Shown: positions 1 to 64,000, counted from the first letter of the stretch. The stretch: 64,000 nt of DNA from Terriglobia bacterium (GCA_963666975.2 CAXVYR010000004.1:1984001-2048000), one strand, 5' to 3'. Numbers and translations are program-made. Notes: generated by a model not told the origin, from the sequence alone.

Positions 1-613
1 CCGGGTTCCACACCGGCATTCTGACCGGGGCCGGTTGCATGAGCGATTCCAATTCCAGCTTGAGCGATTGGCGCGCCCGCGCCAGTCTGGACTTGACGGT
101 CCCCAAAGAGACGTGCAGGATTTCCGCTACCTCTTCGTAAGCGAGCCCTTCGATCTCTCGCAGGACCAGGACCGTGCGGGAGGATTCCGGCAGCCGCTGC
201 AACGCCTTCCAGACCATTTCTTGAGTCTCCCGGGACAGCAGCGACTCGAAAGGGCTCTGCCTGCTGGCCGGGGAAAAACCCTTCAACTCCCGCTCTCCGT
301 TCCGGCCTGCATCCAGCGAAAACTCCCGCTCTCGGTGACGGTACCACCAGCGGTTTTGATTTACGGCCGTATGGACCGTGATGCGATACATCCATGTCTT
401 CAGCGAGCAATTCCCTTGGAATTTTTCAATGCTGCGGAAGACCTTGATAAAAACCTCTTGCGCCACGTCGGCGGAGTCGGCTGGGTCGTTGAGTATCCGG
501 CTGGCCAATCGGGCGATCAACCAGTCAAAGGCTTCTTCGGACCCCGCTTGCAACTCTCTGATCCAGGCTCTTTCTTCCTCATCGCCAAACCGGTTGTAAA
601 TGGACTCGAGCAA
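1..613 (-). CDS. ECF RNA polymerase sigma-70 factor (3' end runs off window)
   Basis: Not in the ORF track. Minus strand reads ...ELQAGSEEAFDWLIAR..DSADVAQEVFIKVFRSIEKFQGNCSLKTWMYRI...VSLGTVKSRLARAR. TTG start follows AGGAG. Confidence 0.85.
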   Translation of the reverse strand, partial: MLESIYNRFGDEEERAWIRELQAGSEEAFDWLIARLASRILNDPADSADVAQEVFIKVFRSIEKFQGNCSLKTWMYRITVHTAVNQNRWWYRHREREFSLDAGRNGERELKGFSPASRQSPFESLLSRETQEMVWKALQRLPESSRTVLVLREIEGLAYEEVAEILHVSLGTVKSRLARARQSLKLELESLMQPAPVRMPVWNP

Positions 614-890
614 GGCGCATCTCCTGCTCTTAAACTGGGGGATTACTACCGTCAACCATACCAGCGTAGCCCCGAGTTTTCAACTGGTCCCTCTTCTGTA
701 CAGACGCCGCCGGGCATGAAAAGGTTCCCGGCCATTGCCTGTGAAGGTTAGGATATTCTGCACAGCAGGCTGTATGATGGGGTCCCGGCATGTGGATAAC
801 ATGCTTTGTTTTGAGCCTGATCCGGGGTGAATACAGGACACGCGAATACAGAACTAAAGATCAGAACAAAAGGGACAAAAGAAGGTAGCG

Positions 891-1973
891 ATGAAGCCAT
901 CCTGGCTGCTGGCTGTTATGATCCTTTTGGGTTTGGGAGCACACATGGGGTTGGAAGGGAAACAGAGGGAACTCTCACAAACATCCGCAAAAGGTCCTAC
1001 CGGTTTCGTCTATGACGAGGTTTATCTGCGCCACCTGCCGGGACGAACCGAGCACCCGGAGCGTCCCGAACGGCTGACCGCCATTCTGGATGGCTTGGAG
1101 AGGACCGGCCTGTTGCAGTCGTTGCAGCGCATCGCTCCACGGAATGCGACCGAGGAAGATCTGGCCCTGGCACATGACGCAGCTTATCTGGCGCTGGTCC
1201 GCGAAGAGGTGGAGAATCTCCAGAGAGTAAAAAACCTCAGCACAGGAGACACGCTGGTCTCGCCCGGCTCGTTCGAGGCAGCCCGGATGGCGGCCGGTGG
1301 GGTGCTCGCAGCCGTGGATGCGGTGATGGCGGGGCAAGTGCGGAATGCCTTCTGCGCCGTTCGCCCGCCGGGACACCATGCCACCGGCAACCGCGGAATG
1401 GGGTTTTGCCTTTATAACAACGTGGCCGTTGCGGCACGCTACCTGCAAAAAATTCACGCGGTCGAGCGGGTGCTGATTGTCGATTGGGACTATCATCACG
1501 GCAACGGCACTCAGGACATTTTTTACCGGGATGGCACGGTCTTTTACTTCAGCACGCATGAGTACGGCGCTTACCCCGGAACGGGACACCCCTCCGAGAG
1601 AGGCGACGGCGAGGGAACGGGTACCACGCTGAATGTTCCCTTGCCGGCGGGGGCATCGGACGCCGAGATTCTCCAGGCGCTGGAGACAAAGCTGGTTCCG
1701 GCAGCGCGGGACTTCCGCCCGGACTTTATCCTGATCAGCGCCGGTTTCGACGCCATGCGCAATGACCTGCTGGGCAACATGGACGTGACGCCGGAAGGCT
1801 TCGCCGCCATCACTCGCGTGGTGGTTGATCTTGCCGAGGAGCTATGCCAGGGCCGGATTGTTTCGGTGCTCGAAGGCGGCTACCGCCTGGACGGGCTGGC
1901 CGAGAGCGTAGCCGCCCACCTGCAGGCGCTGCAAGGGGCTGTCAGCGGCAGGTCTGTTGCTGCCAGTCATTAG
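891..1973 (+). CDS. histone deacetylase family (HDAC/AcuC/AphA) protein with signal-peptide-like N-terminus
   Basis: HPERPERL, RPPGHHA, GMGFC, DWDYHHGNGTQ, SAGFD and EGGY motifs. Confidence 0.93.
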   Translation: MKPSWLLAVMILLGLGAHMGLEGKQRELSQTSAKGPTGFVYDEVYLRHLPGRTEHPERPERLTAILDGLERTGLLQSLQRIAPRNATEEDLALAHDAAYLALVREEVENLQRVKNLSTGDTLVSPGSFEAARMAAGGVLAAVDAVMAGQVRNAFCAVRPPGHHATGNRGMGFCLYNNVAVAARYLQKIHAVERVLIVDWDYHHGNGTQDIFYRDGTVFYFSTHEYGAYPGTGHPSERGDGEGTGTTLNVPLPAGASDAEILQALETKLVPAARDFRPDFILISAGFDAMRNDLLGNMDVTPEGFAAITRVVVDLAEELCQGRIVSVLEGGYRLDGLAESVAAHLQALQGAVSGRSVAASH

Positions 1974-2030
1974 CCAGCTTCCCCTTTCCGAATTACTGAT
2001 CTCAAACTCTGGAATGAAAGGAAAACAGTC

Positions 2031-2810
2031 ATGACTCAAAGCCGCTTAGAAGGGCGCGTGGCTTTTGTGACGGGCGGCGGGCGCGGCATCGGCAAAGCTA
2101 TTGCCACCCGTCTTTATGCGGAAGGAGCAGAAATCGGGATCTGCGGGACCGCGCCGGAAGCAGTAAATCAGGCGGCGCAAGAGATCGCGCAGAACGGGCG
2201 CGGGGTGCTGGCGCTTCCCTGCGACGTGTCGGACCCGGCCCAAGTGAAGGCCACGGTGGCGAAGGTCAGGGAGCGTTTCGGCAAGGTGGACATACTGATC
2301 AATAACGCCGCCATCATGCTGCGTCACATCGGGGCCGAGCGCGCCACACGGCCTTTCCAGGAACTGGCGGTCGAGGACTGGGATCGGGTCATGGCGGTAA
2401 ATGTCCGCGGCCCCTGGCTGTGCGCCGGGGCGGTCTTCCCGGATATGAAAGGGCAGGGGTGGGGCCGCATCATCAACATCACATCAAGCACCGTCTATAT
2501 GGGCAAAGGCAACGGCCTGCAATACGTCACCTCCAAGGCCGCGCTGGTGGGACTGACCCGGCGGCTGGCGACCGAGGTGGGACGCCATGGAATTACCGTC
2601 AACGCCATCTCCCCCGGCTTGACCCAATCGGAGACTGTGCTGGAGCACGACTATGCGGAGAGGAGCCAGGAGATAGCCAGGGCCTCGCCGATTCCGCGCC
2701 TCGAATATCCGGAAGATCTGGCCGGGGCTGCGGCGTGGCTTGCTTCCGACGATGCCGCCTTTGTCACCGGCCAAGTCGTCAGCGTGGATGGCGGCCTCAG
2801 CATGCACTGA
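2031..2810 (+). CDS. SDR family oxidoreductase
   Basis: TGGGRGIG, NNAA and YVTSK motifs. Confidence 0.93.
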   Translation: MTQSRLEGRVAFVTGGGRGIGKAIATRLYAEGAEIGICGTAPEAVNQAAQEIAQNGRGVLALPCDVSDPAQVKATVAKVRERFGKVDILINNAAIMLRHIGAERATRPFQELAVEDWDRVMAVNVRGPWLCAGAVFPDMKGQGWGRIINITSSTVYMGKGNGLQYVTSKAALVGLTRRLATEVGRHGITVNAISPGLTQSETVLEHDYAERSQEIARASPIPRLEYPEDLAGAAAWLASDDAAFVTGQVVSVDGGLSMH

Positions 2811-2859
2811 GAAGAAGCGGAAGAGATAGCAGAGAAGCAACAGCGGAAAGGGATCAACC

Positions 2860-3231
2860 TTGCAGATAGGACTATTAGTCGTCTTCGGAGCTTTGGGAAC
2901 CCTGGCGCGCTACGCGCTGCAAGGCTGGGTGCAGAACCACACCGATTTTCGTTTTCCGAGCGGCACGCTGGCGGTCAACGTGCTGGGATGCTTTTTGCTG
3001 GGCGGCGCCGGCCAGTTTGCATTGCGACACATTACGGTGCCCCCGGACTGGCGTGTCGGCTTGACGGTTGGGTTCTTCGGGGCGTTCACAACCTTTTCCA
3101 CATTCGGATGGGAAACGGTGCGGATGCTGGAAGATGGCGAGTGGATGAAAGCGGCGCTCTATGCGGGAACCAGCCTCATCGGTGGTTTGCTCGCCGTTTT
3201 TCTCGGCATCCGGCTGGCGGACATGCTCTAG
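2860..3231 (+). CDS. crcB: fluoride efflux channel Fluc/CrcB
   Basis: GTLARY, GTLAVNVLGCF and GFFGAFTTFSTF motifs. Confidence 0.95.
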   Translation: MQIGLLVVFGALGTLARYALQGWVQNHTDFRFPSGTLAVNVLGCFLLGGAGQFALRHITVPPDWRVGLTVGFFGAFTTFSTFGWETVRMLEDGEWMKAALYAGTSLIGGLLAVFLGIRLADML

Positions 3232-3239
3232 GAGGGAAA

Positions 3240-3584
3240 ATGGAACATGCTCGATTCGAAGGGGAGCGCACGCTGATGCGAGTTCACATCGGCGAGTCGG
3301 ACAAATGGCAAGGCGGCCCTTTGTATCAGGGTCTCGTGGAATTGTTCCGGCAGGAGGGTTTGGCTGGTGTCACCGTGCTGCGCGGGGTGGGAGGTTACGG
3401 CTCCGCCAGCCGCTACCATACCGAGAAAATTCTGCGGCTTTCGCAGGACCTGCCCATGGTTCTCGAAGTGGTGGAATACTCGGAACGGGTGGAACGCATC
3501 CTGCCCCGGCTGGACGAGATGATCGGCGGAGGCTTGATCACGCTGGAGAAGGTCCGCGTCATCCTTTACCGCTCCAGCAAATAG
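3240..3584 (+). CDS. DUF190 PII-like protein (usual crcB partner)
   Basis: RVHIGESDKW, AGVTVLRGVGGYG and LRLSQDLP. ATG at 3240 follows GGAGG. Confidence 0.9.
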   Translation: MEHARFEGERTLMRVHIGESDKWQGGPLYQGLVELFRQEGLAGVTVLRGVGGYGSASRYHTEKILRLSQDLPMVLEVVEYSERVERILPRLDEMIGGGLITLEKVRVILYRSSK

Positions 3585-3679
3585 CAATCCGTTGCCGCAC
3601 GAAAGCTCGACCTCTTACTGCAAGAGCCCCACCTCTACAGCCGCAGCCTGGGCCGCATGCTTTGGTGTACCATGGCACT

Positions 3680-5227
3680 GTGGCTGACGGCTCGACAAAC
3701 ACTCCTGGGAAGATTTATCTGGTGGGCGCAGGGCCCGGCGACCCCGGCCTGCTGACGCTGAAGGGGCAGACCATTCTGCGCGCAGCCGACGTGGTCGTCT
3801 ATGACTACCTGGCTAATCCCGAACTGTTGCTTGAAACCAAGCCGGGAGCGGAGATCATCTACGCGGGAATGCACGCCGAGAAGCGTCTCTCCCAAGAACA
3901 GATCAACCAGCTTCTGGTTGACCGTGCGCGGCAGGGCAAGCAAGTCTGCCGGTTAAAAGGGGGTGACCCGTTTATATTCGGAAGGGGCGGTGAGGAGGCC
4001 GAGCATATCGCCGCTTCCGGCATCCCGTTTGAGATCGTGCCGGGCGTCAGCTCCGGCTACGCCGTCCCCGCCTATGCGGGCATCCCGCTCACCCACCGGC
4101 GGCTCTCCTCCACGGTTACGTTCATCACAGGGCATGAAGACCCGGAAAAGGAGAGCGGCACGAAGCTCGATTGGGAACGGATCGCCCACGGCGCCTCCAC
4201 GCTGGTGTTTTTCATGAGCGTGAAGACGCTCCCGGCTATCGCCCGGAAGCTGATCCGGGCCGGGCGCGCGCCGTCCACGCCGGTGGCGCTGATCCGCTGG
4301 GGAACGCGCGGGGAGCAACGGGTGGTCACGGGCACTCTGGAGACGATTGCCGGCGATGTAAAGAAGGCCGGGCTGAAACCGCCGGCCCTGATCGTGGTGG
4401 GAGACGTGGTCAGCCTGCGGGAGAAGGTGCAATGGTTTGAAAAGCTGCCGTTGTTCGGAGAGCGCGTGCTCATCACCCGTTCGCGGGACCAGGCCGCCGA
4501 GATGGCGGCGCCATTGCGCTCCCTGGGGGCGGAGACCATCGAGCTGCCGACGATCGCCATTCACGACCCGGAAGACTGGTCGCCGCTCGATCGGGCTCTG
4601 GAGACGGCCGGGAGCTACGACTGGATCATCTTCACCAGCGCAAACGGCGTGAGAAAGTTCATGGACAGAATGGGGGTGACCGGCCAGGACATCCGCAGCC
4701 TGGCCGGAGCAAAAATCTGCGCCATCGGCCCGGCTACGGCGGAGGAGTTGCGCAGACATCTGCTGCAGGTAGCAAAGGTGCCCCGCGAGTACCGGGCGGA
4801 AGGCGTGCTGGAGGCATTTTCCGATGAGCCGCTCGCGGGCAAGCGCTTCCTCATCCCTCGCGCCAGGGTGGCACGGGACGTGCTGCCGGATGAGTTGCGA
4901 AAGCGCGGGGCGCAGGTGGACGTGGCGGAAGCCTACCGGACCCTGCCGCCCGCCGACTCGGCGGAAAGAACGCAGGTGATCTTCTCCCGGCACCCGCCCA
5001 CCGTCATCACCTTTACCAGCTCGTCCACGGTGGAAAATTTTCTCCGGCTGCTGCCGGAGGGGGAGCAATCCGCCTATCTCAACAACGTAAAGCTCGCCTC
5101 CATCGGTCCCATTACCAGCGGCACCCTGCGCCGCCACGGGCTCCCCGTCGATATCGAAGCCCGCGAATACACCATCCCCGCGCTGGTTGCGGCCATCGTG
5201 GAAAGTCTCGGTAAAAATGCCCGGTAA
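3680..5227 (+). CDS. cobA: uroporphyrinogen-III C-methyltransferase / synthase fusion (CobA-HemD)
   Basis: LVGAGPGDPGLLT and RLKGGDPFIFGRGGEE, then a HemD domain (FTSANGV, FTSSSTV). GTG start is inferred. Confidence 0.93.
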   Translation: MADGSTNTPGKIYLVGAGPGDPGLLTLKGQTILRAADVVVYDYLANPELLLETKPGAEIIYAGMHAEKRLSQEQINQLLVDRARQGKQVCRLKGGDPFIFGRGGEEAEHIAASGIPFEIVPGVSSGYAVPAYAGIPLTHRRLSSTVTFITGHEDPEKESGTKLDWERIAHGASTLVFFMSVKTLPAIARKLIRAGRAPSTPVALIRWGTRGEQRVVTGTLETIAGDVKKAGLKPPALIVVGDVVSLREKVQWFEKLPLFGERVLITRSRDQAAEMAAPLRSLGAETIELPTIAIHDPEDWSPLDRALETAGSYDWIIFTSANGVRKFMDRMGVTGQDIRSLAGAKICAIGPATAEELRRHLLQVAKVPREYRAEGVLEAFSDEPLAGKRFLIPRARVARDVLPDELRKRGAQVDVAEAYRTLPPADSAERTQVIFSRHPPTVITFTSSSTVENFLRLLPEGEQSAYLNNVKLASIGPITSGTLRRHGLPVDIEAREYTIPALVAAIVESLGKNAR

Positions 5228-5419
5228 AACGGGCGGAGGAAAAGTCCGCAGGCCTTCCGCTTGGAGGATGTTGCGAGTGATTGGGGTATCGAACACTTTG
5301 GAAGTGGCACAACGACTGGGACAGGGTATTGACACCTCAAAAACTGTCACGGTCTTTGTCGCATGGCCTTTCAGCCTTGGTTATGCTGGGGTTATGCTGG
5401 CGGCGCAGAGGCGGAAGGA

Positions 5420-5468
5420 TGCGTAGCAAGACCAGACCGTTTTTTGTACCAAACCTAGCGAGAGAGTT
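5420..5468 (+). mobile_element. isolated IS3-family left-end remnant
   Basis: TTTTTGTACCAA...GAGAGAGT matches the sequence preceding the IS3 orfA stub at 33274. Confidence 0.45.
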
Positions 5469-5521
5469 CACACCACAGCTTGTGGCTGTGAAATGGGTTT
5501 TGGGAAGCAAGGCTGGCCTGA

Positions 5522-5900
5522 AGAGTCTGTGTGAAAACCCCTCTTAACTGATCTCGTATAATGCACCTCAAGGAGGCGCGATGAAATTCTTGATCTGCAA
5601 CCCGGAGCAAGCGTATCTGCTGCCGCCCAGCGTGCGGGACGTACTCGGAGAAGGACACGTTAGTTTCTTTCTGCACCGAGCCGTGGAGCGGTTGGACCTG
5701 AGCACATTCGAGCAGGGATACGTGGAAGAAGGACGCCCGGCCGATCACCCTGTCCTGCTGCTGAAAGTGTGGCTGTATGCCTACGTGTTGGGGCTCACCT
5801 CGGCGCGGCGGCGGGAGCGGATTGAGAAACCAGAAGGTATGCTGTTATGCATCAGCGGGTTCGTCCCAAAACAAAAATCGGAGGTTTTCACACAGACTCT
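5522..5900 (+). mobile_element. internally deleted IS1182-family element (MITE-like) with transposase N-terminal fragment (ORF 5581-5904)
   Basis: Perfect 18-bp terminal IRs AGAGTCTGTGTGAAAACC / GGTTTTCACACAGACTCT. ORF QAYLLPPS...HPVLLLKVWLYAY resembles DUF772. Confidence 0.88.
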
Positions 5901-5901
5901 A

Positions 5902-5980
5902 TAGCCGCTGAGGGAAACCAATCTCAGTGGCTAAAGCCGCTTTCCGGCAGCTCGTTCTCGGCACGGTTAAAACCGTGCCC
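5902..5980. repeat. REP-like palindrome pair
   Basis: TAGCCGCTGAG..CTCAGTGGCTA and GGCACGGTT-AA-AACCGTGCC hairpins. Confidence 0.7.
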
Positions 5981-6198
5981 TGACGTTGAAATTGACCCAC
6001 TACCGAAGAGCCGGCGGCATTGGAAAATAGCGCGAATGGAGCTACAATTGTACCTCAGGTCGTCAAATCCAGCATTTCTTGCGTTGCAGTATGGAAAGGG
6101 CAGCCCGGAAGCTGGATTTGAATTCGTGTTCTGTTGCAGCGCAAAGAGAGAGGAGCAGGCGTTTGAGGCGTGGTTACGGCTCAACACCTGTAGGTTCG

Positions 6199-7632
6199 AT
6201 GATCAATGCCGCGGTCTGCCGGCAGACGTCCCGCTACCGAAACGAATTTGTAAACGCCCGTCCCTTTCCGCACGTCGTCATCGACTATTTCTTTGAAGCC
6301 GGCCATGCAGAACAGTTGCTGGCTGAATTCCCTCCCTTCGATCCGGCTAACGCCCTAAACGAATTCGGAGAAGTAGGCCGCAAGGCGACGGTCACCGATA
6401 TCCGGAAAATCAGCCCTTTTTACGCCCAGGTTTACCGCTTTATCGCTTCGCAAGATTACCGGGACTTCATATCGCAGGTCACCGGCATTCCGGATTTGCT
6501 GTTTGACGAGTCGCTATTCGGCGGCGGGGCGCAAGAAAACCTCGAGGGGCAGGACTTGGATCCGCACGTGGACTTTAACTATCTTGAGGACCGCATGCTG
6601 CACCGCCGGTTGAACGTGCTGCTGTATCTGAACAAAGAGTGGGAGAAGAATTGGGGCGGCTGCATCGAATTGCACTCCAACCCCCGGCGGCCGGCGGAAA
6701 ATCAAATCAAGGTGGTGGAGCCCCTGTTCAACCGCTGCGTCATTTTCGAGACCAGCGAGCGTTCCTGGCACGGCTTCGAGCGTATTCGTCTCCCCGAAAA
6801 CAAAAAGCACCACTCGCGGAAAATGCTATCGCTTTATTTGTACACGCGCGACCGGCCCGCTGAGCAGATCGCGCCCCCTCATTCCACCTTCTACATTCAG
6901 AGGCCAAAGCCCGCGCGCCTGGTCCCCGGACACACCCTCACTGAGGAAGATGTGCGGCAGATCGAACAAGACTACTACCGGCGCGACAACTGGATCGAGC
7001 GCTATCAAAAAATGGAGCTTGAGGATTCCCGGAAGCTGCAGGCCTTCACCGGCTATACCAACGAGCAGCATCCAGCACATAAAATCCATGCCGCGCAGAG
7101 GGGGCAGATACCACACACGCTACCTGAAAGCAGTGCAGCATGCCCGGCGCTGGGCGCGCCTCCTGCTTCCGGGAAAAAAAATGGAGCCCCTTCCTCCATG
7201 CCTACGGAATCCGCACAGGATGCCCTGCTGGTTCCTTTGACTGGGTACGCGCTTCAGGAAGGCCCGGCGCTGGGATTCTGGCCGGATAATGGCTGGATTG
7301 GCAATCCTTTTGAGGTGGCTATCCGGCTCCATAGGCCGCTGGATTCGATCATTGTCCAGGGGTATTTGCCTGAACAGATCCAGCAAGAGATAGAACTTTG
7401 CATCTCGGTGAACGGCGTTATGACCTCGCGGCACAGGGTTCCCCCCGGGCTGTTCTCGCTGCAGGTCAGTTCCCCGGCAAGCATGGGGGAAACCATGAAA
7501 CTGCGGATCACTTCGGACAAGTCCTACTGCCCGGCGCATGCTGGCACGGGCACCGATATACGAGACCTCGTGTTTTCCCTAAGGGAGATTCGCATGCTCC
7601 ATGCGGCGCAAACTGCAACTGCCGCGAGATAG
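6199..7632 (+). CDS. 2OG-Fe(II) oxygenase with C-terminal beta-sandwich-like extension
   Basis: ARPFPHVVID, HxD in DPHVDFN, SWHGF and RRLNVLLYLN. Start codon is inferred. Confidence 0.88.
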   Translation: MINAAVCRQTSRYRNEFVNARPFPHVVIDYFFEAGHAEQLLAEFPPFDPANALNEFGEVGRKATVTDIRKISPFYAQVYRFIASQDYRDFISQVTGIPDLLFDESLFGGGAQENLEGQDLDPHVDFNYLEDRMLHRRLNVLLYLNKEWEKNWGGCIELHSNPRRPAENQIKVVEPLFNRCVIFETSERSWHGFERIRLPENKKHHSRKMLSLYLYTRDRPAEQIAPPHSTFYIQRPKPARLVPGHTLTEEDVRQIEQDYYRRDNWIERYQKMELEDSRKLQAFTGYTNEQHPAHKIHAAQRGQIPHTLPESSAACPALGAPPASGKKNGAPSSMPTESAQDALLVPLTGYALQEGPALGFWPDNGWIGNPFEVAIRLHRPLDSIIVQGYLPEQIQQEIELCISVNGVMTSRHRVPPGLFSLQVSSPASMGETMKLRITSDKSYCPAHAGTGTDIRDLVFSLREIRMLHAAQTATAAR

Positions 7633-7906
7633 CGCGAACGTCAGGAATCCTTCTCACTCTCCTCACAAATCCCGCCCCAGCCGCCCTGCCAGCGCTAGCT
7701 CCTCCGACGTTGCTTTCGATGCCGAGCAAAACGCAAAAAATATCCTGCCCGGGAAATGGCACGCTATTCTCATCCTAATAAGTGGCCAAGGTTTGCAGGC
7801 AAAGGTTTGCAGGCATTTGAGCGGCAGAACGAGCGGATGTTTGGCTAGCCTATTCTTCTTTTTTGCCAAAAACCTGAGGCCTCAATCTGGAGGTGAAGCC
7901 AGCGAT

Positions 7907-9605
7907 GGATTCTCAAATGGACTCTCAAAGAGATACCTTTCACTGCAAAACCTCTAACTGCAATGCCCCGGAGATCCCGGACAAGCGTCTCCGCAGTCTG
8001 GCCGGACGTTTAACCGTTCTGCTCCGTGCCAATCATTTTCTGCTGGCACTGATTCTGATAGCGACCCCATCGTTCGCCGACGTGATTGTTCTAAAAGCTG
8101 GCCGCCGCATCGTCGCCCGCTCCGCTTCCGAACAGGGAGGCAAAGAAGGAGGCCAAGAAGCAGGAAAGATATCCTATGAGGTGTCAGCCGGCAGCATCAC
8201 CATACCCAAATCACTGGTAGCGCGGATCGAAAAAGGAGAAATCGCAACGCGGAAGCCTGCTTTGGTTTCTAGCGAGGAAGTTTCCATCGAGGAAACGAGC
8301 GATGAAAATCCTATCCAAGAACTTTCCAGTCAGATTCAGACGCGCCACGCAGATGTAGAGTCCATCATCCGGAACGATGCCGTGGACGAGAAGCGTTTGC
8401 AGGAGATGGCCAGCTTAGCCGGCCATGGCGACAAGGAACGTCGGACCGCGGTGGATGCCTACCTGACGGCTGCTTCCTTTGAGGTCCAGCAGGAACGGCT
8501 CGGCCCGGCCAGCCGATGGGCGGAACAGGCATTGCGGTTGTCGCGGCGCGACATCAACGCCTTGCTGTTGAGCGCCCAGATCGATATTGCCCGCCAGCAA
8601 TACAGCGAGGCGATTGAGCATTTGCGGCTTGCGCAGAGCATCGAGCCCGATTCCCCGGATGTGCCTACCTTGCTGGGCTATGCCTATTACTACGCGGACG
8701 GAGCCGGGAAGGCTTCCCGGCATTGGAAGCGTGCCTACGCGATGCGCCCGGATGGCGATCTCAGGGAACTGATCCAGCAGACCGAGCGCGAGGAGCAAGT
8801 GGAAAGCGGATATCGGCAGGCGCACAGCGGACACTTCCTGTTTCAGTGGGATAGCTCGGAAGTATCTCCCTCCTTCAGCCGGGAGATACTTGCCACGTTG
8901 GAACGGCAGTACTGGGAGCTGGAGTTGGCGCTGGACTTTGCGCCCCGCGAACCGATCGTGGTTATTCTCTACGCCGCCAGGCAGTTCAAGGATATTACGC
9001 AAGCGCCCGGCGCCCTCAACGACGGCAAAATTCGGGTTCCGGTGCAGGGCTTGAGCAGCGTCAACGGAGACCTCGCCAGAGTTTTGAAACACGAGCTGGC
9101 GCATTCGTTTGTTCATCGCCTCTCTCTCGGGCGCTGTCCTGCGTGGCTCAACGAGGGATTAGCCCTGGCGGAAAGCGGCGAGAGGCTTCCCCAATCCGGC
9201 CCATGGCTCGCCATGCTCTATAGCCAGTCCCGGCATGTTCCTCTGGCACAGCTGGAAAAATCCTTTACGCAGTTTAATTCTTCCTTGGCGGCGGTCTCCT
9301 ACGCTTCATCCGAATCAGCCGTATCCCGGTATGGCTCGGGGCTGACACGGCTCTATAGCCAATCCAGTCGAGTTCCTCTGACACAACTGGGCGGACCTTC
9401 TCCAGCTACCATCGGCTATGCGGAATCGCAAGCCGCCGTGGAGATGATCCGCGACCAATACGGCCCTTACCAGTTGTCGCGATTATTGAAAGTCCTGGGA
9501 GAAGGTAAGACAATGCCAGAGGCGCTCGAAGAAGTTTTGCGGATGGACTACGCGGAATTGGATGCGGAATTGGGCAGCTATTTGACACGGCGCTACCGTC
9601 CCTGA
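7907..9605 (+). CDS. TPR-containing zincin (peptidase MA-like) protein, exported
   Basis: Hydrophobic signal ending SFA-DVIVLK, TPR helices, HELAH...WLNEGLA. Start is uncertain. Confidence 0.85.
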
Positions 9606-9687
9606 CTGCAACCCCATCATTTAGATTTTTACTCTCCAGCTTCCCCCATGAGAGAATAGAAACCCGTACCAGCGGAAGGGCAAAGGA

Positions 9688-9894
9688 ATGCCGACATTCT
9701 TATTCAAGTGTGAAAGATGCGGGCGCTACAGACCATTTTTGACCCACGAAGCGTAGCATCCAGGACAACAGGAGGGAAACCTCATACAGAAGCACTGCCC
9801 TACATGCCATACGACGACAAGCTGGGCAATGGCATTTCTGGAGCGGCGTTCCGGCAGAGACAGGCGGTCCAGCAGTGAACGGAGAGTGCCCTGA
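9688..9894 (+). pseudogene. small zinc-ribbon ORF interrupted by an in-frame TAG (9754-9756)
   Basis: MPTFLFKCERCGRY...*...KHCPTCHTTT...ERRSGRDRR. Confidence 0.55.
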
Positions 9895-10016
9895 GGACAA
9901 GCGGAATACCCTTTAGCTAGTTCCCTCGCCCCACGAACCGCACCAATCCATTTGTGAGGTTGTGAACAAACCTCACCTCTTATTTTTAGAGTATTCCTTT
10001 ACCAGCGAAGGTCGGG

Positions 10017-10286
10017 TTAAGCAGGTTGCTGCTGAATTGCGACTTCCGTATCCGGGGCAGCCGCCCGGAGATACTCCGAAGCGAGCTTCTCCTCGTCCAA
10101 TCCCAGATAGCGGGCATACTGCCGCACATAGCTTTTGTTAAAAATTCCGCCTGGGAGTAGATCAAACCGTTCCGTTTCGATTGCTTTCAGCATGCGAACG
10201 CTGATCTTGGTGTATCCGGAAATGTCTTCGAGCGAGATTCCCCTTGCCTCTCGTTCTTTGATTAAGCTCTTACCAAAGGGTCTCAT
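10017..10286 (-). CDS. RodZ-like HTH_25 protein (N-terminal domain only)
   Basis: REARGISLEDIS..TKI...LPGGIFNKSYVRQYARYLGLD. Confidence 0.85.
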   Translation of the reverse strand: MRPFGKSLIKEREARGISLEDISGYTKISVRMLKAIETERFDLLPGGIFNKSYVRQYARYLGLDEEKLASEYLRAAAPDTEVAIQQQPA

Positions 10287-10715
10287 GTTTCCTCAACTCT
10301 TTCTTTGGGCTTGCGACCATCATAATGTAAAGAACAGCCGCCTCATGGGGGGACACTTCTCAGTTTACCTCCTAAATTTAGATTAGGCGAAGGGTCGAGG
10401 GCAATCCTAAAGATAAGGGATTTAATGAAAGAAATGCCGCTATTATTGGCCTTAAATGGCTCCAGGGAGGGGTGTTGAGCGCCGGGGAGGGGCTATGATA
10501 TCGCCTCAATCTCAGATCATCATAGCTTATCATAAGCTCATCAGGGCTCAGTATGGTCGCAGCCAGCTTCAATCCAGATATGAACTAGCAGAAACAAAAC
10601 GGCTTAGCTGTTCAGGGATAGCTCGGGAGCAGTTCAGGGGCAATATGCTCGCCCTGCATCGAGTCGTTCCCCATCGTTCCCCATGGCCATCGCAGGCTGG
10701 GCGTCTGAAAATAGT

Positions 10716-11633
10716 CTAGTTTTGGCGGCGCACCCACTCGCGTGCAGTTGCCGACACCAAGTCTCCGATCAAGACCAGCAGTCCGCCCAGCAGAATCAGA
10801 AAGAACATCTCGTCGTAATGGTTGCGCGCCCGCGCGTCCTGTATCCAGAAACCCAGCGAAGATATTCCCAGCATGCCCAGCACCGTCGCTTCCCGGACGC
10901 ATGTTTCCCAGCGGTAAAAGAAGAAAAGCAGAAAACGCGAAAAGGTCAGCGGAAACAGCGCTGAAAACACCATCTGGGACCGGGTTGCTCCCAGGGCCTG
11001 AAGCGCCGCCAGAGGCGGGGACTCCGTGTTTTCCACTACCTCCGCTCCCAGGCGGCCCAGGATGCCCGTGTTGTGGATCGCCAGAGCCAGGACCAGCGGC
11101 CAGGAGGTGGGTCCGAAGATGGCCAGCAGCAGAAATGCCCAGATATATTCGGGAATGGCGCGGACGAAAATCATGAAAAGGCGGCACCCCACCACAATCC
11201 CGTTCCAGAACAGGTGAACCGGCCAGCCCGGCGATCGGGAGGGCGGGAGAAACGGAAACGGCGTCGCCAGGGTTCTGGCAGCTCCCAAAGCCAAAAGCAC
11301 CCCGCCGCAGCCCGCCAGAAAGGTGGCGGCAACCGAGATGGCCAGCGTTGTCGCAGTGGCCTCGATCCCTTTTTCTCCCATCAGTTCCCGTACCCAGAGG
11401 AGGAGGACCGAGATGTCGAAGGAGCCCGTCTGAAGCGGGTGAGGCCACAGTTCCAGCAGGAAGCGTTGCATGTTCGCTAAGCGCCGCTCGGAGAGCATCG
11501 AGTCGGCGCCGAAATCGCCAATAATCCAGGACCCGGCAGCAAGCAGCGCGAGTGCCAGGGCGCTCCAGCGGGCGGAGCGGCGCCTCGGGCGTTGCTTGCT
11601 CAGGCGGGCGAGAGCCTCCGTGTGGCGGTTCAT
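10716..11633 (-). CDS. PhnE-type ABC permease
   Basis: RAIPEYIWA and YRWETCVREATVLGMLG. ATGA overlap with the upstream gene. Confidence 0.9.
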   Translation of the reverse strand: MNRHTEALARLSKQRPRRRSARWSALALALLAAGSWIIGDFGADSMLSERRLANMQRFLLELWPHPLQTGSFDISVLLLWVRELMGEKGIEATATTLAISVAATFLAGCGGVLLALGAARTLATPFPFLPPSRSPGWPVHLFWNGIVVGCRLFMIFVRAIPEYIWAFLLLAIFGPTSWPLVLALAIHNTGILGRLGAEVVENTESPPLAALQALGATRSQMVFSALFPLTFSRFLLFFFYRWETCVREATVLGMLGISSLGFWIQDARARNHYDEMFFLILLGGLLVLIGDLVSATAREWVRRQN

Positions 11634-12553
11634 ACCACGAACCTCCGCCGGAGCACGCCGCTCCACCATTCCACGGCCACAATCAGGAAAAACAGCGTGT
11701 AGAGATAGGTCCAGACTTCGCCGTAGTAGAGGTTTTCAAACGACGCCGCAAGGTAGAAGCCGAGCGTAGGGTAGCCGAAAAAGCCCAGCACGGCCGAGGA
11801 CCGCAGCGCGCATTCAAAGCGATAGAAGCTGTAGGCGGTCATGTCGGGCAAGGCGCGAGGCAGCAGCCCAAAAAGGAAAACTTGCGAGGGAGAAGCGCCG
11901 GCTCCCCGCAAGGCATGGGCGGCATCGCGGGGGGCCTCGTCGATCATTTCAGAAAATATCTTGGCCAGAATTCCAGAAAAAGGGATTGTCAGAGCGATGA
12001 CTGCGCTCAGATGGGTGAGACCAAAAGCAGCCAGGAAGAGCACGGCCCACAGAAGCTCATGGATCGACCGCATGACTGCGATTAAAATTCGCGTGCCCCC
12101 GTAAACGAGAGGCCGCAACGTTCGCCCAATGAATCTCTGCCACCGGGACTTCCCTCCCGCGGGGTCTTCGGTCCACCATGCGCTGGCGGCCAGCAAGCCG
12201 AGAAGAATACCCAAGGGAACTGCAAGACTCATGGCCGCCGAAGCAAAAATGACGGTGTGGGCGGCTGCTTGCGCGGCCTTCCACAACAATGGCTCAATGC
12301 CGGCGGGTGTCTCCGGCGATTCGTAGGTGAGGGCCGGGCTTGCGGCTCGGGAAAAGAATTCGATCGCCATCCGCAGGCTGGGTCCTGACGGCAGCAGATC
12401 CGCGAGACCCAGATCAAGCCGCCAGAAAGCCCAGGCAGCAGCCACGGTGATGGCGAGAAGCAGAGCGGCGCGTCCTGAAACAACAGGCCTACGGGCCGGC
12501 GCCTCCCCCGGCGCGGCAGAGAACCCGGATTGCGAAGCGGGCTGATCCGTCAT
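11630..12553 (-). CDS. PhnE-type ABC permease
   Basis: RSIHELLWA and YRFECALRSSAVLGFFG. ATGA overlap with the ATPase gene. Confidence 0.9.
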   Translation of the reverse strand: MTDQPASQSGFSAAPGEAPARRPVVSGRAALLLAITVAAAWAFWRLDLGLADLLPSGPSLRMAIEFFSRAASPALTYESPETPAGIEPLLWKAAQAAAHTVIFASAAMSLAVPLGILLGLLAASAWWTEDPAGGKSRWQRFIGRTLRPLVYGGTRILIAVMRSIHELLWAVLFLAAFGLTHLSAVIALTIPFSGILAKIFSEMIDEAPRDAAHALRGAGASPSQVFLFGLLPRALPDMTAYSFYRFECALRSSAVLGFFGYPTLGFYLAASFENLYYGEVWTYLYTLFFLIVAVEWWSGVLRRRFVV

Positions 12554-13320
12554 ATTTTGAACAGGGTCTGCAACTGATCTCCCTCGAGAGCGTCGGGATG
12601 CTGGTCGAAAACGATCTCCCCCCCCTTCATTCCCACCAGCCGGGGGAAAAATTCTTGCGCCAGTCGAAGGTTGTGCAGGCTCACGCACAGCGTCAGCTTT
12701 CGTTCCCCGGCCAGATCGGTCAGCAGATGCAGGACCGACCGCGCCCTGGCCGGGTCCACGCTCGAGACCGGCTCGTCGGCCAGCAGAATCTTCGGCTTTT
12801 GGAAAAGGGCGCGGGCAATTGCCACGCGCTGCCGTTGCCCGCCGGAAAGGCGGTCCACTCGCTGGTAGAGTTTGTCGGCGATCCCAACCCTCTGCAACAG
12901 ATCGTAGACCTCATCCAGAACATGGCTGGAGGGAAAAGTAAAAAGAAACAGCGCCCGGGCCGTCGAGATTTGGCCCAGCTTCCCGACTAGAACGTTATGC
13001 AGGACGTTCAGATTCGGGATTAGGTTCAGCTCCTGGTGGATGAAGCCGACCTTGGAGCGGAGGTGACGCAGCTCCTTGAAGGAAAGACTGTCCAGTTTTT
13101 GGCCGAGGGTGAGGACATGGCCGCTGGTGGGCCTCACCATGCCATTGAACAGGCGGAGCAGCGTGGTCTTGCCCGCCCCGCTCGACCCCACCAGCCCGAG
13201 CCTCTCCCCCCCGCCGACTTTGAGATCGACGTTTCGGAGCGCGGTCACCGATCCGTACTGGACCGAGACCTGATTCAGGGACAGGTTCCTCCCTGAATTC
13301 TCTTCCTCTTTACACTCCAT
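12550..13320 (-). CDS. PhnC-type ABC ATP-binding protein
   Basis: [23 protein letters not shown] and ADEPVSSVDP. Confidence 0.92.
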   Translation of the reverse strand: MECKEEENSGRNLSLNQVSVQYGSVTALRNVDLKVGGGERLGLVGSSGAGKTTLLRLFNGMVRPTSGHVLTLGQKLDSLSFKELRHLRSKVGFIHQELNLIPNLNVLHNVLVGKLGQISTARALFLFTFPSSHVLDEVYDLLQRVGIADKLYQRVDRLSGGQRQRVAIARALFQKPKILLADEPVSSVDPARARSVLHLLTDLAGERKLTLCVSLHNLRLAQEFFPRLVGMKGGEIVFDQHPDALEGDQLQTLFKI

Positions 13321-13321
13321 G

Positions 13322-14212
13322 CTATCTGAGCATCTCCAATTGTTCCGCCACCTGGCGAATTCCCTCGTATTCCTCGTTGGAGGCTGGGATGAGGCGTTCC
13401 CTGGGAAGGGCTGCAAGAAGGTTCGGATCTTCGATGCTCACCAAGGCCTGCTGCACCCGGTCCACGAATCCGGCGCCGAACAGCTCGTCCAGTTCCGGGT
13501 GCGCGGTCCAATTGTAGTCTGCAAAGGTGGGTGTCTGCCAGATCACTTTGCAAACTTCCGGATCGGTCTGCCCCGATTCCACCCTTCGCTCGTAGACCAG
13601 GTAGTTCACCACGCCCGCTTCGTACTGGCCGCTCTCCACCAGCTCGACGGTCTTATCGTGGCTTCCGGAAAAGGCCACCGGATGCTCAAAGAACTCCTGG
13701 GGAGACTTTCCCGAGTTCTGGCGGATGAAATATTCGGGCATCAGTCTCCCGGAGGTTGAACTTTCACTACCGAAGGTAAATTTCAAGCCGGCGATCCCGG
13801 CCGGAAACTCATCCTTTCTCTCCAATCCCGTGTCGCGGTGAACAATGAAGTAGGAGTAATAATTCGGATCGGAGGCGCCTTGCGCGATGGCCCGCGCTCC
13901 GGGAACCGCCTGACGCGCCTGCACCCCGGTCAGGCCCCCGAACCATGCCAGATGAACGTCGCTGTTTTTGAACATCTCCACCGACGCCTGGTAATCGCGG
14001 GCCGGAACGTACTCTACAGTAATCCCCAACTGCCCGGAAAGATAGTCCGCCAGAGGCTGGAACTTCTCCTGCAGCTCCGTTGTGTTCTGGTCCGGAATGG
14101 CGGAAAAGCGCAGCACCGTGCGGGTTTCTTCCCGGCCCCCTCCGCAGGAAACGGTCAGAAGGAGAGCAATTCCCGTCAGGACACTTCGTTTTAGTTTTAG
14201 TTCTTGCCACAT
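13322..14212 (-). CDS. PhnD-family lipoprotein substrate-binding protein (putative selenate clade)
   Basis: Lipobox TVSC, FSAIPDQN, LAWFGGLTGVQAR, FTFGSESSTSGRLMP and FSGSHD. Confidence 0.88.
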   Translation of the reverse strand: MWQELKLKRSVLTGIALLLTVSCGGGREETRTVLRFSAIPDQNTTELQEKFQPLADYLSGQLGITVEYVPARDYQASVEMFKNSDVHLAWFGGLTGVQARQAVPGARAIAQGASDPNYYSYFIVHRDTGLERKDEFPAGIAGLKFTFGSESSTSGRLMPEYFIRQNSGKSPQEFFEHPVAFSGSHDKTVELVESGQYEAGVVNYLVYERRVESGQTDPEVCKVIWQTPTFADYNWTAHPELDELFGAGFVDRVQQALVSIEDPNLLAALPRERLIPASNEEYEGIRQVAEQLEMLR

Positions 14213-14924
14213 ATTTCTAATCCTCTCGAAGGTTAAAAGTTCCCGAAGTTTAAAAGTTATAGATGAGGTAGAGGTTCACACGATTGTCAATTCTTTCTTC
14301 CCGCCCTTTGAAATTCGTTTTCCAGTTTCTGAAAACACGGCCCGGAACGGACACGATGCAAAACGATGCGGTCCGCCAATGAGCGAAAATATTAGAAATC
14401 TTTAGAAAGCTATGAAGTCAGGAACGGCAAACTGGCGTTTAGGAAGGAATTCAGGTGAATCCTGAAAGGGTGCGCGGTTTGGTTTCAATCGTCATTGGGG
14501 TGAACACTCTTATGACACTCCGTCCCCCGGAGTGTCAAGAAAAATCCATGGTGATCCGAATTCCCGCCTTCGGCTTCGCGGTCGGGGCCGCCTGTGGCTC
14601 TTCTGCCATCGAAACTGCCTGCATGTTAGTTCGCCTGATCGCAGGAAACCTAAGTGGCTGGGGTGGCCATTTACTTGGACCGGCATTAGGGAGTGTTAAG
14701 ATACAATTTCTAATGCCTGTCGCCTGTCCAATAGGGTTCCGAGGCAGTCAAGTCCCGGGTATCTTTACAAAGCGTTGACGCTCCGAACCAGGAACGTGGT
14801 AGCCGGCTTTCCTGAAGGTTATCGGCAACTTTTGGAACAGCACCGCGATCCTCTGGAATCCCTTTAGCCGGCTTCTGGAACCGCCGGCATATTGGAGGGA
14901 AGGATCAAAGAACACGACCGCCGC

Positions 14925-16259
14925 ATGTTTTGCGCTTCTCGAAACCTCAAGCTGCTCCTCCGCGCATTGCATCACCGAAATTTTCGTCTTTTCTATTGCG
15001 GCCAGGCCATATCGCTGATCGGCACGTGGACGCAGCGCGTCGCCATCGGCTGGCTGGTCTATCGTTTGACGGGTTCGGTTTTTATGCTGGGCTTGGTGAG
15101 TTTCATCGGGGATCTTCCTCTTTTTTTGGTTGCGCCATTCGCCGGCGTGATGGCCGACCGGTGGAATCAGCATCGCATCCTGATCGCGATCCAAACCCTG
15201 GCGATGGTGCAGGCCTCGATTCTGGCAATTCTTGTTTTAACCGGCGCCGTCGAGGTGTGGCACGCCGTCGTGCTCAGCATCTTCCTGGGTCTGGTTCACG
15301 CTTTTGACGTGCCGGTCCGGCAGTCGTTTATGCCGGACCTGATCGAAAAAAGGGAAGACCTGGGAAACGCCATTGCTTTGAACTCATCCATGGTGCATGG
15401 CGCAAGGCTGCTGGGGCCTTCTCTGGCAGGCATCCTCATCGCCGCCACGGGGGAAGGGATTTGTTTTCTTTTGAACGCCGTCAGTTATATTGCGGTGATT
15501 GCCGCTTTAATCGCCATGAAAATCAGCCCGAAAGAAAAAGCAGCCGGCAACATCCGGGTCATGAAGGAACTTCAAGAGGGCCTCGCCTACGTCTCCCATT
15601 CTGTGCCGATCCGTTCCATCTTGCTGCTGCTCGGCCTGGTCAGCCTGGTCGCAATGCCTTACCAGGTGCTGATGCCGGTTTTTGCCAAAGACATTCTTCT
15701 GGGCGGCCCGCGCACTTTTGGTTTTCTTGTGGGTTGCTCCGGCCTCGGCGCCTTGGCGGGCGCCGTTTACCTGGCCTCGAGAAAAAGCGCGCCCGGACTG
15801 GAGCGCATGATTGCCATCGCCGCCGGCATTTTTGGAGTCGGGCTGATTACGTTTTCTTTTTCCCGAATTTTGTGGCTTTCTTTTTTCCTTATGCTATTTA
15901 GTGGCTTTGGAATGATGATTCAGATGGCGTCCAGTAACACGGTGTTGCAGACGATTGTAGACGACAACATGCGAGGCCGCATGATGGGCTTTTACGCGAT
16001 GGCGTACCGGGGGATGGTCCCGCTGGGCAGTCTATTGGCAGGCGTTCTGGCGGGGAAGATCGGAGCGCCCGGAACCTTGCTGCTGGGCGGAGTGTGCTGT
16101 GTTTCGGGCGCTGTACTGTTCGCCAGCAAGCTTCCCCATTTGAGGAAAGCGATTCACCCCATCTACGTGAAGATGGGGCTCCTTTCAGACGCAGGCGCCG
16201 GCGGGCAAAAACCCGGCATTCCAAAATCGATTGATGTGAGCTTGCCGGCCGAAGAGTAG
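14925..16259 (+). CDS. MFS transporter (MFS_3-like)
   Basis: RALHHRNFRLFYCGQAISLIGTWTQ, FDVPVRQS and about 12 TM segments. Start is uncertain. Confidence 0.9.
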   Translation: MFCASRNLKLLLRALHHRNFRLFYCGQAISLIGTWTQRVAIGWLVYRLTGSVFMLGLVSFIGDLPLFLVAPFAGVMADRWNQHRILIAIQTLAMVQASILAILVLTGAVEVWHAVVLSIFLGLVHAFDVPVRQSFMPDLIEKREDLGNAIALNSSMVHGARLLGPSLAGILIAATGEGICFLLNAVSYIAVIAALIAMKISPKEKAAGNIRVMKELQEGLAYVSHSVPIRSILLLLGLVSLVAMPYQVLMPVFAKDILLGGPRTFGFLVGCSGLGALAGAVYLASRKSAPGLERMIAIAAGIFGVGLITFSFSRILWLSFFLMLFSGFGMMIQMASSNTVLQTIVDDNMRGRMMGFYAMAYRGMVPLGSLLAGVLAGKIGAPGTLLLGGVCCVSGAVLFASKLPHLRKAIHPIYVKMGLLSDAGAGGQKPGIPKSIDVSLPAEE

Positions 16260-16516
16260 CCGGCTTCCAACTGATTCCTGATGCGGTTTCCTGGTTGGGC
16301 GAGATTCCATCCGAGCCGCGACAGGCTCGCCGGGGATTCGGTGGGCGCTATCGATCCACATGTGATAGCCTGGAAAACCCAACGACCCGGATTTTATGGG
16401 TTGTCTGAAATCCACGGCCTGCAATCGAGGCCGGCAGAGTCTGCATTGTAGTCTTTGAATTGACTCCCATTTCAAAACTTGGTTGTATGGGGGATTTCCA
16501 GGAGCAAGGGGAGGAG

Positions 16517-17329
16517 ATGCAAATGGGACCAGCGGAAGCCAGTCAGGTGCAGTTGGAACTGGGCAAAAAGATGGGGAGCAAAGAGGCCAAGACCCTGGTC
16601 GATGCGCTCTATCAGAAAACCCTGGACCGTTGGGAGCAACGAGTCAATCGCGGAGCTTTCATGCAGGAGTTGAGGGCTGGGACCCTGCCGCTGGAGGCCA
16701 TCCGGTTGTTTTGGAAGAACTGGGCCTATTTTGTCTTCGAGATCAACAACATTGTCGCCTGCACCTATCAGCGGCACATCGGATTTTTCAAACGCCAACC
16801 GGACCTGCTGGCCAGCTTCAGCGCAAAAGTCGCCGACGAGTATATCCACCCGGAGCCGCCGGGGCATGTGAAGCTGGTCCTGGAGCAGACCAAAATCTTC
16901 GGCATCCCCGAAGAAGAAGTGATTGCCTGCGAGATGCTGGCCGATTGCCGGGGAATCCTGGAGTTCAAAAGAGGCTTGTTGCATGAAGGGACTCTTTTAG
17001 AATGGTGGACGGCGATGGCTACCGAGGAGCCGGTGGGACATTGGGCGCGGGAGTGGAAACAAGCGCTCACCGGAAAGTACGGCTTCCAGCTCGCCCAGGT
17101 GGAATATTTCCGCACCCATGAAGAAGCTGACCTCGAACAACATGCCGAGGGCGTCATGGGACACGGCGAGTTCAATCGGGTCGTATTGCAGCGGCTTTTG
17201 GAAGGGGGGTTGGTGGAGATGCGGCCCGGATTCTCTTTTTTCTATCCGCCGCTGACTGCGGTGGACTTTTACGGATTGTTTTTCGACGGGGTCTACAACC
17301 GCTCCCGGGCGGATGCAGGAACCCTATAG
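16517..17329 (+). CDS. TenA/PqqC/CADD-like heme-oxygenase-fold (HDO) protein
   Basis: FMQELRAGTL, DEYIHPEPPGH, ATEE and YFRTHEEADLEQH match HDO ligand patterns. Start is uncertain. Confidence 0.75.
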   Translation: MQMGPAEASQVQLELGKKMGSKEAKTLVDALYQKTLDRWEQRVNRGAFMQELRAGTLPLEAIRLFWKNWAYFVFEINNIVACTYQRHIGFFKRQPDLLASFSAKVADEYIHPEPPGHVKLVLEQTKIFGIPEEEVIACEMLADCRGILEFKRGLLHEGTLLEWWTAMATEEPVGHWAREWKQALTGKYGFQLAQVEYFRTHEEADLEQHAEGVMGHGEFNRVVLQRLLEGGLVEMRPGFSFFYPPLTAVDFYGLFFDGVYNRSRADAGTL

Positions 17330-17415
17330 CGACCATCTGGAAACTGCCGGCGTGGCGCATTCTGCAGTTGGCGGGCAAGCAAGCAGAATAGTCGTGGGGA
17401 AATTGGCGGAAAATC

Positions 17416-18975
17416 ATGACCAGCAGTGAGCATCCCGGCAGCGGGCAGCAGGCTGCCGCCGTGCTCCCCGGACCCGAGGCGTCTCCGGGTGAGGGGAGGC
17501 GACTGGCACGAAAAAAATCGCTGGCCGGTGTTTTGCTCGGCCCCGCGTTGTTCGCCGTGGCGCTGCTGCTGCCCCCTCCGGAAGGCGTTACGGAGATCGG
17601 CATGCGGTCGCTGGGCGTCTTTCTCTGGGTCATGGCCTGGTGGATCGCCGAGCCCATCCCTCTGCCCGCAACGGCCTTCCTTTCACTGGTCCTGCTGATC
17701 CTCTGCGGGGTCTTCCCTCTCGAAAGAGCCTTCGGCTTCTGGGCCCACTGGGTGAACCTTTTCCTGATCGGCGCTTGCATCATCGGCCAGGCGATGAACA
17801 TCCACGGCCTGAATAAGCGGTTCGCTTACTGGATCATGTCGCTGCGGGTGATCGGAAACAGTTCCTGGCGGTTGATGCTGGCCCTGCTGTGGGCGTGCGC
17901 CTTGCTGAGCGCCATCGCGTCCAATACGGTCTGCACGATCCTTTTCACCTCCATTGCGCTCAGTTTTATCCGGAATTTTAACATTGCCCCCCGCAGCCGG
18001 TATAGCGTGGCGCTGCTGGTTTGCGTGCCCTGGGCGGCGAGCATCGGCGGAACCGCGACGCCGGTGGGCGCAGCCGGCCATCTGTACTCGCTGGGGTTGC
18101 TGCGCGAGATGAACTTCCACGTGGGATTCCTTCCTTGGATGATGTTCGGCGTGCCCATGATGCTGATCGCCATGGCGGCGATGATGCTGGTCATCCGCCT
18201 GGTTTTCCGGCCCGAGTTTGAGGAGATTCAAGTGTCCTCCTCCTTCGCCCGCGAGGAGCTGCGGAAGATGGGGCCGATCCGCCGGGAGGAAAAAATCTCC
18301 GCCGCCGTCCTTCTGACGGCGCTGGCCCTTTGGATGCTTCCCGACCTGGCCCACTTCCTGGTGGAACCGTCGCATCCGGCGGCGCAGTGGATTCAAAACC
18401 GCCTGAGTTGGGCCGTGGTCGCCCTGCTGGCCGCGATGAGCTTGTTCATCATCCCGGTGGACTGGAAAGAAAGAAGATTCGCCATGACCTGGGACGACGC
18501 CGTGAAAGGCATTCATTGGGGAGTTCTGGCGGTCGTCGCGGGCGCGCTGGCCATTGGAACCGCGCTGAGCAGCACCGAGGTGGGACTTGGCCAGCTTTTT
18601 GTGAAAGGGATTGGGATGCTGTCGGAGTGGGGGGGAACCACGACGGCGCTGGTTGCAGCCAGCCTGGTGTTTATAGGGCTGCTGACCAACGGCGTCTCCA
18701 ATTTTGCCTCCATGAGCATTGTGATTCCCATCATGCTCTCCCTGGCTGTAGCTCCGGGGTCCGGCCTCAACCCGGTGGCGCTCACTATATGCCTGGGGCT
18801 CACCGCCTCTTGGGCATTTGCGTTGCCGTCGTCTACGCCGCTCAACGCCATTGCCTTCTCCAGCGGTATTGTGCGGACCTCGGATATGTTTCGCGGCGGA
18901 ATCATTCTGGCGCTGCTCTGCACGCTGGCCAGCATCTTGATTGCCTACCCGCTTCTCAACTGGATCTTCTCCTGA
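17416..18975 (+). CDS. SLC13/DASS sodium:anion symporter
   Basis: WWIAEPIPLPATA, ASIGGTATPVG, SNT/SNF motifs and FALPSSTPLNAIAF. Confidence 0.92.
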   Translation: MTSSEHPGSGQQAAAVLPGPEASPGEGRRLARKKSLAGVLLGPALFAVALLLPPPEGVTEIGMRSLGVFLWVMAWWIAEPIPLPATAFLSLVLLILCGVFPLERAFGFWAHWVNLFLIGACIIGQAMNIHGLNKRFAYWIMSLRVIGNSSWRLMLALLWACALLSAIASNTVCTILFTSIALSFIRNFNIAPRSRYSVALLVCVPWAASIGGTATPVGAAGHLYSLGLLREMNFHVGFLPWMMFGVPMMLIAMAAMMLVIRLVFRPEFEEIQVSSSFAREELRKMGPIRREEKISAAVLLTALALWMLPDLAHFLVEPSHPAAQWIQNRLSWAVVALLAAMSLFIIPVDWKERRFAMTWDDAVKGIHWGVLAVVAGALAIGTALSSTEVGLGQLFVKGIGMLSEWGGTTTALVAASLVFIGLLTNGVSNFASMSIVIPIMLSLAVAPGSGLNPVALTICLGLTASWAFALPSSTPLNAIAFSSGIVRTSDMFRGGIILALLCTLASILIAYPLLNWIFS

Positions 18976-19019
18976 CCGGGGTAGATGATGGATGATAAAC
19001 GAATAAGGATAACCGGATA

Positions 19020-19178
19020 AGAAGGAATCGCATCGACGTATCGCTTCACCCTCTCGGGCGTCATGTGAATTCCCGTGTAAAGGGAATTGTCGTACAGAAA
19101 TAGGGGACACGATTCACCCGTGCGGCCGAAGGGCGTGAGCAGTGGAAGTAAAATCCCCTCGCAGACCGTGCTTGCCAT
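19020..19178 (-). pseudogene. DHDPS-family (DapA-like) remnant with internal deletion
   Basis: MASTVCEGILLPLLTPFGRTGE is fused directly to PLFLYDN..YTGIHMTPERV. Confidence 0.55.
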
Positions 19179-19472
19179 AGAACAATGCCCCCTAATTGGA
19201 TTTTCGGCTGCGCCCACTCCAACAACCCGGCCATCCCAGCAAAGCCTGGCGGCAACTCATGCGAGTAGTCTGGAGCTAATCGGGTGGGTATTTTACCCAA
19301 TCCGCCGTGGCCGGGGTCCCGGAAACAACCGGCACGAAAAGGGATTGAACATGGCAAAGGACTGGAGTATATTCCATTCTACATAATAGAGGCGCAGTCT
19401 TGCGCCCCTCCCAGCAAGGGCGGAAAACTGAGGTTACGGGACCATCTCGATACTTTAGGAGGTATGGAGATT

Positions 19473-21036
19473 ATGAAGGTTATGCCACACCGAAAAGCAT
19501 TGCGCCGCGCTTGGACCATGATTGCCATGCTGACCGGAATTACGCTTCTTGCCGTGTGGATCGTCTTTCCGAAAGCACCAGACCTCCCGGGAGTAACCGC
19601 CATGCTCCAGGCCGTTTCGCCGCGACCTGCCGGGGGTCCTCGATTGATTTCCATCCAACCGTTCTCCGGAATGGAGGGAGCCATCTGCGAATGGATGCCG
19701 GCCAGCGCAACGTCGGCTACCAGCCCGGCCACTGCTCTGTGGCAGGAATCTTCATCGACCGGCGCCGCTCAAACCTCTCCAGATGATCTCAGAACTGCCA
19801 GCGATATCGAACGAGCGCCGGTGCGGGTCATCCGGGACACCTACTCTACATACAGCGCCATCGCCGTGGATACCAATTCCAATGAAGTGTACATGCAGGA
19901 TGAGAACCTGTTCGGCTTTAAGGTGTTCAACCGGATGGACAACACTCCTCCAAACGCCCAATTTACCGAGCCGAAGCGGGTTGTTTCCGGTCCCAGCACG
20001 AAGATGGAGTTTAACTGCGGCCTATATATAGACCCCAAGACGGGCGACGTGTATTCGGTGAACAACGACACCATGGACACAATGGTGGTGTTTCCTCGTG
20101 AGGCGCGTGGAAAAAATCGCGCTGGCGATCGGCAATCCCGGCGTCGTCGCTTATGACAGCAAGCGGGAAGAGGTTCTGGTTCCCAACTGAGTGGCCCACC
20201 CGCAGATCGCGGCTTTTGCCAGGCTGGCAAAAGAGAATACGATGCCCACGAGGCTGCTGGCGGGGCAAGCAACCCGCTTGAGCCGCACGATGCACGATAT
20301 CCGTTATGACGCGGTCCACGATGAATTTTTTGTAACGAATCCCTTCGCCCAGGCGATCATGGCTTTCCGAGGAGGAGCCAATGGAGAGGAAGCGCCGATT
20401 CGCATCATTCAGGGGGCGAAAACGCTGCTGGCGGGTGTTGAGGGAAATGTGTCGAGCGGTGTAGACCGTTTAGACGTCGATCCGGTCCACGATGAAATCT
20501 TCATTCCCTCCGGGGACAAGATTCTGGTGTATCCGCGGACAGGGAACGGCAATATCCCCCCGCTCCGGGTCATCCAAGGTCCGGATACAAAATTAACCAG
20601 GGCGCAATCGATTGCTGTAGATCCGGTCAATAATGTGATTGTGGCCGGCACGAACAGGCGATACAACAACGGCTCCGGATCCCTTCTGATCTTCAACCGC
20701 ACCGGAAGCGGAAACGTCAAACCCCGAGGACTCATCATGGGTCCCAGAACGGGGATCGGAAATTTGCAGCAACTCCGGGTCTATTCGCCCAAGGGCTGGA
20801 TTGTTGCGCCCCAGACCGGAGATTCTTACGGCATACTGGAGCCGGAAGGCGTTTTTATCGGCGTTTGGAGCATCAACGACGACGGGGATGTCCCACCCCG
20901 CTGGAAGCTCGGTGGACCGGGGAGCGTCATGAAGAAATCGCGCGGGATCGCGCTGAACCCCAAGAACAAAGAGCTGATTATCGCGGACATGCGGCTCAAT
21001 TCAGTCCTCACGTACTACTTCCCTGAGATCTTTTAG
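19473..21036 (+). pseudogene. membrane-anchored/exported NHL-like beta-propeller gene: frameshifting junction at ~20110 and in-frame TGA at 20188-20190 (ORFs 19473-20156 and 20191-21036)
   Basis: N-terminal TM segment. Repeated blades IAVDxxxxEVY / YDxxHDEFFV / IAVDPVNNVIV / PxRVIQGPxT. Frame 2 reads IALAIGNPGVVAYDSKREEVLVPN*VAHPQIAAF. Confidence 0.75.
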
Positions 21037-21337
21037 TTTTCCTCGCCTTCCATTGGACGGGCTGTTGGGGCCGCTGGGACCGGTTTGGAGAAGAAGTCGT
21101 CTAGGGAGGCTCGGTTGGACGCAAATGGATATATACTTTCGGTCGCCGGAGGGCTAAAAAGGAAATTCCGGTTTAGAAAGAATCTCGGCTGAGGGTGGTC
21201 GCAGATAGTTTCCAGGCGGAGGAGATTAGGAAAAGTTGCCAACAAGCCCTTCGATTTTGCCGAGAATATCCTCCGCTTTTGTTCCCCGAGGCAAAGCAAG
21301 AAGGTCCAGAGCTTCGGTCATGAAAGGAAGGAAAACA

Positions 21338-23215
21338 ATGAATTGGAAAAGGTTGCCCCTCGTCGTCTTGCTGCTCTGTGGCTGGCTGTCGTTTCTCAGC
21401 AGCACCGTCAGAGCCCAGGAACCCTCAGACATCATTCTCTACAACGGAAAGATTGTGACGGTGGATGACGATTCCTTCACCTCGAACCTGGGCACTATCG
21501 CGCAGGCTATCCACATAAAGGACGGAACGATTCTGCATGTAGGCGCCAATGCCGAGATTCGCGCCATGGCCGGACCAGGCACAAAGGTGATTGACCTGAA
21601 GGGTCGTTTCGTGATGCCGGGCATTATCAACACGCATGACCACCCGATGGACTGGGACCCGCTGAACCCGTACATCATAAGGAACGTCGTAACGGACGAT
21701 GTTCACATTGAACGGTTTTTGTGGGAGGAGCCTCCGGATGAGAAGTTGCGAAAATTTCCCCGCGTTTTGGAGGAAGCAGTCCTCGCCGCCAAACCCGGCC
21801 AGTGGATTCGAATCAGTTTGCTTCATGGGAAAGAGTATCGTTGGAGAGAAGAGGTTACCAGTTTCTTGGGCCGGCAGATTACCAAGCAGCAATTGGATAT
21901 GGCGGCGCCTAATAACCCGGTGCTCGTGCGGGCCGGTTTTGTGGGGGCGTTGGTGAACAACCGCGCGTTGGAGGAAATCAGAAAATACTGGGGAGATAAA
22001 GCCGACGCTATCTTTAGCACGCCGGAAAACGCTGGATTTGAGCAGACGGGATTTGGCGCTGTCAGTTACCGCTTCGTCGAGCCGGATATTATTTACCACA
22101 AAGACCATCCCGAAATCTGGGCCAAGATACTGGAACACGGCCTCTCGTGGCTGGCCGGTTATGGGGTGACAACCGACGGCTCGATGATGTACGCCCCGGC
22201 ACAAATTTATGGTTATCGCAAACTGGAGAAGGAAGATAGGCTGGCGATCCGCATGCCGTGGGGGTATTTCTGGCCGCCCTTTAACGAACCATTCAACGAC
22301 CCCTATTTTTTGGCGGATATCGCTAATCGTGTTGGAGAAGGCTCCGACCGCTTCTGGTTCATCGGCGCTTCCCCGATGATGACCTTCGGTTGCTCTACCT
22401 TGCCGGGCATCACTCCGGAAGCGCAGAAAAGAGAGGCCGAATGCGATGACACGCTCGAACCTGGATCGGGCATGAGCAAGTGGACCTACAATTACGTCAA
22501 AGCCGGCGGCCGCATTGCGCTCATCCATACCGAGGGGGATCAGGACATCGACTACCTGCTGGACATCGTCGAGCAGGCCAGCAAGGACGCGGGGATGACG
22601 CTAGAGGAAATTCGTGCCAAACGGCATGCATATGACCACGGGCAGATGTCCCCCCGGGACGATCAAGCGGTGCGCCTGAGAAATCTGGGGATGATCGTAG
22701 GTAACTATGACATATACCTCTGGGAAGGCAATGGCGCCAGAATCTTGAAGGACTACGGAGAAAGAGCAGCCAGCTGGGTGACTCCACGCAAAAGATTGGT
22801 CTCCAACCAAGTTGTCACTACGCTGGAGCTGGATCGACCTTTCGGCTACACCAATCTGACCATGTTCCAGGTTTTTCATACGGCGATTACCCGGAAGGAC
22901 AAGGATGGAAATGTGATTGCTCCCCAGCAAGGGGTGGACCGGCAAACCATGTTAAAGATAGCTACCACTTGGGGTTCCCAATACGTCTTGCGACAGGACA
23001 AACTCGGTTCCCTGGAGCCCGGTAAGTGGGCGGACCTGGCTGTTTTGGACAAAGATTACCTCACCATTCCCGTGGACGACATCCCCAAGCTGCAGGTGTT
23101 GATGACCCTGGTGGGCGGTAAAGTAGCCCATCTGGTTCCATCGCTGGCCCGCGAAATCGGCATGCAGGCCACGGGATCTCAGGTGGAACTCGGCGGACCG
23201 GCAGCGCAATGGTAG
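21338..23215 (+). CDS. secreted amidohydrolase (Amidohydro_3 / YtcJ-like)
   Basis: Signal peptide, ILYNGKIVTVD, DLKGRFVMPGIINTHDH and GSLEPGKWADLAVLD. Confidence 0.92.
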   Translation: MNWKRLPLVVLLLCGWLSFLSSTVRAQEPSDIILYNGKIVTVDDDSFTSNLGTIAQAIHIKDGTILHVGANAEIRAMAGPGTKVIDLKGRFVMPGIINTHDHPMDWDPLNPYIIRNVVTDDVHIERFLWEEPPDEKLRKFPRVLEEAVLAAKPGQWIRISLLHGKEYRWREEVTSFLGRQITKQQLDMAAPNNPVLVRAGFVGALVNNRALEEIRKYWGDKADAIFSTPENAGFEQTGFGAVSYRFVEPDIIYHKDHPEIWAKILEHGLSWLAGYGVTTDGSMMYAPAQIYGYRKLEKEDRLAIRMPWGYFWPPFNEPFNDPYFLADIANRVGEGSDRFWFIGASPMMTFGCSTLPGITPEAQKREAECDDTLEPGSGMSKWTYNYVKAGGRIALIHTEGDQDIDYLLDIVEQASKDAGMTLEEIRAKRHAYDHGQMSPRDDQAVRLRNLGMIVGNYDIYLWEGNGARILKDYGERAASWVTPRKRLVSNQVVTTLELDRPFGYTNLTMFQVFHTAITRKDKDGNVIAPQQGVDRQTMLKIATTWGSQYVLRQDKLGSLEPGKWADLAVLDKDYLTIPVDDIPKLQVLMTLVGGKVAHLVPSLAREIGMQATGSQVELGGPAAQW

Positions 23216-23239
23216 GTTTTTTCGGTTGGAACAGGGCAA

Positions 23240-23470
23240 GAGGAACTGGTAGAGTCTCTCGGCGCCAAACTGGACGCGTTCTATTTTGCATTCGGCGAGG
23301 CCGACGTTTTTCTTATTGTAGACGCCCCTGACAATCTGAGCGCCGCTGCTGCCTCCCTGGCAGTCAACGCGACCGGAGCGGTCCGGCTCAAAACGACGGT
23401 TCTTCTGACCCCCGAAGAGATGGACGCAGCCACGAAGAAGAGCGTGAGTTATCGCGCACCCGGCAAATAG
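23240..23470 (+). pseudogene. 5'-truncated GYD-domain protein
   Basis: ESLGAKLDAFYFAFGEADV...TTVLLTPEEMDAA..YRAPG with no start codon. Confidence 0.75.
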
Positions 23471-23562
23471 CACATCATCACCCGTTGGCGCGTTCTGCCC
23501 TGCAAATATCCACCTTGCCCATGCGCGCGCTTTCCTCCCGCCGGTCGTATCGGGATTGACGT

Positions 23563-23961
23563 TCAGAAACCGATACCTGCGATGCGGTCCACTTGGGTCC
23601 GAACGATCAGGCGCTTCTCGCCCGGCGTTCGCCAGGGATAGTTGTCCATTCCCAAAAAACGTTTGGCGAGCATGTCGATGTGCGGCTCCGCTCCCTCGGC
23701 GGTCACCGTCGCAGTCCCGTAGAAGATCGCGTGTCCCTGCGGGTTGAGGGGATTCTGAACGGAAATCAGGATGCGCGGGTCGCGGCGCAGGTTTCGCGGC
23801 TTGACTCTCCCCTCCGCAGTGTTGAAGAGAACTTCGTTCCCGTCAACGTCCATCCAGACCATCGACATTTGCGGGCTGCCGTCTTGATTGCGCGTTACCA
23901 CATGGCCATAGGCCCTGAGCGTGAGAAATTGTTTGACTGTATCGGGAAGTTCAATCGGCAT
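23563..23961 (-). CDS. PPOX-class F420-dependent oxidoreductase
   Basis: DGSPQMSMVW, FNTAEGRVKPRNLRRDPRI. Confidence 0.9.
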   Translation of the reverse strand: MPIELPDTVKQFLTLRAYGHVVTRNQDGSPQMSMVWMDVDGNEVLFNTAEGRVKPRNLRRDPRILISVQNPLNPQGHAIFYGTATVTAEGAEPHIDMLAKRFLGMDNYPWRTPGEKRLIVRTQVDRIAGIGF

Positions 23962-24150
23962 GTGCACCACCATGGCATAAAATATCCGGGGCTTCCAGCA
24001 AGTTTATTTCATTAAAGTTTACTTCATTCGCTGGAATTTTCGATTGCAATTTTCGGGCGGCTTCAGGCTTTTCGCCTGTTTGCGTGACCCTTAAATCCTT
24101 TTCAAAGCCTTTATGACAACCCCTGCCTTCCGTCGGCGGAAGGCTCGCCG

Positions 24151-25158
24151 CTACTGATAAGAAATCACCAGTTGTTGGACGGCCGGGCTGAGATCATGCC
24201 GCTCGCTGCGCGTGAAACCGGCGTTGCCAAACATGCGCTCCAAGTCGGCAAAGCTGTAGGCATCGCCGTTCGGCGTCGTGGCCAGCATGACCAAGGGGAA
24301 GCCGGCAGAACCCCCGGGAGAGATACGGTCGTCGTTGAGCACGAACTCGATGGTCGCCGCGCGTCCTCCCGGCTGGAGCGAGACTGCCACCTTGCGCAGG
24401 AGGGTTTCGCAAGCCGGGATGTCAAAGTGATGCAGGAAGTTGGTCAGCAAGACAACATCGTAGCCGTTTCCGAACTCCACTTCGAATGCATCGCCTGCGA
24501 TGGTGTGGTAGCGGCTGGCTACTCCGGCGAGGGAGGCATTTTCCTTCGCCACTTCCAGAACGCCGGGCCAATCCAGCCCCGTTACCTCGATCTTCGGGTT
24601 CCGCTGCGCCAGCGTGATGCCGAACATCCCGTGGCCGGCGGCAATGTCGAGCACCTTGGCCTTGCTCCCTGTCTCGAACCGGAGCACGTCCGCCATCATC
24701 CGTGCCGGCAGGATCATCAGTGACGCCATGCCACGGGCGAAGTCCACCCAAACGGGATGCTCAGGACTCACCGAACCCTGCCCGTCAAGAATGGTCGTTC
24801 CCCGGCGAACCGTCTCCGCAAGCCCCTCAAAGGCGTTTTTCATCATGGGGGAAAGAAGAAATTGGAGCGCGCCTCCCAAATAGGCCCGCGAGTTTCGGTC
24901 GAGAAACATGGCGCTGTCCGGGGTCAGGGCGTAGTGGCCGTCTTGCTTGGCCAGAAATCCAGTGACCGTCAGATAATCGCACAGGATGCGCGTGCTTCGC
25001 TCGGGTGTGCCTAGCTGAGAGGAGACATCTGCGACAGTCGCCCTGTTTTTTCCAATGGCGGTGAACAGATCCAATTCGACCGCTGCTTGTAAGGCGGCCG
25101 TCCGTTGAAACGCCATGGCCGTATCGTAAAAAAGCACAGGAGACGGTTGTGTGCTCAT
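24151..25158 (-). CDS. O-methyltransferase (dimerisation domain + Methyltransf_2)
   Basis: AAVELDLFT, LDIAAGHG, AGDAF and NFLHHF. Confidence 0.9.
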   Translation of the reverse strand: MSTQPSPVLFYDTAMAFQRTAALQAAVELDLFTAIGKNRATVADVSSQLGTPERSTRILCDYLTVTGFLAKQDGHYALTPDSAMFLDRNSRAYLGGALQFLLSPMMKNAFEGLAETVRRGTTILDGQGSVSPEHPVWVDFARGMASLMILPARMMADVLRFETGSKAKVLDIAAGHGMFGITLAQRNPKIEVTGLDWPGVLEVAKENASLAGVASRYHTIAGDAFEVEFGNGYDVVLLTNFLHHFDIPACETLLRKVAVSLQPGGRAATIEFVLNDDRISPGGSAGFPLVMLATTPNGDAYSFADLERMFGNAGFTRSERHDLSPAVQQLVISYQ

Positions 25159-25613
25159 GAATCCCCTTGTCTGATTGAGATATTTCGGATGGAATTTTGA
25201 TTCCCACCTTACGTTCACACAAAATCATACGCCAGCCTGCCAGCCCTTAAATAAATTTTTCTGGAAATTTTCCGAAAAGGCTTCCGGGAAGCTTGGGCAT
25301 GCTCTGCAGGCGCAGGAAGGACCTCTTCCCCATGCCGCGCTGCCAGCCAAACGCGAGGTGGCAATCCGAGCTTGAAGCAACCAGGGGGCAGGCGTATGAT
25401 TTGGGCGCAAGCAGAATTGAACGCCGAAATTCCCAACAAAAAGACGGCAAGGAGGACGGGCATGCTCCGGCAGGTGGCTCATCCCGAGCATCGCAAGGAA
25501 GCTGACAGTTCCCCTAGAACCGGTTTCAAAAATGGTCAATTGGGGGGAACGTCATATCAAACTGGCAGATTCCTTGGGTCGGCAAACGGGAGGCCCGCAA
25601 AGGAGCAAAGACC

Positions 25614-26444
25614 ATGACCACCTCGAAACCTGCTGATCCCGGCTCCTTCCGGGCATTTGAACACTCCGGCTGGCTGCAGGTCGCCGAACAGTATAATAAC
25701 TTTTTTGCCTCTCTCACGGCTCAGACCATCGAACCGCTTCTGGACGCCGCGGGCGTGTCGAACGGCGCGCGCCTGCTCGACGTGGCGACGGGGCCAGGCT
25801 ACGTCGCCGCCGCCGCCGCCAAGAGGGGCGCTTCTGCGGTGGGACTGGATTTTTCCGCCGCCATGGTGGCTCTCGCGCGCCGGCAATATCCGGAAGCGAA
25901 ATTCCAGGAAGGAGACGCGGAACAGTTGCCCTTCCCCGACGGCAGCTTCGACGCTGTGGTCACGAATTTCGGATTGCTCCATCTGGGCATGCCGGAAAAA
26001 GCATTGCAGGAAGCGCACCGGGTGCTCCGGTCCGGCGGACGAATCGGGTTCACTGTATGGACCAAGCCGGACGAAGCCATTGGATTTCAAATCATCCTGC
26101 AAGCGATCGAACAGCACGGCACCCAAACCGTTCCTCTCCCGGAGGGTCCTCCCTTCTTCCGTTTCAGCGACCCGGCGGAGTGTCACCGAGTTTTGAAGGA
26201 AGCGGGCTTTGCCGAACCCCGCACGGAAAAGGTCCCGCAACTTTGGCGGCTGCCCTCGCCCGATGCCCTTTTAGACGCCATACAAAAAGGAACGGTTCGG
26301 ACCGGCGGATTGCTGCTGGCCCAGCCCCGTGAGGTACAGAACGCCATCCAAGCGGTCATCCGGGATGCAGTGAAAGTCTATGAGAAGGCCGGCTCGATTG
26401 AATTGCCCATGGCCGCTATTCTGGCAGCAGCCAGGAAGCCATAG
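25614..26444 (+). CDS. class I SAM-dependent methyltransferase
   Basis: LLDVATGPG and GDAEQLPFPDGSFD. Confidence 0.92.
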   Translation: MTTSKPADPGSFRAFEHSGWLQVAEQYNNFFASLTAQTIEPLLDAAGVSNGARLLDVATGPGYVAAAAAKRGASAVGLDFSAAMVALARRQYPEAKFQEGDAEQLPFPDGSFDAVVTNFGLLHLGMPEKALQEAHRVLRSGGRIGFTVWTKPDEAIGFQIILQAIEQHGTQTVPLPEGPPFFRFSDPAECHRVLKEAGFAEPRTEKVPQLWRLPSPDALLDAIQKGTVRTGGLLLAQPREVQNAIQAVIRDAVKVYEKAGSIELPMAAILAAARKP

Positions 26445-26542
26445 AGCATCTATAACGGCGTTGGCGTTGTCAACAGACACCAGCAGCGTAGTGAGCCGGC
26501 GCCGTTATCCAATCAATTTTGGAGTTGGTGTAGAGTGCTTCA

Positions 26543-26580
26543 CAGCCCTGCCAGGGCGGCAGAAGCTAGCCCAGGGCTTA
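26543..26580. repeat. REP-like palindromic repeat cut by the adjacent IS end
   Basis: AGCCCTGCCAGGGC...TAGCCCAGGGCTTA immediately precedes GAGTCTGT. Confidence 0.5.
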
Positions 26581-26581
26581 C

Positions 26582-26985
26582 GAGTCTGTCGGGAATAGAT
26601 ACATTGGCAAACAGGATTCAGGAAACTCTTGACGAAAGAATATGCGCCCGCTAAGGTCAGCGCAGGAGCAAACGATTTCGAGACCACCAGCCGGAACAAC
26701 TGTTGATGCTGCCGCCCTCGTTGCAGGACTGGCTGCCGGAAAGGCATCTGGCGCGGTTTCTCAGCGATGTGGTGACGGAACTGGATGGGAGCGCGATCTA
26801 TCAGTCCTACGACGAGAAGGACGGTCGCGGGCAAGCCGCGTATCACCCAGTGATGATGGTGAAGCTGCTGTTCTATGGGTACTGTGTCGGAGTGATGTCC
26901 TCGCGCAAGATCGAGGCGGCGACCTACGACCCTGTCGCTTTCCGGTATCTGGCGGCCGATGAGCATCCGGACCACGCCAGCATCA
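26582..26985 (+). mobile_element. truncated IS1182-family element (left end + transposase N-terminus)
   Basis: Left end GAGTCTGT as in the 5522 element. Reads SKRFRDHQPEQLLMLPPSLQDWLP...YHPVMMVKLLFYGY...PDHASI. The likely start codon position reads AGG (26664). Confidence 0.85.
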
Positions 26986-27285
26986 GGAGACCTGAAATCA
27001 GGAACAGCGTATTTGATATCCAACCCATTGGAAGGGTCCGGGAGCGCCCAGCGTGTAGAGACCTACCGGAACGAAGGAAAGCGCGAACACGGCAAACATC
27101 GAGTAGGGTTTTCCCTTCCATGCCGCCACCGCCCCCGCCAGAGCCAGGCCGAGCATCATGCCAGCGATGGCATAACTGCCCGCAGTGATCCCGCGATTTC
27201 CATAGGGATTGAAAAACAAGAACACGAGCCAAAGGCTGCCGGTGACCAAGGAGGCCGCCAGACCGATCGAACGGCCGGCTTGCAA
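26970..27285 (-). pseudogene. small 4-TM membrane protein with a probable 1-bp frameshift near 27020
   Basis: ...GAPGPFQWVG continues as ISNTLFLISGLLML in another frame and abuts the IS fragment. Confidence 0.55.
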
Positions 27286-27306
27286 CAGGACCGCCCCCTT
27301 CCAGCC

Positions 27307-29376
27307 CTAGTAGTTGTCGGTTTCCCGGCTGCTCCGCTCGTAAGGCTGCTGAAGATGTTCATTGGCCACCGCCTGCGCCCCTTGCGTGTCGTCCTTGGTC
27401 CGCACGGCTTGCTGGTATTCGTTGACGGCGCGGTCCCGCTGGCCCGTCACATCGAAGATTTGCCCCAGATAAATGTGGCTCCAAACCTCCGTCCACAGGG
27501 GCTCCAGGTCCCCGTTGAGCGCCTCTCGGAAGGCATTGGCGGCTGACTGGTAATTCCGGAGAAGGAAAAACACCTCCCCCACACGGTAGTGGGCGAACGA
27601 GCTGATGCGGCTGATGTCCAGAGCTTTCTGGTATTCCTCCAGAGCGCCGGAATAATCCCGCTGCTCGACGGCCAACTCGCCCCGGGCGATGGCAACCCGG
27701 AGACGGACCGTGTCGTTGTACTTCAGCACCCGGTTATTCGGGTCTACGATGACCCGGCGCGGTTTCCCGAACGTAGCAATCGAAAATTCCGAAGCGCGGC
27801 CCGTCACCTGGACACGCTCGTTCACCGGGTCTCCGTCGGTTTCCACTTCGAGTTCCACGGGCATGCTGAAGGTGTCCATATCCTGCTTGATTTTCCCCAC
27901 CACCTTAAACCCGTCCGGCACCCGGTAGACCACGTATTCGGCCTCGAAATTGGAGGCTCCCGTCGACTCGATCCACTGAATAAAGAACCCCCGCAAATCC
28001 TGGGAGCTGGCCCGTTCCACCTCCATGCGAAAGTCCTCCGTTGTCGCCGGCTGGAAGGCGAACCGGTCGGCAAACTGCTGGAGGGCCTGGAAGAAGGCAT
28101 CGTCGCCGATCACCCAGCGGAGCATGTGGAACACGACGCCGCTTTTGTCATGGACGATGGATTTGAACTGCGGCGAAAAATCGGCCAGGCGGCCGGCTGC
28201 CCGGATGGGCACCGTGTCGTGAGTCAATGCCTCAATCGACATCTCACGCATGCGCTCCCCCAGCGCCGCTTCCCCTCCCATGTGCTCCAAGTACAAAGCC
28301 TCCGAATAGGTGGCCAATCCGTGGTCCAGCCAGAGATCAGACAGCGAGGCAGGACTCACCAGCGCGCGCCACCACTGCTGGGAAATCTCATGCGCCAGCA
28401 AGCGGTAGTTCACATCGGAGCCGATGGCGCGCGATGCCAGAAAAACCACTCCGGGCGCCGAGTATCCCCCCAGGGAGCGGTCATCGATCTCCACAATCGC
28501 AAGGTCTGCTTGCGGGGGCAGTCCGAACCGTCCGGTGAAAAAACTCATCATCCGGGCCGCTTCTTCTCCATACGTCCGGGCCATCCCGTAGTTCTCCCCG
28601 GCAAAATAAACTTGCATGGTGAGCCCCTCTGCGCTGACCACTTCCGGTTGCAAAGGAACCACGGCGAAGCTTCCGGCCAGTTGCGGCTGCTCGTAGGAGA
28701 AAGAAAACAGCACTTTGTCCTCGTTCCAGGACGGCGGCTGGGACTTGCCGCCGGCGACCACGTTAAAACCGGCGGGAACCGTGATATGGAGCTCTGCCGT
28801 GTAGCGGTTGGTGGAGTAGCCGATCACCGGAAACCATCGGGCCGGATAGAGCAAATACGAGCCTTCTTCCCCGACGTAGGCCAGCCGGATTCCCTCCGCA
28901 GGACTGTAATCCGCATTCTCGAACACCCCTTCATACTCAAAGGTGATGGTAGCGGTCTGGTCCTTGGAAAGCGGCTGCCCCAGGCTCACCACGAGGGTCA
29001 GGTTGTCGGAGCTGCGCTGCGCCGAGAGAGCATCTCCTTGTTCATTCTCGATGTTTGTCGGGAAAAGGTTGTTGTTGAGTTCAAAATTCAGCGAGTACAC
29101 GTCCTCCATCGCCTGCAAGCGAATTTGGGCCTTGGCCTGGATCTGATGAGTTTCGGGAAACAACTCGGCTTCGATCACATAATGCTGGACGGTGACGGGT
29201 TCCTGGAATTCCTGGTAATCGGGAAGATAATCATCCGCCACCAGTTGAGGCCGGGCGTCCTCTTGTTCGCTGTACTGCGCCGGAACGCCGGTTGGAAACA
29301 AGGAAACCAACATAGCAAGCGCCAGCATTTCCAGTATTGTTTTCCCCGGCGGCAGCCAGAGCGCGCTCTGCTTCAT
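27307..29376 (-). CDS. M1-aminopeptidase-like protein with C-terminal TPRs and altered metal motif
   Basis: Signal peptide, WFP, AHEISQQWW, WLDHGLATY, DKSGVVFHMLR and TPR repeats. Confidence 0.87.
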   Translation of the reverse strand: MKQSALWLPPGKTILEMLALAMLVSLFPTGVPAQYSEQEDARPQLVADDYLPDYQEFQEPVTVQHYVIEAELFPETHQIQAKAQIRLQAMEDVYSLNFELNNNLFPTNIENEQGDALSAQRSSDNLTLVVSLGQPLSKDQTATITFEYEGVFENADYSPAEGIRLAYVGEEGSYLLYPARWFPVIGYSTNRYTAELHITVPAGFNVVAGGKSQPPSWNEDKVLFSFSYEQPQLAGSFAVVPLQPEVVSAEGLTMQVYFAGENYGMARTYGEEAARMMSFFTGRFGLPPQADLAIVEIDDRSLGGYSAPGVVFLASRAIGSDVNYRLLAHEISQQWWRALVSPASLSDLWLDHGLATYSEALYLEHMGGEAALGERMREMSIEALTHDTVPIRAAGRLADFSPQFKSIVHDKSGVVFHMLRWVIGDDAFFQALQQFADRFAFQPATTEDFRMEVERASSQDLRGFFIQWIESTGASNFEAEYVVYRVPDGFKVVGKIKQDMDTFSMPVELEVETDGDPVNERVQVTGRASEFSIATFGKPRRVIVDPNNRVLKYNDTVRLRVAIARGELAVEQRDYSGALEEYQKALDISRISSFAHYRVGEVFFLLRNYQSAANAFREALNGDLEPLWTEVWSHIYLGQIFDVTGQRDRAVNEYQQAVRTKDDTQGAQAVANEHLQQPYERSSRETDNY

Positions 29377-29552
29377 AACAACAACCCACTGCGAAAAAAT
29401 GCTTTTCTCAAGATATTATCCTAAAAATGAAATTCGGCGCGAAAGCCATTCGTGACCTTTTTCATCAATTCCCGCTCCGTGCCGGTTCAAACACTTCCAG
29501 CCGGTTTCGGGAGGCGCTCCCGGGACATTCGTCCCTTTCTGCCCCATCTCTT

Positions 29553-30866
29553 TTAGCCCATCTCTTTTAGCATAGACTCCGTAACCGCCACAAACCGTTG
29601 TATGGCGTCTGCACTTTCTTTTCTCTGGACACGGTCCGGGGAGTCGCCAGGGACTGCCAATGGACCAGGGACTGCCACGCCAGGCACCTTCAATGGATTA
29701 GATGCAGGAAAAGGAGACAAAGGAGCATTACCGGCACGACTCGGAGGGTTGAGCCGCTCGGCCACTTGACGGAACGCCAGCCGCATCCGGTCCCGCGCCG
29801 CAGGGTCCTCCAGCAGCTGCCGAACGTGCGACGCCACCAGTTCCGGCTGGAAGCGGTCTTGAATCAGCTCCGGAACGATTGGCTCGTCCGCCACCAGGTT
29901 GACCATGCTGTAAAAAGGGGTTTGAACCAGTTTTCGCCCCAGCCACCACGTAGCCGGAGTGACCCTGTAGACAACCACCATGGGCGTGCCCAACAGCGCG
30001 GTCTCAATGGTGGCTGTGCCGCTGGCGACCACTGCCACCGAGGCGTGGGCCACGGCATCGTAGGTGCAGTCTTCCACCACAACAATGGGCAACCCGGAAT
30101 TTTTCACGCGGGCCCGAAGCAAATCGCCCGCCACCGTGGCGGCTGCCGGGAGGACGAAGCAGTACTCCCCTTGTTGCGACAACTGTTGTGACACTTGTTG
30201 CGACACTTGTTGCAGCATGATCCGAGCCATCTCCAGCAAAGGCGGAAGATTCAGCGAAATTTCTCTATTGCGGCTGCCCGGCAATAGCGCAATCAGGAGC
30301 GGTCTTTCAGGAATGCCCCAGCGGCTCCTAAATTCCGAGGAAGTCATGGAGGGAGCCACGCGGCCTACCAGCGGATGCCCGACAAACTCCGCCGTGACAC
30401 CGGCCTTTTGAAAAAACTTCTCCTCAAAGGGAAAGATGCAGAGCAGGCGGTCAACAAACTCGCGCAGCAGGGCCAGGCGGCCTCGCCGCCACGCCCAAAC
30501 CTGCGGAGCGACGAAGTAGAGGACTGGAACGCCCGCCCGCTTTAATTGTTTCGCCAAGCGAAGGTTAAAGTCGGGGAAATCTATTAACACCGCCAGCGCC
30601 GGCCGCCGTTTTCGCAGGGTCCGGCGGAGGAGACGGAAGGCCTTCCAAACTCGCGGCAGACCGGGGAGCACCTCGGCCAGCCCGACCATCGTGATCTGTT
30701 GGGCTTCCACCAGAGTCTCGCATCCAGCGGCCTGCATCTTTGCGCCGCCGCAGCCAAAAAAATGCACCGCGCCCAGCCGCTCGCGCAGGGCTTGGATCAA
30801 CAACGCTCCATACAAATCTCCGGAAGCTTCCCCGGCGGAAATGAAGATGGGAATAGTGGATGCCAC
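29553..30866 (-). CDS. lpxB: lipid-A-disaccharide synthase
   Basis: ISAGEASGDLYG, IDFPDFNL, PQVWAWR, LLPGSR and ASGTAT. Confidence 0.95.
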   Translation of the reverse strand: MASTIPIFISAGEASGDLYGALLIQALRERLGAVHFFGCGGAKMQAAGCETLVEAQQITMVGLAEVLPGLPRVWKAFRLLRRTLRKRRPALAVLIDFPDFNLRLAKQLKRAGVPVLYFVAPQVWAWRRGRLALLREFVDRLLCIFPFEEKFFQKAGVTAEFVGHPLVGRVAPSMTSSEFRSRWGIPERPLLIALLPGSRNREISLNLPPLLEMARIMLQQVSQQVSQQLSQQGEYCFVLPAAATVAGDLLRARVKNSGLPIVVVEDCTYDAVAHASVAVVASGTATIETALLGTPMVVVYRVTPATWWLGRKLVQTPFYSMVNLVADEPIVPELIQDRFQPELVASHVRQLLEDPAARDRMRLAFRQVAERLNPPSRAGNAPLSPFPASNPLKVPGVAVPGPLAVPGDSPDRVQRKESADAIQRFVAVTESMLKEMG

Positions 30867-31127
30867 GGAATCCTGTCTGCCCGAAATCGTTCCCCTAATT
30901 ATAGGACTCTCTCACGGCCCTGACAACCGTCTCTGGCAAGCAGCGTCGGGGAAAGAAAACCCGTTCCGTTTTCCGCCGAAATGACATCATCTGGACGTGA
31001 TTGCCCGCAAGGAAATTCTCACCCAGCCGAGAGCCTCCCGATGCGCCGGCAACGGTCGAGCGAAAGGCAATCCCCAGCGGCCCAACGTGCGAGGGAATAA
31101 CCTGCGCAGGCATGGGTTGCATATCTC

Positions 31128-31165
31128 GGGCCTGTAGCTCAGAGGATAGAGCAGCGGTTTCCTAA
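31128..31165 (+). repeat. duplicated 5' half of tRNA-Arg(CCT) (att-like junction)
   Basis: 38-nt identity to 36315-36352, ending at the anticodon loop TTCCTAA. Confidence 0.92.
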
Positions 31166-31695
31166 TGCAATCCTGGCCGCCACTGGAACCTACTCAAGGC
31201 AACTAACCCCAAGAAAACATTCAAAATCGTCCAATCCATTTTGGCCTGAGTTGGGACCCTTCGGCAGGAGTATTCGGACAGAAGTCGGACAGCGGAGCGG
31301 GGGTGGTAACAGTTGTTCGCTCAAGAAAGACTTGTCCGGAAGGGGCATTACACGGCCGAAACAGTAGGCGACAAGGCAGGATCTATCCGGGAAAACGCGA
31401 CCAAACCCCCATTCAAATCTGGTGGTTGCAGCAGCAACCCGGCACCGCGGAGACGCAATTACTTTGCTGCCTAAATGCGTGTACGCAATGGCCACTTCGG
31501 TGCAGATAACCCCGTCGAGGAGAATGGACCGTGCTCGGAGGGCCCGACTGGAAAAAAATGGTGTATACTCGCCACTGCCGGGAGGCTATAATGGAAATCT
31601 CTGTCAATGGATTCTTTTTGCGTTCCTAGGGCTAGCTGTTGTCCTTCCGTTCGCAAATAAGATTTCCCTAGGCAATACCAAGGAGGATTCGTCTC

Positions 31696-33225
31696 GTGAA
31701 GGTTCACCTTATCAATCCGAGTGATGTGTCGTTTGGAATTGGCGTCATCACCCCTCGGTGGCTGTACGTGCTGGCAGCCGCCACGCCAGCTTCTTACGGC
31801 GACCCGATCATCACCGACGAGACTTTGGAATCTCTGGATCTCGACAGCATTCAGGCAGGCGACGTCGTCGGAATTGGCATCCATACCGCGAACGCTTATC
31901 GCGGCCTGGAAGTGGGCCGGCTTGCTCGCGAGCGCGGAGCGTGGATTGTTTTCGGCGGCATCCACGCGTCGCTGTATCCGGAGGAAGCGCGCGAGTTGGG
32001 AGCCGCTCACGCCGTGGTCAAGGGAGATGGCGACGTTGTGTGGGACCATGTCCTGGCGGATTGCGCCCAAGGAAAACCGCGCCAAATCTATGAGGGCGGA
32101 CTGGTGGAAGCCGATAAATTTCTTCCGGCACGGTGGGATCTGCTGCCTCCCAAAAGTTACATGTGGGCCTCGGTGCAGACGATCCGCGGCTGTCCCAAGC
32201 ACTGCTCGTTTTGCTCCGTCTGGCGCACCGATGGGCAACGTCCCCGCCAGCGCGGCGCGCATCCGGTGGTGGAGGAAATTGTCCAGCTCCGGCGGTTGGG
32301 CTTCCGGTTTATCGCGCTGGCCGACGACAATTTTTATCCGGTCACGCTGACCGACATCGAGCTCGCCCGGCGCCAGAACAATCTCCCGCGCCTGAACGAA
32401 CTCCTGGCCATTCGCGCCGAACGGTTTGAGTTGATGGCCCTCCTGGCCAAACTCCCGTCCGAGATGATCTTTTTCACGCAGATCACGATGGAAGCCGCCG
32501 AGGACCCGGAGTTCCTGGACGCGATGCGGAAAGCCCACATCAAAGGGGCGCTGGTTGGCGTCGAGGCGGTCACCGAGGAAGGTTTGAAGGCCGTCTACAA
32601 GGATTTCAATTCCTTCGGCGACGACTTGGCGGAGCGCCTGCGAACCTTCAAGCAGCACGGCGTGCACGTGCTCGGATCTTTTATCTTCGGCCTGTCGACG
32701 GATCGCCAGGATACCTTCGCAGCAACCGCTGCTCTGGCCAAACAAGCCGACATCACCTTCGCGCAATTCGTGACGATGACGCCTTTCCCCGGCACGGTGG
32801 ACTTCGAACGCTGGGAGAAGAGCCAGGGCGAAGACGTGGAGAAAATCCACGGAGTTCCTATCACGCGCTACTGGCTCATCCCGGGACACATGCGTCCCAA
32901 GCTGTATACCCCTCATCCCACCATGACCCCGGAGGAAATCCGCAAGGGCACGCAGGGAGTGTGGGACAACTTCTACAGCCTTCCCGAGATCTGGAAGCGC
33001 GCTCATTGCGTCAAGTCCTTGAAAGCGCGGATCGGTTTCCTCTTCATCTCCAAACTGTACCGGCAAATGTACGCCAATACAGGGATCGCCACCGACAGCG
33101 CTCGCCGAAAGAGCGCCAATCGTTGGGCGCGGTGGCTGGCGAAACCCTGCCGGCTTATGTTCCAGGGCAAGAAGATGCCCGATCTCGCCCTCGGCCTTCC
33201 TCCCCGGGAACGGATCTCCAATTAA
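31696..33225 (+). CDS. B12-binding-domain radical SAM protein
   Basis: GGIHASLYP, RGCPKHCSFC, DDNF and PFPGT. AGGAGG RBS. Confidence 0.92.
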   Translation: MKVHLINPSDVSFGIGVITPRWLYVLAAATPASYGDPIITDETLESLDLDSIQAGDVVGIGIHTANAYRGLEVGRLARERGAWIVFGGIHASLYPEEARELGAAHAVVKGDGDVVWDHVLADCAQGKPRQIYEGGLVEADKFLPARWDLLPPKSYMWASVQTIRGCPKHCSFCSVWRTDGQRPRQRGAHPVVEEIVQLRRLGFRFIALADDNFYPVTLTDIELARRQNNLPRLNELLAIRAERFELMALLAKLPSEMIFFTQITMEAAEDPEFLDAMRKAHIKGALVGVEAVTEEGLKAVYKDFNSFGDDLAERLRTFKQHGVHVLGSFIFGLSTDRQDTFAATAALAKQADITFAQFVTMTPFPGTVDFERWEKSQGEDVEKIHGVPITRYWLIPGHMRPKLYTPHPTMTPEEIRKGTQGVWDNFYSLPEIWKRAHCVKSLKARIGFLFISKLYRQMYANTGIATDSARRKSANRWARWLAKPCRLMFQGKKMPDLALGLPPRERISN

Positions 33226-33254
33226 GGCGAAGGTCTTCTTTAGTGGCTACTCGA

Positions 33255-33400
33255 TGGCTGTCCGAGCCGGGCATTTTTGTACCAACCGAAGTGAGAGAGA
33301 GTCTCATGGAGGAGGGCATAAAGAGATGCCGATGCCCGGGTACAAACCGGAGCAGATTGTAACGGTGTTGAGGCAATTTGAGGTGGCAGTGGCCAATAGA
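33255..33400 (+). mobile_element. IS3-family remnant (left end + orfA start)
   Basis: MPMPGYKPEQIVTVLRQFEVAVAN from 33326, after GGAGG. Confidence 0.7.
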
Positions 33401-33617
33401 GATCCCGAGTAACGGCGAAGGATAGAGTAATCCTGCCAGCCGGATAGGTAAATACTAGCCGACAAGTCCGGACCTGTCCGGGAAACTCGACGAAGCCCCT
33501 TTGAAACAATACGGTTGCCGTATCAACCCAGCATCGTTGAAACGTAATTGATTTGATCCGTGAATGCGTTTGCGCCAAGGCCACTTGCCGCTACTGATAC
33601 TGATGTGGAAGGACCGA

Positions 33618-33690
33618 CTGGCGTTGGCGGAGGGTCACCTGACCCGGCGGCTGTTTGCCAGTATGCTGGGGCGGAGCGCGGCTCAATCAA
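33618..33690 (+). mobile_element. IS1380-family transposase C-terminal remnant
   Basis: LAEGHLTRRLFASMLGR resembles recalled IS1380 C-termini. Confidence 0.5.
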
Positions 33691-33909
33691 CCGAAGCGCA
33701 AAAGTTCTTGACACTGGGAAAGCCACGGATTAGGATGCAACTGTATAGCGGGGTTTACGATCAGCCAATCGAAGCAGAGTTCATCAGATTGCATTATATG
33801 CAAATATAGGTAAGGCTTTTTCTTCAATAAACAAAACGGCTTTCCTTTTTTTCAAACTTAGTATAAGAAACAGTGAAGCACATTTTCTCTCTCCAGAGGA
33901 GGTACGGAC

Positions 33910-35781
33910 ATGAGGCATTTACAAGGGATCAGTGTTTTGAGCACTTTGTGCACAGCGCTGCTTTTCACGGGTCTGCTGCACGCTCAACAAGACCCCGATA
34001 CAATCTTGTATAACGGCAAGATCGTAACTGTGGACAATCACGAAGTTAATGGACCTATAGGGACAATCGCCCAAGCCGTCGCTGTCCGGGAAGGCAAGGT
34101 GTTGGCCGTGGGGAGCAATGACCAAATTCGCCGAATGGCGGGTAGCAATACGAAGTCCTTGGATTTGAAGGGCAGAATGGTTATGCCAGGAATTGCACTC
34201 ACGCACGATCACCCGCAGGATTGGGATCCGCTAAATCCGTACATTATGAAGAAGGTAGTCACTGACGACATGCATATCGAGCGGTTTTTGAATGAACCTC
34301 CAGAACAGCAATTGCAGCAGTTCCCTCGTCTTCTGGATGAGGCTGCACGCAAAGCTAAACCGGGCCAGTGGATTCGGATCAGCATGTTGTTTGGGCCGGA
34401 ATATCGCTGGAGAGACGAGATCACCAATATGTTGGGGCGCCAGATCACGAAGGATATGCTGGACCAAATTGCGCCCAACAATCCGGTGATCATCCGTGCA
34501 GGTTTCGTTGGAGTGCTGTTGAACCAGAAGGCGCTAGAGGTTACGAAGCAATTTTATGGGGATCAGCTAAGCAAGTTTTCGCAGAATGTATTCCAAAATG
34601 ATAACATCGAGACGCAGGGGACCTGCGTGACCTGTTATCGGGAAGTCGAACAAGATGTGCTTTATCCTGCGGAGGTGCTACAAGAAATTTATCGCCTCGG
34701 TTTATCTTGGATGTCAGGTTATGGGCAAACTATTAACGCGACATCACTCTACACAGGCGGTGCGATCCGAGCTTACAACGTCCTGGATCGAAAGGGCCAG
34801 ATGGAGATGCGCATGGGCTGGGGGTGGTACTGGCCCTATCGTAATGAATTTTTTGACGACCCTTATTTTGTTCAAGCGCAAGTGTCGCGGGAGGGGACAG
34901 GATCGGATTATTTCTGGGTCACTGGGATGACATCCCGCATGGGTGGATCCTGCAGCAAATTGGAACCGACACGACCAGAAGTGAAAACACGGGATTGTGC
35001 TTCGCCGGGATTCGCCGCGCCGGAGACCTCGCGGGCTCTGTATGAATATATCAAGGCAGGAGGAAGACTGGCTGGAGATCATATGATCGGGGACCATGAG
35101 GTTGATCTGGTCCTGGATATCATCGAGAAGGCAAGTAAAGACGGCGGAATGACTTTGGATGACATCCGAGCGAGACGGCACGTGACGGAGCACATGCATA
35201 TGTATCCTCGGCCGGATCAGGTTCCCCGATTTAAGAATCTAGGCATGATGACCAGTGGCTGGGACTTCATTATCTGGGAAGGTGGAGGGTATTCATCGGG
35301 CACCAATGTTCTCCAGGACTACGGGGAACGAGCCGTAACACAGATGGTTCCCCGAAGGAGCCTAAACGAGGCAGGAGTTATGAACAGTATGGAATTGGAT
35401 CGGGCGATTGCTGCCACAAACCTAACCCTGTTCCATGTGATGTATTCAGGAGTCACGCGAAAGGATTGGGACGGACGAGTGCTCGGAGCGCAACAAGCAG
35501 TCGGACGAGCATCCATGTTGAAATCAGCTACGCTTTGGGGAGCTTATGGAGTCAAGAAGGAACAAATGTTCGGTTCGCTGGAGCCCGGCAAGTACGCTGA
35601 CCTCATCGTGTTGGACAGGGATTTCCTGATTGTTCCAGAAGATGAAATTCCACAAACGCGTGTTCTCATGACCCTACTGGGCGGCAAAGTTACGCATTTA
35701 GTTCCATCATTAGCGCGCGAGCTTGGAATGCAACCGGCAGGGGCGCAAGTGGAACTGGGCGGTCCAGCCTCAAAATGGTAG
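33910..35781 (+). CDS. secreted amidohydrolase, paralog of 21338-23215
   Basis: Shares THDHPxDWDPLNPYI, VVTDDxHIERFL and HLVPSLARExGMQxxGxQVELGGPAxxW with the first copy. Confidence 0.92.
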   Translation: MRHLQGISVLSTLCTALLFTGLLHAQQDPDTILYNGKIVTVDNHEVNGPIGTIAQAVAVREGKVLAVGSNDQIRRMAGSNTKSLDLKGRMVMPGIALTHDHPQDWDPLNPYIMKKVVTDDMHIERFLNEPPEQQLQQFPRLLDEAARKAKPGQWIRISMLFGPEYRWRDEITNMLGRQITKDMLDQIAPNNPVIIRAGFVGVLLNQKALEVTKQFYGDQLSKFSQNVFQNDNIETQGTCVTCYREVEQDVLYPAEVLQEIYRLGLSWMSGYGQTINATSLYTGGAIRAYNVLDRKGQMEMRMGWGWYWPYRNEFFDDPYFVQAQVSREGTGSDYFWVTGMTSRMGGSCSKLEPTRPEVKTRDCASPGFAAPETSRALYEYIKAGGRLAGDHMIGDHEVDLVLDIIEKASKDGGMTLDDIRARRHVTEHMHMYPRPDQVPRFKNLGMMTSGWDFIIWEGGGYSSGTNVLQDYGERAVTQMVPRRSLNEAGVMNSMELDRAIAATNLTLFHVMYSGVTRKDWDGRVLGAQQAVGRASMLKSATLWGAYGVKKEQMFGSLEPGKYADLIVLDRDFLIVPEDEIPQTRVLMTLLGGKVTHLVPSLARELGMQPAGAQVELGGPASKW

Positions 35782-35999
35782 TCACATCGGACGGATGCGA
35801 GAGGACACTACTCCCCGGACTTGGTTAACTGACAATGCAAAGACAAGTGCTTCCGCCATCCAGTGTTGTTACGCAGCGATAGAAATCGCCGAGTCATTCC
35901 GACCGACGATGCCGCATGAAAGTTGAATACCTGGACGGTTCTTACTAAGCACAGCCAACAGGCTAGAGCCTTTCTCTTCTTGGTGTATATCTGGCAGTG

Positions 36000-36083
36000 G
36001 TAGCCACGACGAGCGCTTTGCTCGTCGTGGGTCGTTGTGGGCAATGAAAAGTCCACGGCGAAAAAACAATTCGCCGTGGCTAC
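36000..36083. repeat. GTAG-type REP doublet (REPIN-like)
   Basis: GTAG-CCACGACGAGC/GCTCGTCGTGG and the inverted CCACGGCGAA/TTCGCCGTGG-CTAC. Confidence 0.8.
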
Positions 36084-36248
36084 CAAAGATTAGTCAGACT
36101 ACACCAATAGGTGAAATGCTCTAGTGATTCGCCCCGTGATTCGCCCCTGTTTCCGAAAACGGATTTCCGGCAGAATCACCCTCAGCGGACGATTCCACTA
36201 AAATTAGGTCTTGAGTGACGCCGATGAGTTTACCGATTGGGCGGCATT

Positions 36249-36277
36249 TTCCCTCCCAGGGCGGCCTCTTGTATTAT
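36249..36277 (+). promoter_or_regulatory. putative sigma-70 promoter of tRNA-Arg
   Basis: TTCCCT-17 nt-TATTAT. Confidence 0.45.
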
Positions 36278-36314
36278 CGTAATCGCACAGCTATCATCGG
36301 GTTACGGCCAGGAC

Positions 36315-36390
36315 GGGCCTGTAGCTCAGAGGATAGAGCAGCGGTTTCCTAAACCGCGTGTCGGGGGTTCGAGTCCCTCCAGGCCTACCA
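36315..36390 (+). tRNA. tRNA-Arg(CCT)
   Basis: 76-nt cloverleaf with anticodon arm GCGGT-TTCCTAA-ACCGC, GTTCGAG T-loop and CCA end. Confidence 0.97.
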
Positions 36391-36429
36391 TTTCTTTTCA
36401 ATCGCTTACGGGTAAACCTGCATAGTCCC

Positions 36430-37515
36430 TTACTGGTTACTGTGGGGACTTTTGTGGGGACCCCCCACACTTTCATACGCCCGAAAGACCTGCTCCACAT
36501 TAAACCGCTCCAGCTTCTTGACCGCCGCCCTCTTGTGCTCCGGTGTCGGATGAACATATCGCATGGTCGTGGAAATGTCGGAGTGGCCCATTAGCTCTTT
36601 CAGGGTTGCCAAATCCACACCGGCCATAGCGGAACGTGTGCCGTAGGTGTGCCGGAGATCATAGAGTCGAAATGGAGGACGGATAGCTGCTTTCCGCAAG
36701 GCATCCAGGTGAGCCTTGCGAATTGTGGTAAGCGGCTTGTCCGGGTTCTGCCGGTGCGGGAACAGGTACGGTCCCTTACAAGCTGCCAACCTCTGCTTCA
36801 AAACACTGACTGACCGATCCGTGAGCAGCACACTCCGCCGACGGAATTTCGTCTTGCCTATGGGCACGAACAGATAGCACCGGTCAAGGTGAACGTTTTC
36901 CTTGCGAATCGTGTACACCTCTTCCGGGCACATCCCGGTCTCGATCATCAGTGTGGCAATATCCCGAAGCAAAGCATTGGCCTCAGCCAGATATCGGTTT
37001 TCCTCGCTATGCGAGACAACCCGCATGGCTCCTGGACCTTCTGGCAAAAAGCGAACACCTTTTACTGGATTGCGAAGAATGTGTTCTTGACGGACGGCGA
37101 AGTTGAGCATGAACCGGAGAGATGCCAAGTCCCGATTGGTTCCTGCCGGGGAAATCTCCCCGGCCCTGGAGAGCTTGAACTTCTCCACCTGGCCCGGAGA
37201 AATCCTATCTAGCGGCATCTTGCCAAAGAACCTAATCAGCGGTTTTGCAGCTACCCGATACCTCAGATGCGTTCGGGGTTTGGCTTGATGCTGTTTCTTG
37301 GACCAGGGAAGAAATTCCGAGTTCACAAAGACCTCAAAAATGGGAGAGGGTCCACGGCGAACAATACCAGCCCGGCCCTCCGCCAACTCCGCCTTGTGGA
37401 TTGCTTCGGCTCGAAGTGCAGCCGTCTTGTTTGCCAACCTCGTACATTTGCGGATGCGCTGTCCCTGAAACACAAAATCGTAACAGTAGACACCTCCCCG
37501 CTTGTAAACGCTCAT
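36430..37515 (-). CDS. tyrosine recombinase / integrase
   Basis: ETGMCPEE, YDLRHTYGT and MGHSDISTTMRYVHP. The first catalytic Arg position reads Cys. Confidence 0.93.
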   Translation of the reverse strand: MSVYKRGGVYCYDFVFQGQRIRKCTRLANKTAALRAEAIHKAELAEGRAGIVRRGPSPIFEVFVNSEFLPWSKKQHQAKPRTHLRYRVAAKPLIRFFGKMPLDRISPGQVEKFKLSRAGEISPAGTNRDLASLRFMLNFAVRQEHILRNPVKGVRFLPEGPGAMRVVSHSEENRYLAEANALLRDIATLMIETGMCPEEVYTIRKENVHLDRCYLFVPIGKTKFRRRSVLLTDRSVSVLKQRLAACKGPYLFPHRQNPDKPLTTIRKAHLDALRKAAIRPPFRLYDLRHTYGTRSAMAGVDLATLKELMGHSDISTTMRYVHPTPEHKRAAVKKLERFNVEQVFRAYESVGGPHKSPHSNQ

Positions 37516-37733
37516 AGTCTCTGTCTCCTTTCTCGCGGATCGGAAACAGACACCCTGCACCCTTCCAGGTACTTTTGAACGTCCGCAGGATCATACCGCA
37601 CCGCCCGGCCAATTTTTAAATAGGCGATGCCCCGCTTCTGAGAACGCCATTGAGCCAGAGTCTCCCGTGAAAGCCCCGTTTTCACGGCGACCTCTTCCGG
37701 TGTCAAAAGATCGGGTAAATTCAAATGCGCCAT
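37512..37733 (-). CDS. excisionase-like HTH_17 protein
   Basis: LLTPEEVA...TLAQWR..GIAYLKIGRAVRY. Translationally coupled to the integrase. Confidence 0.88.
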   Translation of the reverse strand: MAHLNLPDLLTPEEVAVKTGLSRETLAQWRSQKRGIAYLKIGRAVRYDPADVQKYLEGCRVSVSDPRERRQRL

Positions 37734-37999
37734 TACAATTCCTTCGTCTCGGAGCTTTGGCGGGATAGGAAGGCCAGCCGCTCTCTTCCCCGTGGGGTTA
37801 TCCGGTAGAAAATGCCTCTCGCTGTCGGCTCCCGGAAGAGAAGCCCTTGTCGATACAGCTTCAGCAGATAGACGTAGGAGCACTTAATTGACGGACAGAC
37901 CCGATAGGCCAGGTCCGCCGGTATCACTGTCCCTCTCTCATCAATGAATTTCAATACCTCTAATTTTCTTCCTGTCGGACGCATGTTTTTCATATGCAT
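37733..37999 (-). CDS. winged-helix DNA-binding protein
   Basis: EVLKFIDERG...LYRQGLL...YRITPRGRERL. Confidence 0.75.
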   Translation of the reverse strand: MHMKNMRPTGRKLEVLKFIDERGTVIPADLAYRVCPSIKCSYVYLLKLYRQGLLFREPTARGIFYRITPRGRERLAFLSRQSSETKEL

Positions 38000-38041
38000 A
38001 TTCCGTGTGCCTCACCGCTAGTGTTTACTCGCGCCTTGGCG

Positions 38042-38290
38042 TCATATAAAATCTGGATAATTCGTTTCTTGTTTCCGTTTATTTCGCAACGCAGAAAAAC
38101 CGATTAGCAACGCCATCCCCACTAACGCGATGGCAATTCCCCAGAGCAAGACCCGACTCCCGCTACCGGAGCCGGATTTGACCAGCGAGATGCAATCAAC
38201 CACCACGGCGGAGACGGTCCGGTTTCCGGCCCTGGAAACCAGCCAGGCCCAAAGCGGCAGTGGAATGCGGACAGACAATTTGCGGCTCAT
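38042..38290 (-). CDS. ribbon-helix-helix-like protein with C-terminal TM helix
   Basis: KLSVRIPLPLW...TVSAVV, a GSGSGS linker and a hydrophobic tail. Overlaps the upstream stop. Confidence 0.6.
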   Translation of the reverse strand: MSRKLSVRIPLPLWAWLVSRAGNRTVSAVVVDCISLVKSGSGSGSRVLLWGIAIALVGMALLIGFSALRNKRKQETNYPDFI

Positions 38291-38565
38291 GATTCCTCCC
38301 GAACTTGTTTTTTCAGTCGTTCAATTCCCTTGTTTCCACGTACAAAAACCTGCATCCCGCAAGGATCGCAGACGAAGTATGGCCGTCCTTTCTTGCTGAT
38401 TCGCACATCCGGCCAACGCCCACACAGAAAGCACTTCAGAGTCTTTCCGGCCAATTCACTTTTCTCGTTTTCCGATGTAGAAAAAATATCGGCAATCTGG
38501 TCCAACAAACCGGGGGCTGTCTTTCGAGCCTTTGTCTTGCTTCTCTTCGTTTTTTCTGTTCCCAT
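38287..38565 (-). CDS. small zinc-finger protein
   Basis: CFLC...RPYFVCDPCGMQVFVR. Confidence 0.75.
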   Translation of the reverse strand: MGTEKTKRSKTKARKTAPGLLDQIADIFSTSENEKSELAGKTLKCFLCGRWPDVRISKKGRPYFVCDPCGMQVFVRGNKGIERLKKQVREES

Positions 38566-38719
38566 TAAAAGCCTCCGTGTGACGGATTACACAATCCCGC
38601 CCGCTGTCAGACCCATTTTCAGGAAACGTGGAAGCGGCTACCAAATAAATAAAAAAGAAGTGGCTGGAAAGACCACTTCTCTGCCACTGAATTGGAAGGG
38701 GAATTTTGTGGCAGGGGAA

Positions 38720-39517
38720 TTAGGCCGAAGTGCGGGAACGCAGTCGCCGAGCCTCCTGTGCCCTTTCTATCGAGGTTCGGAATGCCAATTCATAATCCGC
38801 TCCGGCCATTACGTCCGCAATGAGCCGGGCACGCGAATTAAGGCGGGTCGCCCGTTTAAGAAGTTTTGTGTCTTTCAAAATTAGCTCCAAACGGGAAATG
38901 TGCCGGAGCAAGAAAGCACATTGTTCCGGATGATCTTTTTTCCAAAACCTCAGAAGTTCACGGATCGAGCGGCGCGTACCGGTCTTTTGTTCTGACAATA
39001 GCTTTTTTAGGACGGGGAAAAGCTGGTCGGACTTTGCGGCAAGTTCTGGGAAAGAACCTCTGGGAAGTTTTGGCTTTCTGCCCACTTTTGCTTTGAACGC
39101 CTGTCCGACACCTTTGAGGAAAGAACGCCATCGCTCCGGCTTGTTCAATTGAAGTACCGCGAGCGCCTGTCCTACGTTTGGAGGATTCGCAAGAATCTCC
39201 GCCTTGAATGCTGCAACAATTTTTCCCCGGTCTCTCTTTTCTGTTGCCTCGGCCAATTCCTTTCCAGAAAGACCGCCAAAATGTGTTGGCTGAAAGCCCG
39301 CTGCCTTTAGCAACTTGTCAAGCGGACCTGGATTGTCTCTTCCGCCTAACATGAAATCTCGCAACCAGGGGTTTGAAGGGTCCACAACTTGATCTGCAAG
39401 TAGTTCGGCAAGCTTTCCGCATTCCGCTTCCGTCAACTTTCTCTCAAGCGAGGTCGGATCGGGCGGGTCTTTACGTAACATGAACGTAACGTTGCAGTCT
39501 TGGAGGCTGTCTGTCAA
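38720..39517 (-). CDS. hypothetical basic helical protein of the element
   Basis: Long ORF co-oriented with the int/xis module; GRKPK motif. Confidence 0.6.
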   Translation of the reverse strand: MTDSLQDCNVTFMLRKDPPDPTSLERKLTEAECGKLAELLADQVVDPSNPWLRDFMLGGRDNPGPLDKLLKAAGFQPTHFGGLSGKELAEATEKRDRGKIVAAFKAEILANPPNVGQALAVLQLNKPERWRSFLKGVGQAFKAKVGRKPKLPRGSFPELAAKSDQLFPVLKKLLSEQKTGTRRSIRELLRFWKKDHPEQCAFLLRHISRLELILKDTKLLKRATRLNSRARLIADVMAGADYELAFRTSIERAQEARRLRSRTSA

Positions 39518-39654
39518 GAGCCTTAAAAACCCTGGTCAGTGCAAACCAGAAAGTACGAGCCATGCTGGACGTGAGTGGAATTGGGCCGGGGCTTACTTTA
39601 TTTGACACGAACGGAAAGGTGGGAGCGTCCTTATGGCAGATACACGGTCTTCAC

Positions 39655-39805
39655 AGTCGGAAATCGATTTCTTCGCAAATTTCCATGGACTTGGAAGAAG
39701 CACACAGAGCTGGTGATTGTAGATAGAGGTGTCAATGCCTCGAACCGTTAGAAATTCGATGGCTCCTTCCAGTTCTTTTTGATAATCCGCCGGGTCAACA
39801 CAAAT
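39655..39805 (-). pseudogene. His-Xaa-Ser system radical SAM maturase HxsC C-terminal fragment
   Basis: VDPADYQKEL...SIYNHQLCVL...WKFAKKSISD. Confidence 0.7.
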
Positions 39806-42800
39806 TTGTAGAGGTTTCGACTCACATAACCAATCATCAGTACCATGAGGGCTACGTGCGCAGCGAATGGGAGATTCCTGTAAAGGACAATAGTTTCTAG
39901 GGACCAACCGGGATGGTCACAGAATTGCTTTGCATGCCTCCGATGGTAAGGACAACGGGAATGTTGGATGCCGTGCGCGTGTTTACCGGAATTCGAAGAT
40001 TAATCTGATTCAGCCCCACAAAACCAGGAGCTGCACCGGAGAACAGCACCTCGGCAGGAATCCCATCAATCGTGACCATAGCGACTGAGACAGTTTGGTT
40101 TCCCGCAGATGCCTCTCCCGTCGCCAGCGGCGGGGTAACAGCTCCTAACCCCGTGCCGAAGAAGACGATCACCTCACCGGGTTGAGCCGGACTCAGTTCC
40201 GCCAGGGGCGTTACGCCGTCTTCGTGGAGGGCTGCGGCCAGGCCGGTGCCCTGCTGGTTCACGGTAAAGATGCCGGGCGCGAAGGGGGCCAGGATGAGGG
40301 TGCTCGACAGGCTGGTCTGTCCCGCGACGGTCACTTGAATCTCAGCCGAAGTCTGCCCAGTCAGCTCGAAGGGAATCTGAATGCCAAGCTGGCCCGGCGT
40401 GGAATAGAACATCGGGGCTGGAATGTTGTTGACACTCACACTAGTGCCTCCCAAGCTGGTTAGCAGCTTGCCGTCCGCACCAAAGTTGGAGAACAGCACC
40501 GTAGAACCGTCATTCTGATTGCTCCCAAAGACAGCAACAATAGATCCCGGCGCAACCGGCGCAGGGCTGGGAGCGAAACTGGCGTTGTTCACAACCCCGC
40601 CGTCAAACACTGCCGGCGTAGCACCACCCCCGGGGGGAGGATTGGATGTCCCATTCGTCGTCAGCGTCAATTGCACACTGGATGAGGTCGCGTCGCCGTA
40701 AACGAAGGCATCACTCGTAATCGAACCGGCGTCCAGATCCGCCTCTAGGATGGTGTACTGCCCCGTGCAACTGAAGGGCACACTGGGGAGGAGTGGACCG
40801 GTACCACCACAGGCTTCGATGGTGCCCGCCAGGTCATCCAGCACGGTGAAGGGAGCATCCAGTGAGGCATCTGATGTGTTCTGGATGAGGTAGCGGTAGG
40901 TGATCACGTCGCCGACCACCGTGAATCCCTGCGGTGTTGCCTCGCGTGTCAGAAGCAGGACGCGGTTGCCCACGTTGACGGTGGAATGTACACTCGCGGA
41001 GGCCGCGCTGCCACTCTGGACTACGGTATCTCTCTGAATAACGCCACGCTTCAGATCATCTATGTCGACCTTGTGTGCGATCTGGCAAGTGGCCTGGTAT
41101 TCCGCCGGCAGTTCGAAGTCGCCGCAAACGATTTTGACGATCTCGCCATTGCGATCCTCAACCAGCGTGAACGGACCGATCAGGGTGCTGGCGCTTGTAT
41201 TGCTCGTCGTGTATGTATAGGTAATCTCGTCGCCCAAACGGTTGAAAATGGTCGGCGTGACATCGGTGGTCAGCACGAGTTCACTGTTTACGGCGGGTAC
41301 GATGACTCCAACGGTGGCCGAGGACGCACCATCAGTCTGGGCCCTGCCGATCCAGGGAGGAGCCGATCCGCCCTCCACGTCGTTTTGACGGACCACATAC
41401 GTACTGCTGCAGGTGGTACTCTTTCCCACCTGCAGCGGACCGTTGCCGCACGGAGTAATCGGATCGGTCAATTCTTCAATTCGTACCGTGAAGGGGCCGG
41501 GAAGCGGCACGTTGCCTTCGTTGATGATCGTGTAGGTGTAGGTGATTACTTCGCCGGCGGTGCTGAAACTCAAGGGACTCATCGTAATGCCGAAACCGAG
41601 CCCCTTTTGCGCCAGGTCCAGCCGGAGCCGTGCTACGGGCGACAAAATGGAAGTTCCGCCGTCGAGTACCCAGGCTTCGCCGTTGATCGACTGAAAGTCG
41701 ACATCCTGTGCCGTGGTGGTGTAGGGATACATGCAGCTGGTTGTGGCTCCCTGAGCCAGCGGTCCGGTGCCACATGTGGCAATGCTGCCAAAACTCGTAT
41801 CGGTGATCGAGAAGGGGCCCGCCAGAGGGACCTCCCCGACATTCACGATGGTGAAGGTGTACAGAATGATTTCACCGGCGCCGCCGAAGATGAGCGACGG
41901 TGCTTCTTTGAGCAGGCGGACCCTCTCGGGCGAGTCGTAGGTAACGGAAGCCGAGGCCAGTTGCGACACGATCGTGCCGTATTGGGCATAGGCATCACTG
42001 GAAAGAGTGCGCGCTGCCACGTCTGCTGCCGTGACGGCAAAGCTGCGAGTACAGGTGGCGGTCCCTCCCGGCTGTAGCGGAGTCGTGCCACAAGGGCTGA
42101 TCAGGCCCAGGCGCGTATCGAGCACGCTCAACGGCTCACTCAAGGTTTCGTTACTGATGTTCGTGATCGTGTATGTCAACTGGACGATTTCGTCCGGGTT
42201 GCGGAAGCTGTCCGGCGTGGCGGTCATGCTCAGCGTAATGCCGGGAGGCGTACTGAAAGACCAGTCGGGTCCGGGCGTGGTGGTCTCCCCGTCGCTGGAT
42301 TCGACACTCCAGAAGTAGGTGCTGCTGTAGTCGAGGACGCCGGGAAGGTCACAACTCGGCGTGGTCACATCGTCACACACTGTGGCATAGGATGGATCGC
42401 TGGCCTTCTTTAGAAAGACGTCGTAGGTGACGCTGTCGCCGGCGTCGGGATCGCCGCCGTTCCAGGCGAGCACGGTGGTAACCGGCACACGTGTGCCGCC
42501 GGAGATGGGACCGGGACTTGACGGTACGTTCGGCGCCATATTGCCGGGCACCGTAGTGAACGTCCACAGCGGCCCTTTGGTTCTCTTGCTGCCGTCCTTA
42601 GCCTCAACGAACCACGTATAGGTCGTCGCATTCAGCAGACGGCCCAGGATGGGGCCATTAATTCCCGGGATACATACCGTCTCCGCGATGTTTCTGCAGA
42701 GCTCGACAGGACTTGCTGGACTGGGGGGTATCAGTCAGACGCCATAGGTGACATCGTCTCCGTCCGGATCGCCACCGCCGGTCCAGCTGAAGCCGGTCGT

Positions 42801-43549
42801 GATTGAAACACCCACTAACCCATCGGCAGGGGAAGGGGCCGTCGAGATACCGGGAGGTTGATTCGTGTCGGGCATGCTGTAGTGGAAACTGACGATGCAG
42901 GCCGTGGTCGTGCCAATGCAGTCGCCGGTTCCCGGCGACAATGCCGTCGCCACCAGGGGGCATTGGATTTGCACCTGGCCGGTATTGGAGACCGAAGCCG
43001 TTCCCCCACCACGTCGGCAATCCTGGCGCAGGTTCGTTGTCGAGAAGAGTCCTGGTCCGGGGTCCTCGCTGTCCGAACCCCGACTTGTCGTTTCGAATTT
43101 CAAATCATAGGACAGGGTTATTCGGGTTCTGGGGATTCGGGCTCTCATAATGAGCAGTGAAACTAGAAATCGCTCCCGGAATGTCACCTGCATTATGTGA
43201 GTTTACGCTCAGCAGACGTTCCGGACCACCTGTCGCTGTACCGATTTCATAGGAATTAATGGACAAAAATTGCGCTGTGTTACCTACCGTAAGTGTATAT
43301 GGCTCCCAGATTTCGGGACTGAGACTGGGCCAGGGCGTTGTGCTGCCCCGGTAGTGCCTTATCCCACCGCTCCCCGCCGCATAAAAACCCCAGAGCCCGT
43401 TCGTCGTTTTGGATAACCCGACACCACTGATACTGTCGTGACGGCTAAAGCCGAGTTCGGACGCGGTGATCTTGCCGAGATATACGGGTTGTTCCGGGTT
43501 GCGGATGTCGTAGAAAACTGCGGCGCCCTCGTCTTGACCTTCGTATTTG

Positions 43550-44998
43550 GAGGGTGTCCCATACATAGTTGAAGGTTGAACGGCGGTTCGGCCCGAATCG
43601 AATAGAATCGGGCCAAGCCTAAATCCTATAGAAGGAGAACCGCCGAATGAAGGGAAAATATCACGTTTTGGAACTGGGTTCCAAGGGAGCCGAAGAAACC
43701 ATCCAGAAGTTTTGCCAAACCAACGGACAGATGCTGTTGCCGGTGGTGGATCTGATCACGGAGGCGCGTCTGGCGGTGGATGAGGTGATTGATCGGGCCG
43801 GGCGAGGTTTGATTGAAACGATTCTGAGCATGAGCGCAGAGCAAATCGCGGGGCCAAAGAGTCCCGGGAAGGCGAGCGGAGAGGTGCGCTGGCATGGCCG
43901 GCAATTGGGGAGGGTGAAACTGGCCGATCGCCAGCTGCGGGTGGAGCGGCCCCGGCTGCGCCGGAAGGGCGGAGGGGAAGAAGCGGTGCCGGCCTACGAA
44001 GCGCTGCGGAAAAGCGAGAAGACGGGCGAGGAGATGTTCGAGGCACTGTTGAAAGGGGTTTCGACGCGGAACTACCGCGAGGTGATCCCGGAGATGGCCA
44101 ACAGCGCTGGGGTGTCGAAGTCTCAGGTGAGCCGGGAAGCGGCCGAGCAAGGAGCGCGGCGGCTGGAAGAACTGTTGGCGCGGCGCTGGGAGGAGGTCGA
44201 GATTCTGGTGATTTACCTGGACGGAATGCGGTTCGGCTCCCACCACGTCATCAGCGCCGTGGGCGTGGACAGCGAGGGCCGCAAGCATGTGCTGGGGATT
44301 CAACTGGGCGCGACCGAAAACGCCGCTGCGGTGAAAGACCTTCTCACCCGCCTGCGCCAGCAAGGTTTGCGCACGGATCAGCGCTATCTGTTTGTGATCG
44401 ACGGCGCCAAAGCGCTCCGCGCGGGGATCGAGGAAGTATTCGGCAGCAATCAGCTGGTGCAGCGTTGCCGTACTCATAAGCTGCGCAACGTGGCTGAGCG
44501 GTTACCAAAGGGCGACAAAATGCTGGCGAATCAGGTGCGGTCGCTGATGCGCGCCGCCTGGCGATTGCCCCAAGCCGAGGAAGGCATCGTGCGCATAAAA
44601 AAGCTCGCTGGGATGATCGAGTGCGATCATCCGGCAGCAGCCGCCAGCTTGCGCGAAGGGTTGGAGGAGACCTTTACGATCAATCGAGCCGACGTTCCTC
44701 CCAGCCTCCACCGCTGCCTGGCAACCACGAACCTCATCGAGAGCCCGCAGTCGGGCGTGCGGAAAAAGACTGGCAATGTTTGCCGCTGGCGCGACGGCGA
44801 GATGACGTTGCGCTGGGTGGCAGGAGCGTTTCTGCTGACCGAGAAGAATTTCCGGAAGATCATGGGTTATCACGATCTCTGGGCTTTGGCATCGATTCTC
44901 GGCCGAAGTCCAAACGCTGCTTCCTCTCACAAGGAGAAAGTGGCGTAATATGAACTCAACCCGCCGTCCCAACCTGCAACTGAGTTTGGGACACCTTC
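43550..44998 (+). mobile_element. IS256-family insertion sequence, intact
   Basis: IRs GAGGGTGTCCC... / ...GGGACACCTTC. 8-bp TSD CGTATTTG at 43542-43549 and 44999-45006. Confidence 0.95.
43647..44948 (+). CDS. IS256-family transposase
   Basis: GVSTR, YLDG, IDGAKAL, QRCRTHKLRN and TTNLIES. Confidence 0.95.
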   Translation: MKGKYHVLELGSKGAEETIQKFCQTNGQMLLPVVDLITEARLAVDEVIDRAGRGLIETILSMSAEQIAGPKSPGKASGEVRWHGRQLGRVKLADRQLRVERPRLRRKGGGEEAVPAYEALRKSEKTGEEMFEALLKGVSTRNYREVIPEMANSAGVSKSQVSREAAEQGARRLEELLARRWEEVEILVIYLDGMRFGSHHVISAVGVDSEGRKHVLGIQLGATENAAAVKDLLTRLRQQGLRTDQRYLFVIDGAKALRAGIEEVFGSNQLVQRCRTHKLRNVAERLPKGDKMLANQVRSLMRAAWRLPQAEEGIVRIKKLAGMIECDHPAAAASLREGLEETFTINRADVPPSLHRCLATTNLIESPQSGVRKKTGNVCRWRDGEMTLRWVAGAFLLTEKNFRKIMGYHDLWALASILGRSPNAASSHKEKVA

Positions 44999-47398
44999 CG
45001 TATTTGTCTAAGGGATAGTCTGCGTCCAGGGCCAATACGGCACCAAGACCTCCGGCGGCAGCGCCCGCAGTGGCACCCCCAATCCCCCCCACGACAACCC
45101 CGATCGGCCCCAAAAGAGCCCCACCAATAAGCCCACCAACTACCCCCCCAACCACACCACCTCCGGCACTGGCTCCATACCTTGCGGCGTCGGAAGCGGT
45201 GGTCGAGGCGTACTCACCACATGTGAGCCACGTGGGAAAACCTGCCACTATAGTGTCGCCATGCCACTGTTGAGCGGCAATCAGGAGAAGATCGCCCATG
45301 ACCCTTATGTCGCCGGGGTGGTTCCAGTCGCCAATGGGGCTGTTCCCATCAAAAGCGTCCATGTAGACGACCTCGCCATCAGTGCCCGGCGTATCGTTTA
45401 CGCCGTCGTTGACGGAATCATAGGCATCGGCATCGGTGCGTACGATATAGAAGGAGCCCCCCCTTCGAAACGAATCCGTGAGCGCAAAGTAGGCGCGGCC
45501 GTTCTTGCTTGGCAATGGAACGATAGACTGTGTATGCCAATATCGCTCAAATTCCTCAGGAACAATGTCGAGCCCAAAGGGTTCGCATATGCCATATTTC
45601 CCAACCGGATAACCGTTTGTCCGCCACGTCAGCGTCTGTTCTATGCGTGTGGCGTCCCAATCGCCAAAGCTGCGGGCGATGGGATTTCGACCGGGCCAGT
45701 TGGCGTACTCGGGCCGCTTGTAGCCTACTGTTTTGAAGGTGGCGCCACCAATAAACTCGGATCCGAATACGTTGAAAAGATAGTCTCCCCTCGCCCCGCT
45801 CAGCGTATGGGTCCAGGTGGAGTTGACGCCGTGGTACTCCAACGCCCCGTCAGTATTGTCGAACCAGAACTGCTGGAAGTCGGTGCTATCGGAAGCAAAT
45901 TCCCGGGACGAACGGAGGGAAAACCAGCCTTGTAAACCGCTGCAGGCTTCACTCCGCCTGAAATAGTAGACAGCGGTCTCCCCAGGTGGTACGTCCCAGG
46001 GGATCCCAAAGGGAATGCCGCCGTTGCGGGTAATGCAGCTCGATCGCAGATGGCCGTAATTGCTTTCATCGTCAGGTGCCGCCGTCAGATAGATATAGCC
46101 AGCGGTTGCGTTCCGGACCGTCATTCTGTAACCGTATCGTGCCCAGTCATGACCAATGTCGGTTGCCGTCAGCACATCGAGAAAATAGACCCCCCCACCG
46201 CCGCGAGAAAGCTGATTCTGGTAGGTGGAATTGAGTCCATGCTTCTCCAGGCCGCCATCATTACTGAACCAGAACATCTGATAGTCGATGCCGGTGGTAC
46301 CGGGCTTATTCGACGCTCGCAGCGAGAGCCAGCCCTGCAAACCAGAACAACTGCTGCTACGGCTAAAAGTCAGCGTATAGCTTTGGCCAACAGGGATGGT
46401 GGCTTCCGTGCCCAAATGACTCGAGCTAATGCAGCTCGATTGTGCATACTGTTGGTCCCATGGTGCGGTCCATAGGTAAAGCGTGGCGCCGGTCGAATTG
46501 GTAACAACCATGCGATAGAGGTAGTCCGCATGGGCAGGCGGTGTGCTGATCAGGACAAGCAGCGCTGCAGTCAGGATGGCGACAGCAAAGCGTCGGTGGA
46601 TTTTGCGGCTACTCCGTGACTTGGCGCGGCGCAGGATATCCACTAGGGTAGGGTGTAGTTTCATTTCAGTTGGCAACTATAAAACCTCATGGCACGCCAG
46701 CAATGGCAAGATCAGAGACTGTTCCGGTAATTGTGCGGGGGGCGCTATGCCTAAACGCGGAAGAACGAAATATCAAGACACTTGCCAGCAAACGTGCACG
46801 CATTCGGTTACCCGAATGTACATTTCCATTAAACCAGAATTAGTTTTTTGGCCCGCCGAGCAGTCAATATCATACACTCAATTGCGGTGATGACAAATTG
46901 CGTGTGTAAATAAAAAGGTGGAGGGTGCGATTTTTCCATTGAGGGTTCATCCGTTTAAAGATCGAGAACACGATTCGATCCACGCTCTGGTCATGGACAA
47001 AGCAAAACATGGGTCGGGTGCGGCGCCGGACCTCCACGAAACAGCCCAAAACTCACCCTGAAATTGGTATAAAAATCCGGGGCCCCTCAACCCTCATATG
47101 GACTAACATAGAAAGGAGACCAAAAACCGCGGGCAGGTTACCGGAAACCTGCGAGGCCAACAGGAGACAATAAATTCCTTGCTATGACTGTGGGGACTTT
47201 TGTGGGGACCCCGCGTGCATTTTGGCGAATTTCAGTACATCTTGGATCATCTCCCCACAAGAGGATAACTAACTGACCTGGAAGGGGTTGCAGTGTAACT
47301 GTCATCCGTCCAACGACTTGCAAAATTGGGTTGTTTTCGACTCCTAAACCGCGTGTCGGGGGTTCGAGTCCCTCCAGGCCTACCAGTTCTTTTCTTCA

Positions 47399-47630
47399 TT
47401 TAGAGCATCTGCCGAAGAAGGAGCAAAACGCGCTGCTGCGCTGGCTGGACGAACGCGAGCAGGCGGCTTGGGATGCGGAAGTTGAGCAAGCCTTCTCTCC
47501 TGGCGGACGTGGGATGCCGGTACTGGAGAAGGTTAAAGCCGACATCCGCGAGGGCAAGTTTAAGCCGATAGAGAAAGGCTGCCAGGCTCGCCAGGCGACC
47601 TTGCCTCCCCACCACACCTCCGAACTGTTC
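47399..47630 (+). pseudogene. decayed antitoxin (5'-truncated) with a possible toxin start
   Basis: LEHLPKKEQNALLRWLDEREQAAWDAEVEQ..., followed by TTG-PPHHTSELF. Confidence 0.45.
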
Positions 47631-47897
47631 CTATACGTTCTCCCTGCAGATGTAGGTTTGAAGTTTTTCGGTTCCTTTGGAATGCTCGGAAGAATTTTCT
47701 AGTTTAGGTTCCTACAATTAATCATACTGGCGGGGGAAAGAAGGCGCCTGAGGAGAACTACGCCCGCTACGGAGGCAAGCAAGGCGAAAAAGATAAGTTT
47801 TTGCGAAACGAAGCCAAAAGGTCCTTTGTTTTCAATAGGAGTTGCCGCAGAAGCCAAGAAACTGATCTAGAGCATCCAGTTAATGTAGCGGCGGAAT

Positions 47898-47991
47898 GTA
47901 GCGCCGCCATCCTCTCGACTGGCTCCCTTCGGCTTCTCCCTCGGCTTCGCTCGGGACATGGCTCAGGGCTGGCGGGGCAGGCTCTGGCGGC
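47898..47991. repeat. GTAG REP-like hairpin with nested micro-repeats
   Basis: GTAGCGCCGCCA...TGGCGGC encloses CCTCTCGACT / CCCTTCGGCT / CCCTCGGCTTCGCTCGGGACA / GCTCAGGGC units. Confidence 0.65.
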
Positions 47992-48186
47992 TCAATGGGC
48001 CAGCGAGGCGTGAAACTCGGCGGGACAGGAGGCTGGGATTTTTTCCAACAGGGGCGGGGGACCGGGGCCGGAAGGAGCGGGGAAAAGACACAAACCTCCC
48101 CTTTGTCGCGCGGCCTGTTTCTAGTTCGTCACTGCGGTTCTTGGCGAGGTCGCCCGCTCAGCACGCGCGGTGTTTCGGGAGCCGGT

Positions 48187-48468
48187 TCAAGGGGTCATCG
48201 TGAGCCCACGATAGGCCCAAATCGCCGCGATAATCAACAGCAGGCCTCCCGAACCCAAAGCGAAGCCTTTGATCACCCGATCCAAACGGTTGATCCGTTG
48301 CACCACCTCGATCTGCTCCTGTTTTCAAGCAGCCTCAGCGCGGTCCAAGAAAACCTGATTGTCTTCGCGAAAACCGAGAATGGAACGATGGATGAAAAGC
48401 CCGAGCAGAACAACCGTCAGGGCGATCCAGATCACCAGCAGTATCATCAGCAGAGAGAGACCCAACAT
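48187..48468 (-). pseudogene. small two-TM membrane protein with an in-frame TGA (48325-48327)
   Basis: AGGAGG RBS. MLGLSLLMILL...REDNQVFLDRAEAA*KQEQIEVV...WAYRGLTMTP. Confidence 0.7.
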
Positions 48469-48618
48469 GCCACCTCCTGATGCGGCAACTCGAAACTCCC
48501 TACGGGTGCTATTCTACTCCTGCCGGAGGGGCCAAGCTGGTTGTTCGGCAAAAAATCGAATCTTTTTCTGCCGGGTCTGTTTTAATGCACCTCTGTAAGT
48601 TACAGACTGCCATTTACC

Positions 48619-49632
48619 ATGCTGCGCAGATTGTTTCATTTTTGGGAAAGGCGGCTGGCGTCACGCGATACAAACCGCAGGCCGCTGCCCTTTGAGTTGG
48701 GCGTGGAATGGGTGCCGGAATGGGGCACCGGCGGAGACGGCGACAATCCCGCCGCCTATCTTCGCGCGGAACTGCAACGGGCGCTCGACCACAGCGACCA
48801 ATTTTTCAGCTATTCCCCTGTGAAAGATTTCACCCTGACGGATCATCTGCTGCGGTTCCCCAGTCCTGTCGCTTCAGCCTATGAATCCAATAACGTGGTG
48901 CAGGCGCGGTATTTTCCGGCGGATTCAAAGGGCCGGGCGGTAGTGGTCCTGCCGCAATGGAACGCCGACCGGCAAGGGCACATGAATCTTTGCCGGATGC
49001 TGAACTTTTTCGGGCTCACCGCGCTTCGTCTGAGCATGCCCTATCATGACGACCGAACGACTCCCGGCCGGGAGCGCGCCGATTACATGGTGAGCAGCAA
49101 CGTGGGCCGGACGGTTCACGCCTGCCGTCAGGCTGTCGTCGAGGGACGCGCAGCCATCGACTGGCTGCAATCGCAAGGCTACCACCGCTTTGGAATCCTG
49201 GGCACCAGCCTGGGCTCTTGCATTGCTTTAATTACGACTGCCCATGAACCCCGCATCTCGGCCCAGGCCCTCAATCACATCTCCACTTATTTCGCCGATG
49301 TGGTTTGGCGCGGAATCTCCACCGCTTATGTGCAGAAAAGCATGGAGGGCAACATTACGCTGGAAGAATTAAGGGACTACTGGCGGGTCATCAGCCCGGC
49401 AAGCTACCTGGGCCGCTTGCAGGGAACCGCCGTCCAGACGCTGCTGATTCATGCGCGGTATGATCTGACGTTCCCCACCGACCTGTCGGAGCAAACCATC
49501 GAGCTTTTCAGAAAACTGGGGCTCCCGCACAAGAGGCTATGTCTCCCGTGCGGGCATTACACAACCGGAGTGGGTATCTTCAAATGGCTCGACGGCCTCG
49601 CCATGTGCCGTTTCCTGCGCGACTCGCTTTGA
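48619..49632 (+). CDS. alpha/beta hydrolase
   Basis: GTSLG nucleophile elbow, YDLTF and PCGHY. Confidence 0.88.
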   Translation: MLRRLFHFWERRLASRDTNRRPLPFELGVEWVPEWGTGGDGDNPAAYLRAELQRALDHSDQFFSYSPVKDFTLTDHLLRFPSPVASAYESNNVVQARYFPADSKGRAVVVLPQWNADRQGHMNLCRMLNFFGLTALRLSMPYHDDRTTPGRERADYMVSSNVGRTVHACRQAVVEGRAAIDWLQSQGYHRFGILGTSLGSCIALITTAHEPRISAQALNHISTYFADVVWRGISTAYVQKSMEGNITLEELRDYWRVISPASYLGRLQGTAVQTLLIHARYDLTFPTDLSEQTIELFRKLGLPHKRLCLPCGHYTTGVGIFKWLDGLAMCRFLRDSL

Positions 49633-49674
49633 GGCGCGCATCCCATCTCCGGTTGTTGCCGCCGGGAGGGTTGC

Positions 49675-50181
49675 TTATTCCTCGCCGGCGACAGGCGTAG
49701 CGCCTTTTAACTCGACGGTGTACCGTACGGCCCCCACCGGATACAACCCATCATTGATCTCGCTGATGGTGCGTTGGTCTCCGGGATCAAGCTGCTCGGC
49801 GATAATGCCTTCGCTGTTTTGATAGATCAACGTTTCGTTGGAATCGTAATAGTTGGTTTCGTACTGGATATCTTTGTAACCGTGCTGCCTGGACCGATTG
49901 GCCAGTTGGATGGTCCACATGGCCATGGTTTGGGTGCGGTCGCGATCCAAAGAAAATCGCTGGATCACCAGGTCCCGCATCGGGTCCGGCGGACCTTCGT
50001 CCTCCACAGGCGCGGAGGAAGTCGCCATGCCGGCCTGGCCTTCTCCCGGAGTTCCTGCAGGCTCCCCCCCCTGCATGAACAGGAAATAAAAACCTACCAT
50101 CAGCACCCCGACAACCGCAACGGCTCCCCCTATGATCTTGCTAGAACCGGAACCGGATTCTTGTTGGGAAGTCTCAAACAT
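49675..50181 (-). CDS. membrane-anchored hypothetical protein (FxLYD-like Ig fold)
   Basis: N-terminal TM segment and NYYDSN motif. GGAGGG RBS. Confidence 0.7.
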   Translation of the reverse strand: MFETSQQESGSGSSKIIGGAVAVVGVLMVGFYFLFMQGGEPAGTPGEGQAGMATSSAPVEDEGPPDPMRDLVIQRFSLDRDRTQTMAMWTIQLANRSRQHGYKDIQYETNYYDSNETLIYQNSEGIIAEQLDPGDQRTISEINDGLYPVGAVRYTVELKGATPVAGEE

Positions 50182-50692
50182 ATACCCTCCCTGCCAGGGA
50201 ATCTCCCCTGGCCGCAAACAGAGTTTCTACAAAAAAACGGTGCAATCTTGCCCCTGCCACCAGGGGAAAGATTCTACAACGAAACAACTGCGCTGAAAAG
50301 AAAAATGGACGCGGCCCGGCTGCCGAATCCGGCCCTGGGAGACAAGGCCATCTCCGCGCCTTCATCTCCCCTCCCTGTCTCAGAGCTTATCGGAGACTGC
50401 CTTCGCCTGGGCAAACAACAACAGCTAACCGTCGGCTGAATCAAGTGGCCGTCACACGGCGATACACCATCCCTAAAATACCATAGATGGGTGCGGAGGT
50501 GCTGATTCTAGCACGATTGGAGCCTGATCAGAATCAAGAAAACGGTAGCCGACAGGGTTCAATACCGGGAACGGGCACGAAATCCCCCCCGGCCAATCGC
50601 AACCGGCAAAGAAAAACGAATTCACGAAGGGGGTAATTTGAATTGCGGCGGGATGTAGATGTAGAAGGGCGCTTCCGGCGGCGTTTTTCCGC

Positions 50693-51652
50693 TTACTTCG
50701 GTTGCGGGACCGAAGGTTCGGGCTGGGATTCTTCTGGCGGGACTTCATCCCCGTAGGTCACCGTGATGGTGCTGCGGAATTGCTTGTAATCTTCATACCG
50801 CACAATCATGCGAATCCGCTGAGGGCCGCTGCTGAAATACAGGGTGTCATCCGCGCCGGTCCATGTGGGAAACCAGTATTTGCCGTCGATCTGTTCGCGG
50901 TAGGTCTCAAACCGGGGAAAGAGGTTCTCCTGGCCTTTCTTGCGGATATCCGGAACCGCCTTCCCGTAGGTTTTGACGATTTGCAGATCGCGGTCGTCCA
51001 CCCAGATCTGTCCCTGGAAATACCGCTCGCCCTTTTCCATTCTCTTGGGAACCACCATAAAGACATAGGTGCTCAGCTCATCGACTTTCTGGCGGCCCAT
51101 ATACTTGACGTCGTACTTGTGCAGGTCGTCGGTGGTCAGCACGAAGGGCTGCACGCTGCGCAGGTCCCGCTCATCCTCCGGGCTGATACTGATGGCGCGC
51201 AGAGTGGAGAGCGGGGCGTAAGCCACCTTCTCAAACCGTTTTCCGTCCTGGGTAAACATGATGTCTTCCTCGACGTGGAAGGTCCCCCTGACCTCGCCAT
51301 CCGGGGAAAGCTCCTGCACCTTTACAATTTGGCGGTAGGTATAGTTTTCGCGGGCAGTCTGGAATTCCTTTTCCTTCGCCGCAAAACGCCGGATAATCGC
51401 CTGGACATCGGGAGCATCGGCCTTGGATGAAGCCCCGCTGGCCGCACCGGGCCCGGTGGATTCAGGCGCCGGGGGCATTCCTTCCTGCTGTGCGCCCGCC
51501 TCCAAAAGCATAGTGGATGAAGATATGGAAGCTATGGATACCAGCCAACCGCAGAAAAGCAATCTCGCCGCTCCCTGCCGCAATAGCCCTAAAATGCGTT
51601 GTGCTGCCAAAGCTGTCTCCTCCCGCTTCTGTCCGGTCTGTTCATTCTCCAT
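50693..51652 (-). CDS. conserved exported hypothetical protein (lipoprotein-sorting-like beta fold)
   Basis: RYFQGQIWVDDRDLQIVK and FETYREQIDGKYWFP. Start is uncertain. Confidence 0.75.
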   Translation of the reverse strand: MENEQTGQKREETALAAQRILGLLRQGAARLLFCGWLVSIASISSSTMLLEAGAQQEGMPPAPESTGPGAASGASSKADAPDVQAIIRRFAAKEKEFQTARENYTYRQIVKVQELSPDGEVRGTFHVEEDIMFTQDGKRFEKVAYAPLSTLRAISISPEDERDLRSVQPFVLTTDDLHKYDVKYMGRQKVDELSTYVFMVVPKRMEKGERYFQGQIWVDDRDLQIVKTYGKAVPDIRKKGQENLFPRFETYREQIDGKYWFPTWTGADDTLYFSSGPQRIRMIVRYEDYKQFRSTITVTYGDEVPPEESQPEPSVPQPK

Positions 51653-51794
51653 CGAAACAGGCCCGCCGATCAACCCCTGGAAACTTGTCCCTCGACCCGC
51701 CTGGCCCGGAGAAGATTTCTTCACCGCTTGATAGGATGCGGTTACCCAGCAATTCGTTGGATTTTATTTTGCAGGTTCAGGCGCCGCCGGCCCT

Positions 51795-52574
51795 TCATTT
51801 GCGAAGAATGCAGACGAACCGATTCAAGCTGAAAAAGTACGTATGGTTGTCAAAGGCATCGCTCAACTGCCGCAACCAACGCCCGACTTCCTCCTGCGTG
51901 CATTTCTTCGAACGCAACAGATAGTCCCGGATGACGTAGCTCAGCGGCCCGCCGTACCTGCGGGCTGAATATTCGTCGTTGTGGATCACGTAGTGGTGCA
52001 GCTCGATTTGCATCGCGCCGGCCTGCTGGCAGAGCGAGTACAGGCGTCGCCCGAACCAGCCGTCGCCGTGATGGTCGGAAAAACCCAGCGTTACTTTCCG
52101 CTGCAACTCTTTGTCCAGGATGTTGTATACCAGCGTGTCCCAATCCGTTTCGGCGATGAACACCCTGCCGGCCGGCTTCACCACCCGCAGCATCGCCCGA
52201 ATCACCGGGATAGGGTCCACTGTATAGCCGAGCGCCTGCGTACAAACCACACCGTCGAAACTGTCTTCCGGAAACTCCATCTCCTCGACGGCTTTCAGTT
52301 GATATTCGATATTCCCGGCGGCCGCTGAAGCGCGAGCTACGGCCAGCATGGCTTCACTGTTGTCAATCCCGACGATCTTTCCTCCAGCCCCCACCATCTT
52401 GCTAAGCGCCAGGGCGTTGACGCCGGTTCCGCATCCCACGTCCAGCAGTGTTTCCCCAGGCCGCGGATCAAACCAGACGCGGTACTGCCGCTGCATTTCG
52501 CGAATGTCGTCGGATTGATAAATCAGGCTGAGCTGTTGCGCTGTTTTCTCGTCAAAGGAGAAAGTCGCAGCCAT
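51795..52574 (-). CDS. class I SAM-dependent methyltransferase
   Basis: LDVGCGTG, RVVKPAGR and ETDWDT. AAGGAGG RBS. Confidence 0.9.
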   Translation of the reverse strand: MAATFSFDEKTAQQLSLIYQSDDIREMQRQYRVWFDPRPGETLLDVGCGTGVNALALSKMVGAGGKIVGIDNSEAMLAVARASAAAGNIEYQLKAVEEMEFPEDSFDGVVCTQALGYTVDPIPVIRAMLRVVKPAGRVFIAETDWDTLVYNILDKELQRKVTLGFSDHHGDGWFGRRLYSLCQQAGAMQIELHHYVIHNDEYSARRYGGPLSYVIRDYLLRSKKCTQEEVGRWLRQLSDAFDNHTYFFSLNRFVCILRK

Positions 52575-52790
52575 CCAGGCCTCCTTAGTTTGTGGGAGAT
52601 GCCGTTCGCGGCCAAACCGCTTGAAACCCACGCCGGAACACCCCGGATGGCAAAGGGTGGAACACGGCCTCCCCCATACCCTCCGTGCTGCCCGGCGCTC
52701 TCCGGCTCAGAAAGCATGCCGCGCTACTGAGCCGGGCGGAAGGAGCCGGTTTCGAATTATTGGAGAGGTCCACCAAGGTCCACCAGGGGG

Positions 52791-53420
52791 TTAGGCCCCG
52801 GAGTCTCCGACGCGTTCGATGGTCAGCTTTTCCAGGACTACGGGCTGGAGCGGCCTTTCTTTGTTTTGAGGGTCCTTCTGGACGCGTGCGATCTTCTTGA
52901 CGACATCCAAGCCCTCGATCACCTGCCCGAAAATCGTGTAATCCTCATGCGAAAGCCCCGTGGCAACATCTGTAATGAAAAACTGGCTGCCGTTGGTATT
53001 GCGACCGCTATTGGCCATAGCCAACCGACCGGCCTTATCAAACTTCAGATTGGGCGAGGACTCGTTCTGAAACTTGTAACCCGGCCCGCCAGTGCCCTGC
53101 CCCAAGGGATCGCCTCCCTGAATCATAAAATCCGGGATGACGCGGTGAAAGATGGTCCCATCGTAGTAGCGGCTCTTCTTCTTCTCACCCGTCTCCGGAT
53201 GAGTCCATTCTTTGTTGCCTTCGGCGAGGTCCACGAAGTTCTTTACCGTGACGGGAGCCTCTTTCTCGAAAAGCTCGATGACGATGGCCCCCTGCGATGT
53301 TTGGAAAGTCGCGTAGACTCCCGGCTTCCGCTGTTTTTGTCCCAGTGCTGATGGCGACAAGACCCCCGCTAAAGCGATCAGTCCGCCTAAACTCAGTAAT
53401 AGAGAAATCTTTTCATTCAT
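52791..53420 (-). CDS. cyclophilin-type peptidyl-prolyl isomerase, exported
   Basis: FHRVIPDFMIQGGDP, AMANSG and NGSQFFIT. Confidence 0.95.
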   Translation of the reverse strand: MNEKISLLLSLGGLIALAGVLSPSALGQKQRKPGVYATFQTSQGAIVIELFEKEAPVTVKNFVDLAEGNKEWTHPETGEKKKSRYYDGTIFHRVIPDFMIQGGDPLGQGTGGPGYKFQNESSPNLKFDKAGRLAMANSGRNTNGSQFFITDVATGLSHEDYTIFGQVIEGLDVVKKIARVQKDPQNKERPLQPVVLEKLTIERVGDSGA

Positions 53421-53798
53421 AAATCCTCCCTAATCCTCCCTGCCGGTCCGGCCCGATTTCGTCCCCGCCTCAGAAACCACCTGCGGCGACCGGCTCCGTG
53501 CCCGGACAGTATATGTGTTTTTTTTGAACCGAGTTGGCAGAACAGAGAGGCCACCTCAGTCGGGCCATTCTAAATCATTTCACACCCAACAGCCCCCAGG
53601 CATTATCCCGGCCAGCAAAAAGGCGTGTCAACCAATTTTTCCCCCGGCAGCCTTCCGGACGCGGTATTTTGGGGAGCGGCCAGCGGATAGGGACTTAGTT
53701 TCCTCCCTTGCGGTTTTACTTGCGCCAATTCCGATTGCAAGCCCGTCACAAATTGTTTAATATCTCCCGAAAGAACAAAGGCCGACGGACCTGATGGA

Positions 53799-54833
53799 AT
53801 GCAGAGAGCGCTCCAACCAGTCAACGAACATTTCAGCCGGCCGCAGATTCGGCGTATTCTGGGCATCAGCGCATATCTGCTGACATCCTGGGAACGCCAG
53901 GGGCTCATCCAGCCTGCCCGGCCTTTGCAGCCGGCGACGGCTTCCAGCCTGTACCCGGAGCGTTCCGCCCGGCAGAGCCGCTCTTCGAGGCCGCCAGGCC
54001 GTCTGTACACCTTCTCCGACATCATCACCTTGAAGACGCTTTTGGATCTCCGGCGGAATCGCGTTCCGCTGGCTTGCATCCGCTCGTCGCTCGCTTCGCT
54101 GAAGGAGAAGCTGACGGGAGTCGAAAATCCTTTGAGCGAGCTGCAGATCAACAGCCTGGGACGGCGGCTGGCCGTCTATTTCCAGGGCGCCCGGATGGAG
54201 CCTCTTTCGGGCCAGTTGTTGTTCAATTTTGAGCCGGACAAAAAGAAAGGAAAGCCTCACCCGCTGGGGCGGGCAGGCCAAGCAAAGAAGCTGACCGAGA
54301 CCGAAAAGCGGGCGCGCGCCGAGAACTTCTTTCTGGCGGGGCTGCGCTACGAGGAACAATTGGAAACCATCCCGAAGGCTATTCGCGCCTACCAAAAGGC
54401 CATCGAGTTCAATCCGCAAGCCGTGGGAGCGTTGATCAACCTGGGCACCATCCACTACAACTGCGGGGAGCTGGGCGAAGCGGAACGGTGCTACCGGACT
54501 GCCCTCTCGATTGATCCGGGTTACGGGCTGGTGCATTTCAACCTGGGCAACGTCTTGGAAGAGAAAAATGACTTGGAACCGGCACGGCAGCACTACGAGC
54601 AAGCTGTTCTCCTGGGTCCGGGGTATTCCGACGCGCACTACAACCTGGCCCTGGCGTACGAGAAGTTGGGGCTGCACGGCAAGGCCCGCCAGCAATGGCG
54701 CTCGTATCTGAAGCTCGACCCGCAGAGCCATTGGTCCCTCTACGCCCGCCAGCAGTTGGAGAAGACTCCGCTCCATATCGTCCGGCGCGAAATACCCTTG
54801 GACGAGGATTCGGAACTGACGCCAAGCCACTGA
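53799..54833 (+). CDS. MerR-type HTH + TPR protein
   Basis: WERQGLI, YTFSDII, EPLSGQLLFNF and four TPRs. Confidence 0.85.
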   Translation: MQRALQPVNEHFSRPQIRRILGISAYLLTSWERQGLIQPARPLQPATASSLYPERSARQSRSSRPPGRLYTFSDIITLKTLLDLRRNRVPLACIRSSLASLKEKLTGVENPLSELQINSLGRRLAVYFQGARMEPLSGQLLFNFEPDKKKGKPHPLGRAGQAKKLTETEKRARAENFFLAGLRYEEQLETIPKAIRAYQKAIEFNPQAVGALINLGTIHYNCGELGEAERCYRTALSIDPGYGLVHFNLGNVLEEKNDLEPARQHYEQAVLLGPGYSDAHYNLALAYEKLGLHGKARQQWRSYLKLDPQSHWSLYARQQLEKTPLHIVRREIPLDEDSELTPSH

Positions 54834-54952
54834 GAGTGTTTTCAGACTCCCCAGAAGCGGCCTCCCCGCTTTTTATGCTCTCGCCTGGACCAGGATGTGT
54901 CGGGATTTCCCTCCCGTCCCCCAAACCGCCGGTTCGCTGGTAGACTGTTAGA

Positions 54953-55666
54953 ATGGGAGAGGTCAAGGCGAACCTGCCGCCGGTAGTGGAGCTGATTCAG
55001 GCCAGCAAGTCGTATCGCGCAGACGGGAACGTTGTACACGCTGTGCAAGGGGCCGATCTCAGTTTGCCGGCGGGATCGTTCACTGCCATAGTAGGCCGCA
55101 GCGGGTGCGGGAAAAGCACTTTGCTGAACCTGGCAGGCGCGGTGGATTTGCCGACCAGCGGAGAGGTGCGGATTGAACAGCTCTCGACCGGAAAACTGGA
55201 CGACCGCGGCCTCAGCCGTCTGCGCCGGACGCGGGTGGGATTCATCTTTCAATTTTTCCATTTGCTCCCGACGCTGACCGTCGCCGAGAACGTGGAGTTG
55301 CCGCTGCTGCTCGGGCTCTCGGAGGACGGCTCCGGACCACAGGATAACCGGCGAGAACGGGTCAACCATTTGCTGGAAATGGTTGGCGTCCACGGGAAGG
55401 CCCGCCACCTCCCCCATCAATTGTCCGGCGGCGAGATGCAGCGCGTGGCCATCGCCCGCGCACTCATCAACGAGCCCAAAGTCGTGATTGCAGATGAACC
55501 CACTGGAAACCTGGACAGCGTTAATGCAGAGATTGTGCTACGACTTTTACGTCAAATCGCCAGAGAAATGCGTCATACTGTATTGATGGCCACGCACAGC
55601 CGGGAAGCGGCTGAATCCGCCTCCCATGTGGTCTCGATGCAGGATGGCCGCCTTGGAACACCATAG
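54953..55666 (+). CDS. LolD-like ABC ATP-binding protein
   Basis: [23 protein letters not shown] and DEPTGNLD. Confidence 0.92.
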
Positions 55667-55671
55667 ACCCT

Positions 55672-56241
55672 ATGCCGCACCTCAAGCAGATGCTTTATGC
55701 CCCGAACCAGCTCACGTTGCTTCGGCTGGTTTTCATTCCTCCTGTGATCCTCTTCATCCTCTACGGGGATTATTCGACAGCTCTCCTGCTGGTTCTGCTC
55801 GCCGGGATAACCGACGGGTTGGATGGCCTGCTGGCCCGCCGATTGCACCAACAGACAACGCTGGGCACTTATCTCGATCCGGTTGCGGACAAACTCCTGC
55901 TGAGCTCCTCTTTTGTGGCGCTTGGCGTGGTGCACGAGCTTCCTCTCTGGCTGCTGATTCTGGTTCTGAGCCGCGACACGATCATTATGGCAACGGTATT
56001 AGTAGTGGTTCTGACAACCTCCCTGCGGTCTTTCCAGCCGAGCATCTACGGCAAAGCCAATACCCTGGCGCAGCTCACCACAGTTGTTTTGACCCTGGCG
56101 GTTTTGCGGAACTCGTGGGAAGTCCTCAGATGGCTGCAACAGGCGGGAGTGTACGTGACAGCGACCCTCACGGTGGTATCGGGCCTCCACTATGCGTTCG
56201 TCACTGCGGAGAAGCTGCGCAGAATGGATACGGCCCCTTGA
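55672..56241 (+). CDS. CDP-alcohol phosphatidyltransferase
   Basis: PNQLTLLR and DGLDGLLAR...GTYLDPVADK. Confidence 0.93.
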   Translation: MPHLKQMLYAPNQLTLLRLVFIPPVILFILYGDYSTALLLVLLAGITDGLDGLLARRLHQQTTLGTYLDPVADKLLLSSSFVALGVVHELPLWLLILVLSRDTIIMATVLVVVLTTSLRSFQPSIYGKANTLAQLTTVVLTLAVLRNSWEVLRWLQQAGVYVTATLTVVSGLHYAFVTAEKLRRMDTAP

Positions 56242-56435
56242 AACAGCGCCCCGCGCGGGCTGGGCTTAGAGATGGCAAAGAAAGTAAGTGGATTGTCCTA
56301 TCGGTGGGAATCCGCTACGCTTTTTGAGGCGAACGAAGGGTTTCGCTGGATTTCTCAATCAATACGGAAAACAATAGAAAAATCTCTTCTTCATATATTG
56401 GAGCAGGACTTTTCCTCCGACAAGGTAATTGGCGC

Positions 56436-57824
56436 ATGACGAATGACGCTGCAGTCTGGGTCTTGATCGTCGACGACCAGGAGATGGTGAGGGGCTTGTG
56501 CGAGGAAGTGATCCTGTCTCTTGGCCACCGGACTTTAATGGCCGATTCGGCTGGCCGGGCGCTGGAGATCATCGAACAGCAGCAGGTGGACATCGTCATC
56601 GCCGACATCAAGATGTCCGGGATGAGTGGAATTGAACTGCTGGAGCAAATCAAAACCACCAACCCGCAGATTGAAGTGGTGATTATGACCGGCTACGCAA
56701 CTGTGCCCTCGGCCGTCCAGGCGATGAAGCTCGGAGCCACCGATTACATCACCAAGCCCTTTAGCGCGGAGGAGATCCGGCTGGTGGTGGAGCGGCTGGT
56801 GCAGACGCTGGAGCTGAAGGAGGAAAACCGCTACCTCCGGGAACAGTTGCGGTCGCGCAGCCGCTTTAGAAGCCTGGTGGGACAATCCCAGAAGATGCAG
56901 CATGTCTTCAAGCTCATCCAGAGGGTCTCTGTGAGCCGCTCCCCGGTATTGATTTTGGGAGAAAGCGGGACGGGAAAAGAACTGGTGGCGCGCTCCATCC
57001 ACGAAAGCGGTCCCGCGCGCGACAAACCGTTCATCCCGGTAGATTGCGGCGCTTTGGCGCCGACCCTGATTGAAAGCGAGCTGTTTGGATATGTGCGCGG
57101 CGCCTTCACCGGCGCGGTTCGCAGCAGAGAAGGGCTGCTGCAGTCCGCCAACGGAGGCACCGTGTTCCTGGATGAAGTCGCTGAACTCCCCGTCGAGCTG
57201 CAAACCCGCCTGCTGCGGACGATCCAGGAAAAAGAGTTCCGGCCGGTTGGCGGCAACAAAAGCGTCCCATTCAAAGCCCGTGTGATCTCGGCGACCAACT
57301 GCGATCTGGAAACAGCCATTCAACAGGGCAGCTTCCGCAAAGAACTTTATTTTCGCCTGAACGTGGTCTCCATTACACTGCCGCCGCTGCGCGAGCGAAA
57401 AGTGGACATTCCCTTGCTGTCCGAACAACTCCTTCACAAACTCTCCCTTGCTCAGGGCAAAGACATGGAAACCGCGCCCTGGACGCTTGCTCCGGAAGCC
57501 TTGGACCGCCTGCTGGCCTGCGACTGGCCGGGAAACGTTCGCGAACTGGAGAACTGCCTGGAACGAGCCATTACTTTGGGTTCAGGACCCGTCATCCAGG
57601 TCTCTGACTTGCCTGCGAACGTGCAAGCTGCTTATCCCAAAATCGGGGCAGGCGGTTCCGACAGCGTGATTCCGCTCGAGGAGATGGAACGGCAAGCGAT
57701 CTTGCGCGCTCTTGCCGAGGCCGGTGGCGACAAGTTACTGGCTGCCCGCAAGCTCGGCATCGGCAAGACGACTTTGTACAGGAAGCTCCACAAGTACCAG
57801 CACAAATTTGAACAAGGGGCCTGA
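56436..57824 (+). CDS. sigma-54-dependent response regulator (NtrC/AtoC family)
   Basis: Receiver domain, GESGTGKE, GAFTGA, WPGNVREL and Fis-type HTH. Confidence 0.95.
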   Translation: MTNDAAVWVLIVDDQEMVRGLCEEVILSLGHRTLMADSAGRALEIIEQQQVDIVIADIKMSGMSGIELLEQIKTTNPQIEVVIMTGYATVPSAVQAMKLGATDYITKPFSAEEIRLVVERLVQTLELKEENRYLREQLRSRSRFRSLVGQSQKMQHVFKLIQRVSVSRSPVLILGESGTGKELVARSIHESGPARDKPFIPVDCGALAPTLIESELFGYVRGAFTGAVRSREGLLQSANGGTVFLDEVAELPVELQTRLLRTIQEKEFRPVGGNKSVPFKARVISATNCDLETAIQQGSFRKELYFRLNVVSITLPPLRERKVDIPLLSEQLLHKLSLAQGKDMETAPWTLAPEALDRLLACDWPGNVRELENCLERAITLGSGPVIQVSDLPANVQAAYPKIGAGGSDSVIPLEEMERQAILRALAEAGGDKLLAARKLGIGKTTLYRKLHKYQHKFEQGA

Positions 57825-57991
57825 CCGATTTGGGAATGGGTTTCCACTCCGGCACTGTTCACGCTCCGATTCTAATCTTTCTCCGCTGTGCACAGCCAAA
57901 AGGATGTTTAGTTATAACGCTGAAAAGCCACTCCGGCTGACTTCCCGGGCATATAGCCATTGGAAGAGTAATTGCTACAAAACAAACTGCT

Positions 57992-58603
57992 ATGAAAAAT
58001 GGCGCGGATGTGAAAATTCTTATTACGGGGAGCAAAGGGAAACTTCGCGATGTGGTCATGCATGCCCTTTCCCGCGGCTCTGATTTCCGGGTCGAGACCG
58101 TTCCAGTGGGCTCCGAGCTGTTGGAGATGGCGCGGAGCAACTCTTTCGATGCCCTGATCTTTACCCTGAACAGCAAGAAGGAAATTAAACCGCTGCAGTG
58201 GATTCATCATCAGAACCGGTCGCTGCCTCTGCTGGCTGTCTTAGGCAGGACGAACCCTGGATTGCGGGAACAGTTGTGGGACGAAGGCGTCGCACAGGTG
58301 GTGGATATCCAGGGTCTGTCAGCGGCGCAGATTTGCCGGGAGCTCCGGGAAAAGCTGCTGGCCGCTCGTTTGGGGCTGGTGGAAATCGGGCGCTTCCAGA
58401 CGAAATTACTGGAAAATTTCCATCATGTCCGTTCCGTGCTCACCGCAATTCTGGGCAATGCTGAATTGGCCGCCAGGAAGTTTTCCCTCCCCCACAAAAT
58501 CGATGCGGAGTTGCAGGAAATCATCCAGGGAGTGAATCAAGTGGAGGGAATTCTCCGCTGCGTCGAGAGGAGCATGAAGGCGCCCGGCGCCTCATCGCAA
58601 TGA
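57992..58603 (+). CDS. degenerate receiver + HisKA-like domain protein
   Basis: KILIT..DALIFT..LPLLAVL, then HHVRSVLTAILGNAEL. No HATPase domain. Confidence 0.6.
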   Translation: MKNGADVKILITGSKGKLRDVVMHALSRGSDFRVETVPVGSELLEMARSNSFDALIFTLNSKKEIKPLQWIHHQNRSLPLLAVLGRTNPGLREQLWDEGVAQVVDIQGLSAAQICRELREKLLAARLGLVEIGRFQTKLLENFHHVRSVLTAILGNAELAARKFSLPHKIDAELQEIIQGVNQVEGILRCVERSMKAPGASSQ

Positions 58604-58900
58604 AGCTTTCTACCACTGCGGAACTCGCCGCCGCGTGCTCCGCAAAACCCGTTTGAATGCCACGGCACGACGAACGGCAACAGAGCATCTTTCCATCTCC
58701 CCCCTCCCCGCCATCCCCCCGGCTTCCTCCCTCCCCGAAAAACGCACCTTTTCAGAAACGCAGCTAGAGAAATAAATTCACCCTGAAGTCCGGGCTGCCC
58801 TTATCATCGAAAATATGGAGGATATGAGAGAGGACGTGCGCACTGCCGCAACTCTGATCCGCGGACCGGGATTTCCCCCGATGAAACCCTGGCTGGGATC

Positions 58901-60019
58901 ATGGCTGGGAATACGGCTGTGAAAGTTGCCCTGGACGCCACCTACGCCGCCTACCCGGACCGGACGGGGACCGGCGTGTACTCCGAGCGGCTGATCTCGG
59001 CCTTGGCGGCCGGCCCGCTGGCCCGGCTGGACGCTGCATCCCGTCTGATCCTGTGCTTCCGGCTCGGACCCTATCTGCGGTGGGCGCGAAAAAAAAAGTG
59101 GCCCGAGCGATGCGCGATTTCCCCGCTGCTCGACCCCTGGCTGCCGCCGCCGCGCGCGCATCTGTTCCATGGCCTGAATCAGCGGCTGCCGGAAAGAGGA
59201 AAATACGCAGTTCGCGTGGTGACCGTCCACGACCTTTTTCCTCTCGCCTCGACCGAATACTCCACACGGCAATTCCAGCAGCACTTCACCCAGATCATCC
59301 AAAAAGCGGTCTCCCGCGCCGACTGGATCATTTCGGTATCCGACGCCACGCGGCAGCAATTGCTCCGCTACACGGAGGCAGCCGGCGGGCGGATTCGCGT
59401 GATCCACCACGGCGTCGATCCTCCGCAGCCCGCCGCGCAGGCCGAGCTAGATGCCTTCCGGGAACGCGTGCTCGGTTTGAGCAAAGAAGAAAAATTCTTC
59501 CTCAACGTGGGCACGATCCAAACGCGCAAGAACGTGGCTGGCATCGCTGCTGCCATGCAGCGCCTGCCGGAGTTTCGCCTGGTGCTGGCCGGAGGCGACG
59601 GCTTTGGAGCAGACCGGGTTCATTCGTTGATCGAAAAGGAGGGGCTAGCCGGGCAAATCCTCCGCCTGGGGCACACCTCGCCCCAGACGCTGCGGTTGCT
59701 CTACTCTGCGGCCACCGCCCTGGTATTTCCTTCTCTCGAAGAGGGATTCGGCATGCCGATCCTGGAAGCCATGAGCTACGGCCTGCCGGTAATCACCTCG
59801 AACTGCTCCTCGATGCCGGAGGTGGCGGGCGACGCCGCCCTTTTTGTCGACCCCGGAAATGTGCAGGAGATCAGCGATGCCATGCGGCGCGTGGCGGAAG
59901 ACACGGCGCTGGCTGCCGCGCTTGGCGAGAAGGGAAAGCAGCGGGCCGGGCAGTTCAGTTGGGAGAGATGCGCGCGGGAAACCTGGGAGGTTTACCAGGA
60001 AGCCCTGGGTGGCGAGTAA
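58901..60019 (+). CDS. GT4 glycosyltransferase
   Basis: TVHDL, RKN and FPSLEEGFGMPILEAM. Confidence 0.93.
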   Translation: MAGNTAVKVALDATYAAYPDRTGTGVYSERLISALAAGPLARLDAASRLILCFRLGPYLRWARKKKWPERCAISPLLDPWLPPPRAHLFHGLNQRLPERGKYAVRVVTVHDLFPLASTEYSTRQFQQHFTQIIQKAVSRADWIISVSDATRQQLLRYTEAAGGRIRVIHHGVDPPQPAAQAELDAFRERVLGLSKEEKFFLNVGTIQTRKNVAGIAAAMQRLPEFRLVLAGGDGFGADRVHSLIEKEGLAGQILRLGHTSPQTLRLLYSAATALVFPSLEEGFGMPILEAMSYGLPVITSNCSSMPEVAGDAALFVDPGNVQEISDAMRRVAEDTALAAALGEKGKQRAGQFSWERCARETWEVYQEALGGE

Positions 60020-60067
60020 AGCACTCACCGTGGCTACCAGGACTCCAGCGGGGCGGTGTAGGTCACG

Positions 60068-60916
60068 CTATTCCACCTTCTTCCATCGGAGATGAACCGG
60101 CTCAGGCGATGCGCCAAGAAGAACAACATCTATCTCTCCGCCTATTCCAAATTCCGGTTGAACAATCTTAGCCATCTCCGAGGCAGCTTCTATGAGATTG
60201 TCTGCTGCGGCTTTCGCTTCTTGGGCTGAAACCCGTCGTATTGTACCTTTGAGAAGCATTTCGTCATGACGGGCGATGAGTTTTTTCCCTTCTCCCTGCA
60301 GAACATTCTTTTTAACGTAATCAGTCTCCCCAAAAAAGCGAGTGCATATGAGATCTGCGTCTCGAAACTCCTCAACCTTGAATTTTTGAATCGTCGGATT
60401 GAGGCACTTCGGTTCTATGAAAATTGCAAATGACGCAATAGTAGAGCACCTTCGTTCGCAATTGTAGTTCGCCACTACCACATAGCACAAATCCTTGCCC
60501 TCAAACTGACGGAAGTGTTCGGGCTCCTGGGCCGTAGCTTGCCTCACCGCAGCCTGACAATCTCGTGGTATCTCCTTTCGAACCATTTCTTCGTTCAGTT
60601 CTTCGGGACCTCTCTCAAGGCGGCTCTTGACCACGGAGGGAAGATCAAGCAGCCTTGGAGCAGTAGCCAAAGCATTCGTCAGATCCCCGGCTTGTTCTTC
60701 TGGCACATCATGCATCACACCAGTCCCAGGGACGGATATGATGGTCCGAAATGGTCGAGCGACTTCAACGATCTTGTAGTTGGTATCAGAGATCTGACAC
60801 TCAGTCTTCTTACCGAGGACTACACGACGGTGGACTGCACGACTGTCCGCCGCAACCACAAGACCCTCCGAATTTGAAACCAACACAACCAGAGTGCCAC
60901 TGACGCATTTGTACAT
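60068..60916 (-). CDS. proteasome-beta/HslV-like Ntn-hydrolase
   Basis: MYKCVSG-TLVV...GLVVAADSR and GIGGEIDV. GGAGAGG RBS; visibly lower GC than its neighbours. Confidence 0.65.
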   Translation of the reverse strand: MYKCVSGTLVVLVSNSEGLVVAADSRAVHRRVVLGKKTECQISDTNYKIVEVARPFRTIISVPGTGVMHDVPEEQAGDLTNALATAPRLLDLPSVVKSRLERGPEELNEEMVRKEIPRDCQAAVRQATAQEPEHFRQFEGKDLCYVVVANYNCERRCSTIASFAIFIEPKCLNPTIQKFKVEEFRDADLICTRFFGETDYVKKNVLQGEGKKLIARHDEMLLKGTIRRVSAQEAKAAADNLIEAASEMAKIVQPEFGIGGEIDVVLLGASPEPVHLRWKKVE

Positions 60917-60938
60917 AGCCTCTCCAGTATTGGCAGTG

Positions 60939-61053
60939 GTTGCCACGGCAAATTTGCAGTTCCAATTTGCCGTGGGTTTGTAAAATCTGCCAAATGCCCA
61001 CGGCGAGGCTTGTCCCGAGCGAAGTCGAGGGGAAAAGCACTCACCGTGGCTAC
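60939..61053. repeat. REP doublet of the same family as 36000-36083; a further half-copy at 60010-60038
   Basis: TGGCAGTGGT(T/A)GCCACG is shared with 35992. AAAGCACTCACCGTGGCTACC occurs at 60018 and 61034. Confidence 0.8.
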
Positions 61054-61081
61054 CCGCTCCAGGATGAGTGGAAATTGGAAA

Positions 61082-62008
61082 CTAGCCCGGTTGCCGAAGC
61101 GCGACCATTACAAACGAAAAAATTATCAGGACAACAACAATCGTTCGGAGCAGTTTCCAGAAATTAATCGACTCGCTCGTCATGGAGGGCATATCGCCGA
61201 CCAGCATCCCGAAGGCCGCGCCGGCGGCCAGGCCCCCGATATGCCCGGCATTGTCCACCATGGGCATGAAAAATCCAAACATCAGCCCATAGATCGCCCA
61301 TCGGACGTACATGTTCTTTATGGTGTTGCCCATCCTTCCCCGATGCCTGTATCCATAGGCGATCATCGCCCCGATCAGCCCAAACACCGCGCCGGAAGCG
61401 CCGATGCCGACCGAGTTGGGATGCCACACGGCGCTCGCCACGAACCCCATCACGCCCGCGAGGATATAAAGCACCAGAAATTTGTGCGGACCGTAGATCT
61501 CCTCCACCGTGGGTCCCAGGTCGAGCAGAACAAAGGTATTGAACCCTAAATGGATGAGGCCGCCGTGCAGAAAAATGGGCGTCAGCAGCCGCCACCACTC
61601 TCCGGCCAGAATCAGGGCGGTGTATTTGGCTCCAAACTTCACCAGCGTGTAGCCATCAATCGATCCCAGCAACGCACCGGCATCCAGCCCCCCCGTGCGG
61701 CTCCGCATGGAGACCACCCAAGTCAGCGCAAACAAAAACAGATTCACGCCCAGCAGCAGGGAGGTGGTCTGCGCCCGCTTCGGAAGGACAGAAGACAGTA
61801 TGCGGTCCACCCCGCCCCGGGGGGCTGCCGAGGTGTTTTCACCACAAAAAGGACAGGTTTTTTCTTTTCGGTCCACCAGCGCACGGCAGGCCGGGCACAT
61901 TTTTTGCTTGTACGTTACCGACTTGAAGAAGTTCTGCAACCGCTCCAGACGCTCCTCCGCCTGCTGTTTGTAGCGGTTGATCTTCCATTTCATTCGCGGG
62001 GAAATCAT
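61082..62008 (-). CDS. rhomboid intramembrane serine protease with N-terminal Zn-ribbon
   Basis: CPAC/CPFC, WWRL, HGGLIHLGFN, GASG and HIGGL. Confidence 0.93.
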   Translation of the reverse strand: MISPRMKWKINRYKQQAEERLERLQNFFKSVTYKQKMCPACRALVDRKEKTCPFCGENTSAAPRGGVDRILSSVLPKRAQTTSLLLGVNLFLFALTWVVSMRSRTGGLDAGALLGSIDGYTLVKFGAKYTALILAGEWWRLLTPIFLHGGLIHLGFNTFVLLDLGPTVEEIYGPHKFLVLYILAGVMGFVASAVWHPNSVGIGASGAVFGLIGAMIAYGYRHRGRMGNTIKNMYVRWAIYGLMFGFFMPMVDNAGHIGGLAAGAAFGMLVGDMPSMTSESINFWKLLRTIVVVLIIFSFVMVALRQPG

Positions 62009-62181
62009 CAATGCTCCAGCTTCCTTCCTACTCCCGATGTTGCCATATTATATACCGGCAGCGGGAAAGCGGTCTTTTGCGACTGGAGAAAAGGGGTTGG
62101 ATATTATAATGGGCATGGATGCTGGTTTGTCCGTCCCCCCGGCGATTGGCAATTCTCTTCTGAACGCAGACCTTCCCTTCT

Positions 62182-62865
62182 ATGAAGACTCAGAGACTGC
62201 TGCTGTTCGTTGTTCTGATAACGCTGCTGGCTTCGGCCTGCGGAAGGCACCGCAGCGCTTCCCGGATTCCCGTTCCGCAGACTCCTTCCACGGGAGGAGG
62301 CGCACAGACGCCCGGCCCCGGATATACCGAAACCGGATACGCGAGCTGGTATGGCGACCCCTACCACGGCCGCCGCGCGGCGAACGGGGAGGTCTACGAC
62401 ATGTACAAACTCACCGCCGCCCACCGCACCTTGCCTTTCGGGACGCAGGTCAAAGTGATCAATCTGGAGAACAGCCGCACGGTGATTGTCCGCATCAATG
62501 ATCGCGGACCGTTCATCAACGGGCGCATCGTGGACCTGTCGCTGGCCGGCGCCCGCGAAATCCAGATGGTCGGCCCGGGAACGGCGCTGGTCCGTTTGGA
62601 AGTCCTCTCGGCATCCTCGCCCTCCGATCCGGGCCTGTACGCGGTGCAGGTGGGGGCGTTTCGGGACCGCTCCAATGCCGAAAGTCTGGCGGAGAATATG
62701 CGCCGCCGCTTCGGCGATGCCTCCATCGAAGGCTATCGTTCAAACGGGCGGACCTTTTATCGCGTTCGGGTGGGAGTAAACTCTACATTGACGGAAGCCA
62801 ACGAACTGGCTATTCAGTTGGGGCGGGAAGATCTGCCCAGTTTTGTGGTCCGGGTGGAAAACTGA
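62182..62865 (+). CDS. rlpA: septal lytic transglycosylase RlpA with SPOR domain
   Basis: Lipobox [27 protein letters not shown] and VQVGAF. Confidence 0.93.
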
Positions 62866-62906
62866 AGCTGGCCAACTCAATCAAAAGTCCGGGGAGAATA
62901 GAATCT

Positions 62907-63248
62907 ATGGCCTCCTGCCTTTTTTGCAAAATCCTGGCGGGCGAGATGGCCGCTAAGCTTGTCTATCAGGACGAAAGCTGCATCGCCTTTCAGGATATCA
63001 ACCCGCAGGCTCCGGTGCATTTGTTGCTCATCCCTCGGAAACACTTCTCCTCCGCGGCGGAGGCCGAACCAGCAGACGAGACGGTCATGGGCCATCTGCA
63101 CCGCGTCGCCGCTCAACTGGCGGAGCAGAATGGCATCACGGACGGCTACAGGACTGTAGTCAATACAGGGAGCGGGGCCGGCCAGTCCGTGTTTCACCTG
63201 CACCTGCATCTGCTCGGCGGACGCCCGCTTCGATGGCCGCCGGGATAA
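62907..63248 (+). CDS. histidine triad nucleotide-binding protein
   Basis: CLFCKI and GQSVFHLHLHLLGGR. Confidence 0.95.
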   Translation: MASCLFCKILAGEMAAKLVYQDESCIAFQDINPQAPVHLLLIPRKHFSSAAEAEPADETVMGHLHRVAAQLAEQNGITDGYRTVVNTGSGAGQSVFHLHLHLLGGRPLRWPPG

Positions 63249-63460
63249 CTCTGGATAGCTCCCGCCTCACCCGGTTTCCGGCAAACCTCAGTAGCGTGCC
63301 CCATACCGTGATTTCCTGATTTCCGTTCCTCTCCCGCCCCAGGCGGCACAGACAACCGGCCCCTGTCGCATTTTGAAATTGAATGCAACGAACAGAATGA
63401 AGGCAACATCCAGAACGATTCTGTCATCTATAATGGAGAGATTAAGGGGGCGGAACGAAA

Positions 63461-64000
63461 ATGCGGAGCTTGCTCTATACTCTGGTGGCTGCTCTTGCAG
63501 CGCTTCTGCTGTGCGGCGCCGGGGCGGTTGCGCTTCCGGCGGCTGCCCTGCCTGCCAGCGAGGACGACCTCGAACTGCAAAAGAAGGCCGTCAATCATTT
63601 TTACAGCCTGGAGTACGACCAGGCTATTGCGGCTTTTGAAAAACTGCGCGACGCGGACCCCGATAATCCAGCCCGGCAAAACGATGTGGCGACGGCCTAT
63701 TTCTATAAACAGCTCTACATGGCTGGAGTGTTGCAAGGGGACCTGTTCAGCTCCTCCAATAAGTTTTTCCGCACCAAAAAAATCCAGGTGGACCCCGCCA
63801 TCGAAAAACCTTTTTGGGGAGCTACCCAGGCCGCCATCCGCAGTTGCGAGCAGCGCCTGAAAAGCGACAAAACGGATGAGGAGGCCCTCTACACCTGCGG
63901 CGTGGCCTACGCCACCCGCTCCACCTACCAGGGCCTGATCGAGCGCTCCAAGTTTGGCTTCCTTTCGAGCGCCCGCAAAGCCAATGATTTTCACGTGCGG
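63461..64000 (+). CDS. exported TPR-like protein (runs off window)
   Basis: Signal peptide, then HFYSLEYDQAIAAFE. Open to the window end. Confidence 0.8.
   Translation, partial: MRSLLYTLVAALAALLLCGAGAVALPAAALPASEDDLELQKKAVNHFYSLEYDQAIAAFEKLRDADPDNPARQNDVATAYFYKQLYMAGVLQGDLFSSSNKFFRTKKIQVDPAIEKPFWGATQAAIRSCEQRLKSDKTDEEALYTCGVAYATRSTYQGLIERSKFGFLSSARKANDFHVR

Follow-up and report, generated by a model that had tools for sequence, protein, structure and literature searches.

A probably decayed member of an expanded family of predicted propeller-fold selenoproteins in Acidobacteriota

The bacterial SECIS element, prototyped by that of Escherichia coli fdhF, is by consensus a hairpin located just 3' of the recoded UGA with a G in its apical loop. 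NCBIfam, for its part, carries curated selenoprotein models. Catalogues of prokaryotic selenoproteins, as described in the main texts of their reports, comprise 119 families or subfamilies (2026 review, PMC13188914) or 111 in BSepDB (PMC13326102), and most of the characterized selenoproteins are described there as having a thioredoxin-like fold (PMC13188914). The largest bacterial selenoproteomes quoted in these and related reports contain 46 to 63 genes, all families together (PMC12013277, PMC13326102). The terms “propeller”, “NHL”, “lactonase” and “Acidobacter” do not occur in the main texts of PMC13188914 and PMC13326102, and NCBIfam release 20.0 gives no match above cut-off for the propeller family described below. 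As far as these texts and the NCBIfam models searched extend, the family is not listed as a selenoprotein family.

Here we compare with these systems a locus from a Terriglobia bacterium, lying in a stretch of 64,000 nucleotides (the window), in whose coordinates positions are given; all window features discussed are on the plus strand. We regard it as likely that the locus is a damaged copy of an unlisted family of selenocysteine (Sec)-containing propellers, in which a UGA would be read as Sec by means of a downstream hairpin. Frame 1 reads ...VEKIALAIGNPGVVAYDSKREEVLVPN, followed by a TGA at 20188-20190 and then by VAHPQIAAFARLAKEN..., and past this TGA it stays open as far as a TAG at 21034-21036. 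Thus, the in-frame TGA that an earlier note on this DNA had placed directly before the 20191 ORF is indeed present. The 5' remnant of the gene (19473-20109) lies in frame 0 and encodes a basic N-terminus, a hydrophobic anchor or signal (codons 14-32, 19512-19568), a flexible tether with a conserved Cys (TGC 19686-19688, in “ICEW”) and propeller repeats 1-2; it shares 90% nucleotide identity with the orthologue in a second genome (G001) up to window position 20113 (blastn). Beyond a junction at 20109-20113, frame 0 continues into out-of-frame codons and ends at a TGA at 20154-20156, and the resulting ORF (19473-20156) is in a different frame from the TGA-containing frame 1. By translation and alignment to paralogues, the frame-1 stretch before the UGA (20107-20187, ...KIALAIGNPGVVAYDSKREEVLVPN) encodes the end of the linker between repeats 6 and 7 and strands A and B of repeat 7. 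The 3' part (20191-21036) covers repeat 7 from strand C onwards and repeats 8-12, ends in ...YYFPEIF-TAG, and is 93% identical in protein and 92% in nucleotide sequence to the G001 orthologue; gene callers would give it as a separate 281-aa ORF with a GTG start. Neither of the two window ORFs matches a Pfam or NCBIfam family above its cut-off, and an ESM Atlas search with the window ORF recovers only clusters of C-terminal fragments, “hypothetical proteins” of 246-285 aa.

Searches with a query read through the TGA identified nine paralogues in the source genome (G000), the window gene among them, and, within the same taxonomic family, matches in 11 of the 13 remaining genomes; 27 genomes representing ten further families of the class gave none. 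Exactly one TGA, within an open frame of ~730-850 aa, is present in nearly all of these matches. Of the 14 same-family genomes, 12 contain the DNA motif surrounding the TGA, at 2-32 occurrences each; these counts are approximate since at least one match in the source genome (C4:1633688) is false and does not belong to the family. For the counts given below, copies were obtained by motif-anchored extraction, which yielded 65 distinct ones.

Intact members are ~750 aa long and consist of an N-terminal anchor or signal, a disordered tether of ~70 residues and a tandem propeller of 12 repeats. Of 68 family sequences, 61 retain the tether Cys (Cys72), and the N-termini display a twin-arginine RR in some members that is missing in many. 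An intact paralogue (P0001) is recognized by the NHL (PF01436; 34.2 bits, cut-off 20) and Lactonase (PF10282; 26.6 bits, cut-off 21.7) profiles, and the AlphaFold model of an intact paralogue (mean pLDDT 87.7, pTM 0.83) has 12 repeats. In this model residue 463, the Sec position, falls within repeat 7, in the turn that joins strand B (457-461) to strand C (468-473); the corresponding strands of the following repeat span 508-513 and 518-523. This arrangement supports the earlier suggestion that the stop falls inside a repeat unit. Foldseek searches of the PDB with the whole model recovered only generic tandem WD/propeller proteins (best match 2ymu; TM-scores ~0.3, 8-13% identity), providing no functional lead. 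Database homologues with Cys at the Sec position bear automatically assigned names, namely “beta-propeller fold lactonase family protein”, “DNA-binding beta-propeller fold protein YncE”, “6-phosphogluconolactonase” and “hypothetical protein”; the YncE and 6-phosphogluconolactonase names are unsupported because the scores against the respective NCBIfam equivalogs (NF052280, 17.6 bits; NF050136, 11.8 bits) are far under the cut-offs of 400 and 500. We speak of a large family of exported beta-propeller proteins from soil and groundwater Acidobacteriota, which by comparative sequence evidence are almost certainly selenoproteins.

This evidence begins with the TGA itself. A single alignment column contains TGA in 64 of the 65 distinct copies and TGC in the remaining one (L053), with the caveat that such counts do not represent independent events because the paralogues are kin. 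TGA is likewise found in all 45 copies from 38 of 43 further contig loci (L093-L135), as well as in eight more copies (L036, L077, L112, two in L127, L129, L132 and L133), and it is retained in copies of ~40% identity from Bryobacterales, Terriglobales, “gp5” Acidobacteria and Binatia metagenome-assembled genomes, where the flanking residues vary. No TAA or TAG at this position and no out-of-frame copy were found among the family copies examined. The surrounding motif takes the form VPN-U-V-x-x-P-Q/R-I. By an alignment-based count, Cys occupies the Sec position in 115 of the 116 full-length homologues from databases; the sole exception (P0152, from JGI) has a Trp, possibly because the gene caller translated a TGA that way. 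All 68 of 68 aligned sequences have either Cys or Sec in this column, and the Sec and Cys forms are interleaved on a FastTree tree such that 4-6 switches between them are required. On these grounds, the in-frame UGA of the family is almost certainly a selenocysteine codon.

The same position could be explained by two translationally coupled genes, one of ~460 aa ending at the TGA and one of ~280 aa starting at an adjoining GTG. Such an arrangement would account for the many database N-terminal fragments that end at query residue 462 and C-terminal ones that begin at 464, for the ESM Atlas clusters of ~270 aa, and for the codon after the TGA, which is the potential start GTG in 59 of 64 copies. 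However, this codon is GTC in four copies and GTA in one, and a Shine-Dalgarno-like 4-mer is found within 18 nt upstream of it in only 1 of the 64, consistent with the earlier remark that the 20191 ORF has no nearby ribosome-binding site. The supposed stop is TGA in 64 of 64 copies, whereas at their actual 3' ends these genes use all three stop codons (TAG 34, TGA 20, TAA 10), and the spacing is invariably zero and in frame. Further, the break would split one blade between strands B and C, the second product would be devoid of an export signal, and 115 of the 116 uninterrupted homologues have a Cys at this very point. Hence, we consider coupled genes extremely improbable and retain the reading of a single gene with an internal Sec codon.

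The hairpin proposed in the earlier note, with a G-starting loop ~32 nt after the UGA, was located at 20213-20233 as CTTTTGCCA-GGC-TGGCAAAAG; it has 9 bp and begins 23 nt downstream of the UGA, and its loop opens with a G at 20222, 32 nt beyond the A of the UGA. Taken as a single sequence it does not exceed chance: the folding energy of 20188-20247 has a z-score of -1.21, and 24 of 200 shuffles fold as well. Across the family it does exceed chance, by both covariation and codon usage. In the RNAalifold consensus, compensatory changes affect 3-4 pairs (CG to UA in seven copies, GC to CG in three and CG to AU in one) with a covariation score reached by none of 500 shuffles, and consensus pairing amounts to 92.7% as against 37-55% in slid controls. 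The apical A-GGN-U comes from an Arg codon that is AGG in 61 of 64 copies; among the 2766 remaining Arg codons of these genes, AGG accounts for 5.4%. The sole Cys form with DNA examined, L053, has CGC at this Arg codon and lacks the hairpin. Part of the nucleotide conservation nevertheless reflects protein-level constraint, given that Cys forms, too, conserve the F-A-R-L-A peptide specified by the hairpin region. The alternative CCGC-AGATC-GCGG hairpin of the earlier note is present closer to the UGA (20200-20212) as helix 1 of the consensus and is conserved, with 89.8% of cells paired, but none of its pairs is changed on both sides among the family copies. An Rfam search of 19400-21300 with E-values up to 10 detected no family except two chance snoRNA matches.

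The genomic background of the carriers is in keeping with a Sec codon. The source genome encodes tRNA-Sec, selA, selB and selD, of which selD (G000:C4:1360322-1361257; TIGR00476, 349.5 bits) is itself a selenoprotein gene. We found selA in 10 of 12 same-family carriers and in all five distant carriers; the two carriers in which the search gave no selA, G001 (95% complete, 20 motif copies) and G007 (78% complete), both have selB. The UGA might alternatively be decoded without selenium, being read through or reassigned as Trp, Gly or Cys via a suppressor or near-cognate tRNA or as a sense codon, for which one may point to the Trp of P0152 and to the fact that Sec is here predicted from comparison. 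A general reassignment is contradicted by the use of TGA as the terminator of 20 of the same 64 genes, each with exactly one internal TGA. The Cys homologues constitute the signature of Sec/Cys exchange, with no Trp or Gly apart from P0152; the four components of the Sec machinery are present; and a structured element with a biased AGG codon follows immediately downstream. Together, these observations make decoding without selenium very unlikely, and we infer that selenium is inserted at the UGA. Thus, the Sec-codon reading first put forward from the window sequence has been borne out comparatively by the TGA column, its Cys counterparts, hairpin covariation and the Sec machinery.

The window copy is itself disrupted. 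Compared to an intact orthologue it lacks 659 nt, or ~220 codons, corresponding to repeats 3-6: blastn of the window copy against L009 yields two blocks (689-1313/221-845 and 1309-2234/1500-2422) whose offsets differ by 659 and which share a 5-nt overlap at the junction. As this loss is not a multiple of three, the frame is shifted, and the switch takes place at a GGAAAAAATCG run starting at 20109; this confirms on the window the frame-breaking junction earlier suspected at ~20110 and supports the suspicion that the copy is non-functional. A 315-nt contig covering 19889-20203 with no differences was recovered from runs of three studies, and a 290-nt contig covering 19889-20178 from an RNA library. 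The junction being bridged by contigs from three studies, a pseudogene is most likely. RNA-library contigs cover 19468-19819, 19889-20178 and 20174-20387, where they end; these may include DNA carry-over, and the copy seems to be transcribed.

Could this copy still function? The junction lies within GGAAAAAATCG and includes an A6 run (20111-20116), where a +1 slip on AAA-AAA would bring frame 0 into register with frame 1; alternatively, the C-terminal 281-aa ORF might be used alone. Neither the UGA nor the hairpin nor the 3' part is damaged, and the RNA-library contigs cover parts of the gene. However, a rejoined product would still be four repeats short of the twelve that make up a closed propeller, and the 281-aa ORF has no export signal and starts in mid-blade. 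Neither the orthologue nor any of eight paralogues shares the deletion, indicating that the junction is not a conserved recoding site. Moreover, a second damaged copy (C3:962073-964433) and loose C-terminal fragments point to ongoing decay in the family. Accordingly, we deem a functional window copy quite unlikely; it is probably a recent pseudogene from which no functional propeller is expected. Under this interpretation the copy would have retained its UGA and hairpin after losing repeats 3-6, in a family evolving by gene birth and death, and the appropriate annotation for the window is a single gene with an internal Sec codon, disrupted by a deletion.

The propeller gene is flanked upstream by a gene for a DASS-type transporter of the Na+:sulfate/dicarboxylate symporter family (17416-18975; Pfam Na_sulph_symp, 158.3 bits) and downstream by an Amidohydro_3 gene (21338-23215; PF07969, 125.6 bits, cut-off 29.7, covering profile positions 1-471 of 472). 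The ORF of the latter (21338-23212) has a signal-peptide-like N-terminus, in agreement with its earlier description as a secreted amidohydrolase. Its match to SsnA (TIGR03314), a putative selenium-metabolism amidohydrolase, is confined to residues 33-102 and scores 38.4 bits against a cut-off of 455.5, which speaks against that assignment and against a partnership with the propeller. The earlier proposal that the propeller acts with this enzyme, as a two-enzyme system, draws on the adjacency of the two genes on the same strand, on amidohydrolase-like DNA downstream at the orthologous G001 locus, and on one paralogous locus of the source genome (C4:2160071-2167150; neighbour clusters F9 and F3) that repeats the order transporter, propeller, amidohydrolase. 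Against this, the source genome encodes 85 amidohydrolase paralogues of at least 500 aa in 4.2 Mb, such that chance adjacency is likely; one is found within 7 kb of only three of the nine propeller copies, and none within 2.5 kb of any of 43 family loci from other genomes. The proposed pairing is thus not upheld by the comparison, and a two-enzyme system appears improbable.

As to the mode of decoding, we envisage that the UGA in the B-C turn of the seventh repeat would be decoded as selenocysteine by standard bacterial recoding, with the hairpin and its A-GGN-U apex recruiting SelB and Sec-tRNA(Sec). A broader proposal, which we advance only tentatively, is that several lineages of uncultured Terriglobia and related Acidobacteriota, as well as some Binatia, encode ~10 to 30 paralogous Sec tandem-propeller enzymes per genome, with Sec at an inter-blade site alongside invariant Arg and His residues and serviced by the tether Cys. 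Somewhat more doubtful is the specific possibility that the proteins are periplasmic enzymes in which Sec takes part in catalysis, through redox activity or as a nucleophile, together with the invariant Arg495 and His498 (and His412) of neighbouring loops; Cys72 of the tether may then resolve a selenenylsulfide. If true, a single family would make up the bulk of a large, overlooked selenoproteome of soil and groundwater, entailing a new periplasmic selenium-dependent chemistry and repeated Sec/Cys switching in the course of lineage-specific expansion. Gene callers divide each such gene into two “hypothetical proteins”, so that for the abundant Acidobacteriota of soil and groundwater both selenium demand and exported proteins are under-counted.

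In relation to known systems, the family resembles genes with an intragenic SECIS such as fdhF in having an in-frame UGA, a coding stem-loop tens of nucleotides downstream with apical G residues, Cys in homologues, and a dependence on selA, selB, selC and selD in the genome. It differs from fdhF-type genes in that the apex, at 32 nt from the UGA, is preceded by another small hairpin, with no Rfam match, and in that the host protein is a beta-propeller instead of a thioredoxin-fold or molybdopterin enzyme. Within the source genome a parallel is provided by selD, where an in-frame TGA is likewise followed by an A-U-closed stem with a triloop beginning in GG; however, the selD stem is a perfect 7-bp helix with an A-GGU-U apex and its loop G is 21 nt after the UGA, whereas the propeller stem has 8-9 bp and a GGC, GGA or GGU triloop with the G at 32 nt. 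Like entries in the published catalogues, as far as their main texts describe them, this is a set of predicted Sec proteins bearing the Cys-homologue signature. It would, however, be a propeller-fold family, unlike the mostly thioredoxin-like characterized selenoproteins, and it would be unusual for a single Sec family to have expanded to some ten to thirty copies in each genome. The Cys double-propeller homologues match the family in length and architecture, are 42-61% identical over residues 400-743 and share the motif N-[C]-V-x-x-P, but have Cys in place of Sec and TGC or TGT in place of TGA; such natural Sec/Cys pairs, combined with the interleaved tree, offer a test bed for the retention versus loss of Sec.

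On reading the window, we found the coordinates given in the earlier note borne out throughout, along with the in-frame TGA, the hairpin and the frame break it described in the gene of an exported beta-propeller protein. The 5' ORF of this forward-strand gene opens with an ATG at 19473 and encodes a basic N-terminus with a hydrophobic segment (codons 14-32), a linker with an ICEW motif, and then propeller-like repeats. The sensible reading shifts to the next frame at the GGAAAAAATCG run starting at 20109, and this second frame continues through ...KIALAIGNPGVVAYDSKREEVLVPN, the TGA at 20188-20190 and VAHPQIAAFARLAKEN... to a TAG at 21034-21036. The TGA is followed by a smaller proximal hairpin (20200-20212; CCGC-AGATC-GCGG) and the main hairpin (20213-20233; CTTTTGCCA-GGC-TGGCAAAAG), the first loop G of which lies 32 nt after the UGA. 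Taken alone, the window hairpin is unremarkable (folding energy of 20188-20247, z = -1.21).

Using the translation of 20107-21033 with the TGA read through as a query against the assembly to which the window belongs (4.23 Mb in 4 contigs, 98.9% complete), we recovered nine full matches, all with a single internal TGA. The open frames span 725-786 codons in eight of these and 324 in the window copy. Matches were also obtained in 11 of the 13 other genomes sampled from the same family, and none in 27 genomes from ten other families of the class. From 78 fetched loci, motif-anchored extraction yielded 65 distinct copies, 64 of which have TGA and one (locus L053) TGC at the same column, as the proposal of a recoded TGA predicts. 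Five fetched loci lacking the motif under this extraction were examined by alignment: two (L036, L077) have the TGA with VAHA replacing VAHP, one (L054) is in two reading frames split near the TGA site, and two (L013, L055) comprise the C-terminal part only. The terminal stops of the family genes are a mixture of TAG (34), TGA (20) and TAA (10), indicating that these organisms use TGA as an ordinary stop and that the internal TGA is special. Directly 3' of the internal TGA, 59 copies have the codon GTG, 4 have GTC and 1 has GTA, and a Shine-Dalgarno-like word precedes this codon in only 1 of 64.

In twelve genomes of the family, a DNA motif of 20 letters surrounding the TGA was counted 10, 20, 32, 22, 6, 2, 15, 13, 14, 7, 15 and 11 times; these copy numbers are approximate, since a chance match accounts for one of the ten hits in the window's genome. 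The motif has 0 occurrences in two further genomes of the same family, and the reversed pattern gave 0 in every genome. When one genome per species was scanned, the TGA-bearing family was located in MAGs labelled Terriglobia, Solibacteraceae, Bryobacterales/Bryobacteraceae and Terriglobales, and also in those labelled Acidobacteria 'gp5' and Candidatus Binatia/Binataceae. Copies that are ~40% identical still keep the TGA, with variable neighbours (e.g., VANPR, VSVPR, VTQPR and ITSPR). More distant hits, from Nitrospirota and from beta- and gammaproteobacterial MAGs, are generic propeller repeats without the TGA-bearing blade.

The RNA downstream of the TGA was studied in a gapless, 78-column alignment of 65 TGA-bearing copies, for which RNAalifold places the main helix of the consensus at columns 34-39/45-50. 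In a fuller 12-pair structure, 92.7% of the cells are paired, versus 37-55% in controls with slid 3' partners, and four pairs display changes on both sides; neither the covariation score nor the double-change count was reached by any of 500 shuffles. These compensatory changes include C-G to U-A in 7 copies, via synonymous replacements (TTC to TTT and GCG to GCA), G-C to C-G in 3 copies at the cost of two amino-acid changes (FARLA to FPRLG/FPRMG), and C-G to A-U in a single copy. Of the two hairpins put forward in the earlier note, the main one covaries; the CCGC/GCGG one is conserved and shows no double change in this alignment. The apex has the form A-GGN-U and is furnished by an Arg codon; 61 of 64 copies use AGG here, whereas AGG accounts for 5.4% of the other 2766 Arg codons of the same genes. 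L053, the sole Cys copy with DNA, reads TTC CCC CGC CTT GCG, from which the stem cannot form.

A search of 1.84 billion protein representatives (E up to 0.001) returned 6365 hits. Fragments that stop at query residue 462 or start at 464 are numerous, as is characteristic of a gene that has been split at the TGA; among the hits are also uninterrupted proteins of 600-760 aa. All 13 complete-looking proteins inspected have Cys at the Sec position, as do 115 of the 116 full-length homologues listed in a second search, so that the Cys homologues anticipated for a selenoprotein exist both at the DNA level (the TGC of L053) and in the databases. The remaining homologue (P0152, from a JGI metagenome contig) has Trp, possibly a TGA read as Trp by the gene caller; if so, such misreading would silently introduce wrong translations into public protein sets. 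The Cys homologues are named YncE, beta-propeller fold lactonase, 6-phosphogluconolactonase or hypothetical protein at source, with the names YncE and 6-phosphogluconolactonase being unsupported (NCBIfam 17.6 vs 400 and 11.8 vs 500, respectively). In a FastTree phylogeny of 57 Sec and 55 Cys forms, from which truncated copies and every second database protein were omitted, the two labels interleave: six switches are needed, at least four of them forced by well-supported branches, and the deepest clades are Cys under a midpoint root.

The window's genome has the complete Sec machinery expected of a carrier: a tRNA-Sec (C3:431675-431772, aragorn), selA (563.5 bits), selB (371.8 bits) and selD (349.5 bits), the last with a TGA of its own. 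A selA gene was detected in 10 of the 12 motif-carrying genomes of the family and in all five distant carriers. It was not found in two genomes of the family, G001 (95% complete) and G007 (78% complete), both of which have selB. G001, which is of the same genus, combines 20 motif copies and selB with no selA match; this may reflect an assembly gap or a divergent gene. The two genomes that lack the propeller family differ, only one of them having selA.

P0001, an intact paralogue of 743 aa that shares 77% identity with the window copy where the two overlap, passes the Pfam cut-offs for NHL and Lactonase and is predicted to be a tandem propeller (AlphaFold with a 46-row alignment; mean pLDDT 87.7, pTM 0.83). 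The model comprises a helix (14-31), a disordered stretch (33-98) and twelve repeats, each with a short R-x-I strand and three further strands; Foldseek retrieved generic tandem propellers only. In the model, the Sec position (463) comes after the Asn ending strand B of repeat 7 and ahead of strand C. Across 68 aligned sequences, the Sec/Cys column, D452, P467, R484, R495 and H498 are invariant, with H412 conserved in 64 of the sequences, Cys72 in 61 and Cys186 in 58. Cys72 (codon at window 19686-19688) lies in the disordered tether between anchor and propeller, within the motif ...G-E-M-C-(E/Q)-W-x-P-A-S. From this conservation, we infer a possible catalytic site centred on Sec with Arg and His partners, in which the tether Cys might act as the resolving Cys or partner of Sec.

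The window copy itself lacks 659 nt relative to the orthologue in a same-genus genome, the two alignment blocks (92% and 90% nucleotide identity) overlapping by 5 nt at 20109-20113. The missing segment codes for repeats 3-6, and its loss shifts the frame, in line with the earlier suspicion of a non-functional copy. A 315-nt contig over 19889-20203 recurs with zero differences in sequencing runs of three studies, possibly including the study behind the window itself, and a 290-nt contig over 19889-20178 was found in a metatranscriptome library; hence, the deletion is not an artefact of the window's assembly alone. Slippage by +1 on the A run could bring the two frames back together, but the product would be short of a third of the propeller, and the window copy is probably a recent deletion pseudogene. 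At 20171-20237, the summed contig depth rises from ~9-11 to 54-79 in runs X1 and X3, and contigs break: the UGA/hairpin block, conserved in nucleotide sequence and common to many paralogues, fragments short-read assemblies precisely here.

A second copy in the genome (C3:962073-964433) is also damaged, having lost its proper C-terminus with the C-terminal 30 residues out of frame, and isolated C-terminal fragments are found at C1:7731-8129, C3:1088474-1088842 and C3:482019-482198. The damaged copy and loose fragments indicate that the family is turning over, which suggests a birth-and-death process. Two intact members lying head to tail on the minus strand at C3:768180-773066 show tandem duplication as a route of family expansion.

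Downstream of the window copy lies a forward-strand gene (21338-23215; ORF 21338-23212) for an Amidohydro_3 protein, full-length and bearing a signal peptide, which had been proposed as a partner of the propeller. The genome codes for 85 such paralogues of at least 500 aa, by our arithmetic roughly 3-4% of its 4.2 Mb, including several tandem runs (e.g., C2:306641-320916 and C4:2239449-2249551). An amidohydrolase is found within 7 kb of 3 of the 9 propeller copies in this genome and within 2.5 kb of none of 43 family loci from other genomes; an SsnA identity was rejected as a weak likeness far below the cut-off. Accordingly, we take the amidohydrolase to be a neighbour and not a partner. Upstream lies a DASS-type transporter gene (Na+:sulfate/dicarboxylate symporter, Pfam Na_sulph_symp; 17416-18975), and the order transporter-propeller-amidohydrolase is repeated once elsewhere in the genome (C4:2160071-2167150). 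Beyond the amidohydrolase, genes for a PNPOx-like flavin protein (23563-23973) and an O-methyltransferase (24151-25218) lie on the opposite strand, with no evident tie to the propeller.

Together, the sequence evidence strongly supports the selenoprotein reading for the propeller family; of the original proposal, this and the suspicion of a non-functional window copy are supported, and the amidohydrolase link is not. The words 'propeller', 'NHL', 'lactonase' and 'Acidobacter' are absent from the main texts of a 2026 review of 119 selenoprotein families (PMC13188914) and of BSepDB (111 families; PMC13326102); the family may be listed under another name. The deep-Sep paper names Acidobacteriota solely in connection with a test genome that has three known selenoproteins, and a full-text literature search found no bacterial propeller selenoprotein. 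Rfam has no family matching the hairpin region. An apex of the same kind as that of the propeller hairpin is present in selD of the window's genome, where a 7-bp stem with an A-U closing pair and a GGU triloop stands downstream of the in-frame TGA; this apex is placed 21 nt after the UGA as opposed to 32 nt in the propeller.
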